Source of the DNA: Methanobacteriota archaeon
Lineage (GTDB): Archaea > Thermoplasmatota > Thermoplasmata > UBA10834
Assembly: GCA_020347645.1 (NCBI GenBank)
Contig: CP070736.1
Location: 6,451-70,450 of the forward strand
DNA length: 64,000 nucleotides
Direction of reading: 5' to 3'
The translations under genes and the position numbers were made by a program. The number at the start of each line of letters is the position of its first letter. The first letter of the stretch is position 1. The notes below the pieces were generated by a model. It saw only the letters and a list, made by a program, of their open reading frames with translations, was not told the origin of the DNA and did not search any database. Shown one piece after another: positions 1 to 64,000 of the stretch.

Positions 1-2
1 AT

Positions 3-707
3 GCCAGGACACCGGATCCGAAGAAACGTAGTCTGAGACTGCGCGGCATGCTCAAGCCCGAGGGCATCGAGCCGGCAAGGCTGCGCGATCTGAGAGTGCT
101 GTATCTCAATGCCGCCATGGAAGGCTTCTCGTTTTCGAGCATAGGACCGTTGATGGCGCTGTTCCTGATGTTCAGGTTCGATTTGGGCGCCGAGTGGATT
201 TCTATATTGATCGGATTGGCCATGGGCTTGGGTGCTCTCGTGGCCTTTCCTTCAGGACGGCTATCCGACCGATGGGGGAGGAAGAAGCTGTTCGTCGGAG
301 GCGGACTCATAGCATTCTCCGCGACGCTATTAATCCCGACGACATGGTCCCTGGTAATCATCGTATGCCTCTTGGGGGCCCGGAGCATGGCGTTCCAAGT
401 AGCCAGCCCCGCCCTCCGCGCCCTCCAGGCCGATGTCGTGCCCGAACACGTCAGAGGGAGATTAATCGGCGTACTCGAATCCATGTCCGCCGTCGGGGCG
501 GTCATCGGCGCCCCTATCGGCGGCATCATCTTCGACCTGTTCTACGGCAGGGAGATGGGGTTCCCCCTGGGTTTGGATGGCACCCTCATCCCGTTCGCCA
601 TCTCGGGGGCGCTTGGCATAGGCGCCGTGACGCTGGTTCAGCTCTATGTGCGGGAGACAATCGTTGGCAATCAACGCCCTATCGAGCGGCTGGCCAAGAA
701 GCGCTGA
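3..707 (+). CDS. MFS transporter, C-terminal half (5'-truncated by window edge)
   Basis: Frame is open from the window start. MFS loop motif GRLSDRWGRKK and about six hydrophobic helices. Confidence 0.85.
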   Translation, partial: ARTPDPKKRSLRLRGMLKPEGIEPARLRDLRVLYLNAAMEGFSFSSIGPLMALFLMFRFDLGAEWISILIGLAMGLGALVAFPSGRLSDRWGRKKLFVGGGLIAFSATLLIPTTWSLVIIVCLLGARSMAFQVASPALRALQADVVPEHVRGRLIGVLESMSAVGAVIGAPIGGIIFDLFYGREMGFPLGLDGTLIPFAISGALGIGAVTLVQLYVRETIVGNQRPIERLAKKR

Positions 708-736
708 TTCACTGGCCGCTGCATGTGACAGTCGGA

Positions 737-744
737 TTTATATA
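737..744 (+). promoter_or_regulatory. Putative archaeal TATA box
   Basis: TTTATATA about 25 nt upstream of ATG 770. Confidence 0.5.
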
Positions 745-769
745 CGCAGGCGTTCGTTCGTTCGATGGC

Positions 770-3211
770 ATGGGTGGTTCGCTAACGGTCTCCGAACGTA
801 TCCTGTTTCATCTGCAGGGTTTCATCAAGTACGAGGAGAAGTACGAAGTTCCTTTTCATTTGACGCAAGACGGAATCTCGCAGTCCTGCAGCATATCGAG
901 GGCTCACGCCGCAATCGAATTAAAGAAGTTGAAATCATCGGGGCTGGTCGAGGAGCGCCTTTCACATGTCAGAAAGGGCAAGACACGGCGGAAGGTCTAT
1001 CTCCTGACTCATGAGGGCAAGACTCGGGCATCGGCGATCGTCCAGTATGTCAACGACAATCATATCGACCCCCTCGTGGACGCGTCCAAGGTTTCGCCTG
1101 AGGCAGTCTCCATTCGGGGCAGGAGAGCATGCATGTCTTCTCCTATGCCTTCTTTGAGATACTTCTTTGGCAGAGAGCGGGAACTGGCCGAGCTGGAAAG
1201 AGCTCTTCAGGACCCGAAGCGCAGGCTGCTGGTTGTCAGAGGCATTCCCGGCATAGGTAAAACCACGCTCCTGGTGAAGCTGCTCTCCGGGATGTCCGAC
1301 CAAAGGGTATATTGGTATTCGATCAAGCCGTGGGACATGCCAAGGAACGTCGCCGGATCATTAGGAGCATTCTTCTCGGAGAACGGAGATAGGCGACTGG
1401 AAGTATATCTGGCGTCAGGCGCATTCGAGGTCGGCGAGATGAGCTTCCTTCTTAAGGAGATGCTGGCAGAGAACGGATACCTTTTCGTATTCGACGATGC
1501 TGATGTGTCGGAGGGCATGCAGGAGTTCCTTCTTATGTTCAGGTACAGCAGCGGAGCTGGCAAGATGGTGGCGACGGTCGAGGGCGGCGCTCGTTTTTAC
1601 GACAGGTCAGAAGTCATCGCGAAGGGAGAAGTGGCTGAGCTGGAACTTGGCGGTCTCGACACGAGGTCCGCGTTGAAACTGCTAAGCGCTCGGGGCATCA
1701 AAGAGAAAGTAGGCAGGGAATTGGTCAATGCGGTCAACGGACACCCGTTATCCCTCGAAATGGTCACCGAACCCACGCCTTTAGAGGCGCGACAACAGCT
1801 GTCAAGATTCTTCGAGGAACGGTTCTATGATGCGCTGTCGGAGGAGCAGAGGTCATTGCTGCAGCTCGCTTCCGTATTCCAGAGTCCGTTCACATCAGAT
1901 GCCATACCGCGCGGCCTGAGAGGTGTAAGGCGTGGTTCCATGCTGCGGGAGGTGGCTCCAGGGAGGTTCGAGATTCATGCCTCGATACGCGACTTCGTTT
2001 ATGGTCACATGACGACGGAGGAGCTGCGGAGGTGGCATAGCGTAGCGGCCGACCATTACCTGCGATCCGGTGATCAACAGGAGCGGCTCCTGCACCTCCT
2101 AAAGGCCAATCGGAAACTGGAGGCTGAGATGCTCATAGCGCGCCTCGGAGAGGATCTGCTGGACGGCTACAACATCATCAGTCTATGGCAGGAGCTCGAG
2201 GGTTTCGAACCGTCGAGGCCGAGATACCGGCCCGGCGTGATGCTAACACGCGCGAGGCTCGCTGGCTTGATGGGTTGCTACGACGATGCCTGGCGCATCT
2301 TGGAAGAGGTCTCACAGGACGCGGCCGACGAGCTAAGAGCAGAGGCTCTCATAGAGATGGGGCTGATCATGAGCGAACGAGGGACCCTCGAAGAGGCCTC
2401 GGAGCTTCTGACCGACGCCCTTTCCCGAACGGGCGAAACCACCAAGCTGCGATCCAAGGCATTGAGGGGCTTGGGCGTGGTCGAGTTCAGAATGGGCGAA
2501 CACGCCAAGGCGGAGGAGCTTCTGCGAAGGAGCGTCCAAGACTCTCTGTCCGTCATGGACCAGAAGGGTCTGCTCAAGGCGCACCTTGAGCTCGGCAACG
2601 TGCTCATAGCGCGTGGCGAGTACGAGAAGGCGATCGAACACTACTCTAAATGCGCTGTTGGCATCGGTCCAGCGAACCTCTCAAATTCGTACTTCAAAAT
2701 GGGGGTGGCTTGTGCGCGCCTCGACAGGCTCGCAGAGGCGAGGTCGCACCTCGAGAATGCGGTGAGGTTGGCGACCGACACCGGCCAGCCAAGGACCAAG
2801 GCGAAGGCCCTGGAATCGCTCGCTGAGGTATTGATCAAATCAGGAGACACTTCAGCCGCCAAGGAGCGATGCTTCGAGGCGCTAGAGGTATGCTCGGAAC
2901 TCGATGACTGTCTGGGCGTAGCTGCTGCGTACTCCAACCTTGGCAGGATTGAGAAGCTCTTCGGTAACGACGCGTCGGGCGAGGAATATTATGCGGAGAG
3001 TTTGAGAGCGCTCGAAGGCTCGGGCGTCAACAGGGCGACGGCGGAGAACAAAGCAGAGTTGGGCAAACTCCTCGCCGGACAGGGTGAAACGGACCGAGCA
3101 GCTGCGCTGCTCGAAGAATCGATCGAAATATCGAAATCCATATCTGCCGCGGACCTCGTATCGATGGCTGACGCAGAGCTCAGAAAGATCGAGGATATCG
3201 ACGGCCATTGA
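770..3211 (+). CDS. Winged-HTH / STAND-type P-loop NTPase / TPR protein
   Basis: N-terminal wHTH-like segment (LTQDGISQSCSISRAHAAIELKKL), Walker A GIPGIGKTT, Walker B FVFDD, GHPLSL motif, then many TPR-like repeats. Start moved from 194 to ATG 770 because the upstream part overlaps the MFS gene. Confidence 0.85.
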   Translation: MGGSLTVSERILFHLQGFIKYEEKYEVPFHLTQDGISQSCSISRAHAAIELKKLKSSGLVEERLSHVRKGKTRRKVYLLTHEGKTRASAIVQYVNDNHIDPLVDASKVSPEAVSIRGRRACMSSPMPSLRYFFGRERELAELERALQDPKRRLLVVRGIPGIGKTTLLVKLLSGMSDQRVYWYSIKPWDMPRNVAGSLGAFFSENGDRRLEVYLASGAFEVGEMSFLLKEMLAENGYLFVFDDADVSEGMQEFLLMFRYSSGAGKMVATVEGGARFYDRSEVIAKGEVAELELGGLDTRSALKLLSARGIKEKVGRELVNAVNGHPLSLEMVTEPTPLEARQQLSRFFEERFYDALSEEQRSLLQLASVFQSPFTSDAIPRGLRGVRRGSMLREVAPGRFEIHASIRDFVYGHMTTEELRRWHSVAADHYLRSGDQQERLLHLLKANRKLEAEMLIARLGEDLLDGYNIISLWQELEGFEPSRPRYRPGVMLTRARLAGLMGCYDDAWRILEEVSQDAADELRAEALIEMGLIMSERGTLEEASELLTDALSRTGETTKLRSKALRGLGVVEFRMGEHAKAEELLRRSVQDSLSVMDQKGLLKAHLELGNVLIARGEYEKAIEHYSKCAVGIGPANLSNSYFKMGVACARLDRLAEARSHLENAVRLATDTGQPRTKAKALESLAEVLIKSGDTSAAKERCFEALEVCSELDDCLGVAAAYSNLGRIEKLFGNDASGEEYYAESLRALEGSGVNRATAENKAELGKLLAGQGETDRAAALLEESIEISKSISAADLVSMADAELRKIEDIDGH

Positions 3212-3216
3212 ACCCT

Positions 3217-4746
3217 TCAGATCTGCGGCATCTTCTTGAGCCAGTCGATGTCCGATATGTATATGTCCCTTATATCCTTGAGTCCCCAGACTGGCATTGC
3301 GAGTCGCTCCAAACCGAAGCCCCATGCGAGCACGGGTTCATGCACTCCGAGTGGCTCGGTTACCTCTGGTCTGAATATGCCGGCCCCTCCGAGCTCCATC
3401 CATTGTCCGTTGAAGAAGATCTCCACATCGAGCGACGGTTCGGTGTATGGATAGTATGACGGCCTGATTCGGATCTTCGGTATGCCCATGCGCAGATAGA
3501 ACTCCTTCAGTACGGTGCACAACATGTCGAAGTTTGCCCCCTCCTCACAGATGATGCCTTCGATCTGCACGAACTCCGGCAGGTGCGTCGAATCCATCGC
3601 TTCGTTTCTGAACACTCGTCCGATCGAGAAGACCTTGAACGGAACTTCTGGGTCCTCCGCGATTCTGCGGATCGTGTTGACCGTCGTGTGAGTTCGAAGC
3701 AAAGTCTTCTGGGCCTCTTCAAGACTCCAATCGTACCTCCAGCCTAGGGAGCCTGTCTTCCAGCCGTTCTCGTGCACCTGTTTGACTATCTCCACAAGCT
3801 CCAAATCCCCCGTCAAATCGGACTTCGCAGGGTCTGACAGGTAGAATGTGTCGTGCAGCTCCCTCGCAGGATGGTCCTGCGCGGTGAAAAGGACGTCCAT
3901 GTTCCAAAAAGCGGATTCGAGGTAGTCTCCGGTGATTTCAGTGAAGCCCATGGTCAGAAATACATTCCTGATCTTCTCGATGAGGAGCGTGATGGGATGA
4001 GCCCTTCCTCCGTAGATCGTTGGAGCGAACGCCCTGACATCATACCTCCTGATATCGACCTCCCTCCAAGTCCCCGAACTGATCGTCTCTGGCGTGAGCT
4101 GCCCGATCTCGTCCTTGATGTCAAAACCCGTCGCTGCTATCTCGGTGCCTCTGTCAGTCAGAGATATGTCTCTTTCGGTCACTAGCCTTTCGCTCAAGAA
4201 ATCCTTCCTTTGCCTGAGCTGGTCTATGGCCATCCCGTCCACTTCGTTCTCATCGAGGTCACCTTCTGCGAGGCGCTTCATCAACAGTTCGTCTTCACCT
4301 TCGATTTCAAGGGCGTCGTGTCCTTTTTGGGTGAGGGTGATGACCGTTTCCCCACCGTCCTTCGAGAACTCACCCCATCCCTTCTTTCTGATCCATCCGA
4401 GCGCTATCTGGAGCTCCGATTGCTTGAAGGTGCCCGCACGCTTGAGCTGAGTCATGGTCGCCTTCCCGTCAAACTCCGTCAGGATGGCCCTGGCAACCGC
4501 CTTCTCAGGAAGTGTCTTTCGCGCATCGTCAGGGTCCTTCAGCGAATATCTCTTTGTCACTCTCTCTCGTACAACGACTAGCCCTTTCGCCTGCAACCAC
4601 GAAGTGGCGTTCATGACTTCGACCAGCTGATTGAGTTCTGCTCTGGCCAATATCTCGCCGGGGTCAGCGCTGCGCAAGTCCCGCAGCGCGAGAAGAACCT
4701 TCTTCTCCAGATAGCTCAGCTGGTCCACGACCTCTTGGTTGATCAT
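3217..4746 (-). CDS. pheS: Phenylalanine--tRNA ligase alpha subunit (archaeal type)
   Basis: QDHPARELHDTF, GRVFRNE, YPYTEPS and AWGFGLERL motifs. Confidence 0.97.
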   Translation of the reverse strand: MINQEVVDQLSYLEKKVLLALRDLRSADPGEILARAELNQLVEVMNATSWLQAKGLVVVRERVTKRYSLKDPDDARKTLPEKAVARAILTEFDGKATMTQLKRAGTFKQSELQIALGWIRKKGWGEFSKDGGETVITLTQKGHDALEIEGEDELLMKRLAEGDLDENEVDGMAIDQLRQRKDFLSERLVTERDISLTDRGTEIAATGFDIKDEIGQLTPETISSGTWREVDIRRYDVRAFAPTIYGGRAHPITLLIEKIRNVFLTMGFTEITGDYLESAFWNMDVLFTAQDHPARELHDTFYLSDPAKSDLTGDLELVEIVKQVHENGWKTGSLGWRYDWSLEEAQKTLLRTHTTVNTIRRIAEDPEVPFKVFSIGRVFRNEAMDSTHLPEFVQIEGIICEEGANFDMLCTVLKEFYLRMGIPKIRIRPSYYPYTEPSLDVEIFFNGQWMELGGAGIFRPEVTEPLGVHEPVLAWGFGLERLAMPVWGLKDIRDIYISDIDWLKKMPQI

Positions 4747-4799
4747 GTTCTGGCCTCATTGGACGTGTAGCTTATTTACTTTTTCCACAGGCGTCTTCC

Positions 4800-5183
4800 T
4801 CAATAATCGATCTCGTCAATCGGCGGCTTGATGTCAAAAACCGGAGACCCGTCATAAGCGTCGAGTCCCTCCACTGTTGCTATGTTGCCCCTTACTCTTA
4901 CCAATCTTGCTCGGGTAAGCCCTATCTTGTTAGGCCTTTTCGGAGACCTGGAGGCGAACACGCCTACAAGCGGTTTGGAGTGGTCATGCATAGGATGTAC
5001 CCTCATCTTCACTTCTCTCTTCCTGTGAAAGCCGAAGATGACTAGGATGTGTTCGTAAGTGCTGAGTCCGTCGAGTCCCTCCACGTACTGCTCCTCAAAG
5101 ACGAGACGCGACTTCACCTTGGACCAGTCATCGACATCTCCAGTAACACCGTTCAGGACCGTCGCTATACGTTTCAGCCTCAA
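4800..5183 (-). CDS. tsaA: TsaA/TrmO-like SAM-binding protein (tRNA m6t6A37 methyltransferase family)
   Basis: GVFASRSPKRPNKIGL and GLDAYDGSPVFDIKP motifs. Confidence 0.88.
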   Translation of the reverse strand: MRLKRIATVLNGVTGDVDDWSKVKSRLVFEEQYVEGLDGLSTYEHILVIFGFHRKREVKMRVHPMHDHSKPLVGVFASRSPKRPNKIGLTRARLVRVRGNIATVEGLDAYDGSPVFDIKPPIDEIDY

Positions 5184-5239
5184 ATCAAATGTACCTCCGT
5201 TGAGGGAATCAGGCTGTGGGCTAATGAGAGTTTGGCTGG

Positions 5240-6358
5240 TCAGTCACGGATGAAGAAATCTTCGATTCTGTCTTTGGCCTTCTCTCTCTCGTCCTGATGT
5301 TTGCGCAGGAAGGTCCAGATCTTCTCGAAAAGCTGACCTTTGCACTCTCCACACATAATGCTGCCAGATTTGCAGTCCGAGCGAAGCTGAGCCAGTTTAG
5401 AGTCGTCCGGCTCGAAGTGGTACAGATTGTACTGGTAAATAGAGCATATGTCTGGTTCGCCTCCCATTCTCCTCTGCTCCTCGACTGACACACGCCCTCC
5501 AGTAAAGGCGTTCATCACCTTCTTTCGGGCGGTGTCCTCATCGTCGGTCATGAATATGGTGTCGTTCAGATTCGTGGATGTGGACATCTTCTCGGAGCCC
5601 GCCAGGGACGGCATCAATTTCGCATGCACCAGTGCTGGCTTGTAGAATCCCAACCCCTCGGCAATATCCCTTGTGACTCTGAAGTGCGGGTCCTGGTCGA
5701 TTCCACAGGGGATCAGGCACGGAACATTCCTGTCCTGAAGCATAGACTCTAGGAAGCATGGCACTGTCTGAATGCTGGTGAAGAATATGCTACCGATGTT
5801 ATTCGAATTGTCAAATCCGAATACCGCCCGGATGGTCGAGAAGTTGATCTTCTTCGCCGCTCTTACGGCGGTCGGATACATCGTCTTTATGTATTCTGTA
5901 TCCAGGAATATGTTTGTGAGCTTCGGGTCGAATCCGAGTGCGATGATATCTAGAGCGTTCTCATAGCCCCACTTCTTGGTATCCTCCAGGGTCAGGTGGT
6001 CGTAGAACATGAATTTCTCGTCGTCTGTGAGCTGGAACCACATCTTCGCCTTGAAGGTGTCCTGGAGGTACTTGGCAAACATCCATGGCATAGTGTGGCC
6101 AATATGGATTGGCCCGGAAGGGCCTCTTCCCGTATACAGCGTGAACCCATTGCCCTTCTCATGCTCGTCAAGGATCCAATCGAGGTCCCTATGGGAGTAG
6201 AACACGCCTCTTCGAAGCATGGCATGGACTGGTCCGTGTCGAGCGAAACGCTCGATCAGTGCACCATCGATCTTCTTAGTGCCAAACCTATCGACAAGCT
6301 CGTCATAGTCAATGTCGCCCGAGACTTTGTACGGCGTGACTTCGAATCCATCCTTCAT
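5240..6358 (-). CDS. trpS: Tryptophan--tRNA ligase
   Basis: YTGRGPSGPIHIGH, GIDQDPHFR and KMSTS motifs. Start set at MKDGFEVTP. Confidence 0.96.
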   Translation of the reverse strand: MKDGFEVTPYKVSGDIDYDELVDRFGTKKIDGALIERFARHGPVHAMLRRGVFYSHRDLDWILDEHEKGNGFTLYTGRGPSGPIHIGHTMPWMFAKYLQDTFKAKMWFQLTDDEKFMFYDHLTLEDTKKWGYENALDIIALGFDPKLTNIFLDTEYIKTMYPTAVRAAKKINFSTIRAVFGFDNSNNIGSIFFTSIQTVPCFLESMLQDRNVPCLIPCGIDQDPHFRVTRDIAEGLGFYKPALVHAKLMPSLAGSEKMSTSTNLNDTIFMTDDEDTARKKVMNAFTGGRVSVEEQRRMGGEPDICSIYQYNLYHFEPDDSKLAQLRSDCKSGSIMCGECKGQLFEKIWTFLRKHQDEREKAKDRIEDFFIRD

Positions 6359-6486
6359 GGAGCCACTGTCCAGGGTTAAACGATTCGATATTATATTCTT
6401 TCTCTCGACATCAAGGCAGCGGGAAAGGTATAAGCATGAAGAATCGTGTTTATCGGAAACGGCCAAGGTAAGGATAGGGCATTAGG

Positions 6487-7443
6487 ATGGTCTGTATTAC
6501 GGCGATTAGGGCGCTAGTAGTGGCGCTGGTGTGCGTCTTCTGCTATCCGTCTGTCTTCGCGAGTGGACATGGCTTTTCGAATGGCGACCGCTGGGTATAC
6601 GACATCGAGACGATCATAGGAGGAACTCCGGTGTGGGGGGAGCTTGTCTACAGCTACTTGGGTAGCCAACAACCCTACTGGGACGATTCGGACGAGCCGA
6701 TGGATGTCTTCAAAATAACAGGTTTCTTCGAGGGCTCCTCGTTCGTCGCCGGTGTCGAAACATCGGTCTCGGGAGTTTACGACGGCTATGGCTACACAGT
6801 GCAAGGCGGAATTGCCACTATCAGGAACGATATTGCCACCTTCGCAAACATGACGCACAGCAATGGGACGCTGTCTTTGGCCACGATATTCGACATACAC
6901 GAGGAGGTGACCTACACTCCCCCTCTAATGTCGGGTTTCGATGGGGATTCCGCTTCACTTGGCGATACGTGGAACGAGACCGTCGAAAAGCAGCTCATCT
7001 CATCGTTTGATGACGGTTCCGTCTCATACAACGAGGACACGTTCTTTGAGGAACTGTACGAATTTTCGGTAGACTCAGTAAACGAACCCATCGAGACCGA
7101 CGCTGGCGAGTTCAGTTGTATTATCGTCAATATGTCTTACGAGTCTGGGAATGAAGTCATATGGTATTGCCCAGCAGTCGGGAGACCGGTGAGGATCGAG
7201 CGTTACTGCAGCGAAGATTACGAATCGTGTTTTGTGGCGGAGTTGTCGGAATACTCGTTCGGAGGCGACGGGATTGCCTTGATGGTGCTCATCGTGGGTT
7301 TGGGGGTGGGTGTGATAATCCTCGTCCTCGTCGCTTTCATGGCCCCCAAGCGTTCTTCGGGCGCCATTCCTCCGGAAGAACAGGATGCGAAGAATGAAGA
7401 GTCGGATGACGAAGAGGCAGGTGAAGAGCTCAAACCAGGGTGA
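6487..7443 (+). CDS. Hypothetical exported protein with C-terminal membrane anchor
   Basis: N-terminal signal-like hydrophobic stretch, acidic body, C-terminal TM helix and acidic tail. Confidence 0.7.
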   Translation: MVCITAIRALVVALVCVFCYPSVFASGHGFSNGDRWVYDIETIIGGTPVWGELVYSYLGSQQPYWDDSDEPMDVFKITGFFEGSSFVAGVETSVSGVYDGYGYTVQGGIATIRNDIATFANMTHSNGTLSLATIFDIHEEVTYTPPLMSGFDGDSASLGDTWNETVEKQLISSFDDGSVSYNEDTFFEELYEFSVDSVNEPIETDAGEFSCIIVNMSYESGNEVIWYCPAVGRPVRIERYCSEDYESCFVAELSEYSFGGDGIALMVLIVGLGVGVIILVLVAFMAPKRSSGAIPPEEQDAKNEESDDEEAGEELKPG

Positions 7444-7459
7444 AGAAGGGTTGACGGTT

Positions 7460-7951
7460 ATGGCACGATTGTCAAGGAAGGTTTCGGAATCGAAGACAGT
7501 GGTTGCGAGAGTTATGATGCCACAGGATGCGAACATTGCAGGGAACGTGTTCGGAGGCGCAATACTGAAAGCCGTCGATGAGGTCGCCTATGTCGCGGCG
7601 ACGAAGCACGTGAGAGCGAATGTAGTGACAGTCTCCCTTGACAGTACGAGCTTCTTGTCGCCGGTCCGAATAGGCGATCTTCTCACTCTGAAAGCAAGTG
7701 TAAACGCCGTGTGGCGGTCGTCCATGGAGGTCGGCGTCAGAGTGGAAGCCGAGGACCCGAAGACAGGCGGAGTACGTCACACGGGGTCTTCGTACATCAC
7801 CGTTGTAGCTCTAGATGATTCGGGCAAGCCTCGCGAGGCCCCAGACCTTATACTCGAGACGCCTGAGGATGACAGGAGGAGCAAAGAGGCTCTCAGGAGG
7901 CGGAAGCGAAGGCTGGAAGAAAGGAATGCGGCGCCCCCTTCACACGAATAG
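7460..7951 (+). CDS. Acyl-CoA thioesterase (HotDog fold)
   Basis: DANIAGNVFGGAILKAVDEVA and SSMEVGVRVEAE motifs. Confidence 0.92.
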   Translation: MARLSRKVSESKTVVARVMMPQDANIAGNVFGGAILKAVDEVAYVAATKHVRANVVTVSLDSTSFLSPVRIGDLLTLKASVNAVWRSSMEVGVRVEAEDPKTGGVRHTGSSYITVVALDDSGKPREAPDLILETPEDDRRSKEALRRRKRRLEERNAAPPSHE

Positions 7952-8066
7952 CCCTAGTCGGACTGAAGAGCGTAACCCCTTGGGACAGCACTTATAAACC
8001 TCTTATTGAATGGCATGAGAGCGATTTTATACATGCACAAGGTTCACAAGCCCACGAGAGGATAAG

Positions 8067-9524
8067 TTGACAAATGCTGTTTTCAACCCACTGACTACTG
8101 CTCAGGAAGACTACGTGCATGAGACTTCGTTGCGCATACTCGAAGAAGTAGGAATAAAAGTCACTAGCGTACCGGTATTGAGCATGCTCAAGGAGCACGG
8201 CGCAGATGTCGATAGCAGGGCAGAGATTGCGAAATTGCCCGAATCGCTAGTGGTCGAGGCACTGTCCAATGCGCCAAAAGAATTCATGATGTGTGGGAGA
8301 GACGAGGCTCACAACCTCAAACTCCCCGCGGATTATCCCCAGGGAGTGAACGACGGTCAGCCGACGTACATGTGGGACATCGATTCACAGAGCAAGAGGT
8401 CATCGACTATAGATGACCTCATCGACATCGCAATCGTGTGTGACGCAATGCCTGAGGTCGACCTGTTTTGGCCTGAGGTGGTTGCGACGGACCTTCCGCC
8501 GGAGGTATCCAATTGCCACGAGTTCGTGGCTTCGCTGTTCTTCACAGGAAAGCACGTTCAGCATGGTGCGGGCAATCTCAAGGATGCCAGATTTCTAATC
8601 GACGCTGCTGCTGCTATAGTCGGTTCGGAGAAGGAACTGGCTCGCAAAACGATTATATCGATTACGCACACGCCTATGACGCCTCTGCGTTACGAGGCGG
8701 GAGATGTTGACGCCGTTGTGGAATTCGCCAAGGCCGGTCTGCCGGTGGTGCATCTCTCGATGGCGATATCGGGTTCGGTAGCCCCAGTGTCTTTGGTTGG
8801 CACCGTGGCCCTCGTCAACGCTGAGAACCTGGCAGGAGCGGTCATATCTGAACTGGCCGCGCCCGGCGCTCCTATTCTCTACAGCTCTGAGTCGGGACCG
8901 ATGGATATGCGGACCGGAGTATTCCTGTCTGGATCCACCGAAGGTTCGTTGATCAATGCAGCTGGATGTCAGATGGCACGGAGGTACAGACTGCCTTCTC
9001 AGGTGGGCGGCATTGCCGCCTCTGGATGCAGGCCAGGGTTCGAAGTCGGATACCAGAAAGCGATAAGCGGTCTCCTGCCAGCAATGGCGGGCGCGGACCA
9101 GGTGGTCGGAATAGGCGGAATCGAGCGTTCGGGTTGCGAGTCATTGGAACAGATAATAATGGACTGTGAACTGTGGCGGAACATAATCCGGGCTTGGAAA
9201 GGAATAGAAGTTAACGAAGCGACCATGGCGTTCGATGCTATTGCCAGAGTAGGTCCTGGTGGTTACTTCATGAAAGATCCTCACACGCTTAGACACTTCA
9301 GAAGCGAGATATTGCTCCCCGAGATAGCCATGCTTCCTGCGGATGGCAGGAATGGCGGTGAACCTATGAATGCTGCTGCTGTGAAGGAAGCCAAGAAGTT
9401 GTTGGCAGAGCACAGGTGCACTCCTCTGGAACCGAATATCCAGAAGGATATCATCGCGCTTCTTCGTCTCTACGATAAGAGCATCATAGACCGTGTCGTC
9501 CCAACAGACTACCTCGAACGCTGA
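8067..9524 (+). CDS. Trimethylamine methyltransferase (MttB) superfamily protein, non-pyrrolysine
   Basis: LSMAISGSVAPVSLVGTVALVNAENLAG, GAPILY and MARRYRLP motifs. Uninterrupted 485-aa ORF with no internal amber codon. Confidence 0.88.
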   Translation: MTNAVFNPLTTAQEDYVHETSLRILEEVGIKVTSVPVLSMLKEHGADVDSRAEIAKLPESLVVEALSNAPKEFMMCGRDEAHNLKLPADYPQGVNDGQPTYMWDIDSQSKRSSTIDDLIDIAIVCDAMPEVDLFWPEVVATDLPPEVSNCHEFVASLFFTGKHVQHGAGNLKDARFLIDAAAAIVGSEKELARKTIISITHTPMTPLRYEAGDVDAVVEFAKAGLPVVHLSMAISGSVAPVSLVGTVALVNAENLAGAVISELAAPGAPILYSSESGPMDMRTGVFLSGSTEGSLINAAGCQMARRYRLPSQVGGIAASGCRPGFEVGYQKAISGLLPAMAGADQVVGIGGIERSGCESLEQIIMDCELWRNIIRAWKGIEVNEATMAFDAIARVGPGGYFMKDPHTLRHFRSEILLPEIAMLPADGRNGGEPMNAAAVKEAKKLLAEHRCTPLEPNIQKDIIALLRLYDKSIIDRVVPTDYLER

Positions 9525-9609
9525 TAAATCAATCAGTCGGTGTACTGAGTAATTGCGAATACGCGTCTCACTCTCAAGGTTTAAGTGTGAGACATTGCTT
9601 TACACACTC

Positions 9610-10743
9610 ATGTCTGAGATCCCTGGCTTCTTCAACGGAAAGGGGTATTCCCAGTCATTGGTCAAGGCCGCGAAGGCGGCTGTCAAAGATGTTCTCGCCG
9701 TAAGAAAGGACGAACACCTCCTGATTATTTCGAACCCCAATCCAGGAACGCGCGACATAGCAATGGCATTGTTTGATGCATCTTTAGGGGCCAAAGCATC
9801 CCCAGTCCTGGCATTTCAAGGGGAGAAAGGGCAATTCGATTACACTGAGGATGAGATCATCAAGGCGCTGTCCGCCGAGCCCCAGATCGTGCTATCTATA
9901 AGCAAAGACAGATTGGGTTTGGATCGATACGGTCTGAAGCACGGTTACGAAGGCAAACGACGCTATGACAACCTGTTCGATATGCTGCATTGCGAAGGGA
10001 AGATGAGGGCTTTTTGGTCTCCAGGGATCACAACCGACACGTTTTCCAGAACTGTAGCGATTGACTACGGAGTGCTCAGAAGCGATTGCAGGCGCCTGGT
10101 AAGGGAGATGAAAAAGGCGGAGTCGATCAGGGTGACATCTCCCTCGGGGACAGACATCACGGTAGGCGTCAAGGGTCGCACCCCTAAGCCAGATGATGGC
10201 GATTTCAGACGTCCTGGAGGTGCTGGCAACATCCCATCGGGTGAGGTGTACGTTTCGCCAACGATTGGAACGACGGACGGGGTGATAGTCTTTGATGGAT
10301 CAATAGCTCTGAACGATGGCGAGGTCATGATACGAAAGCCCATAGTCGTCGAGGTGAAGAAAGGATTTGCGAAGTCTGTCTCTGGTGGTTCAGAAGCTGA
10401 TATGCTACGGAAATCGATTCGCTCAGGCGAGCTCAATGCCAATAGACTGGGCAGAAACGGGGAAATAAAGGCATCTCAAGCCAGGAAGTATCATCGAAAT
10501 GCAAGAGCTATTGGAGAGCTCGGTGTAGGGTTGAATAGAAAGGCGAAGATAGTGGCAAATATGCTGGAGGACGAGAAGGTTTACGGGACTTGCCACTTCG
10601 CGATCGGCAGCAACTATGACGGAGACGCGGACGCTCTGATTCATCTTGATGGTATCGTCAAGTCTCCAACCATAACACTTGTCGGTGGCAAGTACCGCAG
10701 CGAGAAACAAGTAATGGCCAGCGGTAAGCTCGTCTGGGATTGA
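9610..10743 (+). CDS. Peptidase M29 family aminopeptidase
   Basis: GNIPSGEVY, IGELGVGLN, LEDEKVYGTCHFAIGSN and IHLDG motifs. Confidence 0.9.
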   Translation: MSEIPGFFNGKGYSQSLVKAAKAAVKDVLAVRKDEHLLIISNPNPGTRDIAMALFDASLGAKASPVLAFQGEKGQFDYTEDEIIKALSAEPQIVLSISKDRLGLDRYGLKHGYEGKRRYDNLFDMLHCEGKMRAFWSPGITTDTFSRTVAIDYGVLRSDCRRLVREMKKAESIRVTSPSGTDITVGVKGRTPKPDDGDFRRPGGAGNIPSGEVYVSPTIGTTDGVIVFDGSIALNDGEVMIRKPIVVEVKKGFAKSVSGGSEADMLRKSIRSGELNANRLGRNGEIKASQARKYHRNARAIGELGVGLNRKAKIVANMLEDEKVYGTCHFAIGSNYDGDADALIHLDGIVKSPTITLVGGKYRSEKQVMASGKLVWD

Positions 10744-10780
10744 CTGAAGTTATTAGTGCTTTATCGCCCTTCACATACCG

Positions 10781-11569
10781 ATGGAGGAGATAATCAGACC
10801 TGCCGAAGTCGATGTAGATCGGTTCGATAGACCTCGTCGCGTAGGCTGGCTGGACCTGGATGCCGTGTTCCGTGCCAAGCTGCTCATGGTTGGGGCGGGA
10901 GCTCTCGGAAACGAGGTCGGCAAGAATCTGGTGCTCTCGGGCTTCAGAGATATCACAATTGTGGATATGGATAGAGTCGCCATGTCCAACCTCAGCAGGT
11001 GCATGTTCTTCGAGAAGGGTGACGCAGAAGGGTCTATTCTCAAGGCCGAGGCGTTGCGCGATGGTATGAACTCCTTGGCGGACAAAGGCGCTGTAAAGGC
11101 AGTAGCATGTTCAATCGAGGAGTGTTCCACCGACCTTTTTGAGAAGAGTACGGCCGTTCTCGGATGTTTGGACAACATAATCGCAAGGATGTACACCAAC
11201 GCCCAATCGTACCATGCAGGCAAGCCGTACATTGACGGAGGAATGGAAGGATTCGCCGGAAGGGTCATGATAGTCCGACCGCCCGGCGGCGCATGCCTGC
11301 AATGCGGAATGAATCGATCTCATGCGAAGATGGCTAACCTGCGATTCAGCTGCACTGGAAGCGAAACCACCCTCTACGAGCCCAGGTTGGCTTCGGAGAT
11401 TACGACAACAAGCCTCCTAGCTAGCGTCATGGTGCGGGAAATCATCAAACACGTGTCTGGGAGAAACGATCTCATGCTATCGAATGCATTCTTCTACGAC
11501 GGTAGGACGAACCGCGCCGAGGAGTTCGAAGTACCTCTGAACCCTGAGTGCCCGGTGCATCTCCAGTGA
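10781..11569 (+). CDS. Ubiquitin-activating enzyme E1-like (ThiF/UBA family)
   Basis: VGAGALGNE nucleotide loop, D-x-D-x4-SNLSR, CLDNxxAR, IDGG, CLQC (C172/C175) plus C-terminal CPVH Zn ligands, and candidate catalytic Cys191 (FSCT). Confidence 0.93.
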   Translation: MEEIIRPAEVDVDRFDRPRRVGWLDLDAVFRAKLLMVGAGALGNEVGKNLVLSGFRDITIVDMDRVAMSNLSRCMFFEKGDAEGSILKAEALRDGMNSLADKGAVKAVACSIEECSTDLFEKSTAVLGCLDNIIARMYTNAQSYHAGKPYIDGGMEGFAGRVMIVRPPGGACLQCGMNRSHAKMANLRFSCTGSETTLYEPRLASEITTTSLLASVMVREIIKHVSGRNDLMLSNAFFYDGRTNRAEEFEVPLNPECPVHLQ

Positions 11570-11623
11570 GCAGCTACAGGTATCCGAAACCGTTAAGACA
11601 TCAGGCACAGTCACAGGCTGCTG

Positions 11624-11872
11624 GTGGTTCTTCTGCCCTTCAGGATCAAGGTCAAGAACGCGGAGACGGGCGCGACCGTGGAAATGGAGCTTGAGCAAAA
11701 CAACACTGTCGATGAAGTGATAGAGAGTGCCGCAACCTTCTGGAACAAAGAGATGGGAACCTACGTTGTGAGAAAGGGCAAGAAGGTGCTGAGGGGTACT
11801 CAGGCGCTGTCCGATGCCGGTGTGAGGGAGGACGACATGCTCGAGCTAGTTCCAGACCCAGAGGGGGGATAG
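11624..11872 (+). CDS. Ubiquitin-like beta-grasp protein with C-terminal diglycine
   Basis: About 80 aa. Ub-like pattern RIKVK..TG.TVEMEL...TVDEV, GKKVL, LSDAGV, LELV, ending PDPEGG-stop. Lies between E1 and E2. Start is GTG 11624 or possibly CTG 11633. Confidence 0.9.
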   Translation: MVLLPFRIKVKNAETGATVEMELEQNNTVDEVIESAATFWNKEMGTYVVRKGKKVLRGTQALSDAGVREDDMLELVPDPEGG

Positions 11873-12406
11873 TTGACTGCCGCCCTTCCTCTTGACATTC
11901 TGAGAATCCGGCTCAAGAACGAAGTGGAGACTTGTCGACGAGAGCTCTCTCATCACATATCGGTCTCTGACAACTCGCTGACTTCATTCCCCGTTCTGAT
12001 TGGGGTTACCTTTCTGCGTGTTCCAGGGCCATCGTGGGAGGATGGAAGAATCGTGCACAGGTACGCCCATGGAATGAGCTTGTTGATTACGCAGGAATAC
12101 CCAGCAGAAACACCAATAGTCAAATGGCGAACCCCGATCTTCCACCCTAATATAATGCCGCCTGAGGATGGCGGATACGTGTGTACAAAACTTCTTGAGA
12201 ATTGGGGGTTCAACTCGACGCTGCTGTCGTTCATAAGAGGAGTGGAGTGGCTCTTGATAAACCCGAACCCAGCCAACCCATTCGGCAACGACACATGCAC
12301 GCGTGCGGCTGCATATTTCAACAAGAGAGGGTACAAGCCTCCTTCGACTATCGAAAGGGACGTTGGCAGGATAAGGATAATCGGTGAGGCCCGTGACTCG
12401 GCCTAG
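11873..12406 (+). CDS. Ubiquitin-conjugating enzyme E2 (UBC fold)
   Basis: EYP..TP....TPIFHPNI, catalytic Cys104 (VCTKLL), conserved Trp, LLINPNPANP. TTG start directly abuts the Ubl stop. Confidence 0.93.
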   Translation: MTAALPLDILRIRLKNEVETCRRELSHHISVSDNSLTSFPVLIGVTFLRVPGPSWEDGRIVHRYAHGMSLLITQEYPAETPIVKWRTPIFHPNIMPPEDGGYVCTKLLENWGFNSTLLSFIRGVEWLLINPNPANPFGNDTCTRAAAYFNKRGYKPPSTIERDVGRIRIIGEARDSA

Positions 12407-13043
12407 AATCGTCGGAGAGACGAAAAGGCCAGTTCTTGAGCTACGGCCACCTTCTGCTACCAGACCGCACGAATGGTTGTCCGAAGACGCAGAGAGACGC
12501 TATAATGAGATCTGCACAACTGGAAGAGTCTTTGATATCTACTTTTCGTCCGTCGCAGAGAACAAGATACGGGAGCAGGCAGCAGGGGCGGCACCGATGA
12601 GACATGAAGTCATGGGGTTGTTGCTGGGCGAGGTCCGAATTTGGAAAAGCGAGATATACACTGTGGTAAGGGGTGTCAGTACGACAGACCTGAGAAGCTC
12701 ATCCGCAAATGTGAAGTTCGACCCCGAGGCTCTACCGAGACTATTCATCGATCTAGACTCTGCAAGATTCGATTATGTTGTAGTCGGCTGGTACCACTCG
12801 CATCCTGGGCACACGTGCTTCATGTCCAGGACCGATCTGAATACACAGCGATCCATATTCACTCAACCCTACCATTTTGCCCTGGTGATAGATCCGATCA
12901 ACATGGAAATCGAGGCGTTTAAAACCAGGGGAAATGGTTACGTCAGCGTTCCCTTCGCGATCGTGGATGGCGCGACTCTGAGGACGAGAAGGCTGAAGGC
13001 AGCGGACAGCCCAGCAGAACGCCAGATCGACGCTACGACTTGA
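12384..13043 (+). CDS. JAB/MPN+ (JAMM) metalloprotease, Rpn11/CSN5-like deubiquitinase
   Basis: EVMGLLLG and VVGWYHSHPGHTCFMSRTD (HxHx7Sx2D), TQ, ALVIDP. Confidence 0.93.
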   Translation: MRPVTRPRIVGETKRPVLELRPPSATRPHEWLSEDAERRYNEICTTGRVFDIYFSSVAENKIREQAAGAAPMRHEVMGLLLGEVRIWKSEIYTVVRGVSTTDLRSSSANVKFDPEALPRLFIDLDSARFDYVVVGWYHSHPGHTCFMSRTDLNTQRSIFTQPYHFALVIDPINMEIEAFKTRGNGYVSVPFAIVDGATLRTRRLKAADSPAERQIDATT

Positions 13044-13106
13044 TATATTTGACCGCAAAAGCTATTCAGCAGTCGGTACCATCTAGGACATAGGAGGGGG
13101 AGGGGG

Positions 13107-14237
13107 GTGAACCCCAGATTCCCGAATATCGTCTTCGTGGCAATCGCATGCGTCATCATGACGACCACGGCGTTCTCAGAATTCAGGAGTGCCGGCTCAG
13201 AGGATTACGCTCTATTCGTAAGCGTCGATGATGCGAAAGTATGTTTCATCTCCGGCAACTTCAGCGTGGCAATAACTCGCGATTGGCCTCGGGTGATATT
13301 CAAACACGAGGAGGATCCATTCAGCCCGACATTCGAAGTCAGCTGCCCGCGCATGTACGGGCACAACGACACCGATGGCGACGGTCTCTTTGACCTTTCG
13401 GAGGCCACTTACACAATGTTCCTGGACTCAAATCACGTGGAGTGGAACATGACTTCGATAGAGCAGGGTTTCAATAACGAGCTGGGAGAATACGCAGCCT
13501 TTGGAATGGGGTCTTCGCTTAATGCCTACTTGGTTGAGAACAACGAAACGCTGGTTCTGTCTGACTGGGCGAGTCTGATGTTTTGGTTCTCTATCTCGGA
13601 GAAATCCGCTGAGTATACGAATTCTATGGGTTCCTATGTGATAGACGGTGGAACCCAGCTCAGGATGAACTTCTCGCTTTCTGTGAAAGACTACATCGAA
13701 ATGGACGCTCTCGTCCTTGAGCGGTTCTTGCAGGGCGGGGGATCAACCAATATGTTTCACCTAATCGAATCGACAGGCGACGATGAAGCCTACGTAACGA
13801 AGGTATCTGGAACGATTGACGAAAGAGAGTCCGAGGAGGCTATCATACATGAGTTCAGCTGCACGTCAGAACCTATGCAGGAGATACTCTTCGCAAAGGA
13901 GGATGGCATCGCCCAGGCGTTCTACCGATGGGATTCAAAGGCAATTTCTGATTATGCAGATAACACTTCGATATCTGACCTCGAATCATCCTATTTCACT
14001 ACAGGAAATGGTATGATGCTTCACTCTCGGCTCGAGATTGACAACCGCACGTTACAGGTCGCTCACGAGGCGAGCGTTGGATTGCTTGAAGCGGGATTCG
14101 TCGGCAGTGTGAGCGACTGGATTCGAGAATACTCTTGGTCGGTGCTGATTGTCTGCAGCGTGGCAATTGCACTAGTACTGATTCCGGTCTTCCTCCGTAG
14201 AGGACGAAAGGGACCACGCGAAAAGGAATCGAAGTGA
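13107..14237 (+). CDS. Hypothetical cell-surface protein with C-terminal membrane anchor
   Basis: Strong SD (AGGAGG), signal peptide, DTDGDGLFD Ca-binding-like loop, C-terminal TM helix and basic tail. Confidence 0.75.
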   Translation: MNPRFPNIVFVAIACVIMTTTAFSEFRSAGSEDYALFVSVDDAKVCFISGNFSVAITRDWPRVIFKHEEDPFSPTFEVSCPRMYGHNDTDGDGLFDLSEATYTMFLDSNHVEWNMTSIEQGFNNELGEYAAFGMGSSLNAYLVENNETLVLSDWASLMFWFSISEKSAEYTNSMGSYVIDGGTQLRMNFSLSVKDYIEMDALVLERFLQGGGSTNMFHLIESTGDDEAYVTKVSGTIDERESEEAIIHEFSCTSEPMQEILFAKEDGIAQAFYRWDSKAISDYADNTSISDLESSYFTTGNGMMLHSRLEIDNRTLQVAHEASVGLLEAGFVGSVSDWIREYSWSVLIVCSVAIALVLIPVFLRRGRKGPREKESK

Positions 14238-14249
14238 TGCCCAGGGTCG

Positions 14250-14786
14250 TCAGACCCATATAGCATGTCTCTTGCGCATTGATCCTTCGCTCTGGCCAAG
14301 CTTCTGCATCAATTGGGCGACTATGCTGTCGAAATAGATCATAGTGGCATCTTCGAATAGTGTGCCAAGTGGTGCGAGCTTCTTCCGATCTTCGTCCTTC
14401 CTCGGCTTCAAATGAATGACCAGATTGGATGCAGATGCCAGCTTTGAATGGTCATTGGAGGTGATGCTGATTACGCGCGCGCCCACCCTCCTCACGATGT
14501 TGGCAGTCTGAACGCAGGACATGGTTTCTCCGGTATGGGAGACAATGATAACCAAATGCTTCTCCTCGACTATCGGTGTTACAGTCTCTCCAACGAAGAA
14601 GACCTCCAATCCCATCTGGACCAGTCTTATGGCAAACGCTTTCGCTATCAATCCAGATCGTCCAACGCCGTAGATGAATATTCGCGGTGCTGAGACTATC
14701 ATATCGACCAGTCTGTCGCTGTCCGAAGAGTCGTTTCTAAGAGCATCACGAATGTTCTCAATGATGTACTCCTGACTTTCCTTCAT
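14250..14786 (-). CDS. hxlB: 6-phospho-3-hexuloisomerase (SIS domain)
   Basis: IYGVGRSG, SHTGET and APLGTLFE motifs. Confidence 0.88.
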   Translation of the reverse strand: MKESQEYIIENIRDALRNDSSDSDRLVDMIVSAPRIFIYGVGRSGLIAKAFAIRLVQMGLEVFFVGETVTPIVEEKHLVIIVSHTGETMSCVQTANIVRRVGARVISITSNDHSKLASASNLVIHLKPRKDEDRKKLAPLGTLFEDATMIYFDSIVAQLMQKLGQSEGSMRKRHAIWV

Positions 14787-15826
14787 TTGGATCCCGTCTT
14801 GCTCTTCTTGGAGTTGCCCTTCATCTCCCTCGATACTTTCTTTGTCAAGACCCGTTCCAGTATTACCTTCATGTACATCGCATCATGTTCAAGTAGAGGC
14901 GAACTCGAGATGACAGTAATAGGTCGGTTTCGGTCGACTAGCGATTCTGCGAGAGGCTCAAATCGAAGGTCGCCCTTCTTGATTGAAGTGAACCTCTTCT
15001 CATTCCCCCCTTCATGCTCGACTCCGGAAAAGTGTGCGTATATTCCACCAGTGCAGCAATCCTCCAGAGTGTCGATGAGCTTGCTGAAGTGCTTCGGCTC
15101 TCGCAGTGCACCGTTCTCGCGCGAATGGTAGTGTGCGAAGTTTACTACTGGCGCCAGCTCCCTGGAATCCTTGCACAATCTCGATACCTCGCTCAACGAG
15201 CCGAATACCTCCTGTCTCCCGCTCAATTCGAGTCCTATGGGAGTTTTAATGCCGTGCCGACGGTACCATTTCGCAAGTTCTGCCAGACGCTCCTTGGCCC
15301 TCTTGAATGCTGTTCTGGGCGTAACATCCCCATACAAACCGACATGAGTCACAACCATCCTTGCGCCGAGCTCGCGGGCGATCAGCCCTGCCCATCGGAT
15401 TGAATCCATGCTCTTGAAGCACAACTCGCCCTCCCCAATCACATCCATGTAGTATGGAGTATGGATTGCCAGTTGGACATCTAGTTCCTCGGCCATAGTT
15501 TTGAGACTCCTGAGCTCTGAATAACTCCTCGAAATGCCACTCGATAACACAACGAGCGTGTCACCGTTCCTAATCGGTTCATCGAGGTCGGATAGGGTCT
15601 CCTCTTTTGATCCCTTCTTACGGATTATCTCTATCACCATGTCCGTGGTGAGTTCCCTTGGTGCGTGACCGACTTCCTCCGGATCGGCTGGCCTTTCCTG
15701 GACGTTCGCCCTCACCAGCTGGCCTTCCATCGCCGTCAATCCTAGATTGTGGACATCTTCTATTCCATCCCTCAGAGTCCTTCCTTTGCACGAAAGCGGA
15801 ATGCCGGCTGGCCCAAAACGAATCAT
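14783..15826 (-). CDS. Endonuclease IV / AP-endonuclease family TIM-barrel protein
   Basis: IRFGPAGIP, IHTPYY, LELSGRQEVFGS, VNFAHYHSR and HFSGVE motifs. Confidence 0.82.
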   Translation of the reverse strand: MIRFGPAGIPLSCKGRTLRDGIEDVHNLGLTAMEGQLVRANVQERPADPEEVGHAPRELTTDMVIEIIRKKGSKEETLSDLDEPIRNGDTLVVLSSGISRSYSELRSLKTMAEELDVQLAIHTPYYMDVIGEGELCFKSMDSIRWAGLIARELGARMVVTHVGLYGDVTPRTAFKRAKERLAELAKWYRRHGIKTPIGLELSGRQEVFGSLSEVSRLCKDSRELAPVVNFAHYHSRENGALREPKHFSKLIDTLEDCCTGGIYAHFSGVEHEGGNEKRFTSIKKGDLRFEPLAESLVDRNRPITVISSSPLLEHDAMYMKVILERVLTKKVSREMKGNSKKSKTGSK

Positions 15827-16014
15827 ATCCTCAAATTACTCCTAGACTGTCTGGGTTCTCCGAGTATTGCATAGGCAATATATATCTTCTGTTGGCTTCA
15901 CGAACGCCGTAGCACTCGCAGAAACAAGAATCGTTTATGCAACATTCAGATCTGTCGCGTTCTTGATGGTTGTTCCTGGCGGCATCTGGCCAGACAACTG
16001 GATGCATCCAAAGC

Positions 16015-16022
16015 TTTATAAA
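16015..16022 (+). promoter_or_regulatory. Putative TATA box of the ribosomal protein operon
   Basis: TTTATAAA preceded by an A-rich BRE-like stretch, upstream of rpl18e. Confidence 0.55.
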
Positions 16023-16070
16023 TGGAACGCACATTAAGTCGCCTGCTCTCTGATGTCGGAGGAGTCAGAA

Positions 16071-16436
16071 ATGGGAAGAATCAGCAAGAAGACCAACCCC
16101 AACCTCTTGGACCTGATAAAGCGTCTAAAGGATGCTGGTAGGATCCATGAGGCACCAGTCTGGCGAGACATCGCGTTGAGGCTTGAAGGCCCCGCTAGCA
16201 ACTGGGCTGAGGTCAACGTCGGTAGGCTTGACAGATACGCCAACGATGATGAAGTCATCGTCATTCCAGGCAAACTGCTGGGTGCGGGTGAGATAAGCAA
16301 GAAGGTGACAGTTGCAGCGTTCAACGCGTCAGGCAAGGCTAGGATGAAAGTCACAGGGGCCGGAGGCATGAACTTGTCAATCGAGGAACTCATCGAGAAG
16401 AACCCAAAGGGGTCAAGAGTCAGAATTATGGGGTGA
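16071..16436 (+). CDS. rpl18e: 50S ribosomal protein L18e (eL18)
   Basis: KTNPNL, EVNVGRL and VIPGKLLGAG motifs. GGAGG SD upstream of ATG 16071. Confidence 0.95.
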   Translation: MGRISKKTNPNLLDLIKRLKDAGRIHEAPVWRDIALRLEGPASNWAEVNVGRLDRYANDDEVIVIPGKLLGAGEISKKVTVAAFNASGKARMKVTGAGGMNLSIEELIEKNPKGSRVRIMG

Positions 16437-16440
16437 TTCA

Positions 16441-16854
16441 CTGGCGGTTATCGATGCACAGGAACAGATTCTCGGAAGGCTTTGCACCCATGTGGCCAAG
16501 CGACTGTTGAGCGGTGAAGAGATTACTATCGTGAACGCAGAGAAGGCAAGAATATCAGGAAATAGAGCTCAAATCGTGGCACACTATAAACAGAGATGGG
16601 CTCGCGGCAAGAACTTCAGCGGACCGAAATATCCGCGCGCGCCTGATATGATACTCAAACGCTCAATCAGGGGAATGCTCGATTATCGCAAGTCCTCGGG
16701 GAAGCAAGCTTTGAAGCGCCTGAAAGTATACGTCGGCGTTCCAGCAGAATTGAAGAACATCAAAGTTGAGGACTCAGGCGGAGCCAAGAGACCCCCAGCC
16801 AGATCGATCTACCTCAGCGAAGTTTCCAGAGAACTTGGTTCGGGGAGGCTGTGA
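16441..16854 (+). CDS. rpl13: 50S ribosomal protein L13 (uL13), probable CTG start
   Basis: (M)[14 protein letters not shown]-terminus, IVNAEKA, and [12 protein letters not shown]. Confidence 0.93.
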
Positions 16855-16858
16855 TAGA

Positions 16859-17257
16859 ATGAAGGTCATCGTCGTCAGCGGCAAGAGGAAGAGCGCGGTT
16901 GCCCGCGCGACAGTCAGGAAGGGCAAAGGTTTGGTTCGCATCAACAGCGTCCCTATCGAGATCTACGAACCCTACCTTGCTAGAGTCAAAATAATGGAGC
17001 CTTTGACATTGGCAGGGAAGAAGACGGCCAAAGTTGACATCGATGTCAACGTCAGCGGTGGAGGATTCATGGGACAGGCCGCTGCATCAAGAACAGCAAT
17101 CGCAAAAGGGCTGGTTCAATTCCTCGGGGATGAAGGACTCCAGGAAATGTACTCAAAATACGATCGGTCTCTGCTAGTTTCTGATCCGAGAAGAAAGCTC
17201 CCCAAGAAGCCGCTGGGAAGAGGAGCCCGAAAGAAGCGTCAGAAATCGTACAGGTGA
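16859..17257 (+). CDS. rps9: 30S ribosomal protein S9 (uS9)
   Basis: [18 protein letters not shown] and [11 protein letters not shown] motifs. Confidence 0.97.
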
Positions 17258-17263
17258 TGAACA

Positions 17264-17452
17264 ATGATTGTACCCGTTCGGTGCTTCACATGTGGCAAGG
17301 TGGTAGGCAGCGCTTTCGAAGAGTTCATTCGGAGGACAGAAATGGGCGAATCCCCAAAGGAAGTGCTTGACGCTCTTCGCGTCGAGAGGTACTGCTGCAG
17401 AAGGATAATTCTCACGCATGCGGACCTGATAGATGAGGTCGCGTCGTATTAG
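17264..17452 (+). CDS. rpoN: DNA-directed RNA polymerase subunit N (Rpo10)
   Basis: PVRCFTCGK and RYCCRR motifs. Confidence 0.97.
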
Positions 17453-17480
17453 GCGCATCCCACAAACTCGTTCCTCAAAG

Positions 17481-17553
17481 GGGCCCGTGGGGTAGCTTGG
17501 AATCCTTCCAGCTTGGGGTGCTGGTAACTCGCGTTCAAATCGCGGCGGGCCCA
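17481..17553 (+). tRNA. tRNA-Pro(GGG)
   Basis: Acceptor GGGCCCG/CGGGCCC, anticodon arm CCAGC-TTGGGGT-GCTGG, T-loop TTCAAAT. Conserved position after rpoN. Confidence 0.93.
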
Positions 17554-17647
17554 CCTGACTAATTGCCCAATTCTCAGGAATCGAATTCGTCTCTTGCACG
17601 ACATGTAAGGTATTTAGACACGAGAAAGAGATACAACTGCGATTGGC

Positions 17648-18133
17648 ATGAATAGAGACTCCTCGAAAAGAAGACCACGAGCACTGAAATTACTCATCGC
17701 GACCGAAGGTTTATTCGCACTCCTAGGATTTGCGAGCGCATTCGGGCTGCTCTCGTCTCCATCTGGCGAGGGCATGGGTCTCCCGCCCGACCTCCTTGAC
17801 AATACTCCTCTGGGCGATTTCACCCTTGTTGGCCTGTTCTTTGTGGCCTTCTACGGAGTCCTGCCGACCCTGGCGACATACGGACTCTTGACTCGGAAGA
17901 GATGGCGCTGGACGGATGTCATCAACAGATGGACTGGCCAACATTGGGGATGGACCGCATCTGCCGCTGTAGGCGTCATACTGCTATTATGGATTGCAGT
18001 TGAGATAGTTCTCCTTGGTGTCCTGAGTGAAATCGGCGGAGTCCTTCAAGCTGCAATGGCTGCATTGGGTGTCTGGATGCTCCTCTTGGCCTTCCTCCCA
18101 TCTGTGAGGTCAAGCACGAAGCTTGAAGATTGA
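17648..18133 (+). CDS. Hypothetical integral membrane protein (about 4 TM)
   Basis: Four hydrophobic segments separated by short loops. Confidence 0.7.
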   Translation: MNRDSSKRRPRALKLLIATEGLFALLGFASAFGLLSSPSGEGMGLPPDLLDNTPLGDFTLVGLFFVAFYGVLPTLATYGLLTRKRWRWTDVINRWTGQHWGWTASAAVGVILLLWIAVEIVLLGVLSEIGGVLQAAMAALGVWMLLLAFLPSVRSSTKLED

Positions 18134-18453
18134 CCTTTTCCGGAAATCACAGCGTTATGCACGGTCGGAATGCGTTTAAATCGCGGCGAGCTCACCTGGC
18201 TTTTCTGTCAATAGCTGGGGTTGAGCTCTGCCTTCATTCTACACAAACCTCGTCTAATAGACCAATCGCTGTTGACCTCTCAAATATGGATGAGTCGAAG
18301 CTAGAAGATCTTGCTGCGAAGGTCACCGAAGTGCAAACAATTGCCTCAACTGGAACGTACAAGGACGTAGGCAAGAACACCAATTCATTTTAGATTGACC
18401 TCTCATCCATTGCGGAACGACCAGAGATCTTTCGAACTCTCGAAGTCATGATG

Positions 18454-19308
18454 TCACGCGTGATCAGGATTGCTCAACACTCGACGGGCGACTTGAAGCG
18501 CTTGAACGGTTTCAAGGACATCATGTGCGCGCACGATATCCGCGCCGTTGGCAGCCGCAATCACCGCAGCTCCTATGGACCCACCAAGTCTCTTTTCGAC
18601 CGATCCTCCAGTTATTCTTCCAATGAATGACTTCCTCGAAGCCCCTACGACGATAGGCTTTCCGAGAGGCTTCAGTTCACTCAGCCTTCTCAGAATGTCG
18701 ACGTTGTGTTCCACGGTCTTGCCGAAGCCTAATCCGGGATCCACCATTATCTGTCTCGGGTTGATGCCATCCCTCTCAGCGGCCGCAATTCTCTCGCTGA
18801 GAAATTCAACGATTTCCCTTACTACATCGTCATACTCCGGCGAGTCTTGCATCGTGCGAGGATCCCCCAGCATATGCATGATGATCACCGACGCATCATG
18901 CTCAGCCACGATCCTCCTCATATCGCTACTCCTGAGGCCTGATACGTCGTTGACTATGGTCGCTCCCGCTTTCAGGGCAGCGTCGGCAACTCCAGGCTTC
19001 ATCGTGTCAATCGAAATCTTCCCAGGGTGCAAGGAAGACAATCTAGAGACTACACCAAGAATCCTCGAGAGTTCTTCCTCCTCAGAGACCTCCTCGGCGT
19101 ATGGTCTAGTCGATTCCCCGCCGATGTCCACCAACTCCGCACCAGCATCAAACATCTCCACTCCTCTTCGGACTGCTGAACTCTCGTTTGAGTGGATGCC
19201 GTCTCCCGAGAACGAGTCCGGCGTGACGTTGATGATGCCCATTACCGCAGCTACGGCAGGTTGAGTCGCTCCGAAGGATGGTTCGTTCGGGTCTGTTGAG
19301 CCATTCAA
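18454..19308 (-). CDS. folP: Dihydropteroate synthase
   Basis: MGIINVTPDSFS, DIGGESTRP, DPGLGFGK, SRKSF and VRAHDV motifs. Confidence 0.95.
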   Translation of the reverse strand: MNGSTDPNEPSFGATQPAVAAVMGIINVTPDSFSGDGIHSNESSAVRRGVEMFDAGAELVDIGGESTRPYAEEVSEEEELSRILGVVSRLSSLHPGKISIDTMKPGVADAALKAGATIVNDVSGLRSSDMRRIVAEHDASVIIMHMLGDPRTMQDSPEYDDVVREIVEFLSERIAAAERDGINPRQIMVDPGLGFGKTVEHNVDILRRLSELKPLGKPIVVGASRKSFIGRITGGSVEKRLGGSIGAAVIAAANGADIVRAHDVLETVQALQVARRVLSNPDHA

Positions 19309-20423
19309 GGCGCATCATCTCCTATGCATGAGGTGACGAGTAGACCATCAATCAACTCGGTTATATCCAATATCTCTATGTCCGCCTCGACAGTCTCGTT
19401 TCCGAACTCAAGGGTGTTTACGCAGAACGGACATGAGGTCACAAGAACGTCTGCGACTTCGGATGCAGAGTCTAATCTCTTTGATGCCATTCTCCGAGAA
19501 GCGTCTGGATCGGCCGATCTCACTCCTCCTCCTCCTCCGCAGCATCTAGATGATTCCTGGCTCTGTCTCATCTCAACGAATTCCGCTTCGGGTATCTTCT
19601 TCAGCAAGGCCCTCGGTTCCTCATAAATCTTCATGTGTCTACCGATGTGGCAAGGGTCGTGATAGGTTATCTTCCTCGGTAGCGGCCTAAGCTTTAGGTT
19701 TTGCCTAGCTAGAAATTGCACCATGTGCTCCACTTCGAAACTGCAATCGAGATGCTTCGCGTACTCCTCTTTGAACGTGTGTAGACAACCTGCACACGTG
19801 AAGAGAAGCTTCTTAACACCGCGGTCCTGGGCCGCCTTTACGTTTTCCTTCATCAGTCTGACGAAGTCATTCTGAGGTTGCCCGATTCTATGCAGTGTGC
19901 TTCCGCAGCACACTTCATCGATAAGTGTGAAATCGATTCTTAGTTTCTTGAGTATAGATATTGAATGCTGAGCTATCGATGTGTTGCGGTATCTAGCGGT
20001 GCATCCGATAAAATATCCAACGTTCGCTTCCTTCGGATGGACGCCGAAATCGACATCTTTCGTTTCTCCGTAAGGATTCCCTGTATTCTCGATATTCTCC
20101 ACTATCTTGGCGTGTGCTGGTATGACATGTCCGGCCTTCACCAGATCCGCTCTTGTTGCCTGGACTATGTCAATTACTCTAATATTCGAAGGACACCGCC
20201 TTTCACAGTCTTTGCAGGTCGTGCATTGGTACATTCTCTTCACGACCGAATCATCAGGCTCGATTTCATTCCTCGCTAATCCGTATGCAAGTATGACCTT
20301 CCCTCTTGCCACAGAGGGGTCCCATTGGTTGTCCTCGAAATAAGGGCAGACGCTCTTGCAGAAGCCGCAAAAAGTGCATGTGAGCATCTCCTTTTCAAGC
20401 TCTCGTGCTCTATCCATTTTCAT
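19305..20423 (-). CDS. Fe-S oxidoreductase, HdrD/GlcF-like (two 4Fe-4S motifs + CCG domains)
   Basis: CTFCGFCKSVCP, CTTCKDCERRCP, CCGS, YHDPCH and CCGGGGG motifs. Confidence 0.9.
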   Translation of the reverse strand: MKMDRARELEKEMLTCTFCGFCKSVCPYFEDNQWDPSVARGKVILAYGLARNEIEPDDSVVKRMYQCTTCKDCERRCPSNIRVIDIVQATRADLVKAGHVIPAHAKIVENIENTGNPYGETKDVDFGVHPKEANVGYFIGCTARYRNTSIAQHSISILKKLRIDFTLIDEVCCGSTLHRIGQPQNDFVRLMKENVKAAQDRGVKKLLFTCAGCLHTFKEEYAKHLDCSFEVEHMVQFLARQNLKLRPLPRKITYHDPCHIGRHMKIYEEPRALLKKIPEAEFVEMRQSQESSRCCGGGGGVRSADPDASRRMASKRLDSASEVADVLVTSCPFCVNTLEFGNETVEADIEILDITELIDGLLVTSCIGDDAP

Positions 20424-20442
20424 TGACACTTCTCTCGATGTT

Positions 20443-21714
20443 TCAATGAATTGGTTTCGTCTGTTCATAGGCTGACTGAACTCTTGGCACTGTAAACACA
20501 GCATCCATAATAAAGGTCACTTTTGCCCCCTCTCCCATCTCAGCCAAGGCGGTGTCTACCGCCTCCTGAACCGATCGCATAGGTATTAGATGTGCTCTGG
20601 TTGCGATAGAAGGCTCAAGATTCGTGACAGCGTACATCTTCATCTTCAGTTCTATCTCTGCAATCTTCGCCGCCTTGTGATACCCTAGCTTGTATCCTTC
20701 AGCGATTTTGACTCGGACTTCTTCTGGCGTCTCAGCACTGCCGAGCAACTTCAGGAAGGCGGGTGGTCCAACGCCAGTTCGACAAGCGCTGACTAGTATG
20801 ATGACTCCTCCGTCCTTTACCGCGTACTTGGCGTTGTCAAGAGCCTTTTGTGATTGGTAGAGATCGACGTCTTGCGGGTACAATGTTACCGCGACAACCA
20901 CATCCGCCTTGGTGCTCATATTGACGACGAATATCTCATCAGCTTTCTGCACGGCGGCATTGAATGTGGAATCGATGTCGCCAGCATATGCCGAGCAGAT
21001 TTTGCGGTTACGGTCGAGTACAACCATAATCGAAAAGATACTGTACTTCTCTAGACAGGCCATCGCATCTTCCATATCATCGTGAACAGGATTTCCATCG
21101 AGGGTGAGAACCTGTGCCTCGACTGCAAGCGCGTGTTTGTGGTTCTGTTCTATGGTCTCGTAGGCGCAGACGCCCGGCAGAAATGCTTTCCTTCCCCCGG
21201 TGTAGCCTGCAAAATAGTGTGGTTCGACGCTCCCGATCACTACGATTCGATTGGCTTCCGTTACCATCTTGTTCACTCTAATCTCGGTGCCTCTCTTTGT
21301 CGTGTCCAATAGAACCATCTCGCTTTCCTTTGAGTCATGGGAGAACACTCGAGATTCTATCTCGTCGTACCTTTCTCCGAAGATGAGCCGATATTCTTCT
21401 TCCGTCGGAGCTCTATGAATGCCCGTTGCCACTATGAATTTGACGTCAAGATTCTCCAATTCTGGGCAAATCTGATCAAGGATTTTCGCAGTCGGTGTTG
21501 GTCTAGTAGCATCGTTCACGATTATCAGCGCGCTACTCGCTCCCTGAAGAAACTCTGCGAGTCCATCCGACCCTATCGGATTTGAGAGAGCTGCGCGTAA
21601 TGCGGCTCCCTCATCACAGTCTCCTAATTCGTTCGGAGAGATGACACCGCCAATGGCTTCGTCCGAAACATCAACGGTTTCAATTCCATCCCCAAAAGGA
21701 ATCTCTACTTTCAT
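20443..21714 (-). CDS. larA: Nickel-dependent lactate racemase LarA family
   Basis: VNDATRPTP, ATGIHR, EPHYFAGYTGGRK and DLYQSQKAL motifs. Confidence 0.9.
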   Translation of the reverse strand: MKVEIPFGDGIETVDVSDEAIGGVISPNELGDCDEGAALRAALSNPIGSDGLAEFLQGASSALIIVNDATRPTPTAKILDQICPELENLDVKFIVATGIHRAPTEEEYRLIFGERYDEIESRVFSHDSKESEMVLLDTTKRGTEIRVNKMVTEANRIVVIGSVEPHYFAGYTGGRKAFLPGVCAYETIEQNHKHALAVEAQVLTLDGNPVHDDMEDAMACLEKYSIFSIMVVLDRNRKICSAYAGDIDSTFNAAVQKADEIFVVNMSTKADVVVAVTLYPQDVDLYQSQKALDNAKYAVKDGGVIILVSACRTGVGPPAFLKLLGSAETPEEVRVKIAEGYKLGYHKAAKIAEIELKMKMYAVTNLEPSIATRAHLIPMRSVQEAVDTALAEMGEGAKVTFIMDAVFTVPRVQSAYEQTKPIH

Positions 21715-21837
21715 TCGAATTAATCACCAGCAGTGATAGTTCTTCTATTAGTACGTTAAGGTTTGCCACCATCAGGCTGATGCAATCCTATGCCGAGAAG
21801 AAAAGGCTTAATTACGACCTACGGGACTCTGTTCGCC

Positions 21838-22815
21838 GTGAAAACTCTGGGCAGACTAGGAGAGCGGGAGGCCATCAGAGTCATCGATGGAATCGTCAAT
21901 AGCAAAGTCGAAATCGGCATAGGTGATGACTGCGCGGCCCTCGATGTTGGGGACAGGTATCTTCTCATCACCACCGATATGATGGCTGCGAAAACGCATG
22001 TCCCTAAGGGAATGAGTCCGTATGATATCGGCTGGACTCTGGTCGCCATCAATTTGAGCGATATTGCAGCGATGGGGGGTATCCCTGAAGGCGTGGTAGC
22101 CGCAATAGGAATCACCAGAGGTCATCCGATTGATTATCTCGAGCAGATTGTCGATGGAATGAACGATTGCGCTCAGCGATTCGGGACATCAATAGTTGGC
22201 GGAGACACGAAGGAGCACGATTCGCTGACGTTGTGTGGAACAGCCATCGGACATGTCAAGAAAGACGAAATTTTGCTCAGGAAGGGGGCGAAATCAGGGG
22301 ATCTAGTCGTTGTCTCAGGTGAGTTGGGCACTGCCGGCGCGGGGTACTTCTCCTTGAAACGAAGTCTTGGACTCAGCGAGGCTGAAGGAGTCCTTAAGAG
22401 ACCATGGCCTCGAATCAAGGAGGCCAGGGTACTAGCATCCTCAGGTGTGGTCACCTCATGCATGGATATCAGTGACGGCCTATCTTCCTCCATCTATGAA
22501 CTCTCAAAGAATTCAGGACTCACTTATGAGATTGACTACGCTAGTATCCCGAAGGCAAAGGAGGTTGAGATGGCTTTCCATGATACAGAACGACAGAAAT
22601 CGTTGGTTTTGAACTTTGGTGATGATTTCGAACTTCTGTTCACCGTCAATCGCGAGTCAGAAGAAGAACTCAGAAGGCTGTCCGTCAAGGCCGACTGTCC
22701 CTTTTCAGTGATCGGCAAGGTGACCAGCGGTGAGGAGAATATTCTTGTGGACGACGGCAAGAGGGAGAAGCTGGAGAACCTCGGCTATGAACACTTCAGA
22801 ACGCGTCAATCATGA
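21838..22815 (+). CDS. thiL: Thiamine-monophosphate kinase
   Basis: GIGDDCA, AINLSDIAAMGG, GGDT and MDISDGL motifs. Confidence 0.95.
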   Translation: MKTLGRLGEREAIRVIDGIVNSKVEIGIGDDCAALDVGDRYLLITTDMMAAKTHVPKGMSPYDIGWTLVAINLSDIAAMGGIPEGVVAAIGITRGHPIDYLEQIVDGMNDCAQRFGTSIVGGDTKEHDSLTLCGTAIGHVKKDEILLRKGAKSGDLVVVSGELGTAGAGYFSLKRSLGLSEAEGVLKRPWPRIKEARVLASSGVVTSCMDISDGLSSSIYELSKNSGLTYEIDYASIPKAKEVEMAFHDTERQKSLVLNFGDDFELLFTVNRESEEELRRLSVKADCPFSVIGKVTSGEENILVDDGKREKLENLGYEHFRTRQS

Positions 22816-23809
22816 AGCCCGGTACTATGAACAAGAAGGCAGCAAGGTTAGATGCCTTCTATGCCCTCATCGATGTCTTATCGACGAGGGGAAACACGGA
22901 ATCTGCGGAGTTCGTGAGCATAGAAACGGGAAGCTGTACTCTATCATCTTTGGCCTTGCGTCGTCAATTCAACCAGACCCAATCGAGAAGAAACCTCTGT
23001 TTCATTTCATGCCGGGAACTACTTCGATTTCGCTTGGCTCCGTCGGCTGCAATCTATCATGCAGACACTGTCAGAACTACTCGATATCGAGAGCGTCTCC
23101 GTCAGATGTCCGTTTGACCTCTGTATCTCCTGATGATGTAGTGCGATTTGCGAAGGAGACTAACGCATTGTCAGTCTCCTGGACATACAACGAGCCTATT
23201 ATATGGCACGAGTTCACAACAGCCACATCGGCCGTCGTGCACGATGCCGGTTTGAAGACGAACTACGTCACGAATGGATACATATCTGAGGATCCGTTGA
23301 GGGAATTGAAGGGAGTCATAGATGCTATGAACATCGATGTCAAATCCTTCAGAGATGAGTTCTACAGGAGAACCTGTGGTGGTAGCCTTGCTCCAGTGCT
23401 TCGAACATGCGAACTCTCTTCGGAAATGGGGATTCACGTTGAACTGACATATCTGGTAATTCCCGGATTTAACGATTCAGTGAAGGAGATCGAGGAGTTT
23501 TCGTCATGGGTGCACGACAGCATGCATTCGTCGGTTCCAGTTCATTTCTCAGCCTTCCATCCCGACCATCGAATGACGGACGTTCCTAGGACTCCGATAA
23601 AGACGATGCTGAGCGCGCACAACATAGCAAAGAAGGCAGGCCTCGATTTTGTATATATCGGAAACGTCCCCGCTGGCGACAAGGACAATACATACTGTCC
23701 GAGATGTGGGACGTTGGCTATCAGGCGGGAAGGATTCGCCGTAACTAGTCTTGAACTGAATGACAACCGGTGTACGAAATGCGGCAAGTCCTTGAACATT
23801 GTGCGGTAG
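22787..23809 (+). CDS. AmmeMemoRadiSam-type radical SAM enzyme
   Basis: CLLCPHRC, DPIEKKPLFHF, GCNLSCRHCQN and WTYNEP motifs. Confidence 0.9.
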   Translation: MNTSERVNHEARYYEQEGSKVRCLLCPHRCLIDEGKHGICGVREHRNGKLYSIIFGLASSIQPDPIEKKPLFHFMPGTTSISLGSVGCNLSCRHCQNYSISRASPSDVRLTSVSPDDVVRFAKETNALSVSWTYNEPIIWHEFTTATSAVVHDAGLKTNYVTNGYISEDPLRELKGVIDAMNIDVKSFRDEFYRRTCGGSLAPVLRTCELSSEMGIHVELTYLVIPGFNDSVKEIEEFSSWVHDSMHSSVPVHFSAFHPDHRMTDVPRTPIKTMLSAHNIAKKAGLDFVYIGNVPAGDKDNTYCPRCGTLAIRREGFAVTSLELNDNRCTKCGKSLNIVR

Positions 23810-23830
23810 ACGTGCGTCGGAGTTTTTCGA

Positions 23831-24481
23831 ATGGTATTGAAGATAATAGATGTTGTCCGTCTACTCGAGCAGCAATACGGCAATTCCGACTGGTGGCCAG
23901 CAGAAACTCAGTTTGAGGTCGCGGTAGGCGCGATTTTAACGCAGAGAACTTCCTGGAGGAACGCCAAATTAGCAATCGAAGCGCTTAGAGAGAAAAAGAT
24001 GCTCACCCCTCGTGAGTTGCTGAACACCAGTTGTGCCGAGATTGAAAAGGTCATCCGGCCCTCAGGTTTTTACAAACAGAAGGCAAATTACCTCATCGAG
24101 TTTGCATCATATGTCGAACTGAAGTACGGGGGCGACATATCGAGTATGTCGCGAAGATCGCCAGAAGTTCTCCGCCAGGAACTTATCCAGTTGCGTGGTA
24201 TCGGTCCAGAGACCGCCGATGCGATACTCTTGTACGCTTTGGCGTTTCCTAGTTTCGTTGTGGATGCATACACGACTAGAGTTCTAAGGCGATTGGGCTT
24301 GAACGCGGGGGAGACCTACGATGCAATCAAGGCGAATTTCGAGAGTGCCCTTGGAAACGACCATGCCAGGCTGGCAAATGCACATGCTCTTATGGTTGTC
24401 CATTGCCAAAAGCGATGCAGACCGTCTCCGATTTGCGTTGGCTGTATTTTCACAGATTTGTGTATTTCAAAAACTGAATAG
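23831..24481 (+). CDS. HhH-GPD superfamily DNA glycosylase (endonuclease III-like)
   Basis: GAILTQRTSW, IRPSGFY, GIGPETAD, VVDAY and C-terminal Cys cluster. Confidence 0.88.
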   Translation: MVLKIIDVVRLLEQQYGNSDWWPAETQFEVAVGAILTQRTSWRNAKLAIEALREKKMLTPRELLNTSCAEIEKVIRPSGFYKQKANYLIEFASYVELKYGGDISSMSRRSPEVLRQELIQLRGIGPETADAILLYALAFPSFVVDAYTTRVLRRLGLNAGETYDAIKANFESALGNDHARLANAHALMVVHCQKRCRPSPICVGCIFTDLCISKTE

Positions 24482-25357
24482 AAGGAACAGGACATTGCCT
24501 GCAATAATAGTAAGCACGAAGCCTGCGAGCATCGGCACGATGAACGGTATCTTCGGCGTTACCCAGACTCTCGTCAGTCCTCGTTCCCTCAACCTTCCGA
24601 GTTCCTGAACGAGGTCTTCGTCGCTCCTTGGCCTGGCATAGAATATGTGTTGATCGTTCTCTATTCTCTCCATGAGCCAGACGTGTTTACCGGCCACACG
24701 GTCGATATCCATTCTATAACCGGCGAATGCCTGAGGAAATCTGACATCTCCCCTGGCCAAGTTCTTTGCGAGAAATACTATTGGCAGGAATACAACCAGT
24801 ATCGCTGCATTCACAAGCACAGATAAGGAGAATGGGAATATGATTTGAAGCGTTTCATTGGCTGCTATCAGAGGAAAGCCAGCCACGACCGGATAGGCCG
24901 GGAACAGAACGGTTAACGATATCAGCGCCTTTGCATCTGCTCCTCCGCGAATCAGGTCAAACATGTACATAAGCACAATGACCATCATAACCACAGGAAT
25001 TGCCAGCAAGGGCTGGAAATACTTCTCATCAATCCACACCATGCCTAGGGCTGTAGTCGCCGCCAAGGCGACGCCGTACTTCAGCATCGGAAAGTATCTA
25101 GAGAATGTTGAATCACCATCTAGGTCCAAGAAAACATCGGAAAGGATTGCGAACACCGGGATGAGAATCAGCGAGTACTCAATGGGAGCATCGTCATTGA
25201 TAATTCTCAACGGGAGAAGCACTATACCAAGAACAGATAGCCCGATCCAGAAAGTGTTCGAGACTCTTCTGGTCCTGAGATCTCTTGCGGATGCGAGACA
25301 GAGAACAGCGATAGCGGCGAGCAACTGAAGTGCCGCGAACATCTCTTCCGAAAGCAC
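24467..25357 (-). CDS. A24 family prepilin/prearchaellin peptidase (FlaK/PibD-like)
   Basis: Multiple TM helices, ASARDL, GGADAK and VWVTPKIPFIVP motifs. Confidence 0.88.
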   Translation of the reverse strand: MLSEEMFAALQLLAAIAVLCLASARDLRTRRVSNTFWIGLSVLGIVLLPLRIINDDAPIEYSLILIPVFAILSDVFLDLDGDSTFSRYFPMLKYGVALAATTALGMVWIDEKYFQPLLAIPVVMMVIVLMYMFDLIRGGADAKALISLTVLFPAYPVVAGFPLIAANETLQIIFPFSLSVLVNAAILVVFLPIVFLAKNLARGDVRFPQAFAGYRMDIDRVAGKHVWLMERIENDQHIFYARPRSDEDLVQELGRLRERGLTRVWVTPKIPFIVPMLAGFVLTIIAGNVLFLLFSF

Positions 25358-25423
25358 GGGGAATGATGAAAATCGGCGTACTTAATGAATTCGAGGATAT
25401 GTTAGGCACAGACCAAGTGAGCC

Positions 25424-26446
25424 CTAGCCGACTAGGTCCAGGCCGAGGTCCTCGGCGATTCTGAGTGCGGAGGCGTATTCGGAAGCGCTCAGGGGACGCG
25501 AAATGTCATTATGACTCCCAGCGTTATGGGCTGGTCGATACTGCCCCATAACGTTCACTTTAGCGCCTTCGAGGTTGTCCGCAATCCACGTTAGAACCGG
25601 GCGAGTGCAGCACTCGAGGTGGGAGGGGAGCACAAGATGTCGTACAATAACTTCCGCTTGGCGTTTGGCAATCAGATGATTTCTGCGGATTATCTCAACG
25701 TAACGGTCAATTTTCGAAAGCCTCTTTGCGCATTCATCGTTGCCATACTTGAAGTCGGTGAGATACAAGTCTATTACGCCATCGAGTAGCCGAAGCGTCA
25801 TATCCGTGAGATACATGTTCGAATTCCATATCTGAGGCAGATTGATTTCGCATTGCGAAAGGGTTTTCAGTATGAACAGAAGATTGGATGTTGGGTCGCC
25901 TCCAACCCAATTCACATTCCTCGAGATGTAGGGCTCGAATGTTCCATGGCATTCTTCTTCGTTGGCGCGAGCTCTTCGAACTATGATGTTTGAAAGACGT
26001 TCAGGTGAAATCTGCAACCCCGATTCAGGGTTGGTCGAGATGTCGTGATTCTGGCAGTATACGCAGTCGAAAGTGCATCCAGAGAAGAAGATCGTGTGGG
26101 AGGGCACCAGCTCCGGTTCTTCGCCAGTGTGGAGAAACTCACTGGAAATACTAGCATCTAACACTCCGCAATGTCCTATCATTCCGGAGGCTCGGTTCAC
26201 GTGGCATGTCCTCTCACACAGAACGCAATCCTCCAGCATGCGTCGTGCGAGTTCCACCTTGAGTTCGAGCAATGAGACGCTTCCTTGTTGGCTATCACCG
26301 TTGCGTTGCCGATCGTGCACCTTCCAGAGGGTTCCGGTGTCGGAGTGAAGATCAACTTCGATCTGAGTACGTTTCGCGATAAGGTATCTTGCCTCGGCTT
26401 TTCCCTCTACTACCTTCCAGTACCGACTAAGAGGATCGCACACCAT
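25424..26446 (-). CDS. Radical SAM protein, PflX-like
   Basis: CVLCERTC, GEEPELVPS, FSGCTFDCVYCQN, GGDPT and RHLVLP motifs. Confidence 0.88.
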   Translation of the reverse strand: MVCDPLSRYWKVVEGKAEARYLIAKRTQIEVDLHSDTGTLWKVHDRQRNGDSQQGSVSLLELKVELARRMLEDCVLCERTCHVNRASGMIGHCGVLDASISSEFLHTGEEPELVPSHTIFFSGCTFDCVYCQNHDISTNPESGLQISPERLSNIIVRRARANEEECHGTFEPYISRNVNWVGGDPTSNLLFILKTLSQCEINLPQIWNSNMYLTDMTLRLLDGVIDLYLTDFKYGNDECAKRLSKIDRYVEIIRRNHLIAKRQAEVIVRHLVLPSHLECCTRPVLTWIADNLEGAKVNVMGQYRPAHNAGSHNDISRPLSASEYASALRIAEDLGLDLVG

Positions 26447-26506
26447 CAGTAGTGATACTTGTTTCTGCGCACATTTAATACTTGCACAGCGCTGACCCGT
26501 TCGACC

Positions 26507-27481
26507 ATGATGCATCCGTCTTTAGAGGATTTGCCGAACCTTTGGATGGAGATATGCAGGATCATCTCTCAAGTGCCCGAAGGCATGGTGACAACATATG
26601 GCGAAGTCGCCAAAGCCCTTGGGGATCCAATCGCAGCGATGTTCGTGGCTCTTGTGACAAGTGAAGATATCGACACCTTGAAGGTTCCATGTCACAGGGT
26701 CGTCAGGCTTGACGGGAGACTGGGTGGACGCACCTGCGAGAAGAGCCTGAGCAATAAAGCTCGACTTCTAAGGAGCGAAGGGATCAGCGTTCGGAGCGGA
26801 CGGGTGACAAATATGGACGGCCACCTCTTCGTCGACTTCCGTTCAAGTAGTCCTCTTAAAACCCTAAGAGAAAGACAAAAGACATTGAGAAGACGGGTCC
26901 GAATCCCGTTGGTTGACAAAGACTTCGAAAAGATCGCTGGAGCGGATATTTCCTACAGTTCCAAACAAGCGTTTGCCGCTGTGATAGTGCTGGATACTAC
27001 AACCGGTAAAGTAACGGAGAAACTACAAGCCGTGTCGAGAGCAGACTTTCCTTACGTTCCGACATATCTCGCATTTCGCGAGCTGCCAGTTCTAGCGCCA
27101 TTAGCCGACCAGCTCGATGAGGAAACGATTCTGATGTACGACGGAAATGGAATACTTCACCCTGAGAGATTCGGTGTAGCGAGCCATGCTGGCGTCGCTT
27201 TCGGCATACCAACCATAGGCGTGGCTAAAAGGCTCCTATGTGGGCGGATTGGAGATTATTCCAAAAAAGGTGAAGCCGAAGTCATGGTCAATGAAGAAGT
27301 AATAGGACATGCTCTTGGCGGTGCAGGCCAATCTCCGATATACGTGTCACCGGGACACGCAATTTCGGTGAGACAGTCGCTTTCAACAGTAAGGACTTTC
27401 AGCAAGCATCGCGTCCCCGAGCCAATACGGATTGCGCATCTCCTGGCGAATGACGCACGTCGTTCGGCAATCAACAAATAG
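26507..27481 (+). CDS. Fusion of O6-alkylguanine-DNA alkyltransferase (AGT) and endonuclease V
   Basis: N-terminal VTTYGEVA and PCHRV. C-terminal AGADISY, YLAFRE, DGNGILHP, TIGVAK and PEPIRIAH. Confidence 0.9.
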   Translation: MMHPSLEDLPNLWMEICRIISQVPEGMVTTYGEVAKALGDPIAAMFVALVTSEDIDTLKVPCHRVVRLDGRLGGRTCEKSLSNKARLLRSEGISVRSGRVTNMDGHLFVDFRSSSPLKTLRERQKTLRRRVRIPLVDKDFEKIAGADISYSSKQAFAAVIVLDTTTGKVTEKLQAVSRADFPYVPTYLAFRELPVLAPLADQLDEETILMYDGNGILHPERFGVASHAGVAFGIPTIGVAKRLLCGRIGDYSKKGEAEVMVNEEVIGHALGGAGQSPIYVSPGHAISVRQSLSTVRTFSKHRVPEPIRIAHLLANDARRSAINK

Positions 27482-27507
27482 GGTGGTTAGATTATTGTGG
27501 TAATCGA

Positions 27508-28416
27508 ATGAGGATATGTGTGTTTGGAGCTGGGTCCATAGGCAGCTGCGTAGGAGGTATGCTAGCAAGGAGTCACGATGTGACTTTGATTGGGAGAAAG
27601 GCAAATGTCGACGCCGTCCGGGCGAAAGGGCTTATTCTTCAGGGTGCGATAAGAAGGAGGCTTAGAATTGATGCCAGAGAGAGCATTTCAGACCTATCAC
27701 CTCCGGATCTACTCATTGTAACTACCAAAGCTTACGCCACTCCGGCAGTGATTGAAGCCTGCAGTGGGTGGCCACGCGAAGACACGATCGTGCTGACGCT
27801 TCAGAATGGTCTCGGCAACCTTGAACAGTTGCGTCTTTGGAGAGGCGATTTTGCTTTGGGTGGAACTACGACTATGGGAGCCTCGCTGATTTCAACAGGA
27901 GTTGTCAGAGTCGCTGATGTGGGAAGGACAGTCATCGGATCTGACATGAACTCAGGAGCCGCGCGTTCCGTGGTCGCCGCGTTTCGTGCGGCGGGGATAC
28001 CGACAAAGACAACTAGGAATATTTGGGGGGAGATATGGTCCAAGGCCATTGTCAATGCCTCCATCAACCCAATCACGGCAATTCTGAAAATCTCGAATGG
28101 TGAGTCGATCAAGAATAGGATTGTCTCAAAGCTTATGATGGAGATATCTCGCGAGGGTGAGACAGTCGCATACAATCGCGGGATATGTTTGCCCTACAAA
28201 TCTATGTACTTGCGAACACGGGCGGTGGCTAGACAGACATCCTCAAACAAATCAAGCATGCTCAGGGATTTAGAACTCGGACGGAGGACAGAAATCCGCA
28301 ATATTAACGGTGAGATATGCAGGATGGGACTTGATGCACAGATCCCGACGCCATTAAACGCAGCTATGGTGGCAATGATCGAATCCTTTGAGCATTCAGT
28401 GGTGGAGAAAGGTTAA
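27508..28416 (+). CDS. panE: 2-dehydropantoate 2-reductase
   Basis: GAGSIG, TTKAY, LQNGLGN, WSKAIVN and SSMLRD motifs. Confidence 0.92.
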   Translation: MRICVFGAGSIGSCVGGMLARSHDVTLIGRKANVDAVRAKGLILQGAIRRRLRIDARESISDLSPPDLLIVTTKAYATPAVIEACSGWPREDTIVLTLQNGLGNLEQLRLWRGDFALGGTTTMGASLISTGVVRVADVGRTVIGSDMNSGAARSVVAAFRAAGIPTKTTRNIWGEIWSKAIVNASINPITAILKISNGESIKNRIVSKLMMEISREGETVAYNRGICLPYKSMYLRTRAVARQTSSNKSSMLRDLELGRRTEIRNINGEICRMGLDAQIPTPLNAAMVAMIESFEHSVVEKG

Positions 28417-28452
28417 TATCGTAACATTGTACTCTTTGAGCCCGGTGAAGAG

Positions 28453-29091
28453 ATGGTAGATGTCAAGGAACTAGCAGCGAACGCCAAGATACTTAAAAAG
28501 AAGGGGCTAAGCATCCGCGAGGTGGCGGACGAGCTGCATCTATCTGTAGACACTGTTAATTATCTCGTAGAGTACGGTCCTGAAGGCCTGCCGCCATCCG
28601 ACGTCAAGATAGGCTGGCGCTCAATCGGTGTATCCGGATACAGGATTGGGCTGATGGCTGAGTTGATGGCAGATATAGCCAACGAGGAACTTGGAAAGCA
28701 GGAGCAGGACGCGGACGTTGTTCTTGGAGTGTCAATAAACGGAGTACCGTTCTCTGCAAGAATGGCAGAAATACTCGGAATCGACGTTGGAGTGTACCGC
28801 CCGCACGCGGAGAGCCAAAGCGGCGGCGCTTTGAGCTCCAATTATGCCTCTGTCGGGGAGGGTAAGAAGGTCATTATTGTCGACGACGTATTGAGCACTG
28901 GAGCGACTATCAAAGGCGCAATCACCGATATAAAGGATGTTGGAGGCGTACCGGTCTTGACGATTGTCATTGTCAACAAGAGCAGTCTAAACGAAATCGA
29001 CGGAGTGCCTTTGAGAGGATTGATACGTGCTAGGTCTCTCGGAGGAACCATTTTAGGCGGAAGCGGCAAGAAGACATTCCCCTACGGCTAG
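28453..29091 (+). CDS. HTH-PRTase protein (orotate PRTase-like / GfcR-type regulator)
   Basis: N-terminal HTH (GLSIREVADELHLS), DVKIGWRSIG and the PRPP loop IVDDVLSTG. Confidence 0.85.
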   Translation: MVDVKELAANAKILKKKGLSIREVADELHLSVDTVNYLVEYGPEGLPPSDVKIGWRSIGVSGYRIGLMAELMADIANEELGKQEQDADVVLGVSINGVPFSARMAEILGIDVGVYRPHAESQSGGALSSNYASVGEGKKVIIVDDVLSTGATIKGAITDIKDVGGVPVLTIVIVNKSSLNEIDGVPLRGLIRARSLGGTILGGSGKKTFPYG

Positions 29092-30392
29092 ACGCTTCGC
29101 GCGGAAGCCTTGAGCGCTTCAAAAACGGGCATAGGCTTGCCGAGAATCATCCGTTCGATCGCACCGCCACCTGTGCTGATGTATGAAACTCGATCAGCGA
29201 TGCCCAATCTGTAGGCAGCTGCGCTAGAGTGCCCTCCACCTATAACGGAGAACGCCTCAGACGACGCTATGGCTTCGAAGATTTCGCGAGTTCCCTTCGA
29301 GAACTCTTCGATTTCATAGACTCCTGGCGGACCCGATAGCAGTAAAGTCTTGGATTGCGCTATTATTTGTTTGAATCTGACTATCGTATTGGACCCGATG
29401 TCCATGATCAAGGATTTCGAAGGGACGTCCTCAAGGCTATATTCTCTTCTCTTCCCGTCTTCATCCACCGCCCCATCAAGAGGAAGAGAGATCTTATGCC
29501 CCATCTTGGTCATAAGGCTCCTGACAGCGTCCAGAAGATCATCTGATATTGATCTCTGGACGAGTCGCTCCGTCCCCGCACCAACCCTCTTTCCTAGAAT
29601 CATTTGGTATGCGAATCCGGCCAATCCCGCAACAATTATATTGTCCACTTGCTTCGACTCCGCAAGCTTCCTAATGGCGGGCAAAGCGTCCGCGAACTTT
29701 GTACCCCCGAATATGAATGTAGAGGGTCTCGCCGGATTCCGAAGGACCTCTGATAGAGTCCGATACTCCTTTTCCATGAGTCTGCCGGCTGCCGAAGGCA
29801 GTGCGGCAGCGAATCCGACAAGAGATGCATGGGACCTGTGAGACGACGCAAACGCATCGTTCACGAATAAATCGAAATGAGGTGCCAGCGTCGAGACCAT
29901 TTCCGACGATGCATGCTCCTGTGGGGACAGCTTGAGCTGCTCGATTGGACAATCACGGACGTTCTGCATTAGGATGCCTTCTCCATTGCCCAGGGCGTCG
30001 ATTGCACGGACCGCCCGGTCGCCAAAGATGTCATTGACGTATTTGATCCTCTTTCCTGTATAGCTGCTAAGATGGGCAGCATGTTCGTTGAGCGTAATGA
30101 AGTCATAGTCCCCAGGTCTTCCCTGGTGAGCGAGGATAGCCAGACGTCCGCCTCTGTCCATTATCTCACGCACTGTGGGGACCGCGGAGGCAATTTTTGA
30201 CCCATCCTCAATCCTCAAAGTCTCCTCGTCTATAGGTGAGTTTATGTCTACTCTTAACAGCACCTTCCTGCCTTTCAAATCGAAATCGTCCAGTGTAAGG
30301 AATTCCAGTGATGGTCTAGATAAGGATGCCGTTTTGGTGTCATCGCCGGAATCGCTCTGGCTATCGGTGTCGTCCGATTCTATGTTCGTCAT
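29088..30392 (-). CDS. pgk: Phosphoglycerate kinase
   Basis: RVDINSP, AHQGRPG, NDAFASSHR and ISTGGGA motifs. Confidence 0.95.
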   Translation of the reverse strand: MTNIESDDTDSQSDSGDDTKTASLSRPSLEFLTLDDFDLKGRKVLLRVDINSPIDEETLRIEDGSKIASAVPTVREIMDRGGRLAILAHQGRPGDYDFITLNEHAAHLSSYTGKRIKYVNDIFGDRAVRAIDALGNGEGILMQNVRDCPIEQLKLSPQEHASSEMVSTLAPHFDLFVNDAFASSHRSHASLVGFAAALPSAAGRLMEKEYRTLSEVLRNPARPSTFIFGGTKFADALPAIRKLAESKQVDNIIVAGLAGFAYQMILGKRVGAGTERLVQRSISDDLLDAVRSLMTKMGHKISLPLDGAVDEDGKRREYSLEDVPSKSLIMDIGSNTIVRFKQIIAQSKTLLLSGPPGVYEIEEFSKGTREIFEAIASSEAFSVIGGGHSSAAAYRLGIADRVSYISTGGGAIERMILGKPMPVFEALKASARSV

Positions 30393-30589
30393 CCCAGCCC
30401 CCATTTCATTTGACAAGTAGATTGTCACACGAGAGTGCCGATGATTACCGGATTGAGACTGCCATATAAATCATTGACGAAGCCATCGGAATTGTGAAAG
30501 GCATGGTAAAGTATTTAGGAGCAGTAGCGTGATTGCTAGTCGAGACATGATAAAACCATGTCCAGTTCTCGGGCAGTTAGTGCCAGGAT

Positions 30590-31747
30590 GTGCTTGAATT
30601 GAAGGCTACCGAAATAGGCAGAGTGCTCGTGAAGGATATCATGAGAACACCAAGGATGACCGTGAACAGAGGAGAGACCGTCTCGGACGTAATCTCGAGA
30701 ATGAGGAAGGGACGTGTCAGGGAATTACCGGTTGTCGAAGATGATAGGCCACTCGGCCTGATCAGCTACTACTCTCTATTGTCGCGGAGAAACCTCCCTC
30801 TCGCTGCAAAGGTGGAACACATAATGGTTCCTTGCCCGAGACTTGAGGAGGATGCGACGATGATCAGCGCAGCTGAGGAGCTTATGTCTACAGGCGTCAG
30901 GGGAGCTCCTGTCGTTCGCAATGGCAAACTCGTTGGATTTCTATCGAGAACAGACATAATCCGCGTAATCTCCGATATGAACGAGCTGAGAAGGAGACCG
31001 GTGGAGTCGATAATGAGCAAGACGCCTGTCTCCGTAATGAAGAGCGAGCCAGTGAGAAAGGCTCAGACACTTATGATGGGTCTAAACGAGAAAGCTCTCC
31101 CCGTCGTCGAGGAAGATGGCAGCCTCATCGGGGTGATCGGCATGACAGAAGTCATGGATGTAGTATGGTCACCGCGGGCATCAAAACCGCCTAATGAGGT
31201 GCGTGGAGACAGGGAACCGGCCGACGTTAGAGTGGATAGCGTGATGAATCGAAACCCAGTAAGGGTTTCATCGGATGACACGCTGGACAAAGCGACATCC
31301 TTGATGATGTCTATGAATCTCTCAACAGTCTTCGTCACTGACGATGGAAGACTCGTTGGTGTTGTCTCTCAAGCGGACATCATGGAGCAAGTCATTAGTT
31401 TGAGGCCTCAGGAAGGAGTTTACGTGCAGATAACCGGACTCGATGCTGAAGATCCAGAAGTCTATGAAGTTATGTATGATCAAATAGGCAAGTCCATGAA
31501 GAGGATCGACAAGATACAATCGCCGAAGGTCTTCTCTGTGCATGTCACAGCATACCATCAACATGGCTTGAAGAACAAATACAGTCTGGGCGCAAGGCTT
31601 ACGACGGACAAGGGGATGTACTACTCCAAAGGAAGCGACTGGCACCTCTACAGATCTCTGGACTCCGTTCTGGACCTACTGGAGAAGAGCGTTAGAAAGA
31701 ACCATGAGAAGCAGCTCGCTGCTCGCCGAAGGAAGCAAGAGTCATAG
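30590..31747 (+). CDS. CBS-domain protein (4 CBS) with C-terminal HPF/RaiA-like domain
   Basis: Four CBS repeats, then YVQITG...VHVT...SDWHLYRSLDSVLDLLEKSVRK resembling HPF. Confidence 0.82.
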   Translation: MLELKATEIGRVLVKDIMRTPRMTVNRGETVSDVISRMRKGRVRELPVVEDDRPLGLISYYSLLSRRNLPLAAKVEHIMVPCPRLEEDATMISAAEELMSTGVRGAPVVRNGKLVGFLSRTDIIRVISDMNELRRRPVESIMSKTPVSVMKSEPVRKAQTLMMGLNEKALPVVEEDGSLIGVIGMTEVMDVVWSPRASKPPNEVRGDREPADVRVDSVMNRNPVRVSSDDTLDKATSLMMSMNLSTVFVTDDGRLVGVVSQADIMEQVISLRPQEGVYVQITGLDAEDPEVYEVMYDQIGKSMKRIDKIQSPKVFSVHVTAYHQHGLKNKYSLGARLTTDKGMYYSKGSDWHLYRSLDSVLDLLEKSVRKNHEKQLAARRRKQES

Positions 31748-32746
31748 ACTCCAGTACTCTGACGCATTCTTGCTGCATCTTTCAACCGCGCTTCTGCCGA
31801 GACAGTGCTTGTCGGTTATGTCAGTAAATTCAAGGGGCACCTCCACACCTATGAACTCACCCACCGTTGCCGCAACCACCTCCGAAAGGGCGGGCACATC
31901 GTAGCCGCCTTCAAGGAAGAAAGTGATTCTATTGCCACACTCCTTGGAAAGAAGCAGGAGTTCTTTTGCCATCGCTAGGTGTCCGTTCGAGGATAAGCTG
32001 AGCGAGGCCAATGGGTCACGGTAGTGTCCATCGACTCCAAATGATACTAGTATTGCGTCAGGTCTAAACTGCCTGACAATCGGGGTTATGACTTTCGAGT
32101 ATGCGCTGTGGAAGGTGGAGTCGCCGCATCCAGATGGCAACGGTATATTGATCGTGAACCCTTTGCCATCATCATTTCCGAGAAAATCTACGCTACCCGT
32201 TCCAGGGAAGATCCCAGCTTGATGTGTGGATATGTAGAGGACATCCGCGCGGTTCCCGAAAACGTCTTCCGTTCCGTTGCCATGGTGCACGTCGAAATCC
32301 ACTATAGCTATGCTTTGGTCTCCTGTGTTCAATAGATGCTCGGCGGCAATTGATATATTGTTGAAGTAACAGAACCCCATTCCGTAATCCGGTCCCGCGT
32401 GATGGCCTGGAGGTCTAGTTAATGCAAAAGCCGGTTTTCCTTTCTCTCTCGAGTATTTGACCGCATCGACGCCGCATTCGGCCGAAAGAGCAGCGATTTC
32501 GTAAGTGTCTGGGCGGACCAAGGTATCCATTGTCAAATTGCATTCGCCAGCATTCCGAATTAGTTTTATGTAATCCTCGTTGTGAACGAGTTTCAGATGC
32601 TCAGGTCCTCTGAAGGTTGAAGAAACGACATCTCTCCAAAGACCATATCGATTAAGCTTTTGGGATATGCCTTTAAGACGTTCAGGTGACTCCGGATGAA
32701 AAGGCATCTGCGCGTGATTGAGGAATTCAGCATTGTAGAACAACAT
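31742..32746 (-). CDS. Histone deacetylase family amidohydrolase
   Basis: HPESPERL, RPPGHHA, GFCYFNN, DFDVHHGNGT and LEGGY motifs. Confidence 0.95.
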   Translation of the reverse strand: MLFYNAEFLNHAQMPFHPESPERLKGISQKLNRYGLWRDVVSSTFRGPEHLKLVHNEDYIKLIRNAGECNLTMDTLVRPDTYEIAALSAECGVDAVKYSREKGKPAFALTRPPGHHAGPDYGMGFCYFNNISIAAEHLLNTGDQSIAIVDFDVHHGNGTEDVFGNRADVLYISTHQAGIFPGTGSVDFLGNDDGKGFTINIPLPSGCGDSTFHSAYSKVITPIVRQFRPDAILVSFGVDGHYRDPLASLSLSSNGHLAMAKELLLLSKECGNRITFFLEGGYDVPALSEVVAATVGEFIGVEVPLEFTDITDKHCLGRSAVERCSKNASEYWSL

Positions 32747-32854
32747 TATGCAGACTTGAACTGGCTATGCATAGATAATGGTTTTCCGGCTGAGCCCACT
32801 GCATCTGTCACAAGATTATATTTGACATATGTGTATATTATGCCGGAGTTGAGA

Positions 32855-33454
32855 ATGACATCAGCTGAGATATTCTACTTCGACGAGCCCGGAAGGCAGA
32901 ACACGGATACGGTGATCGACCTCGTGTCGAAAAGCCTCAGGAAGACCGGTATCGGGACCGTTATCATAGCTAGCAGTTCAGGGGAGACGGCCTTGAACGC
33001 CATAGAGCACTGGTCCAATGCTTGTAGTAATGTGGTGGTTGTCACTTCCCACGCTGGTTTCGCAGGCGAGAATATGCTTGATATGAAACAGGAAACGGAA
33101 GAAAAGATCAAACTCACTGGCGCGAAGTTGGTACGGGCTTCTCACGTTCTCTCGGGATTGGAGCGGTCCTTTACCAGAAAATTCCATGGAGTTTCTCGGA
33201 CTGAGGTCGTCTCGGAGACCTTGCGCGCTCTGTTTGGGCAGGGTATGAAGGTTTGTGTAGAGATATCCGTCATGGCTTCGGACAGCGGAGCAATTCGCTG
33301 CGGAGACGAAGAAATAATTGCTGTCGGGGGTACGGGCGATGGAGCAGACACAGCCTGCATCATAAGGCCCGCTCATGCGAACGACTTCTTCAGATTCGAG
33401 GTGAGAGAAATCATTGCTATGCCCAGGCGCAAACGAAATTCAGGATACAAATAA
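32855..33454 (+). CDS. Pyruvate-kinase C-terminal-like alpha/beta domain protein (conserved archaeal)
   Basis: YFDEPGRQNT, ASSSGETA, GQGMKVCVEI and GGTGDGADTA motifs. Confidence 0.8.
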   Translation: MTSAEIFYFDEPGRQNTDTVIDLVSKSLRKTGIGTVIIASSSGETALNAIEHWSNACSNVVVVTSHAGFAGENMLDMKQETEEKIKLTGAKLVRASHVLSGLERSFTRKFHGVSRTEVVSETLRALFGQGMKVCVEISVMASDSGAIRCGDEEIIAVGGTGDGADTACIIRPAHANDFFRFEVREIIAMPRRKRNSGYK

Positions 33455-33480
33455 TACTATGAATGTAATACGGTGTCACC

Positions 33481-33864
33481 ATGGACTTAACAGATGTCAT
33501 CCTGTTGTGTACCACAATTCTGATCGTCATCTTCATCTTCTACATTAGCGCAGCAATAGTGGCACAGGATTGGTCCGTAACACCTTCGTATATCTTGCGC
33601 GTGCTGGCCGTTTCATTGATATTCGTCTTCATAGTACCGATGGTCAGCGATTTCAGTAGCGATCAAGAGTTGTCTAGTCTGATGGTCCTGCTTTCCTTCA
33701 TGTTCTTGGTGGTCCTAGTCAGATTCGTAATGGTTGAAGAGCTTGCCGTTGCGGATGACTGGCTAGCATCAATTGTGATATCCTTCATAGGAGTGACGAT
33801 GATATTCATAATCGAGGTTCTTTCAGATCAGCTTCTAAATCTTGAACTACAATCGGTGGTCTAG
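33481..33864 (+). CDS. Hypothetical membrane protein (about 4 TM)
   Basis: Almost entirely hydrophobic 127-aa ORF. Confidence 0.7.
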   Translation: MDLTDVILLCTTILIVIFIFYISAAIVAQDWSVTPSYILRVLAVSLIFVFIVPMVSDFSSDQELSSLMVLLSFMFLVVLVRFVMVEELAVADDWLASIVISFIGVTMIFIIEVLSDQLLNLELQSVV

Positions 33865-34949
33865 AGTCGTCGCATGTCCTTCGAGCAGGATGTCAGAACG
33901 CGACAACCGTTCTTGGTAACTAGGACATCGTCTTCTATTCTGACTCCTCCGTACTTATTGATGTATATCCCCGGTTCGACCGTGAGGACCATCCCTTCCA
34001 TCAGAGTCATATCGTTCGCTGATGATATGGATCCAGGGTCATGAACGGATACACCGAGGCCGTGGCCAGTGCTGTGTATGAACCGCCCACTGAACCTGCT
34101 ACTGTCGATTACGTCTCTTGCCGCCTCGTCAACGACAGCTCCGCTCACGCCATCCTCTATCGCGTCTATCGCTGCTTCCTGTGCTTCGAGAACCGTTTCG
34201 TAGATGTCTTTTTGACGCTTACTTGGCGGTCCGCATACGAAAGTCCGTGTAATGTCTGAGACATACCGCTTGTAGGAAGCGCCAAAATCGAAGAGAGCGA
34301 AGTTGCCCTTTCTCAACCGTCTTGTCGGCGAAGGAGCGTAATGTGGCTCAGCGCTCTTCGCTCCGAATGCTACCGTTGAGTCGAACGCAGGAGATGAGGC
34401 GCCCAGCTTCATCATTCTGTAAATGAGCTCTGCAGAAGCTTCGGTCTCCGTCATTCCCTCTTCAACCATATCAGGTATCGAATCGCAAGTCTTGGATGCT
34501 ATCTGACAAGCCTTCTTGATTCGAGTCAATTCGTCCGGCTGCTTTATCATGCGAGCCCTAGACAGTTCTTTCGAGACATCTATGAGTCTAGCTCCGCCAG
34601 ATAGCTTCTTGATAAGCTTGTGGTTGGATACCGTGAGCTCTCTGGCGTTAATACCGATCTTGGAGTAGCGCGACAGCTTCTTCTTCATGATCTTTGCGCG
34701 ATCCTGACCATTCTCAAACACTGAGATCTTTATGCCCGCGTCAGAAGCGCTGAGCGATTCTAACTCAGAGGTGATAACCTCGATTCTTCTTGGCTCGAGG
34801 ATAGCGATGCAACCTTCGAACAAGCCTGCCGTAAGCCCTGTCGCGTAGAAGAAACAAGAGTCGAGGTTTGGTTCAACGGCATTCATAAGAACAACGGCGT
34901 CCAAATCTCTGCTGATGACCGAGAATACAACTTCTTCCTTCGATACCAA
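33861..34949 (-). CDS. Xaa-Pro aminopeptidase / prolidase (M24B)
   Basis: SAEPH, DFGA, SDITRT, HSTGHGLG, TVEPGIY and GVRIEDD motifs. Confidence 0.93.
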   Translation of the reverse strand: MVSKEEVVFSVISRDLDAVVLMNAVEPNLDSCFFYATGLTAGLFEGCIAILEPRRIEVITSELESLSASDAGIKISVFENGQDRAKIMKKKLSRYSKIGINARELTVSNHKLIKKLSGGARLIDVSKELSRARMIKQPDELTRIKKACQIASKTCDSIPDMVEEGMTETEASAELIYRMMKLGASSPAFDSTVAFGAKSAEPHYAPSPTRRLRKGNFALFDFGASYKRYVSDITRTFVCGPPSKRQKDIYETVLEAQEAAIDAIEDGVSGAVVDEAARDVIDSSRFSGRFIHSTGHGLGVSVHDPGSISSANDMTLMEGMVLTVEPGIYINKYGGVRIEDDVLVTKNGCRVLTSCSKDMRRL

Positions 34950-34997
34950 GTAATCACGCGTCGAAATACTCCTGACCGTATAAATGAATGGCGCGCA

Positions 34998-35804
34998 TTA
35001 GGCGCCAATCCAGGACGATCCCGTGATCTTCCTTATCGCTGAAATAGCAGACATCGCTGCAAGATGACTGGTCTTCGGATTCTTTGGTGAAGGTACATTT
35101 CTGGTGACGAAGTCGAGCTCTCCGAACTTCCCTCTTGCTCGAAGGCGATGCTCGTTTGTCTTCACCTGGGGATCACAGACGATTCTGACTTTCGTTCTGT
35201 CGAAGCCCACGCCTGCCAAGGAGACAGTTGCCGCGACATTGACGTTTTGAGGGAAATGTCTCACTGCCTCTCGCGCAGTGCCATCGAACAGGTCCGTTCT
35301 CACGCGTAACTCGGATGGATCAATCCCTTTCTCAATCAGGTAAGCGTTGCCCTCAAAGGCAGACGGCGGTTTGGTCGTGATTAGAATGACCTCCTCAATA
35401 TCTCCCAGCTTGCCAGCCGACAGTGCATCGATTCCTCCAATGGCTCCACTTGGCACGTATATCTTCGCTCCTTTGCGCTTTGCCAATCTGAAAACGTCGT
35501 TTTGGAATTCTTCGTCATTAAGCACGCCAACACTCATCATCAACACATCAACACCCGCGGAGAGGGCGAGCGGAGTGTAGTAACGCGCTGCATCCTGGCT
35601 CGCAGCTTCGACGACGAGTCTGATGTCACTCAGTATAGGTACTATGTCCGGGACATAGCTCACCTTCGACAGTTTCTCCTGCAGCTTCGTCGCACACTCA
35701 TGAGAACGATCTGTTAAGTACACAGTTTTGAAATCTGGTGTATGCTCTGCCTCGCGGGCAATAGTCGTACCTATCGCACCGCAACCTATTACGCAGATGT
35801 TCAC
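34998..35804 (-). CDS. nadX: L-aspartate dehydrogenase
   Basis: GCGAIG, PSGAIGGID, NVNVAA and NPKTSHLA motifs. Confidence 0.93.
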   Translation of the reverse strand: MNICVIGCGAIGTTIAREAEHTPDFKTVYLTDRSHECATKLQEKLSKVSYVPDIVPILSDIRLVVEAASQDAARYYTPLALSAGVDVLMMSVGVLNDEEFQNDVFRLAKRKGAKIYVPSGAIGGIDALSAGKLGDIEEVILITTKPPSAFEGNAYLIEKGIDPSELRVRTDLFDGTAREAVRHFPQNVNVAATVSLAGVGFDRTKVRIVCDPQVKTNEHRLRARGKFGELDFVTRNVPSPKNPKTSHLAAMSAISAIRKITGSSWIGA

Positions 35805-36123
35805 GCTGGAATGATTGGCACATGCCTTATAAATTCTTGCTTTCCGGCTTATCCCTGGAGTTATCTCGGAAGGAGTTCTGAGGCGCCCATATCCTTTTTG
35901 TGCCCAAGTCGCAATGCTGGTTCTAAGGTGCGAAGTTGAGACGGAATATACTTCTCAAGTATTTCGATACCAAAGACTCCGGTAGCGCAAAAATATCTGA
36001 ACTAAGGGCTGAGGAAGCGTAAAATGCCTCCATTCGCGGTCGCTTGTCCGACATCGATGTTGTATTCCGGAAGAGCATTACCGGCCATTGATCAATGTGA
36101 GAATTGCAGCCGGGTGACATGAA

Positions 36124-36813
36124 ATGAAAGAGGCTCGCTCCGCGAAGTCCATTGAGAAGAAAGCAGAACGTGTCAACATTCTATTGACATCAGTGTATGG
36201 ACGAAAGGAACGAACTTGCGGAGACGACCCGTTGGATACTCTGATTGAAACCATATTGTCACAAAATACGAGCGACATCAATTCTAGCAGAGCATTCGAG
36301 TTACTGAAACGCAGGTATCCTTCCTGGGAAGAGCTTCTTGAAGACAGTCCTGAAAACATCGCGGATACAATACGTTCGGGGGGCCTTGCTGAAATCAAGG
36401 CGAGGAGAATTCTGGGAGCGCTGAACCTGCTCAAAGCCGAGAGGGGAGGATATGATCTTGGCTTCCTCTCAAGTATGACTTCTGATAAGGCCGCAAATTG
36501 GCTCATCTCGATTGAGGGCGTGGGTCCAAAGACGGCGGCAATAGTGCTTCTGTTCTCGTTTGGGATGCCTACCTTCCCGGTCGATACCCACATTTTCAGG
36601 GTAAGTAAGAGATTGGGGCTCGTTCAAGAACGAACGTCGAGAGAGAGCACCCAGAAGGAACTTGAACGACTCATCGACCCTGAGGAATACTACAATATGC
36701 ATCTGAACCTCATTGAGCACGGTCGTAGGGTTTGTAGGTCAAGAAGACCACGCTGCGAGGTATGCGCCCTGTCCGGCCTGTGTCTCCAATATCGCAAGAC
36801 CGTGAAAGCATAG
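36124..36813 (+). CDS. nth: Endonuclease III
   Basis: ILSQNT, GVGPKTA, PVDTH and 4Fe-4S motif CRSRRPRCEVCALSGLC. Confidence 0.92.
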   Translation: MKEARSAKSIEKKAERVNILLTSVYGRKERTCGDDPLDTLIETILSQNTSDINSSRAFELLKRRYPSWEELLEDSPENIADTIRSGGLAEIKARRILGALNLLKAERGGYDLGFLSSMTSDKAANWLISIEGVGPKTAAIVLLFSFGMPTFPVDTHIFRVSKRLGLVQERTSRESTQKELERLIDPEEYYNMHLNLIEHGRRVCRSRRPRCEVCALSGLCLQYRKTVKA

Positions 36814-36837
36814 GCTTGATATACCGACAAAGGTCTT

Positions 36838-37251
36838 GTGATGTTGATGAGATATCGTCTACTGGAACACACGGCGGATGCAATGATTGAGGCATATGGA
36901 GACACGCTCTCCGAGAGGTTTGCGAATGCAGCGTATGCCATGTTCGATCAGATAACAGATGCGAATGCTATCACTTCTGTCGGGGAGGTAACGATGTCTC
37001 TCAGCGCTGACAGCACCGAACAGCTCCTAGTAGACTTCTTGCAGGAGTTGCTCTTCCTGCACGACACCGAAAACTTGGTGTTTGCGGAATTTGAAGTCAG
37101 AGTCACCGGCAACACTCTTGAAGCGTCTGTCCGAGGGGAGCAGTTTGATGATAGTCGTCACCAGAAGAGGGCGGTCGTAAAGGGCGTCACCTACCACAAT
37201 CTGAAAATCGACGATGATATGCAGAAGATAGTCCTGTTGCTGGACGTCTGA
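36838..37251 (+). CDS. Archease
   Basis: LEHTAD and VKGVTYH motifs, C-terminal LDV. Confidence 0.93.
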   Translation: MMLMRYRLLEHTADAMIEAYGDTLSERFANAAYAMFDQITDANAITSVGEVTMSLSADSTEQLLVDFLQELLFLHDTENLVFAEFEVRVTGNTLEASVRGEQFDDSRHQKRAVVKGVTYHNLKIDDDMQKIVLLLDV

Positions 37252-37261
37252 GAGGGTAATC

Positions 37262-38221
37262 ATGAAATCCTCAGCCAAAGCTCATCCAATTCAAGGCCTA
37301 GTCAAGTACCACGGATTAAAAGATTCCAGACTAAGGATTCCATATCACGATTCGATATCAGTTGCTACTGCACCGACAGAGACACACACTACAATCGAGT
37401 TCGGCGATTTCGAGGCGGACTCTGCATTCATCGATGGGGTACAAGTCCCCGCGTCAGGAATGGGCAGGATTCTCGCAGTCGTCGACTTGATTCGTAAGAA
37501 GAGCGCCCTCGATCAAAGGTTTAGGATGGAGTCTCGCAACAACTTCCCGTCGAATATAGGGCTTGGGGCATCCGCGTCGGGGTTTGCAGCATTGGCAGTA
37601 GCCGCGTGCGATGCGGCGAACCTCAAGCTCTCTCTGGAGCAGATATCGGTAATCGCTCGAAGGGGCTCCGGCTCAGCTGCAAGATCTGTGACCGGTGCCT
37701 TCTCTCTTTGGAGAACCGGCCATGACGATGAGGATTCCTATTCATATCAACTAGCTTCAGAGGATTTTCAGATGGGAATCATCGTGGCTCTCATCCCTGC
37801 ACACAAGCTCACGGATGATGCACATAGGGACGTGCTCAGATCACCCTTCTTCCACTCGAGACTCGCGTATGTTCATGGAGCTATTGCTGAGATGGAGAGT
37901 GCCGTCAAGCAGAGAAACATCGCGAGGATAGGCGAGATAGCAGAGAAGGATTCACTCATACTTCACGGTATCACGATGACAGGAACAGAAGAACTCATGC
38001 TATGGCGGCCAGAAACCATCAAAGTCATCCTCGAGGTGAAGAATATGAGGTCCGAAGGCATACCAGCGTTCTTTTCCATCGACACGGGTGCAACAGTGTA
38101 TATCAACACCGAACCAGCTCATGCGCGCAAAGTGGAAGATAGGATTCACACATTGGGAATCGAGACAATGAATTGCACAGTGGGTGGTAGTGCCAGAATC
38201 ACCGATGAGCATCTGTTCTAG
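37262..38221 (+). CDS. mvaD: Mevalonate (di)phosphate decarboxylase family (GHMP)
   Basis: AHPIQGLVKYHG, HDSIS, GLGASASG, RGSGSAARS and DTGA motifs. Confidence 0.88.
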   Translation: MKSSAKAHPIQGLVKYHGLKDSRLRIPYHDSISVATAPTETHTTIEFGDFEADSAFIDGVQVPASGMGRILAVVDLIRKKSALDQRFRMESRNNFPSNIGLGASASGFAALAVAACDAANLKLSLEQISVIARRGSGSAARSVTGAFSLWRTGHDDEDSYSYQLASEDFQMGIIVALIPAHKLTDDAHRDVLRSPFFHSRLAYVHGAIAEMESAVKQRNIARIGEIAEKDSLILHGITMTGTEELMLWRPETIKVILEVKNMRSEGIPAFFSIDTGATVYINTEPAHARKVEDRIHTLGIETMNCTVGGSARITDEHLF

Positions 38222-38970
38222 AGATCTGAGTGTCTCGCGCATTTCTGCATCTGCACCGCTTCGTCCATCGAAATCTCTCCCAACGCCACCTTCGCAGCAA
38301 GCTTCCGTGATACCGTCAGCTCCCCTTCACTGTGCACTCGACTGAGTCTTTGAACATTGCGTATCTCGCCCGGTCCGGGGGCGACGCGCTGCCTCTTCTT
38401 GGGGAGATATCCGGGTGTAAGGGCGATCTCTACGGCAGCATCTTCATCCGGAGTCTTTGATTTCCTAGTGGTGTTGCGTTCGTCCACCATCTCACCCACG
38501 TACCCAGAGTCCCATAGAGCATTGAAAATCCTATTGCGGTTCGTGCGGTCTCCGTTCCCAAGTCTGATTGTCACGCGCGACGGGGCATGACGGTCTATCG
38601 TCTCCTTGACAATCGCAGCGACAGCCTCAGGTGTTGGGGCAAGAGTTCGAGTTAGAACGCTACCGTGAGATAGAACTGCGATTCCGGGTCGGTTTCCCGG
38701 ATCGATTCCTATGGTTAGGTCATCAGTTTCACCCTCGCACGCCAGGACTTCTTTGACCTTCATCATGGCCACGTCTGGGTCGGCGTCTGTGATCACTTTG
38801 TCAAAGGGCACATGGCACCTTTCCTCAGCTGTGGTGATAACAACTGATAGATTTGCAGGGAGCGGTTCCGAGAAGTCCAATGAGACATGTCTCAGTCCTT
38901 CATCGCGAAGGGCCACAAGCATTTCGTAGTATGTTCTCGGATTCTCAGTCAGTATCCCGATGACTTTCAT
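38218..38970 (-). CDS. Hypothetical protein with RNase H-like (YqgF/RuvC-like) domain
   Basis: IGIDPG, VDERNTT and DEDAAVEIA motifs. Confidence 0.65.
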   Translation of the reverse strand: MKVIGILTENPRTYYEMLVALRDEGLRHVSLDFSEPLPANLSVVITTAEERCHVPFDKVITDADPDVAMMKVKEVLACEGETDDLTIGIDPGNRPGIAVLSHGSVLTRTLAPTPEAVAAIVKETIDRHAPSRVTIRLGNGDRTNRNRIFNALWDSGYVGEMVDERNTTRKSKTPDEDAAVEIALTPGYLPKKRQRVAPGPGEIRNVQRLSRVHSEGELTVSRKLAAKVALGEISMDEAVQMQKCARHSDL

Positions 38971-39010
38971 CCAGAGGCAATCTGTATCATTCAGGATAAA
39001 AATCTTTTGC

Positions 39011-40168
39011 TCAATTCCTCTTTCTGAATCCCCCAAACCTGGATTTCTTCCCGCCAGTCCTGTTGTACTTGCCGATCGAATCAGCTAGACGGCGCATAAG
39101 GTCCTTCTGTTCAGCAGTCATCTTGGAGGGTGTAACGACGAGAACGCTCACGAACTCGTCTCCTTCACCATGCCCCCTTAAGTCATGTATACCCTTTCCT
39201 TTGAGTCTGAACACGGTGCCCGTTTGCGTGCCTGGGGGTATCTTGACCAACGCTGTTCCAGTGAGCGTTGGCACCTCTATCTCCGCCCCGAGCGCAGCCT
39301 CGCCAAAAGAAATGGGCGCTTCTATGTACAGATTTCTGCCGTCGCGTTCGAACACCTCATGAGGTGCTATGTGGACTACGATGTAGAGATCTCCAGGCGG
39401 ACCTCCGTTTACGCTGGCTTCGCCAGCTCCTCTGATTCTCAATCTCATACCTTCTTCAGCGCCTTTAGGGACGGAGACCTCGATCTTGCTAGTCGTCTTT
39501 GTGTAGCCGGCGCCTCCGCAAGATTTGCATGGCTTGGTGATTTGCCTCCCCGCTCCCTTACAGGTTGGGCAGGCAGTGATCGAAACGAAGCTTGTGTATC
39601 CCCGCTTCTGACTTCTCTGTACCTGACCAGACCCTTTGCACATAGAGCACGTTTTCAGGTCTTCTGCCAAGGCGCCCTGGCCGTTGCAGGTCTTACATTG
39701 GATCGTGTGAGGTATCTTGAGCTCCTTTTCGACACCCTTTGCGGCCTCTTCGAGGGATATCTCAATGTCATATCTGAGTGATTGTCCTTCCATGGGCCCT
39801 CTTCTTGGTCTTCCGCCGAAGAACTGATCGAAGATGCTTCCTCCGAAGCCGAAGCCCGAAAATCCGCCAAATATGTCGCTTATATCCTCAAAGTGCGTGA
39901 AGTCTGACCAATCGAATCCGCCCTGACGGAATGTGCTCTCCACGCCTGCATGGCCATACTGGTCGTACCTAATACGCTTCTCCTGGTCGGCCAGAACCTC
40001 ATAGGCCTCAGACAACTCCTTGAACTTCTCTTCGGCCTCTTTTGGGTTATCCTTGTTCTTGTCCGGATGGTACTTCATCGCGAGTTTTCTGTAGGCTTTC
40101 TTGATCTCGTCAGAGTTCGCATCCTTATCGATGCCCAGGATTTCGTAGTAGTCTCGCTTTGAAGGCAT
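39011..40168 (-). CDS. dnaJ: Chaperone DnaJ
   Basis: J-domain HPD, G/F region and four CxxCxGxG repeats. Confidence 0.97.
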
Positions 40169-40255
40169 TTGGCATCCTCATGGTTCGTACATCAACTGGT
40201 GCTGTCGGTTCCGACTCTGTAAAGACAGGAAGGTGATGAAAGAGGTTTTGGCCCG

Positions 40256-42151
40256 CTACGGTTGTTGGTCCTCTTCTTCGTCGTCCACAATCTTGTACTC
40301 GGCGTCGACGTATCCCTTGCCGGAATCGGATGGCGGGCCCGCATCCCCCTCCGAAGGGGGTGGAGTTCCCTGTGCCTGGCCCTGACTGGCCGCCGTCGCC
40401 TCGTAGACCTTCTTGCCGACCTCCAACAAAGCCTTGTCCAGCTCATCCAGTTTTTCCTTTATTGTGGCCTTGTCGTTGGAGGAGAGTGCCTTTTTGAGCT
40501 CGTCTGTAAGCTTCGTCACCTCGTCCTTGAGTTCCTCGGATATCTTGTCTCCCATCTCTTGCAGGAGCCTATCGACCTCGTAGACCTTCGCCTCTGCGCG
40601 ATTCTTGAGGTCGACTTCTTCCTTCCGCTTTAAATCCTCATCGGCGTAGGTCTCGGCGTCTTTGATCATGCGCTCAATCTCACCTTTCTCCAGCTTGGTT
40701 GTCGCAGTGATCGTTATCTTCTGCTCCTTGCCAGTGCCTAGGTCCTTTGCCTTGACATCGATTATCCCGTTCGCGTCGATGTCGAAGGTGACTTCCACTT
40801 GGGGGATCCCTCTCGGCGCTGGCGGTATGCCCATAAGATGGAATCGACCAAGACTGACATTGTCAGTCGCCATCGGTCTCTCACCTTGTAGGACATGTAT
40901 TTCCACGCTCGTCTGACCATCGGCTGCAGTGGAGAAGACTTCGCTCTTACGGGTTGGAATGGTGGTGTTTCTCTCTATCTGCTTGTGAAAGACCCCTCCG
41001 AGGGTTTCAACTCCGAGGGAAAGGGGGGTGACATCCAGGAGAAGGATATCCTTGACCGTGCCTTCGATGACTCCGCCCTGAATTGCCGCTCCCATGGCTA
41101 CGCATTCCATCGGGTCCACACCACGCTCGATTTTCTTGCCGACGACCTCCTCGACGAACCGCTGTACTATGGGCATACGCGTGGGCCCTCCAACCAGTAT
41201 GATCTTGTCTATCTGGTCAGGTTTAAGTCCAGCATCATCCAGAGCTTGTTTCATCGGGGCTCTGCATCGGTCAACAGTGGATTTGACGAGATCCTCAAGC
41301 TTCGCTCTGGTGAGTTTCATCGCCAGATGCCTCGGGCCAGAAGCGTCTGCTGTCAGATAAGGAAGGTTCAACTCAGTCTCCATGGTCGATGAAAGCTCGA
41401 TCTTGGCCTTCTCGGCGGCTTCTCTAATCCGCTGTATCGCCATCTTGTCTTTTGAGATGTCGATGCTGTGCTCTGTCTGGAAGTCCTTTGCGATGAACTC
41501 CACGAGGGAGTTATCCATGTCCGTCCCTCCCAATTGCGTGTCACCGCTCGTAGAAACGACTTCGAAGACGCCGTCGCCAAATTCCATTATCGTGACATCA
41601 AGAGTGCCGCCACCTAGGTCGAACACCATGATCTTCTGTTCTTTCTCAGATTTGTCGAGTCCGTACGCGAGAGCAGCAGCCGTGGGCTCGTTGATTATCC
41701 TGACGACGTCCAATCCCGCTATAGTCCCGGCGTCTTTGGTTGCCTGTCTCTGGTTATCATTGAAATAAGCTGGGACGGTGATGACTGCCTTCTTGATCGG
41801 CGTTCCAATATAGGCCTCCGAATCGCGTTTTATCTTCTGCAGGATGAACGCTGAAATCTGTTGGGGAGTGTATTCCTTCTCATAGATTCCGACTTTGTAA
41901 TCCGTACCCATCTTCCTCTTGATGGCAAAGACGGTATTCTCCGGGTTTGATACGGCCTGTCTCCTTGCCGGCTCTCCCACTAGCATCTGTCCATCTTTTG
42001 TGAAGGCAACATAGGATGGGAACGCCTTCCCGCCCAGGCTCGTGCCTTCCGCGCTGGGGACTATCGTCGCTCTCCCTCCCTCGATCACGGCAGCGGCTGA
42101 GTTGCTGGTGCCCAGATCTATGCCAATTATCTTCTCTCTAGATTCTGCCAT
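40256..42151 (-). CDS. dnaK: Chaperone DnaK (Hsp70)
   Basis: [17 protein letters not shown] and DLGGGT motifs. Confidence 0.98.
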
Positions 42152-42177
42152 ACGCAATCTCACTCCCTTTCATTAAT

Positions 42178-42786
42178 TCAATCTCTATCATTATCGTTAT
42201 CGACTTCCTCGTCCTCATCCTGGATAGAACCACCTGTGTCGTCTTTCGGACATTTCGACCTGCTCGCAGACACCTTCACTCTTGCAGTCCTGATTACCTT
42301 TGGACCTAGCATGTATCCCTTTTGGAAGACTTCCAGGATTGCGCCGTCGTCTTCATCGTCGGATTCCTCCATCATGAGCGCCTCGTGGAAGAAAGGGTCG
42401 AAAGGTCCATCGGTAGCTATCTCCTTAAGTCCAGCGCGCTGCAGAGTCTGCATCAGCTGTCTTCGGATACCCTCAAGACCGATCTCTTGTGAATTGCGCT
42501 CCTCTTCCGAGGCGTCATTGACTGCCTTGTCCAAGGTGTCCAAGACTGCCAGCAGGTCTAAAATGACATGCTCGCCCGCGAGCCTAGACCTTTCTGCCCA
42601 TTCGCGCTCTACACGCTTCCTGTAATTCTCGAACTCCGCCTGTGTCCGCTTCACAGTGTCCGTCAGCTCATCGATCTTCGCGTCCTTGGCCGCCATCGTT
42701 TCTTGGTCCGTGGCAACGTCCGCAGAGTGGTTAGTAGAATCTACAGTCTTCTTCGAAGGCAGGGAATCCTCTGAATCATCCGGCAT
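42178..42786 (-). CDS. grpE: Nucleotide exchange factor GrpE
   Basis: AEFENYRKR, FDPFFHEA and QKGY motifs. Confidence 0.95.
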   Translation of the reverse strand: MPDDSEDSLPSKKTVDSTNHSADVATDQETMAAKDAKIDELTDTVKRTQAEFENYRKRVEREWAERSRLAGEHVILDLLAVLDTLDKAVNDASEEERNSQEIGLEGIRRQLMQTLQRAGLKEIATDGPFDPFFHEALMMEESDDEDDGAILEVFQKGYMLGPKVIRTARVKVSASRSKCPKDDTGGSIQDEDEEVDNDNDRD

Positions 42787-42877
42787 CAGTTCTTTCCTCC
42801 AGCCAGGGTATCACTCTTCGCGTTTGAGCTGTTACGTATCATCGGCGAAATGAAATAAAGGGTTTGGTGAAGGCAGT

Positions 42878-44515
42878 CTAGTCGAAGCCGCCTTCATCCA
42901 TGTTAGGCATCTGCGGTCCACCCTTTCCGCCGCCTCCGTCTCCCTTGGAAGCGATGACGTCGTCGATTCTCAAGATCATCACAGCGGCGTCGGTTGCGGA
43001 GCTTATGCCTTGTCTGCCAACACGCAGCGGTTCAAGCACCTTTTCCTTCTTCATATCGGTGATCTTGCCAGTGAAGACATTGACTCCAGCGTTCTTCTTT
43101 CCAGACTTATGCGCCTTCCTAAGCTCGATTAGCACATCGATTGGGTCCAGACCCGCATTCTCGGCAAGTGCCGTTGGGACGACTTCCAGAGCGCTGGCGA
43201 AAGCGTCTATGGCTATCTGCTCCCTGCCACCTATCGATGCTGCATAGTCTCTCAGTTTGAGAGCCAACTCCGTGGCCGTGGAGCCTCCGCCAGTGACGAG
43301 TTTGCCATCCTCGATGGCGACCGAGATCACACTGATAGCGTCATGGAGCGACCTGTCGATTTCATCAATGACGTGTTCGGTGCCTCCTCTTATGAGGACG
43401 GAAACGGCCTTCGGGTTCTTGCATCCAGTTACGAAAGTCATTCTATCGTCAGCAATCTTCTGTTCCTCGACCAGATTGGCAGTTCCTAGATCGTTCGCCT
43501 TAAGATCATCGAGCTTGGTGACGAGGTTCGCACCTGTCGCTTTGGAGAGCTTCTCCATGTCGCTCTTCTTGACCCTTCTCACGGCGTAGACGTTGTTCTT
43601 GGCCAGATAGTGCTGCGCCAGGTCATCGATACCCTTCTGGCAGAACAGCACGTTCGCTCCGGATTTCTTGACGATTTCGACCATCTTCTTAAGCATGTTC
43701 TCCTCTTCATCAAGGAACGCATGCAGCTGGCTTGGGTCAGTGATTTCGATCTTGGCATCTATCTCCGTCTTCTTAACTTCCATAGCCGAGTCGATAAGGG
43801 CTATCTTTGCCTTCTCGACGCGTTTTGGCATGCCCGCATGGACGGCTTCCTTGTCCACGATTATTCCGGCGATCATCTCAGTATCATCCATTGAGCCGCC
43901 CTGCTTCTTGACAACCTGGATGTTGTCATCGTCGACTTGCCATGCTCCTCCATCCTTCTTCTCTGCCACAGCGCTCACGGCCTTGACTGCGACGTCCGCG
44001 AGCAAATCCCGAGAAGCCGACACGCTCTTGGATATCATGGCGGTCCGCGCTATGTCCTTTAAGACATCCTTGTTGTCTGGTGATACGGGAATCGCCAGAT
44101 CCTCAAGCAGCTCCCGGCCTTTCTGAGCAGCCATTCTGAATCCGCCCGATATGACCGTAGGATGAACGTTCTGTTCGATGAGAGCTTCAGCCTTCTTTAG
44201 CAGCTCACCAGCAAGGATGACGGCAGTTGTCGTTCCGTCTCCACACTCATCGTCTTGAGTCTTTGCCACCTCGACCAACATCTTGGCGGCTGGATGCTCC
44301 ACATCAATCTCCTTCAGTATCGTGACGCCGTCGTTCGTGATCACAACATCGCCCATGCTATCGACCAGCATCTTGTCCATCCCTCTGGGTCCTAGGGTGC
44401 TTCGGACAGAGTCTGCGATCGCCCTCGCGGCTGTGATGTTGCTGAACTGGGCGCCTTTCCCTTTCTCCCTCTTCGTACCTTCTTTCAATATGAGAACTGG
44501 TGTTTGACCAATCAT
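42878..44515 (-). CDS. Thermosome subunit (group II chaperonin)
   Basis: [18 protein letters not shown] and GDGTTT motifs. Confidence 0.97.
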
Positions 44516-44673
44516 GTCATACCTCCGTTCCAACCATCATCTGAACCAGGTTCCAGACATCGTCTGTTTCAGGTTCTCGAGCCCGTATATGTCAGAACTT
44601 CTATATAAGCGTTATCGTCTATAAAAACGGGTTCCTATGCCTTTGCCACTCCTATAATCATCACCATTGGTCT

Positions 44674-45363
44674 GTGGTGGATGCGATACCTCTAGACGGA
44701 ATAAGTCCCTATGACGACGATATTTATATCCGATATCACTTTGCGCCTGAAGCTGACATGAAAATCATCCCATATGTGTTGATAGAGTCAAGAGTGCCAT
44801 TTCAACAAGGGGCATTGAGACGGAGGATTGGAGAGGTCGTATCCGGACTATCCAAGAAGCATGATTGGGTGTATGTTGCGGATGCCGACGGGATCTTCAA
44901 GAACAAGCCGCAACTCGACATGGCACAGATCATCTGCGACGAGATGTCGACCATGTACGAAGGGGGTGTGAGGTATTCTCACAACGTCATAGACATGCTG
45001 ATAACAGGCGCCGAGAAAGCCGTGGTAGGCACGAGCACCCTAGTCGACCTCGACGAGCTGAGAGGAGCCTTTAAGTTGTCCGAGAACATTACCTTCAAAG
45101 TAGATTTCCGGGATGGGATTGTGAGTTCTGACCCCGTTATGGCGGGCAGAGCCCTCTCAGACCTGTTTCGGGATGTTGCCGATATTGGCATCGATGAAGT
45201 CCTCGTTCCCAGAACGCTCGCGGAGGAAGCGTCATCGGCTGTGTCGAGACGCGGTTTGAAGTTGGGGGTGATCGCGTCGCCCTCTGAACTCACGAGCCTT
45301 GAGCCGTTAGGAATCGACTACATCATATCGGAAAACCAGAGGAGCTTGGTAGAAGATGAGTGA
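44674..45363 (+). CDS. HisA/HisF-related TIM-barrel protein
   Basis: YVADADG and GAEKAVVGT motifs. Divergent family member, activity unclear. Confidence 0.6.
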   Translation: MVDAIPLDGISPYDDDIYIRYHFAPEADMKIIPYVLIESRVPFQQGALRRRIGEVVSGLSKKHDWVYVADADGIFKNKPQLDMAQIICDEMSTMYEGGVRYSHNVIDMLITGAEKAVVGTSTLVDLDELRGAFKLSENITFKVDFRDGIVSSDPVMAGRALSDLFRDVADIGIDEVLVPRTLAEEASSAVSRRGLKLGVIASPSELTSLEPLGIDYIISENQRSLVEDE

Positions 45364-45847
45364 GCTGCAGAGGAGTATCGCGGTGCTATTCAGGAGGAAG
45401 GGTAAGGAGGCCCTCACAGAGCGGGAATTCGTATTTTCAGCGTCCATGGATCTGAGATGGTTCTCGCCAAAGGAGGCCCAGAAGATGATGGACGCAGGTC
45501 TCGCGGGAGGACATCTCAGGAAGGTAGATGGCAACCTCCTCCCTACCTTCGATTTCGGCAAGGTCGACGTCCCAATCGACTACCGGCCGACTCCGGAGAT
45601 GCTCAAGGAAGCTCCGAAGAAGATCTCCAGAGATCTGTTTTCGGAGATCATTGACAGGATTTCAGAATCAAGGTCCGTCTCCAAGCGAGAGGTCGTGTCG
45701 AGGGTCAACAAGAAGCAAGAGATGCTGGGCATAGATGTCGAACCGGCCGCTCTGCTGGTGGCCTGCGATTACGGAATAGACATGGATGGGGCATATATCG
45801 AGAGAGCTGCAAGCGAAGTCCTTAGCAGGGATTTCCACGGTCCCTGA
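45356..45847 (+). CDS. DUF2240 family protein
   Basis: FSASMDLRWFSPKEA motif. Confidence 0.8.
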   Translation: MSELQRSIAVLFRRKGKEALTEREFVFSASMDLRWFSPKEAQKMMDAGLAGGHLRKVDGNLLPTFDFGKVDVPIDYRPTPEMLKEAPKKISRDLFSEIIDRISESRSVSKREVVSRVNKKQEMLGIDVEPAALLVACDYGIDMDGAYIERAASEVLSRDFHGP

Positions 45848-45857
45848 CAAGACACGC

Positions 45858-46355
45858 TCAATCCTTTTTGACTCTTATGAGGTCAGCAAGCGTTAATGCG
45901 CTTTGGGTCGAAGAAGTGGACTGCGCCGTCACCTCTCCCTCTACCCTCTCTTTGAGGGCAATACCGAGTTCCTTCTGCAGCTTCTTGATGAGCTTTTCAT
46001 CAGGCCTCATGCTGCCGGATTCCACTTTGCTGATTATCGTCTGCTTCTCGTTGAGCTTCATTGCGAGTTCCTTCTGAGTTATTCCCTTTCGCGCCCTTGC
46101 GTTTCGCACCCGCGAAGGGTAGTCCTCTACGAGCTCCTCGGCACCCTCTTCCGAGTACACGTCCTTGGGCTTGAATCTCCTCTCCCTTTGCTCAAGCCGT
46201 TGCTCGATTACCGGTTTTGGACCCGTTTCGCCCATGTGCTTCTTATCTACCTCAGTGCCGAATTTTGCGCATTCGGTGCAAACCTCAAGAAGGACGCCTT
46301 CAATCATCACCTTCTTGCAGAAGGTGACATTCTTGCCGCACATCTCGCAAACCAT
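45858..46355 (-). CDS. Archaeal multiprotein bridging factor aMBF1
   Basis: N-terminal CEMCG...VCTECAKFG Zn ribbon and C-terminal HTH. Confidence 0.92.
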   Translation of the reverse strand: MVCEMCGKNVTFCKKVMIEGVLLEVCTECAKFGTEVDKKHMGETGPKPVIEQRLEQRERRFKPKDVYSEEGAEELVEDYPSRVRNARARKGITQKELAMKLNEKQTIISKVESGSMRPDEKLIKKLQKELGIALKERVEGEVTAQSTSSTQSALTLADLIRVKKD

Positions 46356-46448
46356 GAAAACACACTTCTGAACTGGGTCAGCAAAGGATAAATAGAGTAT
46401 TTAACCTTATATCATTATAATCTGGACGCGCCGAAATTAAATTGTAGC

Positions 46449-47672
46449 ATGGGGTGCACCAAAGTGGAAAGTGAGCAACCTTCGGAGCTTTACGAGGAAA
46501 TTCAGAGACGGTTATCGGTCCTTGAGGAACGCAACCTTGAACTTGTCGAAGAGGCTCGACGCGTTGAAGGGGAGAAACGGTTCGTTGAAGGAGAGCTGAT
46601 ACGACTTCAGAAGGAGCTCAAGCGTCTAAAAGCGGAGCTCGAACGATTGAAGGCACCCCCTCTCATAATAGGGCAGATCAAGGATGTACTTGCGGATGGA
46701 CGCGTTGTAGTGAAGAGTTCTACAGGGCCGGACTTCGTTGTCAACACCTCGGATTATGTTTCACCAGAATTGCTTGAGGCGGGCGCGCGTGTCGCTTTAA
46801 ACAAGCAGACACTGGCCGTGATGGGGGTGCTGCCCGCATCGTTGGACCCGATTGTCATCGGCGCCGAAATAATCGAGAAGCCAGAGACAGTTTATGAGGA
46901 CATAGGCGGCCTCCAGGAACAGATCGTTGAGATACGCGAGGCTGTCGAAGATCCGCTCCTCCGACCGGAACTGTACAAGCGAGTCGGCATTGACCCCCCC
47001 AAGGGTGTTCTGCTCGTCGGTCCTCCTGGCACGGGAAAGACCCTGTTGGCGAAAGCCGTGGCAAAGCAGACTAACGCGACGTTCATCAGATTCGTTGGAT
47101 CCGAACTTGTGCAGAAGTACATCGGCGAAGGGGCTAGGCTGGTCAGAGAGCTCTTCGACCTTGCTCGGCAGAAAGCTCCGTCGATAGTCTTCATAGACGA
47201 ACTCGACAGCGTTGGCGCGAAGCGCCTAGAACTCGCCACTTCCGGCGATCGAGAGGTGCAGCGTACACTGATGCAAATCCTCGCTGAGCTTGATGGATTC
47301 AATCCTATTGGCGATGTCAAGATAATCGGAGCAACAAACAGACCCGACATTCTCGACGAGGCGCTCTTAAGGCCTGGTCGCTTTGACCGGATAATCGAGA
47401 TTCCGATACCTAGCTTCGATGCCAGAGTCGAGATACTTGGCATACACACGAGGCGCATGAACCTCGATGAGACTGCAAACATAGAGGATCTGGCAGGCAA
47501 GGCCGACGGAGCAACTGGCGCGGATATCAAAGCAATTTGCACAGAGGCAGGCATGTTCGCAATCAGGGAAAACCGGGACGTCGTCACGATGTCAGACCTC
47601 GAGAGGGCGATATCGAAGGTGTTGGATGATGGCGACCAAAGGGCCATGGAATCCGGACCTATGTTCGCATGA
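46449..47672 (+). CDS. pan: Proteasome-activating nucleotidase
   Basis: Coiled coil, OB domain, [27 protein letters not shown] and C-terminal HbYX-like MFA. Confidence 0.97.
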
Positions 47673-47706
47673 CGGATTTCCCATCGCCGGCTCTGAAGAA
47701 GACCGC

Positions 47707-47871
47707 TTACCCTTCCCGCTCAAGATCCTTCTCTATGACGAACGCGCCGATGTAGCCGCACTTCTTGCAGTGGTATTTATAGCCAGTTATGAGGGCGGCC
47801 TCATAATACAGGTCCGCTGAGCCGCACTGCGGACAGAATAGGGCCGAGCGGGGCGTCCTTTTTCTGGACAT
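47707..47871 (-). CDS. Small Zn-ribbon protein (54 aa; absent from ORF track)
   Basis: Hand translation MSRKRTPRSALFCPQCGSADLYYEAALITGYKYHCKKCGYIGAFVIEKDLEREG with two CxxCG knuckles. Confidence 0.75.
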   Translation of the reverse strand: MSRKRTPRSALFCPQCGSADLYYEAALITGYKYHCKKCGYIGAFVIEKDLEREG

Positions 47872-47922
47872 GATCCGTGTATGGGTCTCCGATTAATCCA
47901 ATCTTCCGGCGACGGTGATAAG

Positions 47923-49209
47923 TCAATACGCGGACGCGTCAGCTTTCATGTACTCCCTCAGCAGACACGTGGCGTAGCATCCTTTATTGAGCGCGAACTT
48001 GAAGGTGACCGCGTCGTTCTCGAAAATGGTGTCGAAGTCTTTCACAGGAGCAAGTAGTTCTCTACGAGTGCCCTTCGAAGACGCCTCCCTCAATCCGACT
48101 ATCTGGAAGTCCTTCGCAGAAACGCCCTCGTCTTGAATCACTCTCCTCTCTATCTCGCCCATTTCTCCACTGGCTAATACGGACTCGCTGCCGAACAGAG
48201 CCCCACTCACGAACGCCTTGCCCTCGGCCGCGTTCCTTGTAGCCTTGACGATGTTTTCCTCAGTGACTTCTATCGGATCGCCGTGGTTCGGAACTCCATC
48301 CTTCGACAATGGCAACACTAAATCGCCAAGTACGGGTTCATGGATCGACAAACCACGCCGCAACCTCTCGCTTAATATGCGGTTGAACATGAACGACTGA
48401 TAGGCGTGAACGAACATCATCACCAGGTTCCTTGGCAGCCTCCTAAGTGCTCCTATGTAATCACCGGGGTTCTCCGCCAAGTGGGATATGATGATTCTCT
48501 CGAAGGTGAATTTGGTCGGGAATTCCGCCATCGCCTTTTCGAAATCTCTCGTTTGTTGGAGATGGTCTCTTGCTTCGTCTCCCTCCGAGCCGTTATGCAT
48601 CGGATTGCCGATATATCTCATCACAGCTGATTCGGCGTCACTTCTCGAGAGGTCGCGTCCGACCAGATGCGTTATGGGTCTAATCGAGCCGAACCTCTGA
48701 ACCCCGAAGAAATTCGGGAATCCAATAGTTTCGTTCAGCTTCTCATGGATTTCATGGCAAATGCGTCTGGCATCCCTTTCCTCTTCAAGGTCTCTGACCG
48801 CGACAGCGAACCTGTTGCCTATCAAGTCGCCTATCGCAATTGCACGGCTAGAGGTGTACGCTTCGAGAATCTTCACGTCAGGTATCCGAAGCGAGGTGAC
48901 CGCCTCAATCGGCGCCCTAAATGACATTAGCTGTGTGGCAACCGATCTGCCATCCTTGGTCCCAGCGAAACCGACGCTTGCCCGTCCGATACGCAGGTTG
49001 CTGCCCAACCTTCTGAAGAGCCTGTTCGCCTCCCAGTTCCTATGACAGACACGTGCTATGACATAATTCCCCGAGAGAACCTCCTGAGGTCTTATCGAAA
49101 TCTCATCCACCACAAAGTCGTCCGGCGACTTCTTTAGTCTTCCACCGATGCCAGGAAGTCCCTCGGTGTAGAATCGTTCAAGTCCAAGGCTCGCCTCGTC
49201 GATCATCAC
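47923..49209 (-). CDS. truD: tRNA pseudouridine(13) synthase
   Basis: PDDFVVDE, FAGTKD, GNRF and NFFGVQRFG motifs. Confidence 0.95.
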   Translation of the reverse strand: MMIDEASLGLERFYTEGLPGIGGRLKKSPDDFVVDEISIRPQEVLSGNYVIARVCHRNWEANRLFRRLGSNLRIGRASVGFAGTKDGRSVATQLMSFRAPIEAVTSLRIPDVKILEAYTSSRAIAIGDLIGNRFAVAVRDLEEERDARRICHEIHEKLNETIGFPNFFGVQRFGSIRPITHLVGRDLSRSDAESAVMRYIGNPMHNGSEGDEARDHLQQTRDFEKAMAEFPTKFTFERIIISHLAENPGDYIGALRRLPRNLVMMFVHAYQSFMFNRILSERLRRGLSIHEPVLGDLVLPLSKDGVPNHGDPIEVTEENIVKATRNAAEGKAFVSGALFGSESVLASGEMGEIERRVIQDEGVSAKDFQIVGLREASSKGTRRELLAPVKDFDTIFENDAVTFKFALNKGCYATCLLREYMKADASAY

Positions 49210-49257
49210 GCCAGTACAATCCTATGGGGTGGAGTAAAATCTTTCGGAGAGGACGAG

Positions 49258-49530
49258 TCAGAGCTGCTTTTCAATCAGCTGCCTGGTCTCGACAAACTGA
49301 TTGGCAAGCGCCTTGGCGGCCTTCTTGAGTGCCGCCTGAGGTTTCCCGTCCTTGACAACAACCGTTAGCACGGCTTTATCAAGCTGAGGATGGCCAGTGG
49401 AATATCGTGCGTCCTTGACGTTCTTGTCCTCCAACAGCTCATGGATGAGTGGGTATATGAGAGTCTCATCAGATTCTTCGATCTCTATTTTTATGAGATT
49501 CTTCTTCTTCTCGACCAGCTTGAACTCCAT
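49258..49530 (-). CDS. rpoL: DNA-directed RNA polymerase subunit L (Rpo11)
   Basis: Rpo11-sized ORF with ETL.....EL and Y..GHP pattern. Confidence 0.85.
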   Translation of the reverse strand: MEFKLVEKKKNLIKIEIEESDETLIYPLIHELLEDKNVKDARYSTGHPQLDKAVLTVVVKDGKPQAALKKAAKALANQFVETRQLIEKQL

Positions 49531-49645
49531 GGAACTCGGACCTCTCGTATGGACAAATGGTTCATAAAGCTTCCTGCTGCAGTCCTCCTGCCTCGCTCGT
49601 ATGGCCAGTCAGCTCGAATATAGCTTTCAGAAGTCTGGGGCCGGC

Positions 49646-49801
49646 CTACTGCTCGCCCTTGTTCTCTTCCTGTTCTTCGTCCCTGCGGAAGATCGAGCCG
49701 CACAGCGAGCATATATCGACTGTTTCGGCTTCCGCGGTTTTGGTGGCAATAACCTTCAGCACGCACGTGCCATCACACATTGGGCACTTTTTATCTGGCA
49801 T
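49646..49801 (-). CDS. Small Zn-ribbon protein (51 aa; absent from ORF track)
   Basis: Hand translation MPDKKCPMCDGTCVLKVIATKTAEAETVDICSLCGSIFRRDEEQEENKGEQ. GGAGG SD upstream; start overlaps the end of hef. Confidence 0.65.
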   Translation of the reverse strand: MPDKKCPMCDGTCVLKVIATKTAEAETVDICSLCGSIFRRDEEQEENKGEQ

Positions 49802-52133
49802 GGGGAACATCCTCCTCTTCGAAAGTATTCCGCATCACAGTATGAATGCTCTGGGCAATAACCCTTCCCACACCATTAACCTCCAATAGCTGTTGGGGAC
49901 TCGCGTCTGCGATCTTCTCAAGGCTGCCGAAATGCTCCAACAGCCTCTGCGCCAACGTGGCTGAGACATTCGGCAGACCCTGGATCAGAAAGAGCTGCCG
50001 CTCCTCATTATCCGGAGTTGTCTGGAGCGCTCCTGCACCGCCGAAACGTTCGGTCTCCTGTTTGTGCAGCGCTCTGACAGCCGCTATCGTCTCGGCCGTG
50101 TCTGCCGTCGAGAAGACAGTCCTTCCGAAATCGGATAGGAGCAACCCGAGGGCGTCGTATACCGTGGCATTGGAAGCCTCGGTACCCTTACCTTCGGGCG
50201 GTCCCTGGACTATGAGAATCGGGTGAAGAAACCGGTGCTTCATCTTCGCCAGGAGAGAGAGCAACCCCTCCTCAGACATCTCCGATATGAACTGTTCGAC
50301 CGTCCTCAACGTTATACCTACCCTGCCAGACAAAACTATATCTGCGCACTCAAGTGCAGCGGATCTGACGGGCAACCCCGCCTCAATCAGGCTTCTGTGC
50401 AACGGAGATCCATCAAGCCGATGCGATATCATGAGTTCAGAACCGATATTCTTCTGATTGACGTCGTATTCGGATAGCGATTTCTGGCCAGCGACATCGG
50501 CCGTCTTACGAGATCGTCGCTCCTTGTCTGTCAGTTCATCGGGAACCATCAACCCCGATATCTCACCCTTCTCCAGGGTGTTTCTGTGAGATGGTATCTC
50601 CGAAAGGCCTTTGCGCGTCCTGAGCTTCTTTCTGAGGCTCTCCAGCTGACGCTTCATCTGCAGTTCCTTGTTTCGAGACGACCAGAAGTATGCTTCGTCC
50701 TTTGTGCCCTTTGTCATCAGTATGACGACTCTCCCAGATTGCCTTCTTCCAGTCCTACCTCTTCTCTGGATGGTCCTGATCTCTGAAGGAACGGGTTCGT
50801 AGAAGACGACTAGGTCTGTGGCAGGTATATCCAGCCCTTCCTCCGCGATGGAGGTCGCAACCAAGACGTTATACCCGCCGCTCTGAAACCTCTCTATGAC
50901 CTCTCGTTGCTCCTTCTGCTTCAAGCCGACGTCCTCGCCCTTGCTAGCCTGTCCCACAAATCGAACAGGTCGCAGGCCTTCGACGGTTCCCAAGCGGTTG
51001 GTGATAAGATCACAAGTGTCGCGGTAATGTGTGAACACTATCGCTCGAGAATCCGGCTTGGTTTTGAACTGCGAGTCAAGTATGGGAATCAACTTATCCA
51101 GCTTGGGGTGGTCTTCAGTCATCTTATATAGCTCGGCTCTGGCTTGCTGGAATCGCGCATCTTTGATGAGAGTCCTCACTGCCTTTGATCGTTTGTTCTC
51201 CTCAGCCAGATTGATCTGCTTCTCAAAGTAATTCTCCAAAGCGCCCCTTCCCTGAGTTTCCGCGAGTTCGATGCCATGATTGACTTTCATTGCGAGGGCC
51301 TGGGCGCTGGCTATGCTGAATAGGCTGTAGGTCTTCTTGCCTGAATTGAGCTGTGATCTGATGGTCGCGCCCGCGGCGAGCAGGTCTCGAGTAGTGATCG
51401 GCTTCTTGGGATCAAGGAAGCCAGCTGCTCGGAGCTTCACCACCTGTTCGTCGAATATCTGCTTTAGAAATGCCACTATTCTGGCCATGCCTCGTTGCAT
51501 TGGAACCTCGACGAATTCCATCTTGACATCCTGAGTGTAGTCCACGACGTCGTCGTCGAGTTCGGACCGTATTTCGACCCAAGTGATTCCCAGGTTTTCG
51601 CAGACATTCGCTATCTTCGAAACATTCGAGCCAGGCGAGGCGGTCAGCCCCAAAATCAGGCAATTGCGTCCGAATAACGCTTTGCCGATGAATACATATG
51701 CGTAATCGCCGACAGCCCTGTGCGCCTCGTCGAACACCACAAGATCAAATCTGGAGAGGTCGACCATTCCCGAGCCTATATCGTTTGCAGCGACCTGAGG
51801 AGTGGAGATGACAAGCCTGCCTTCCGCCCAACCTTCCCTCCTGCGCTCCGGAGGAATCTCACCGGTGAAGACCAATGGTTCGAATCCGATGAGGTGGTCT
51901 CTCAGAAACTTCGAATGCTGCTCGACCAATGGCTTGGTCGGCGCCATAAACAGAACCGCACCCTTCTTTCTACTCAGAGTTTCCGCTGTTAGAAATAGGG
52001 CTACAACCGTCTTTCCCATGCCTGTGGGAAGCACGACAAGCGTTGGCTCTTCGAGGGCAGCACGGGCGATGTTGGCTTGGTAATCCCTTAGTTCGATGCT
52101 CGAAGGCTTTATCAGTTCATGCTCCAGGAACAC
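49791..52133 (-). CDS. hef: Hef helicase (SF2 DEAH) with C-terminal ERCC4-like and HhH domains
   Basis: PTGMGKT, DEAH and QRRGRTGR motifs, plus C-terminal LPNVSATLAQRLL HhH. Confidence 0.92.
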   Translation of the reverse strand: MFLEHELIKPSSIELRDYQANIARAALEEPTLVVLPTGMGKTVVALFLTAETLSRKKGAVLFMAPTKPLVEQHSKFLRDHLIGFEPLVFTGEIPPERRREGWAEGRLVISTPQVAANDIGSGMVDLSRFDLVVFDEAHRAVGDYAYVFIGKALFGRNCLILGLTASPGSNVSKIANVCENLGITWVEIRSELDDDVVDYTQDVKMEFVEVPMQRGMARIVAFLKQIFDEQVVKLRAAGFLDPKKPITTRDLLAAGATIRSQLNSGKKTYSLFSIASAQALAMKVNHGIELAETQGRGALENYFEKQINLAEENKRSKAVRTLIKDARFQQARAELYKMTEDHPKLDKLIPILDSQFKTKPDSRAIVFTHYRDTCDLITNRLGTVEGLRPVRFVGQASKGEDVGLKQKEQREVIERFQSGGYNVLVATSIAEEGLDIPATDLVVFYEPVPSEIRTIQRRGRTGRRQSGRVVILMTKGTKDEAYFWSSRNKELQMKRQLESLRKKLRTRKGLSEIPSHRNTLEKGEISGLMVPDELTDKERRSRKTADVAGQKSLSEYDVNQKNIGSELMISHRLDGSPLHRSLIEAGLPVRSAALECADIVLSGRVGITLRTVEQFISEMSEEGLLSLLAKMKHRFLHPILIVQGPPEGKGTEASNATVYDALGLLLSDFGRTVFSTADTAETIAAVRALHKQETERFGGAGALQTTPDNEERQLFLIQGLPNVSATLAQRLLEHFGSLEKIADASPQQLLEVNGVGRVIAQSIHTVMRNTFEEEDVPHAR

Positions 52134-52187
52134 GGACCTTTGACCGCTGCTCCTGCTTATCTAAGTTTGCCGGGAAGAGAGGCGAAT

Positions 52188-52508
52188 CTAGTGGCATCCA
52201 GCACAGGCGCTGCTGCACGATGACGCAGACTTGACCTTCACGACGACTCCAGGACCCTGCGGAGTGTCCACCGAGTCGATTGTGGCTTCCCTCAGACTCT
52301 CCTCGAGGGTCCTATCGTAGATCAGCGTGATTCCGTTTTCCTTCACCTCAACATCCTCATCCTTCTTCTTGTCGAAAGCCATCATGAAGGCGGGGCCAGA
52401 ACACGAATATCCAGCGAAGACTATTCTGATGGGGTCGTCCTTCTTCTCTTCAGCCACTATCGACTTGATTGTCTCGCATGCCTTGGGCGTGATTGTAATC
52501 ATTGTCAC
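52188..52508 (-). CDS. HesB/IscA-like Fe-S cluster biogenesis family protein
   Basis: ITITPKA, GYSCSGP and Cys-rich C-terminus. Confidence 0.8.
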   Translation of the reverse strand: MTMITITPKACETIKSIVAEEKKDDPIRIVFAGYSCSGPAFMMAFDKKKDEDVEVKENGITLIYDRTLEESLREATIDSVDTPQGPGVVVKVKSASSCSSACAGCH

Positions 52509-52586
52509 TAGCCTCAGTGAGTTGTCAGGTAGGGGCCATATTTAAGAGTTTTCGCCTAACACATGTCGGCCACAATGGAATGGCAG

Positions 52587-53849
52587 TCATTGTCCAATCC
52601 TGTCGAAGCTCGTGCTGTTGATGGGTTTGGTGGCATCTATGCCAATCTTTGCCGTCGTCTGACTCGCACTGGGGTCGAGGCTGCTGCCTCGCGCGTTGTT
52701 CACTATTAGCAAGTCTCTGTCCCCCTGGAATCTCGTGGCGATGGCCCATTCTACTGCCCTGTCGTCATATACGTCGATGTCATCGTCGACCGCCACTACC
52801 AGCTTCATCGAGGTATGCGCTCCGAGGGCTGCGAGAACTGCGTTCACGCCATCGCCCTCCTTCTGCTTTGTTATTGAAACCAGACCGTGTAGCCAACAAC
52901 ACCCTCCCTCTGTGAGTCTAACGGCGTGGACCTCCGGCACAGCCACGCTGACAGCCTTCTTGATAACCGGTTCCCTCGGCAGACCCATCATGAGGTAGTG
53001 TTCGGGTGAGGCCGGTAGGATGATTTGGAATACTGCGTCATCCCTGTAGTAAATCCGATCGATCGTTAGTATCGGCTGCTTCCTGACCGCGTCCTGGGTG
53101 CCAGTTATGTCAACGAAGGGCCCTTCGTCCGTCAATTCATCCGTGAGTCTCCCTTCAAAGACATATTCAGCGTATGCTGGAACGAGGAGACCGTTCTCTA
53201 TCCTTCGGACCGCCACAGGCTCCTTAAGACAAAGTTGTCTCAGCGTATTGGCTATCTCGAGTTCGTCCGTCCCAAGCTCAACAGTCATTGCTGCCGAGAG
53301 TAGGACCGAAGGACAAAGGCCGATCGCCACCGCCACCTTAAGCTCCTCACCATTCGACTTGGCTCTCCTGTGCAGTGCATGCAGGTGTCTGGGCACGATT
53401 CGAATGGCCAGGCGATTTTCGTCGATTAGCATCATCCTGTGGAACGACATGTTCCTCTTGCCCTCATACTCAGTTATGATGACCCCTGCGGTAACATATC
53501 TGCCTCCATCACCCTCGTAGAATCTCGGAATCGCTGATTCCCTGAGATCGAATTCGGTCAGGACGTTCTCCTCGAAAGGTGCTCGGTCCACCTCTTGAGG
53601 AGGTGAGGGTGACCCCATCGCCTCTAGCATGTGCGACGAGAGCTGCTCCGAATTCGAGTTCAAGGCCTCCTCGATTCTCTTCCTGCTAGCCCAGAGATTG
53701 CCTACGGCTCTGTGTCCGTCTAGGTTCTCGAACAGGACCGGCGCTTCTCCAGCCCTAGCGAGGTACTTGGTGATCTCCAGGTCCTTGGATACTCTCCCTT
53801 TGACGATCACAGTTTCTTCGTATCTAGCTAAGAGGGATCTGATGGACAG
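52587..53849 (-). CDS. UbiD family decarboxylase (probable CTG start; GTG 53810 alternative)
   Basis: NMSFHRM, EYVFEG, EGPFVDITG and WAIATRFQ motifs. Confidence 0.92.
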   Translation of the reverse strand: MSIRSLLARYEETVIVKGRVSKDLEITKYLARAGEAPVLFENLDGHRAVGNLWASRKRIEEALNSNSEQLSSHMLEAMGSPSPPQEVDRAPFEENVLTEFDLRESAIPRFYEGDGGRYVTAGVIITEYEGKRNMSFHRMMLIDENRLAIRIVPRHLHALHRRAKSNGEELKVAVAIGLCPSVLLSAAMTVELGTDELEIANTLRQLCLKEPVAVRRIENGLLVPAYAEYVFEGRLTDELTDEGPFVDITGTQDAVRKQPILTIDRIYYRDDAVFQIILPASPEHYLMMGLPREPVIKKAVSVAVPEVHAVRLTEGGCCWLHGLVSITKQKEGDGVNAVLAALGAHTSMKLVVAVDDDIDVYDDRAVEWAIATRFQGDRDLLIVNNARGSSLDPSASQTTAKIGIDATKPINSTSFDRIGQ

Positions 53850-53997
53850 ATGACCACCGGGTTCTGGATGACTGAGAGCGTATATCTATCCTTTCGTCGC
53901 CAGGATAGGAATCTGCTGCCTCGGAAAGCCTGTGGGTGAACTGTGGCCACTTCCCGGTCTTAGACTTTTTATACATACCCATCTATCGAGAGGTACA

Positions 53998-55665
53998 GTG
54001 AATGTTGAAGCGGTAGTCCGGAAATACGCACTACAGAATGCGGTCTTCTACGGGGGCAAGGCGACCATAGGCGCAGTCATGGGGAAGGTAATGGCTGAGA
54101 ACCCAGACCTCCGGCCTAGGGCAAAAGAGATTTCGACTCTCGCAGAATCGATAGTAGCCGAGGTCAATGCCATGCCGTCTGAAGCGCAGAGGAAGAGTCT
54201 CCAGGAGAACGCTCCCGATCTTCTCGTGAGAGAAACCAAGCCCAAGGAGTTTTCGCTTCCTGATCTGGCCGCAGTTGAAGGACCAGTGCGAATGAGAATC
54301 GCTCCCAACCCTTCCGGGCCGCTGCATGTTGGCCATAGCAGAATGGCCATCTTGAACGACGAGTACGTCAAACGCTACGGCGGCAAATGCATCAATAGGT
54401 TCGAGGACACAGACCCTGCCAGAATCGATCCGTCTGGATACGATTCCATACTGGCAGATCTCGATTGGCTGGATGTGAAGATCAGCGAGACGGTAATCCA
54501 GAGCGACAGATTCGAGCTGTACTACGGAGCGGCGAAGAGGCTCCTTGAAATTGGCAAGGCATACATCTGCACATGCCAGCCTGATTTTTGGCGGGATTTG
54601 AAGGCCAAGAAGAAGCCGTGTCCGCACCGAGAAGAACCAATTTCGGAGCAGAACGCACGTTGGGATCTCATGTTCGACGGTGGGTTCGGGCAGGAGGAGG
54701 CTTCCCTGATCGTGAAGACTGACCTCTCTCACCCGAACCCGGCGATTCGCGATTTCGTCGCATTGAGGATCGATGAAACACCTCATCCTAGAACTGGCAC
54801 CCGCTATCGCGTGTATCCGCTCATGAACCTGGCGGTAGCCGTCGACGATCACGAGCTGGAGTTGACGCATGTCCTCAGAGGCAAAGACCATCTCAACAAT
54901 ACGTACAGGCAGCTCTACATCTACGATTATATGGGCTGGGACAAGCCGACTTACGTCCATTATGGGAGGGTTTCAATGGGAGAGATACAGCTGTCCACTT
55001 CCAAGATGTCCGCTGGCATTACCGAGGGTCTTTATGCTGGCTGGGATGATCCACAGCTTGGCACCCTATCAGCTCTGAGGAGACGGGGGATAAGGCCGGA
55101 GTCTATTCGGCGGTACTGGATAGAAGCAGGTGTGAAAGAGGTCGACATCGAGTTCTCATGGAAGACTCTTTACGCATTCAACAAGGAGGTCGTGGACGAC
55201 AGCGCTGGACGTTTCTTCTTTGTAGACGAACCGATGAGAATGCCGTTGAAGGCTCCTTCAGCTCTCACGGCAAATGCTCCGGTTCACCCCGCTCATCCGG
55301 AGCGAGGGACTAGGCAATTGGAGGTACCAGCAGGAGGTGCCGTGTATCTGAGCCGATCAGACGTCCCCGAGAACGGCGAAAGATTACGGCTCAAAGATCT
55401 CTGTAACATCGTCTTCCGAGATGGTGCTCTTGAGTTCGAAGGCAACGACCTCTCAGTCTTAAGGGAAGGAGTCAGAATAGTGCATTGGGTCCCTGAAGAC
55501 TCGGTTGAGGCTGAAGTCAAGATGACGGATGGAAGCACCAAGACAGGTCTTGCTGAACGGGGCATAGCATCAGCAAAGGGCGAAGTCATCCAGTTGGAAC
55601 GATTTGGCTTCGTTAGAGTGGAGGAAACATCTCCTCGCATAAGGTGCATATACGCACATCGCTGA
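53998..55665 (+). CDS. gltX: Glutamate--tRNA ligase
   Basis: RIAPNPSGPLHVGH, RFEDTDP, HVLRGKDH and QLERFGF motifs. Confidence 0.96.
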   Translation: MNVEAVVRKYALQNAVFYGGKATIGAVMGKVMAENPDLRPRAKEISTLAESIVAEVNAMPSEAQRKSLQENAPDLLVRETKPKEFSLPDLAAVEGPVRMRIAPNPSGPLHVGHSRMAILNDEYVKRYGGKCINRFEDTDPARIDPSGYDSILADLDWLDVKISETVIQSDRFELYYGAAKRLLEIGKAYICTCQPDFWRDLKAKKKPCPHREEPISEQNARWDLMFDGGFGQEEASLIVKTDLSHPNPAIRDFVALRIDETPHPRTGTRYRVYPLMNLAVAVDDHELELTHVLRGKDHLNNTYRQLYIYDYMGWDKPTYVHYGRVSMGEIQLSTSKMSAGITEGLYAGWDDPQLGTLSALRRRGIRPESIRRYWIEAGVKEVDIEFSWKTLYAFNKEVVDDSAGRFFFVDEPMRMPLKAPSALTANAPVHPAHPERGTRQLEVPAGGAVYLSRSDVPENGERLRLKDLCNIVFRDGALEFEGNDLSVLREGVRIVHWVPEDSVEAEVKMTDGSTKTGLAERGIASAKGEVIQLERFGFVRVEETSPRIRCIYAHR

Positions 55666-55678
55666 TGGCCGCAAACAC

Positions 55679-56719
55679 TCACAAATCCCAGAATGGCACG
55701 ATATCGCATGAAAGGCATGCATGGCACATCGTCTTGAATGTTAGGGGTGTCAGGTCATGATCTTTGAGCACCACTTTGTGCTTTCGTGCGAGCGCAAGCA
55801 TTCTATCAGCAGTGACCGGCTGAAGGCTGCCTATCGATGCCATAATCTCAGAAGCGTTTGCCTTATTCAGCCGCAGAGCTCTGAGCGTTGCCACCGCCCC
55901 CATGTTTGCCAACACTCTGGCGCCCTGTACGACACAGTCGTCGGTTTCTCCGAGACCGAAGATGATGTTCGAGCACACTCTGTTTCTGCCGAATACTCTG
56001 CACGCATGATTGATGGCATGAAGGGTTCCGCTGTAGTCTCTGCCAGGACAGGCTTTCTCGAATATGTCTGGGTCGAAAGTCTCGATATTCAATTTAATCT
56101 CTGTCGCTCCCGCGGCTTTAAGATCATCGATCTGTCTCGGATGAGTGACATAGGGCTCAACGCCAATAGGCGTGTCAGGCAACGCGGCTCTGATCTTTCT
56201 GACTATGTTTGACATCCTCTCAGTTACGTCATCTTGCGTCTGGGGAACACCACTGGTAAGTGCGATCCCAGCGAATCCGTCAGATGAGGCTGCTAGTACG
56301 GCCATGTTGACTATCTTGTCGTCCGTAAGGTTCTTTGTGGCATAGTGCTCAAGACGGTGGGCATTGCAGAATACGCAGTTGAAAATGCAGCTGCTGTCTA
56401 TGTTGATGAACGCTTGGAAAGGCGCGTGATGAAGCGTCGGTTGGAGATAGACATCGTCGACCACTACATCGCTTCCTCGGACTATGGTGAGACTTTCGCC
56501 ATCTTCGATGAGTTCAAACTCGCCTTCTGTGCGTGATACGACCTTCTTCGCCCTGGTGTCTCCGAATGAAATGACGATTTCGGGCAGTCCAGCTCCCGGT
56601 CCGGCGGTGGATTTGCTTGGGGAGAATGGCAATCTGAATCCCTTCGCTATCTTGACGGCACCGCCGGCCAATAGCTCTGCCTTGGCCTTAACGGCCTCCG
56701 GACTCACTTTCGCTTCCAT
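55679..56719 (-). CDS. Radical SAM protein (biotin/lipoyl synthase-related, function unknown)
   Basis: CIFNCVFC motif, KLNIET and NIIFGLGET. Confidence 0.85.
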   Translation of the reverse strand: MEAKVSPEAVKAKAELLAGGAVKIAKGFRLPFSPSKSTAGPGAGLPEIVISFGDTRAKKVVSRTEGEFELIEDGESLTIVRGSDVVVDDVYLQPTLHHAPFQAFINIDSSCIFNCVFCNAHRLEHYATKNLTDDKIVNMAVLAASSDGFAGIALTSGVPQTQDDVTERMSNIVRKIRAALPDTPIGVEPYVTHPRQIDDLKAAGATEIKLNIETFDPDIFEKACPGRDYSGTLHAINHACRVFGRNRVCSNIIFGLGETDDCVVQGARVLANMGAVATLRALRLNKANASEIMASIGSLQPVTADRMLALARKHKVVLKDHDLTPLTFKTMCHACLSCDIVPFWDL

Positions 56720-58164
56720 ACAGCACCTTCTGGGGTGTCCTGTATCTCAATGCCACGTCTTGCGAGTTCCTGACGGATGAAATCTGCCCTGGCGAAATCC
56801 TTGGAGTCCCGTGCCTCGGCTCTCGATTGGAGTAGTCTGTCAACTTCGTCATCGGTCAATGCAGAGCTCTTCAACAGAAGCTCATCCGTCTCGACGGTGT
56901 CCGGGATATCGATTCCCCCTTTGACGACCTTCGTCGTCTTCGGCTCCGTGAGCACGTCAAATATGTCGTTGAACTTGTCGAACACTGATATGATGTTCTT
57001 TACGCCATCTCTGCTGAGCCTGTCTCTCCCTTTCATCCTGTTCGCCTCTCTGGCAAGGTCGTACATGACAGCGATGGCCTCTCGCGTGTTGAAATCGTCA
57101 TCCATCTTCTTCTCGAATGCTGTCAAATAGCCCTCAGAGATTCCAGCGGCATCATCGTCTCCGGTAGCTCTTTCAGCATCAGCAAGAAGCCCCTCATATG
57201 AGTTCTGCAACTTGTCAAGAGCCTTCTCCGCGTCCTCGAGGGACTGCTCAGCATAATCGAGAGGTTGTCTATAGCTCGCGTTCAAGATGAAGAACCGTAT
57301 GGTCTGAGGAGTATACTCTTTGAGCACCTCCCTCACCAGGAAGAAGTTCTTCATCGACTTGGACATCTTCTCTTTGTCGATCGTCAGCATGCCGTTGTGC
57401 ATCCAGTACTTGACAAAGGGAGCACAATTGTACGCCTCGGACTGGAGTATCTCGTTCTCGTGATGTGGAAAAATCAGGTCCGTGCCGCCTCCGTGAATGT
57501 CTATAGTCTTGCCAAGGTGCTTCAGGCACATTGCAGAGCACTCGATGTGCCATCCCGGTCTCCCTCTTCCCCACGGGCTGTCCCACGAGATCTCCCCCGG
57601 CTTCGCTGCTTTCCACAGGGCGAAGTCCATCGGATCACGTTTGTCCTCTCCGGGTTCCTTGCGCGTGCCTGTGATCATCTGGTCGAGGGACTGGCCTGAA
57701 AGCTTGCCGTAATCTTCAACCTTTCCTACGATGAAGTACACCGATCCACCGGACTCGTAAGCTATACCCTTGTCCACAAGACCTTTGACCATCTCGATTA
57801 TGTCCGTTATGGTCTCGCTGGCCTTCGGATACGCGTTCGCTCTTCGTATCTTCAGCTCGTCCATCACGGAAAAGTACTCGTCTATCATCTGCTTTGAGAG
57901 GTCTAGTGGATCCATTCTAAGCTCGTGCGCCCTAGCGATAAGCTTGTCGTCGACGTCCGTGAAATTAGTGATGTGATTTACACTGTAACCCTTGCTGCGT
58001 AGGTATCGGACAACGACGTCGAAGTTGATCGCTGATCTCGCATGACCGAGATGGCTTTTGTCGTAGGCGGTGACTCCGCAAACATATACGCCTACCTTGC
58101 CGGTCTCCAACGGCTTGAACGGTTCCTTCCTCTTCGTCAGTGTGTTGTAAATGACCAGCGCCAT
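56704..58164 (-). CDS. cysS: Cysteine--tRNA ligase
   Basis: YVCGVT, HLGH, GRPGWHIECS, HHENE and KMSKS motifs. Confidence 0.97.
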   Translation of the reverse strand: MALVIYNTLTKRKEPFKPLETGKVGVYVCGVTAYDKSHLGHARSAINFDVVVRYLRSKGYSVNHITNFTDVDDKLIARAHELRMDPLDLSKQMIDEYFSVMDELKIRRANAYPKASETITDIIEMVKGLVDKGIAYESGGSVYFIVGKVEDYGKLSGQSLDQMITGTRKEPGEDKRDPMDFALWKAAKPGEISWDSPWGRGRPGWHIECSAMCLKHLGKTIDIHGGGTDLIFPHHENEILQSEAYNCAPFVKYWMHNGMLTIDKEKMSKSMKNFFLVREVLKEYTPQTIRFFILNASYRQPLDYAEQSLEDAEKALDKLQNSYEGLLADAERATGDDDAAGISEGYLTAFEKKMDDDFNTREAIAVMYDLAREANRMKGRDRLSRDGVKNIISVFDKFNDIFDVLTEPKTTKVVKGGIDIPDTVETDELLLKSSALTDDEVDRLLQSRAEARDSKDFARADFIRQELARRGIEIQDTPEGAVWKRK

Positions 58165-58192
58165 CGCGGGCTACCTATGCCTCAAATGGCTA

Positions 58193-58915
58193 TTAATGAT
58201 TCTCCTCGACTGGACAGCTCAGGTCGGAGGACTTATCGCTCGGTCTCACAGGGGATATTCTCTTCGGAGCCTCGATACCGAGTTTACCTTCGATCTTCTC
58301 CAATCTGAATTCCATTTCTGAAAGGCTATGACACAGATCTACGAATGCGTTGACCACAGGGTCTGGGAGCTCGTCATGGTGCAAGTCAATGGTCGTTGTT
58401 CCAACGCGCTTCACTATCTTCGCAGGAATCCCGACAACGGTCGAATTGGGAGGAACGGACTTCACGACGACTGAGCCAGCGCCGACTCGGACATTGTCAC
58501 CGATGGAAATCGGTCCGAGTATGGTCGCGCCTGCTCCGATCACGACGTTGTTTCCAATCGTTGGATGACGCTTCTTCTTCTCGGTACTTACTCCTCCCAG
58601 CGTCACGCCTTGATAGATCGAAACGTTGTTTCCTATCTCGGCTGTCTCACCGATGACAACGCCGGTTGCGTGGTCTATAAAGAAGCTGTCACCTATTATT
58701 GCTCCCGGATGGATATCGGCCCCCGTCAGCACGCGTGCGGCATAGTTGAACGCTCGCGCGGTCTTATAGCGTCGCTTCTCGTAGAGTCTGTGAGCATACC
58801 TGTGAAATCTGATTGCGTGGAGACCCTGGCTGAACAATCTGGCCTCAGTTCTGCTCTTTACCGCCGGATCACGATCCATGACGGTTTGAACATCATTATC
58901 TGAACGCTCAGTCAT
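58193..58915 (-). CDS. cysE: Serine O-acetyltransferase
   Basis: [17 protein letters not shown] and RHPTIG hexapeptide repeats. Confidence 0.95.
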
Positions 58916-59846
58916 GAGATTTCTCCTCAAACAGGTCAGTACTCAAATATCTTTCCCCAGTATCAGGCATAATCACCAATACGGACCTTCCAGGACCCAG
59001 GTTCGCTGCCACTCTCAGTGCGCCATGAGCCGCCGCTCCGGATGAAATTCCCAGAAGCAGTCCTTCGCGCAGGGCGAGTTGGCGAGAGGTTTTGACAGCA
59101 TCATTCGTTGACACTCTGATGACCTCATCGTAGATGGTCGTATCGAGTGTTTCGGGAACGAATCCCGCACCGATACCCTGAATCCCATGACTGCCTGGTT
59201 TGTCTCCAGATAGGACAGCGGACTCGTCGGGTTCCACCGCAACGATTCGAATTCCAGGGAACTTCTGTCTAAGGACTCGTCCAACACCAGTAATGGTACC
59301 ACCCGTGCCGACACCCGCGACGAAGGCGTCCAGCGAGTCGAATTCCTCGACAATTTCTTTGGCTGTTGTGCGTTCATGAGTCTCCGGATTCGCTGGATTC
59401 TTGAACTGTTGTGGCATGAAAGCGTTGTCTTTCGAGCGCACGAGTTCCTCCGCCTTCTCGACCGCTCCTTTCATGCCGAGTGCTCCAGGCGTGAGGACTA
59501 TCTCAGCACCCAAGGCCGAAAGCAGCCTTCGGCGTTCTATGCTCATCGTATCGGGCATCGTAAGGATTAGCCTGTAACCCTTGACCGCACACACCATCGC
59601 TAACCCCACGCCGGTGTTTCCGGATGTGGGTTCTACAAGGACCGTTCCCTTCTTGATAATACCGCGACGTTCGCCATCATCGACCATGCCTTTCGCTATG
59701 CGATCCTTGATGGAGCCCATTGGATTAAGGGATTCTATCTTCGCATAGATGTCCGCAGAATCTGCTGGGACGATGCTCTTCAGTCGGACGACAGGAGTAT
59801 TGCCGATTGCCTCCAGTATGCAAGCAGTATTCTCTATTGCGCTCAT
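58908..59846 (-). CDS. cysK: Cysteine synthase A
   Basis: [24 protein letters not shown] and HGIQGIG motifs. Confidence 0.96.
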
Positions 59847-60072
59847 CGATGACTCTTGACAGAGCAATGATTGAGTCGTTATAAATCTTCGTTGCTGAAA
59901 AGCGGTGAATCCCTTTTGGATGTCTCGGGCTCCTCAGATGCTCCGATTCAATCTGAGGGACGTACCATAATTCTTATTTATCGCCGTTATGCTCTTTCAT
60001 CCAAGGCTTTTAAGGGGGGGAGTCAGTAAGCAGCTGGATATCCCTAGAATGCCTGTGCAAAGGAGATATAAG

Positions 60073-60831
60073 ATGAAGGCGACAAAGATGTTTTTGTCAA
60101 TGGTTGCGATGACCGTGATGGTGTTTTCGGTGATGTCCGTATCGGTCCTCGCAGGGCAGAATGGCCATCAGAAGGACAAACCCGAAGTCATGGGATTTGA
60201 GCTAAACCAGAACATCGCATTCGGCGAAGTCGTTGATGGGACTTCCGGTATATATGTGACCGGTGAACTCTTCGACCTGGGGCCGTTCGTGAACGAGACG
60301 AGTGACAAGGATCTGATGGCGCATGGTCAGTCGGTAAACGTCGTCGCCAACCGGTCAGATGACATAATTCTGCACCAGTTCAAATCCGGCGCGAAGATTA
60401 GGACTGAGGGGATCTTGTGGGATCCCGTGCTCGAGGCAGCGGTATACACAATACGCGCCCACTTCGCGATTCAGGAGATAGATCCGATGTCAAAGGCTGT
60501 CATAAGGGATGTCTGAGATGGCACGGTCTCGGAAGGCCTGTAGGCCGACGGTCCTACTGACGCATATTCAGCCGAAGTCAACCAGCTCGGGATGCTGCTC
60601 TACGGCTACAACTGGGACACAAGGACGCTGAACTGCGGTGAGGTAACGTACAGACTTACCTTCACGATTGACGCCGCTCTGCCTGACAACGTGCCTTATA
60701 CGAATACCGAGGCGCAGGATATTGCGATCACTGGAGTTGATGATGTGTCGACAGAATTCACCGATGTGTACTCGAGTTCATCATCGACTTGGATCGAGTT
60801 GACGCTCCTTCCGCCTGGTGGTAGATTGTAG
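60073..60831 (+). pseudogene. Secreted protein gene interrupted by two in-frame stops (TGA 60514-16, TAG 60541-43)
   Basis: SD AGGAGA and signal peptide. ORFs 60073-60516 and 60592-60831 share a frame, and the intervening sequence reads as plausible protein apart from the two stops. Confidence 0.6.
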
Positions 60832-60935
60832 GCGGCTGTCACCAACGATTGTGAGAACGCGATTGGGTGACGGACGTTTAATCGAGCGTCCTCACTCCAA
60901 AACTACTTTCATGGGTTTCTTGCCATGGCTGCAGG

Positions 60936-61307
60936 TCAATGCTGACGGCATATGTTGCAGCCTTTCAGATTTGCCACGACGTTATGCATCTTGCAGAACT
61001 CGTCATCCTCTCGTATGTCCCTACAAGCATCACACAGAATAGAGTGCCATTGATTGCGACTCTCTCCCGCCATGATCCTTCCGGAGATCTCTTTGGCATA
61101 AATGAGGATCTTAGGAAATCGTTCGGTTAATTTGTCATCCCCAGCGCGCGTGGCACTGAGGTACTGGCTGACTGAAGCCTGCGTTATCCCCAACTTTCTT
61201 GCGATTTCGGACTGTTTCATTCCATGTCCATTCGAAAGCTCCTTCACTACTGATGCCCTCAGCGATGGAAGGAACTTGCCGACCACAAGTTCACATGGTG
61301 TTTTCAT
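60936..61307 (-). CDS. Archaeal HTH transcriptional regulator (Cys-containing)
   Basis: PCE...LPSLRA, QSEIARKLGITQASVSQY and C-terminal CxxC. Confidence 0.85.
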   Translation of the reverse strand: MKTPCELVVGKFLPSLRASVVKELSNGHGMKQSEIARKLGITQASVSQYLSATRAGDDKLTERFPKILIYAKEISGRIMAGESRNQWHSILCDACRDIREDDEFCKMHNVVANLKGCNICRQH

Positions 61308-61422
61308 ATTACACACCGTAGTCATTGTATTCAACAGGCAGCGAGCGAGGTATTCTTGGATGCCCTTGCCAATTGCGAAAGAACAACTTGTCTATAAACC
61401 TTTCATTCATAACTGATAAAGA

Positions 61423-61496
61423 TGGGGCCGGGAAGGAGATTTGAACTCCTGTCTGCGGATCTGCAGTCCGCCACATGGCCTCTCTGTCACCCCGGC
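61423..61496 (-). tRNA. tRNA-Cys(GCA) with genome-encoded CCA
   Basis: Acceptor GCCGGGG/TCCCGGC, anticodon arm GCGGA-CTGCAGA-TCCGC, T-arm AGGAG-TTCAAAT-CTCCT. Confidence 0.93.
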
Positions 61497-61640
61497 ACAA
61501 GCACGCATCAATCATCAATTCCGTATTTATTGTTTTCAGCAATGAAGTGAGCAGTCTTTCGGAGGGCCGATAGTCAGTTGACCGTGGACTCTGCGGGAAG
61601 CGAGAATATGCTTTATACTCAGCTGTTGATTGCACAGATC

Positions 61641-62837
61641 GTGAGCCTGGACCCACTCAGCCCGTTCAATGCCCTCGCAAAGCGGTCTCTGCCCGATGAG
61701 ATCACGGTCTATGACAGTACACTCAGAGATGGAGAACAGATGCCAGGGGTCAGATTCAGTTGCGAACAGAAAGTGGCGATTGCACGCAGGCTAGACGAGG
61801 TCGGCGTTCATCAAATCGAAGCGGGATTCCCTGCGGTTTCTGAGACCGAAATGGAATCTGTCAGAGCTGTGGCAGGGCTCGGATTGGATGCGGACATACT
61901 CTGTCTTGCCAGGACAAAGGAGGAAGACATTGATCTCGCCATAAAGTGCGACGTCGATATGGTGCTCCTATTCGTAGCGACGAGCGAAATGCACATGCGC
62001 TACAAACTGAAGGCAGGTCGCGAGCAGGTCTTGGAACGGGCTGTGCGGACCACTGAATACGGCAGAGATCACGGACTCAAGGTCAGCATGAGTACCGAAG
62101 ACAGCACCCGGTCTGATCTCGAATTTATGCTCGAATTGTACAATTCATGCGAGGATGCTGGGGTTGACCGGATCGGAGTTACTGATACTCTCGGATGCGC
62201 ATCACCAGAAGCGGTGTCACACCTCGTACGAGAGATTCGGAGGGGAACATCAACTGCTATATCAGCGCATCTTCACAACGACTTCGGGCTCGCGGTTGCT
62301 AATTCGGTTGCCGCATTGTCGAACGGGGCCGAGGCTATAGCCACTACTGTTGGAGGTTTGGGTGAGAGAGCGGGCAACGTGTCGCTTGAGCAGCTGGTGA
62401 TGGTTCTGAAGAACCTTTACGGAAAGGACATTGGCATATCCACAGAAGGCCTCACTGGACTCGGCGAGCTGGTCTTTCAGTCCGCCGGAATAAAGATGCC
62501 GATCAACCAACCTTGGATTGGCGCAAATGCGTTTTCCCACGAATCAGGTATCCACGTCGCGGCAGTTCTCAATTGCCCGATGACGTACGAGTGCGTCTCG
62601 CCTGAGGCGGTGGGCAACCGTCGTCATCTTGTGTTGGGGAAGCACTCAGGTACGGCGATCGTCCTAAACCGCTTGGGAGAGCGAGGCGTCACGGTTTCGC
62701 AGGAAGAGATATGCAAGATCGTTCGCGAGATCAAACGGATTGGCGAAAAGCAGGGAAGGGTCTCTGATACTGAGTTCTGGGCAATCGTGGATGGAGTGTT
62801 AGGCAAGCCAGAAAGAGAGGATCCATGCAGAGAATGA
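61641..62837 (+). CDS. 2-isopropylmalate/homocitrate/citramalate synthase family
   Basis: DSTLRDGEQ, EAGFP, HLHNDFG, GERAGN and HESGIH motifs. TATA-like TTTATA at 61612 supports the GTG 61641 start. Confidence 0.9.
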   Translation: MSLDPLSPFNALAKRSLPDEITVYDSTLRDGEQMPGVRFSCEQKVAIARRLDEVGVHQIEAGFPAVSETEMESVRAVAGLGLDADILCLARTKEEDIDLAIKCDVDMVLLFVATSEMHMRYKLKAGREQVLERAVRTTEYGRDHGLKVSMSTEDSTRSDLEFMLELYNSCEDAGVDRIGVTDTLGCASPEAVSHLVREIRRGTSTAISAHLHNDFGLAVANSVAALSNGAEAIATTVGGLGERAGNVSLEQLVMVLKNLYGKDIGISTEGLTGLGELVFQSAGIKMPINQPWIGANAFSHESGIHVAAVLNCPMTYECVSPEAVGNRRHLVLGKHSGTAIVLNRLGERGVTVSQEEICKIVREIKRIGEKQGRVSDTEFWAIVDGVLGKPEREDPCRE

Positions 62838-62869
62838 TAGGTGCAGGCGTATGCCAAATAGCGACTCTT

Positions 62870-63652
62870 CTAGTCTAGCGACACTATTCTTCCCGAGGGA
62901 CTCAATCGCCGTCTTCCGAGATCTTCCAGGGATGCTAGCACATCTCCAGAGAAGACTGGGCCTTCCGAACACACATGTCTCCCATCGATTGCGCATGAGT
63001 CGCATATGCCTATTCCGCATTTGATGTACCTCTCTAATGATGCCTGGAAAGGAAGTCCGTGTTCTTCGCTTAGACGGAAAGCACTGACGATCATTTTCTC
63101 CGGTCCGCATGCGCAGACGCAATCGTACTCAGCGGTTTGCAGAAGCCTGCGGGCGATATCCGTCGCCAGCCCCTTCGTCCCTGAGCTGCCATCGTCGGTC
63201 GAGATGTGAACGTTTGCCCCTGCCATTTCGCATCTCTCCTTCATTATGAGCTCGGACTCAGTCTTTGCTCCGAGTACCAGATCGACATCTGCTCGTTCTT
63301 CCATAGCCAAATCGACCAGAGGCGCTATCACAGCCATTCCGACTCCTCCGGCTATAGCCAGCATCCTTCGCCCTTGTACTTCAAAACCTCTCCCGTAGGG
63401 CCCTCGGATACCAACCTTCTCTCCGGGATTCATCGTCGATAGCGAGCGGGTACCTTCCCCCACGATCTTGTATGTAAGTCCAAAGCCCTCTCCCACATAG
63501 GATACGGACATGGGAAACTCATCCTCTCTTGGCAGCCAGACCATCACGAACTGTCCAGGATCCGCGTGAAGGCTCCCTCTAAACCTAACCGTCCTGCATG
63601 CTTTTGCCTCATCGATTTGGTCAGCGATTGTGAAGACTCTAAGCTCGGTCAT
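62870..63652 (-). CDS. pyrK: Dihydroorotate dehydrogenase electron transfer subunit
   Basis: PGQFVM, RGPYGRGF, CGP and CGIGICDSC...VCSEGPVF motifs. Confidence 0.92.
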   Translation of the reverse strand: MTELRVFTIADQIDEAKACRTVRFRGSLHADPGQFVMVWLPREDEFPMSVSYVGEGFGLTYKIVGEGTRSLSTMNPGEKVGIRGPYGRGFEVQGRRMLAIAGGVGMAVIAPLVDLAMEERADVDLVLGAKTESELIMKERCEMAGANVHISTDDGSSGTKGLATDIARRLLQTAEYDCVCACGPEKMIVSAFRLSEEHGLPFQASLERYIKCGIGICDSCAIDGRHVCSEGPVFSGDVLASLEDLGRRRLSPSGRIVSLD

Positions 63653-64000
63653 CGTGTGCTACCCCCACAATGTCCGAGATCGATTCGTATCCGTTATCGC
63701 TCATGAACTTTGTCAATCCCCAACATACTTCTGAAAAGACCGCTGTTCCCTGTGATCGAACAGCAGTCCCAATCTGGACGGCCCTAGCACCAGCCATGAA
63801 GTACTCGAGAGCGTCTCGTGCCGTCGACACGCCTCCGACCCCTATGATCGGTATTTCCACGGCTTCAAAGATTTCGAACACGGACCTGACGCCAACGCTC
63901 CTTATCGCCGGTCCTGATAATCCGCCCACGCGGTTTGACAGTACGGGCGCTCTGAGTTCCGGGCAAATCGTCATCCCCTTAAGGGTGTTGATCGCGACTA
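63639..64000 (-). CDS. pyrD: Dihydroorotate dehydrogenase catalytic subunit (5'-truncated by window edge)
   Basis: INTL, GGLSGPAI, PIIGVGGV and AGARAVQIGT motifs. Confidence 0.92.
   Translation of the reverse strand, partial: VAINTLKGMTICPELRAPVLSNRVGGLSGPAIRSVGVRSVFEIFEAVEIPIIGVGGVSTARDALEYFMAGARAVQIGTAVRSQGTAVFSEVCWGLTKFMSDNGYESISDIVGVAHDDRA

Follow-up and report, generated by a model that had tools for sequence, protein, structure and literature searches.

[quoted passage not shown] Its gene comes first in a tight cluster of four, followed by genes for a ubiquitin-like protein (Ubl) with a Gly-Gly end, an E2 with an HPN motif and Cys104, and a JAMM protease; both the short architecture of the E1 and its association with this E2 recur among its archaeal relatives. 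Canonical eukaryotic E1s recruit their E2s via a C-terminal UFD. We consider it rather probable that the archaeal enzyme works as a MoeB-like homodimer which adenylates the Ubl, forms a thioester through Cys191, and charges an E2 that is docked directly on the adenylation domain.

The E1 gene, its operon and its genomic linkage to an E2

ThiF (PF00899) is the only Pfam domain in the E1, spanning residues 22-259 with E 7e-42 and a score of 143.6 bits (cut-off 28.1). The original prediction described an adenylation domain of MoeB/ThiF size with Uba-like motifs, and all of these motifs are found in the 262-residue translation, namely GALGNEVGKNL from residue 40, CLDNIIAR from residue 129 and DGGMEGFAG from residue 152. 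In a family alignment of 45 sequences, reaching down to ~30% identity, the invariant positions are the ATP-loop glycines, D62, N70, K88, D131, R136, D152, C172, C175, C191 and C257. Within the Gly-rich ATP loop G38-A-G-A-L-G43 (10892..10909, +), residues G38, G40, A41 and G43 are present in 45/45 sequences, and the equally invariant Asp131 of the CLDN motif (11171..11173, +), probably the Mg/adenylation aspartate, is presumably the counterpart of the catalytic Asp of MoeB and Uba1. An N-terminal RFDR motif is also conserved (R17 in 43/45), at what we take to be the position of the trans-acting arginine finger in MoeB. The zinc site, of the CxxC...CxxH type, is divided between C172-L-Q-C175 (11294..11305, +), in which both cysteines are invariant, and C257-P-V-H260 (11549..11560, +), in which C257 occurs in all 45 sequences and H260 in 44. 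The candidate thioester cysteine, Cys191 (codon TGC, 11351-11353, +), belongs to the crossover-loop motif R188-F-S-C191-T-G193 (11342..11359, +), the residues of which are retained to differing extents (C in 45, G in 43, S in 41, R in 39, and F and T each in 37 of the 45 sequences). As foreseen, this cysteine lies on the crossover loop after CLQC, between the first zinc CxxC and helix 207-225 of the AlphaFold2 (AF2) model, and the protein stops right after its CPVH site (residues 257-260), with only LQ before the stop codon.

The Ubl gene (11624..11872, +) encodes an 82-residue beta-grasp protein, presumed to be the substrate of the E1, which ends in PDPEGG followed by a stop codon. The PDPxGG end is kept in 16/16 Ubl orthologues, and in Pfam the protein is ubiquitin-like and not ThiS/MoaD-like, on a weak match to the ubiquitin family (E 8e-4). 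The E2 (11873..12406, +; Pfam UQ_con, E 3.8e-12) has a UBC fold and is the sole UBC match in the source genome; the catalytic Cys104 ascribed to it in advance was located after the HPN motif. A selenocysteine-containing or otherwise recoded E2 was discounted, as the in-frame TGAs within E2 matches of one genus are the stop codons of the E2. The fourth gene (12384..13043, +; Pfam JAB, E 4.4e-11) overlaps that of the E2 by 23 nt, and encodes a JAMM/Rpn11-like metalloprotease. Flanking genes include an MttB-family methyltransferase homologue (8067-9524, +; Pfam E 9e-73) and an M29-type aminopeptidase (9553-10743, +), which lie just upstream of the operon, and neither of which is kept beside the operon in other genomes. 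On the 3' side of the JAMM gene, a 376-aa ORF (13107-14237, +) has no Pfam match and no tblastn match in 20 related loci; it has N- and C-terminal hydrophobic segments which, by eye, look membrane-spanning, and is probably outside the conserved system.

The order E1-Ubl-E2 is kept in 10 of 20 loci sampled across the phylum, with a JAMM match in eight of those ten. Roughly half of the lineages in this sample have the E1 and E2 genes apart, with the E2 encoded at another place in the genome; four genomes have it ~10 kb away from the E1 within one contig, and at locus L049, which was examined in full, the interval between E1 and E2 is a giant ORF. Linkage at the level of whole genomes is closer. 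In a sample of 300 phylum genomes, with orthologues called at E 1e-43 or better for the E1 and at E 1e-23 or better for the E2, 68 carry an E1 orthologue, 68 carry an E2 orthologue, and 67 are shared, each exception being an 81%-complete assembly. This co-occurrence is a strong association, for which no formal statistic is given because related genomes are not independent samples. The system is widespread in Thermoplasmatota, and apparently lacks an E3; a zf-RING_2 search of the source genome gave no match, and is a weak test since the control likewise matched nowhere. The operon was also considered as part of a defence island, a reading which was rejected as PADLOC gave only weak Cap2-type E1 matches (E ~1e-11) and weak JAB matches, and nothing for the Ubl or the E2.

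Two further features of the sampled loci deserve mention. Loci of genus g2 in family f2 (L035, L036 and L045-L047) have E1-Ubl-E2 and no adjacent JAMM match by tblastn, and the E1 and E2 of this genus are the most divergent orthologues (36-42% identity). A giant ORF of 2000-3155 aa, with no Pfam match, adjoins the E1 orthologue in L027, L029, L038, L041 and L049, and in the last of these (L049:1664-11131) it separates the E1 gene from those for Ubl, E2 and JAMM. Its product might have a part in handling the E2 or the substrate; among the possibilities are a scaffold of E3-like kind, a substrate, and an insertion unrelated to the system.

The source genome is a single contig of 1.42 Mb, scored 65% complete, and at that completeness it holds two ThiF-family genes, this E1 and a MoeB-like gene, so that there is no candidate for an inactive partner subunit of the E1. 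The MoeB-like gene (L001:1486-2235; G000:C1, ~1.31 Mb) encodes a 249-aa protein of orthodox MoeB/UbaA type with CxxC...CxxC (four zinc cysteines) and a crossover-loop Cys; it adjoins a gene that is ThiI-like by eye, and probably serves the sulfur-carrier role. Because this paralogue also has a crossover-loop Cys, Cys191 alone is no proof of thioester chemistry.

A short family and its longer relatives with a UFD-like domain

Short length without a UFD is a trait of this E1 family, and not the result of truncation. Searching 5.8 billion proteins yielded 736 E1 homologues; among the best 120, lengths run from 253 to 310 aa and identities from 56 to 100%, and the close homologues have the source names 'Thermoplasmata archaeon' or 'Thermoplasmatota archaeon'. 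In 32 of the 45 aligned family members the tail beyond CxxH amounts to 0-4 residues, and longer relatives, sought among longer proteins, were represented by a single distant match of 528 aa. A truncated or mis-called gene is ruled out by start and end positions that are conserved family-wide, and a chance ORF by the 736 homologues. Nor does stop read-through fuse the E1 to the downstream Ubl as a UFD: the two genes share a reading frame in the window, where a TGA and, nine codons on, a TAA lie between them, and their frames differ in other loci. The short family tails, these two in-frame stops and the point at which structural alignment ends agree with the earlier claim that the enzyme has no C-terminal UFD.

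The AF2 model of the E1 has an overall pLDDT of 86.9, with low confidence at the N-terminus, at residues 180-184 and at residues 190-201, the part of the crossover loop that contains Cys191; pLDDT is below 50 in the last of these, a stretch which is predicted to be flexible. Only ~30 residues separate C175 from helix 207-225, with no inserted Cys domain. By Foldseek and VIA-align, the top structural matches are E. coli MoeB and ThiF, level with UBA3 and Uba2. MoeB (1jw9_B) aligns over 229 of 240 residues (Z 31.0, rmsd 2.0 A), UBA3 (1tt5_D) and Uba2 score Z 30.2 and 29.1, and lower values were obtained for UBA5 (6h78_H, 27.6), Atg7 (27.4) and Uba1 (~27). Residue 262 of the model aligns with residue 348 of UBA3, 446 of Uba2, 919 of Schizosaccharomyces pombe Uba1 and 930 of Saccharomyces cerevisiae Uba1, and there the alignment stops. 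Presumably these are the positions at which the UFDs of those enzymes begin, and we therefore take the modelled E1 to stop at the adenylation/UFD junction of eukaryotic E1s. In a PDB sequence search the best matches are Uba2, UBA3 and Uba1 (E 5e-18 to 2e-16), below which rank MoeB (E 1.5e-13) and ThiF (E 4e-10), placing the E1, as judged by sequence, nearer to the active adenylation domains of eukaryotic E1s than to MoeB/ThiF. It also misses the curated NCBIfam equivalog cut-offs for ThiF (96 vs 275 bits), MoeB (68.6 vs 266) and UbaA (53.5 vs 450). The C-terminal half alone, searched against the PDB in order to align Cys191 with MoeB, ThiF and UBA5, returned no matches.

The next-nearest relatives (E ~1e-35) are ~400 aa long and 32-36% identical over the whole adenylation domain, and include one E1 from a Bryobacterales bacterium. 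These long-clade enzymes have in common with the short clade a short crossover loop, the RxSC Cys and the CxxC...CxxH site, and the counterpart of Cys191 is invariant among them (35/35); they add ~140 C-terminal residues with a CxxC...CxxC zinc ribbon. Long-clade E1s are best matched by eukaryotic E1s. The AF2 model of a long-clade E1 (overall pLDDT 89.7) has this extra domain confidently folded. Alignment by VIA-align runs through the UFDs of Uba1, UBA6, UBA7, Uba2 and UBA3, reaching residue 1012 of S. pombe Uba1, residue 535 of Uba2 and the end of UBA3, and takes in 300-315 residues with UFD-bearing E1s as against ~230 with MoeB; the rmsd to eukaryotic E1s is 6-8 A, which fits a differently oriented domain. 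We read the modelled C-terminal domain as UFD-like and as lying in the UFD position, which does not in itself prove homology. A profile of the domain, compared by sequence with the PDB, found no UFD. Its origin as a fused Ubl gene was rejected on an hhalign probability of 1.4% against the Ubl profile, sequence alone being a weak test of this point.

E2 and JAMM genes are linked to long-clade E1s in 54 of 80 metagenome loci, and the remainder are mostly short contigs. The original prediction overlooked this separate group of prokaryotic, E2-linked enzymes, and it is the contrast with their UFD-like domain that makes the missing UFD of the short clade informative. A quick maximum-likelihood tree separates the two (22 rows in the short clade and 32 in the long, each with SH-aLRT 99); its base is unresolved, with one long outgroup branch, and both loss and primary absence of the UFD fit. 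The long-clade type may also include the E1-like enzyme of Caldiarchaeum subterraneum, reconstituted in vitro in earlier work (PMC5654768).

Insertions occur in the crossover loop of some short-clade members. Proteins P0124 (315 aa) and P0130 (306 aa) have 24-30 residues inserted directly after the SC(T/F)G motif; those of P0124 form a zinc ribbon (Pfam Zn_ribbon_3, residues 194-218). It appears that the short-clade crossover loop tolerates insertions; it is in the same loop that canonical E1s house the Cys domain.

Proposed mechanism and competing explanations

We propose that the E1 acts as a homodimer similar to MoeB and ThiF, a view based on its MoeB-like fold, the conserved RFDR motif, and the absence from the genome of any gene for a partner adenylation subunit. 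Each protomer would bind ATP and the C-terminal Gly-Gly of the neighbouring Ubl to form Ubl-AMP, and Cys191, carried on the flexible crossover loop of ~30 residues, would attack the adenylate to yield an E1~Ubl thioester, from which the Ubl would pass to Cys104 of the UBC-type E2 of the operon. That the E1 charges this E2 is supported by inference from the operon, from the co-occurrence of the two genes (67/68) and from the invariance of Cys191; if it does so, then a route of E2 recruitment other than the UFD follows. Since UFD, Cys domain and C-terminal peptide extension are all missing from the enzyme, the E2 would be expected to dock on the adenylation domain itself, the likeliest site being the zinc-stiffened C-terminal region beside the crossover loop, in a manner resembling BilD. 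We regard BilD as the best precedent because the archaeal E1 has the same terminal zinc arrangement.

The catalytic role assigned to Cys191 in this scheme might be questioned on the grounds that BubCD, a homodimeric E1 without a catalytic Cys, still feeds its Ubl to an E2 (PMC11601596), and that a short crossover loop without a Cys domain provides little machinery for the active-site remodelling seen in canonical E1s. The E1 would then only adenylate, with Cys104 of the E2 attacking Ubl-AMP directly, as has been proposed for Bub systems, and Cys191 would be structural, regulatory or redox-related. We consider this unlikely: a cysteine that is invariant in two deep clades (45/45 and 35/35) is hard to explain without a catalytic role, and UBA5 and Atg7 use a catalytic Cys on such a crossover loop (PMC2888440; PMC12355090). 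It also seems improbable that the E1 depends on a helper for E2 recruitment, given that the window and 10/20 sampled loci contain only E1, Ubl and E2, together with JAMM in the window and in 8/10, and no extra conserved gene. The giant ORF, which adjoins the E1 in the several lineages listed above, could be such a helper, as could a second Ubl acting as a UFD in trans, in that the UFD itself adopts the ubiquitin fold and two Ubl sites would be present in a homodimer. Against these, the long-clade C-terminal domain and the Ubl have no sequence relationship by hhalign, and no RING was found in the genome, weak as that test is.

Very little probability attaches, in our judgement, to the view that the E1 charges no E2 at all, and instead has a role like that of UbaA, MoeB or ThiF, in E2-independent conjugation or in sulfur transfer, leaving the E2 for some other role. 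Its size and fold are indeed those of MoeB and ThiF (Z 30-31), and archaeal UbaA sustains SAMP conjugation without an E2. The family cut-offs for MoeB, ThiF and UbaA are nevertheless far from reached, a dedicated MoeB/UbaA-like paralogue is encoded elsewhere in the source genome, the Ubl resembles ubiquitin rather than ThiS or MoaD in Pfam, and the near-strict co-occurrence of E1 and E2 speaks against an E2-independent role. Charging of the E2 by a homodimeric, thioester-forming E1 remains our preferred reading.

Comparison with characterized E1s

To our knowledge, every E1 shown to charge an E2 has an extra part that holds the E2, be it a UFD (Uba1, Uba2 and UBA3), a peptide extension (UBA5), an N-terminal domain (Atg7) or a fusion (Cap2), and BilD has a second adenylation domain in addition to a CYS domain. 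Canonical Uba1, Uba2 and UBA3 have a UFD, an inserted Cys domain and an inactive partner, whereas the archaeal E1 lacks the first two and has no candidate partner in a genome scored 65% complete. The idea of a minimal, UFD-less E1 holds as regards architecture, and is less unusual than the original prediction implied, as the principle is already established in UBA4, UBA5 and Atg7 (PMC12355090), and, among bacteria, in BilD (PMC10557695), BubCD and Cap2 (PMC11601596).

UBA5 resembles the archaeal E1 in having a single ThiF/MoeB-like adenylation domain and a structural zinc, with no separate Cys domain and no UFD, and it is a homodimer, as we infer the archaeal enzyme to be, with a catalytic Cys located within or adjoining the crossover loop (PMC2888440; PMC12355090). 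UBA5, however, depends on a C-terminal extension of ~70 aa, with UFM1-interacting and UFC1-binding sequences, to bind the Ubl in trans and to recruit the E2 (PMC2888440; PMC12355090), whereas the archaeal E1 stops two residues past its zinc site. Further, Cys250 of UBA5 is at the start of a long helix, whereas Cys191 precedes its helix by 16 residues, and the partner E2 of UBA5, UFC1, is atypical, whereas the archaeal E2 is of the canonical HPN-Cys kind. A 2025 review described UBA5, at ~400 aa, as the 'most minimalist functional E1' (PMC12355090).

BilD, too, is without a UFD, and its chain terminates soon after a zinc site with two crossover-loop and two C-terminal ligands (PMC10557695), as that of the archaeal E1 does. 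The E2 of BilD is bound by a loop and a helix at the C-terminal end of the active adenylation domain, which are held by the zinc shared with the crossover loop, and the Type II BilABCD operon, like the archaeal one, comprises E1, E2, Ubl and JAMM protease, and no E3 (PMC10557695). Unlike the archaeal E1, with its single adenylation domain and bare crossover loop, BilD is a single-chain pseudo-dimer that joins an inactive to an active adenylation domain and carries a helical CYS domain of ~80 aa in that loop; moreover, Bil serves in antiphage defence and resides on mobile islands, whereas the archaeal operon is widespread across a phylum. BubCD shares with the archaeal E1 a ThiF-like domain and the lack of a UFD, and is a homodimer that binds its E2 directly; it is distinguished by fusion to a JAMM peptidase, the lack of a crossover-loop Cys, oxyester intermediates and a Ser-containing E2 (PMC11601596), whereas in the archaeal system JAMM is a separate gene and the cysteines of E1 and E2 are both kept. 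MoeB, ThiF and UbaA are similar to the archaeal E1 in size, fold, crossover-loop Cys and zinc site, and in the homodimeric design that we propose for it, but have no E2 partner, and their zinc site has four cysteines in place of the archaeal CxxC...CxxH.

In the literature that we searched, which left subscription journals largely outside, we found no account of this E1 family, nor of an E1 that lacks all accessory elements and has as its partners an E2 of the canonical HPN-Cys kind, a Ubl ending in GG and a protease resembling Rpn11. The search did find systems from Caldiarchaeum and from Asgard archaea, and one phylogeny makes passing mention of a 'Ca. Thermoplasmatota E2' clade (bioRxiv 10.1101/2023.07.25.550441). 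We tentatively suggest, with somewhat less than even confidence, that among self-sufficient, E2-charging E1s the short family is the smallest, a bare adenylation-domain homodimer with chains of 262 aa that would form a thioester on a loop Cys and load a canonical HPN-Cys E2 through direct contact with the adenylation domain. If it works as predicted, it would be the smallest E2-charging E1 described, and, at 262 aa and in the company of a eukaryote-like E2, a Ubl and an Rpn11-type protease, it would define the minimum for E1-to-E2 transthiolation. The archaeal system would be small and probably tractable for structural and kinetic work, and the short and UFD-bearing long clades offer a natural pair, with and without the domain, for testing what the UFD contributes. 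If true, the scheme may also show how E1 handed over to E2 at a stage preceding the acquisition of the UFD and the Cys domain.

Lastly, much more divergent adjacent E1/E2 pairs are present in two other genomes of the phylum, at G008:C24:26610-27706 and G150:C1:754396-755766 (loci L051 and L052), with E ~1e-21 to 1e-24 for the E1 and ~1e-10 for the E2, which suggests that Thermoplasmatota have E1-E2 systems of a second type.

Follow-up and report, generated by a model that had tools for sequence, protein, structure and literature searches.

The window (the whole 64,000-nucleotide stretch of DNA analyzed here) carries on its + strand a cassette of four genes, in which the gene for an E1-like activating enzyme is followed by those for a ubiquitin-like modifier (Ubl), an E2 conjugating enzyme, and a JAB metalloprotease (Table 1). 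When compared by sequence with the PDB, all four products are closest to proteins of the eukaryotic ubiquitin system. The E1 gives a match to the Pfam family ThiF (7e-42) that spans residues 22-259 of its 262, and its closest solved relatives are the adenylation domains of SAE2, UBA3, and UBA1 (5e-18), with MoeB behind at 1.5e-13; its length and the extent of the ThiF match indicate that it has no domain with which to recruit an E2. The genome, whose assembly is estimated to be 65% complete and has 9000 masked bases, contains a single UQ_con gene and a single JAB gene, as well as a second, more canonical ThiF gene elsewhere that is available for sulfur chemistry, so that the E1 of the cassette appears to be dedicated to conjugation. 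The Ubl has a weak match to the Pfam ubiquitin family (8e-4), its PDB matches are ubiquitin chains, and its secondary structure in the AF2 model follows the β-grasp pattern; its tail, of the form [ILV]PDP[EQT]GG in every cassette examined, is very unlike the LRLRGG of ubiquitin, and the last basic residue (Lys or Arg) of the Ubl is Arg68. The JAB protein (Pfam JAB, 4e-11) has as its closest solved relatives Rpn11 (1.4e-13) and the "N11-like protein" entries 6fjv and 6fju, which we take to be the Caldiarchaeum enzyme.

Table 1. Positions of the cassette genes, their motifs, and other features discussed in the text (window positions unless another sequence is named)
Feature	Position	Strand	Basis or remark
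MttB-family gene, 485 aa	8067-9524		trimethylamine methyltransferase-like
E1-like activating enzyme, 262 aa	10781-11569	+	Pfam ThiF, PDB relatives; adenylation domain only, lacking a C-terminal ubiquitin-fold domain
Ubl modifier, 82 aa	11624-11872	+	weak Pfam ubiquitin match, PDB ubiquitin matches, AF2; ends ...VPDPEGG, then stop
Ubl tail PDPEGG	11852-11869
E2, UBC-fold conjugating enzyme, 177 aa	11873-12406	+	TTG start, ORF reading, Pfam, PDB, AF2, Foldseek
E2 HPN motif (His91-Pro92-Asn93)	12143-12151	+	sequence reading; invariant in 31-homologue alignment
E2 active-site loop I94-V103 (IMPPEDGGYV)	12152-12181	+	UBE2A alignment, homologue alignment, tree; 3 residues beyond canonical
E2 loop segment PPEDGG	12158-12175
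E2 catalytic Cys104	12182-12184	+	aligned with the catalytic Cys of UBE2A; invariant in 31-homologue alignment
E2 Cys142	12296-12298
E2 disordered C-terminal tail, residues 155-177	12335-12403	+	AF2, end of Pfam match; in place of UBC helix α4
E2 tail motif RIRIIG	12368-12385	+	near C terminus; general form [RK]-x-[RK]-[IV]-[IVL]-(G), conserved in 14 or more families of the class
Rpn11-like JAB/MPN+ metalloprotease	12384-13043	+	start probably GTG 12393 (MTRPRIVGE...); overlaps end of E2 gene
JAB N-terminal motif RPRIVGE	12399-12419	+	conservation across families; like E2 tail motif
Protein without Pfam match, 376 aa	13107-14237		directly downstream of JAB gene
1510-aa protein, source genome	G000:C1:399376-403908 (L150 577-5109)		long helical/coiled-coil repeats, CARDB-like domain, C-terminal RING-like finger
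623-aa protein, source genome	G000:C1:165104-166975 (L151 1105-2976)		RING-like finger, then zinc ribbon, C-terminal DUF835
Ubl-E2-like fusion, family f16, 228 aa	L037 3746-4432	+
Giant RING-like homologue, family f16	L152 614-4999	-
RING-like protein of G070, family f6, 206 aa	L124 1234-1854	+

The locus has features of the archaeal eukaryote-like ubiquitylation operons (Caldiarchaeum/Asgard type), namely a gene for a GG-ended Ubl, clustered E1 and E2 genes, and an Rpn11-like JAB gene nearby, and the order E1-Ubl-E2-JAB recurs in most of the approximately 130 loci examined, which come from many families. Two loci from two families (L026 and L027) have their genes in the order Ubl-E2-JAB-E1, with the JAB domain forming the first part of a much longer ORF (890 and 637 aa from stop to stop), some cassettes of family f6 have no JAB gene, and in family f16 an E2-like gene stands alone as a fusion. 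Close relatives also share the flanks of the cassette, with genes for MttB and an M29-like peptidase upstream and genes for a SIS protein and AP-endonuclease-2 downstream, followed by ribosomal protein genes. The MttB-family gene, syntenic upstream of the cassette in relatives (L001), has no internal stop and is thus a non-pyrrolysine member. The 376-aa protein encoded directly after the JAB gene has, as judged by eye, what is probably a signal peptide and, toward the C terminus, a hydrophobic segment; since a gene of similar size occupies the same place at L001 and L002 but not at L003 and L004, it probably does not belong to the cassette.

Close homologues of the E2 number at least 219 in the protein database, and the source names given for them are all those of Thermoplasmata, Methanomassiliicoccales, or "Euryarchaeota" metagenome-assembled genomes. 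A scan of one genome per GTDB species for the pair of E2 motifs found at least 265 species genomes, and the 80 of these that are listed are all metagenome-assembled genomes of Thermoplasmata, Thermoplasmatota, or Methanomassiliicoccales; nearly all of the organisms are uncultured. The E2 occurs in 152 genomes of a class sample of 401 and in 42 of 45 genomes of its own family, and only rarely in more than one copy. McrA is encoded in genomes of family f6, which suggests that they belong to Methanomassiliicoccales-type methanogens. The single copy, the conserved gene order and flanks, and the lack of any PADLOC match for the E2 or the Ubl all fit a vertically inherited cellular system as opposed to a mobile defence island.

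The loop and the tail of the E2

The TTG start codon of the E2 gene directly abuts the TAG stop codon of the Ubl gene. The product matches Pfam UQ_con (PF00179) with an E-value of 3.8e-12 and 46.4 bits (cut-off 27), has UBE2A/Rad6, Ubc9, UBE2E1, and Ubc12 as its best PDB relatives by sequence (E-values down to 3e-10), and falls into no named family of NCBIfam. An AF2 model built from 31 homologues has a pLDDT of 86 and a pTM of 0.81, and Foldseek aligns it with dozens of E2 structures at a probability of 1.0 and with TM-scores, normalized to the target, of 0.5-0.72; taken together, these matches place the protein in the UBC fold well beyond chance. The HPN motif is followed by the catalytic Cys in the expected G-x-[IV]-C context, here G101-Y-V-C104, and all of these residues are invariant. 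By sequence and predicted fold, then, this is a genuine, eukaryote-type ubiquitin-conjugating enzyme, and very probably a catalytically active one. A preliminary description, made from the letters of the DNA, had already called it a eukaryote-like UBC-fold E2 with its catalytic Cys at position 104, and both statements hold, the numbering with the TTG start; its comparison with the core of Ubc4/5 is right for the UBC core in general, but the best relatives named above reveal no special affinity to Ubc4/5. The SPA motif, the canonical contact for RING domains, is replaced by (D/G)-F-x-S in the alignment of 31 homologues. A second Cys, Cys142, at the start of helix 3 (D-x-C-T-R-A-A), is also invariant and probably has a structural role, given that the f16 proteins without a catalytic Cys still retain it.

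Read from the DNA, the spacing between Asn93 and Cys104 is 11 residues as opposed to the 8 of canonical E2s, and the HMMER alignment of the E2 with UBE2A (FHPNVYADGSIC) contains exactly 3 gap positions, all inside the loop, in agreement with the insertion of three residues that the preliminary description had proposed. The canonical N-[IV]-x3-G-x-[IV]-C thus becomes N-I-MPPEDG-G-Y-V-C, with the extra residues in the middle of the loop. Among the 31 homologues, with identities down to 53%, F90, H91, P92, N93, I94, M95, D99, G100, G101, Y102, and C104 are invariant, and FHPNIM..DGGY.C is the most conserved stretch of the protein. In a profile search of 1.8 billion representatives, in which the Asn-to-Cys spacing was counted among the 150 best matches, spacings of 11 (n = 30), 8 (n = 33), 9 (n = 24), and 10 (n = 11) prevailed, and spacings of 7 or 12 (n = 4) and of 13-18 (n = 15) were also present; the strongest matches all combine the motif HPNIxxPxxGGxVC with a spacing of 11. 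A maximum-likelihood tree of 109 E2 domains, the phylogeny for which the preliminary description had called, gathers the spacing-11 E2s in one well-supported clade: the E2 of the window falls within a group of 27 rows (support 99/93), 24 of which have a spacing of 11, the other three being two sequences with still longer loops and one odd sequence from a short contig. In the region of the tree with the archaeal-type E2s, spacings range from 8 to 18, and in the other region they are mostly 8.

On the evidence of these alignments and the tree, the insertion is an ancient, fixed hallmark of one Thermoplasmata E2 clade and is not peculiar to the gene in the window. By itself it is a modest feature, because the loop length of archaeal E2s ranges from 8 to 18 residues. 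A core catalytic or docking role accounts for the invariance of the loop across families better than the selection of substrates does: the loop probably shapes the cleft for the proline-rich, acidic tail of the Ubl at the thioester, touches the minimal E1, or serves both purposes, and a substrate-selecting function appears less likely. The Ubl tail is as invariant as the loop. The PPEDGG of the loop resembles the PDPEGG of the Ubl tail in having prolines, acidic residues, and a GG pair, a likeness that for six residues could be due to chance or could hint at mimicry or a shared binding site.

At the C terminus, the helices of the AF2 model comprise residues 7-24, 106-109, 117-129, and 140-152, there being none after residue 152; residues 161-177 have a pLDDT below 50, and the UQ_con match stops at profile position 124 of 140. 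Both the model and the end of the Pfam match therefore indicate that the four-helix UBC core is incomplete through the absence of α4, so that the extended C-terminal tail mentioned in the preliminary description is indeed there and disordered but replaces the last helix of the UBC domain and is not appended to a complete one. The tail motif is missing from family f8, from f16, and from the JAB-less cassettes of f6 (L033, L131, and L132). At the N terminus of the JAB protein, the pattern M-x-(R)-P-[RK]-[IV]-[IV]-x-E is conserved even more widely than the tail motif, and [RK]-[IV]-[IVL] is found at its extreme N terminus in all of the examined families that have a JAB gene. RIRIIG of the E2 and RPRIVGE of the JAB protein are of the same basic-hydrophobic kind, and their coding sequences are about 30 nt apart. 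The occurrence of one motif in both proteins suggests a docking peptide for a shared partner, and it is reasonable to read the tail motif as a candidate for such a peptide.

A continuous Ubl-E2 chain, in which the TAG was read as Gly, was folded by AF2 from a 26-row paired alignment and gave a pTM of 0.58 with a tail pLDDT below 50; docking of the tail on the Ubl is unsupported by this fold, which is a weak test because it comprised neither coordinates nor inter-domain errors. Programmed read-through from Ubl into E2 was dropped as an explanation of the abutting codons, since the in-frame TAG-TTG junction is present at 33 of the approximately 130 loci, roughly the rate expected by chance.

RING-like proteins outside the cassette

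None of the approximately 130 cassettes examined contains a gene for a RING, U-box, or similar protein. The strict C3HC4/C3H2C3 RING pattern has no match in all six frames of the genome, and the Pfam models RING_2 and U-box give nothing above cut-off in the genome or in 45 genomes of the family. Below the threshold, RING_2 matches that extend over the whole model are present in 45 of 45 relatives and in 0 of 14 control genomes. These are C4HC3 fingers of the form C-x2-C-x12-C-x-C-x4-H-x2-C-x6-C-x2-C, the arrangement described for prokaryotic RING domains in a review (PMC11354881), and the best Pfam match of the finger is Prok-RING_1 (PF14446), at 26.1 bits against a cut-off of 29.1. The candidate partner domains resemble prokaryotic RING finger family 1 in their C4HC3 pattern but differ from it in scoring below threshold and in being attached to a 1510-aa coiled-coil protein or a membrane protein with a DUF835 domain.

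Two such domains are encoded in the source genome, both outside the window (Table 1). The 1510-aa protein has full-length homologues across the class and is a candidate E3 or scaffold. The N-terminal part of the 623-aa protein contains, as judged by eye, a probable signal peptide and membrane-like hydrophobic stretches. Relatives also have RING-like proteins of a third class, about 350 aa long and bearing several zinc ribbons (L121); none of this class was found in the source assembly. The profile of the finger is present in 261 of the 401 class genomes, and its cross-tabulation with the E2 gives 152 genomes with both, 0 with the E2 and no finger, 109 with the finger and no E2, and 140 with neither, it being noted that these genomes are relatives and not independent samples. 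Where both features are patchy they vary together: in family f6 the E2 and the finger occur together in 29 genomes and are both missing from 19, and in family f30 these numbers are one and four. In five high-quality genomes of the finger-bearing families f25, f14, f20, and f10, no match to UQ_con was found, and this, with the 109 genomes that have the finger without the E2, means that the link between finger and E2 is not an exclusive one.

Family f16 offers a further association, although one weakened by the loss of the catalytic Cys there. Its 228-aa fusion consists of a Ubl that lacks the GG end and an E2-like domain in which the HPN motif and the 11-residue loop are kept but Tyr replaces the catalytic Cys (GGRVY instead of GGYVC), making it UEV-like; there is no E1 or JAB gene near it. 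In at least five genomes from four genera, the divergent neighbor of the fusion gene, about 200 bp away, is a gene for a giant RING-like protein that is homologous with the 1510-aa protein of the source genome (E = 3e-91). The McrA-bearing genome G070 of family f6 has as its only RING-like protein one of 206 aa with extra zinc ribbons and one hydrophobic, probably membrane-spanning segment; its gene lies just upstream of a 109-aa ORF, possibly for an RNase P Pop5-like subunit, and of a gene whose product resembles the proteasome α subunit, as judged from its N-terminal sequence only.

Relation to known conjugation systems

The E2 of the window is an archaeal eukaryote-like E2, and as such of a known kind, with three features specific to its clade: a longer, invariant loop, the loss of α4, and a tail motif like that of the JAB protein. 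It has the UBC fold, the HPN motif, the G-x-[IV]-C context, and the NPxxP loop after helix 2 in common with canonical E2s (UBE2A/Rad6, UBE2D, Ubc9, and Ubc12), from which it differs in having an Asn-to-Cys spacing of 11 instead of 8 and neither an SPA motif nor helix α4; its identity to them is 20-27%, with TM-scores normalized to the target of about 0.5-0.7.

In Caldiarchaeum subterraneum, an operon for Ub, an E1-like protein, an E2-like protein, a small RING finger protein, and Rpn11 is known, and its cascade has been reconstituted in vitro (PMC5654768). The Thermoplasmata cassette is similar in encoding an archaeal cascade of eukaryote type, with a UBC-fold E2 that has the HPN loop and catalytic Cys and with an adjoining Rpn11-like JAB, but it includes no RING gene, its E1 lacks the C-terminal Ubl/UFD domain, and its E2 has the three-residue loop insertion and no last helix. 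Moreover, the Ubl is encoded in its mature form, ending at GG, whereas Caldiarchaeum Ub carries a 9-residue propeptide, and K155 is the last Lys in the tail of the E2, while the Caldiarchaeum E2 ubiquitylates itself on a C-terminal Lys (PMC5654768). A "Ca. Thermoplasmatota E2" branch lies deep in the archaeal E2/UEV tree of a preprint (bioRxiv 10.1101/2023.07.25.550441), and is most likely the same family as the E2 of the window; in the accessible part of that preprint the family appears only as a branch of the tree, and the loop, tail, operon, and partners are not described. Among the papers covered by a literature search, none describes this loop, the cassette, or its partners.

Proposed mechanism and alternatives

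The reading that best accommodates these observations, to which we assign a probability of about three in four, is that the protein is very probably an active E2 in a vertically inherited cassette of the housekeeping type, with the loop as a fixed hallmark and the tail as a docking peptide. The Ubl would be made with its GG end already exposed, and the minimal E1 would adenylate it and hold it as a thioester. Transfer to Cys104 of the E2 would follow, in an active site that is supported by Asn93 of the HPN motif. The E2 would then pass the Ubl to lysines of target proteins, and the JAB protease would take it off again. The loop would line one side of the active-site cleft as an adaptation to the PDPEGG tail of the Ubl, to an E1 without a UFD, or to both, and the tail would dock on a partner that also binds the N terminus of the JAB protein. 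The choice of targets would be made through C4HC3 RING-like proteins encoded elsewhere in the genome, which most likely take part in this step and are plausible partners of the E2. The roles of the loop and the tail are ones that we infer from conservation only.

The preliminary description had instead suggested that the loop and the tail may let the E2 select its substrates by itself, and had named Ubc9, on consensus sites, as an E2 that works without an E3; Ube2W would be another model for such an enzyme. The absence of RING, U-box, or other E3 genes from the cassettes, of RING_2 and U-box matches above the Pfam cut-off in the genome and 45 relatives, and of the SPA motif on which RING domains usually dock all accord with that idea, and there are precedents in Ube2W, where a disordered C-terminal region near the active site recognizes substrates, and in the "acidic loop" E2s Ube2R and Ube2G, where an active-site insertion sets specificity (PMC4822130). 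The E2 of the window has a disordered C-terminal tail, as Ube2W does, and an insertion close to its active site, as Ube2R/G do, but in Ube2R/G the insertion follows the catalytic Cys and here it precedes it. Moreover, substrate-selecting elements usually vary and the loop is invariant across families, the tail motif is found in the JAB protein as well and is missing in some families that have E1, Ubl, and E2, and all 152 of the sampled genomes with the E2 also encode C4HC3 RING-like domains. The assumption that an E3 is lacking is therefore a shaky one, the more so as the source genome itself has two such domains, the finger and the E2 co-occur exactly in f6, and in f16 the gene of the giant RING-like protein neighbors that of the Ubl-E2-like fusion. 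Selection of substrates by loop and tail independently of an E3 is thus somewhat weakened by the analysis; it is not the best-supported reading, and we regard it as unlikely. A proposal that partly overlaps the preferred reading is that the loop and the tail dock the E2 onto a minimal, homodimeric E1 that lacks a ubiquitin-fold domain and that the JAB N terminus competes for the same site. An E1 with no recruiting domain and a conserved short peptide in a disordered region are what this would call for, but f8 and the JAB-less f6 cassettes keep both E1 and E2 and have no tail motif, and we regard this form of docking as less likely than not.

Two other explanations carry far less weight. The set of E1, E2, Ubl, and JAB resembles the Bil operons (PMC10557695), and the E1 gives weak matches to PADLOC models of the Cap2-type E1-E2, which would suggest antiviral conjugation as in bacterial Bil or CBASS-Cap2 systems. 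This reading was set aside as very improbable, since PADLOC has nothing for the E2 or the Ubl and only generic matches for the E1 and the JAB protein, the E2 is of the eukaryotic UBC type according to Pfam, and the cassette is single-copy, shares its flanks with close relatives, and in several families is found in nearly all genomes. That the E2 might be a non-catalytic, UEV-like variant is brought to mind by the related f16 group, in which the catalytic Cys is gone and a Ubl forms part of the same protein, but the HPN motif and Cys104 are invariant in the clade and the gene adjoins those of an E1 and of a Ubl whose GG end is free, so that such a variant is hardly credible here.

To our knowledge, archaeal ubiquitin cascades of eukaryote type have been reconstituted only for Caldiarchaeum and Asgard. 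The reconstitution of the Asgard cascade is reported in a 2023 preprint. The present cassette adds a third large archaeal lineage with a eukaryote-type ubiquitin system, extending over at least 265 species genomes labelled as Thermoplasmata or by related names, and its layout is a stripped-down one: the E1 is minimal, the Ubl is encoded in mature form, the operon has no RING gene, and the active-site loop of the E2 is altered and fixed. A more far-reaching view, which we hold only tentatively and consider rather improbable, is that Thermoplasmata, probably with methanogens of the Methanomassiliicoccales kind among them, have a cascade that recruits its E2 without a UFD through the tail peptide shared with the JAB protein and has as its E3 the RING-like coiled-coil protein of approximately 1500 aa. 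Since the f6 genomes with the cassette bear McrA, cultivable or enrichable methanogens may be within reach, provided that these are relatives of Methanomassiliicoccales. Should the tail and loop take the place of UFD-based recruitment, or should the giant RING-like protein serve as the E3, the cassette would reveal the wiring of a minimal ubiquitin system; and if both an E3 of about 1500 aa and recruitment by a tail peptide hold true, the cassette would reveal a new logic of E2 docking and the first euryarchaeal E3.
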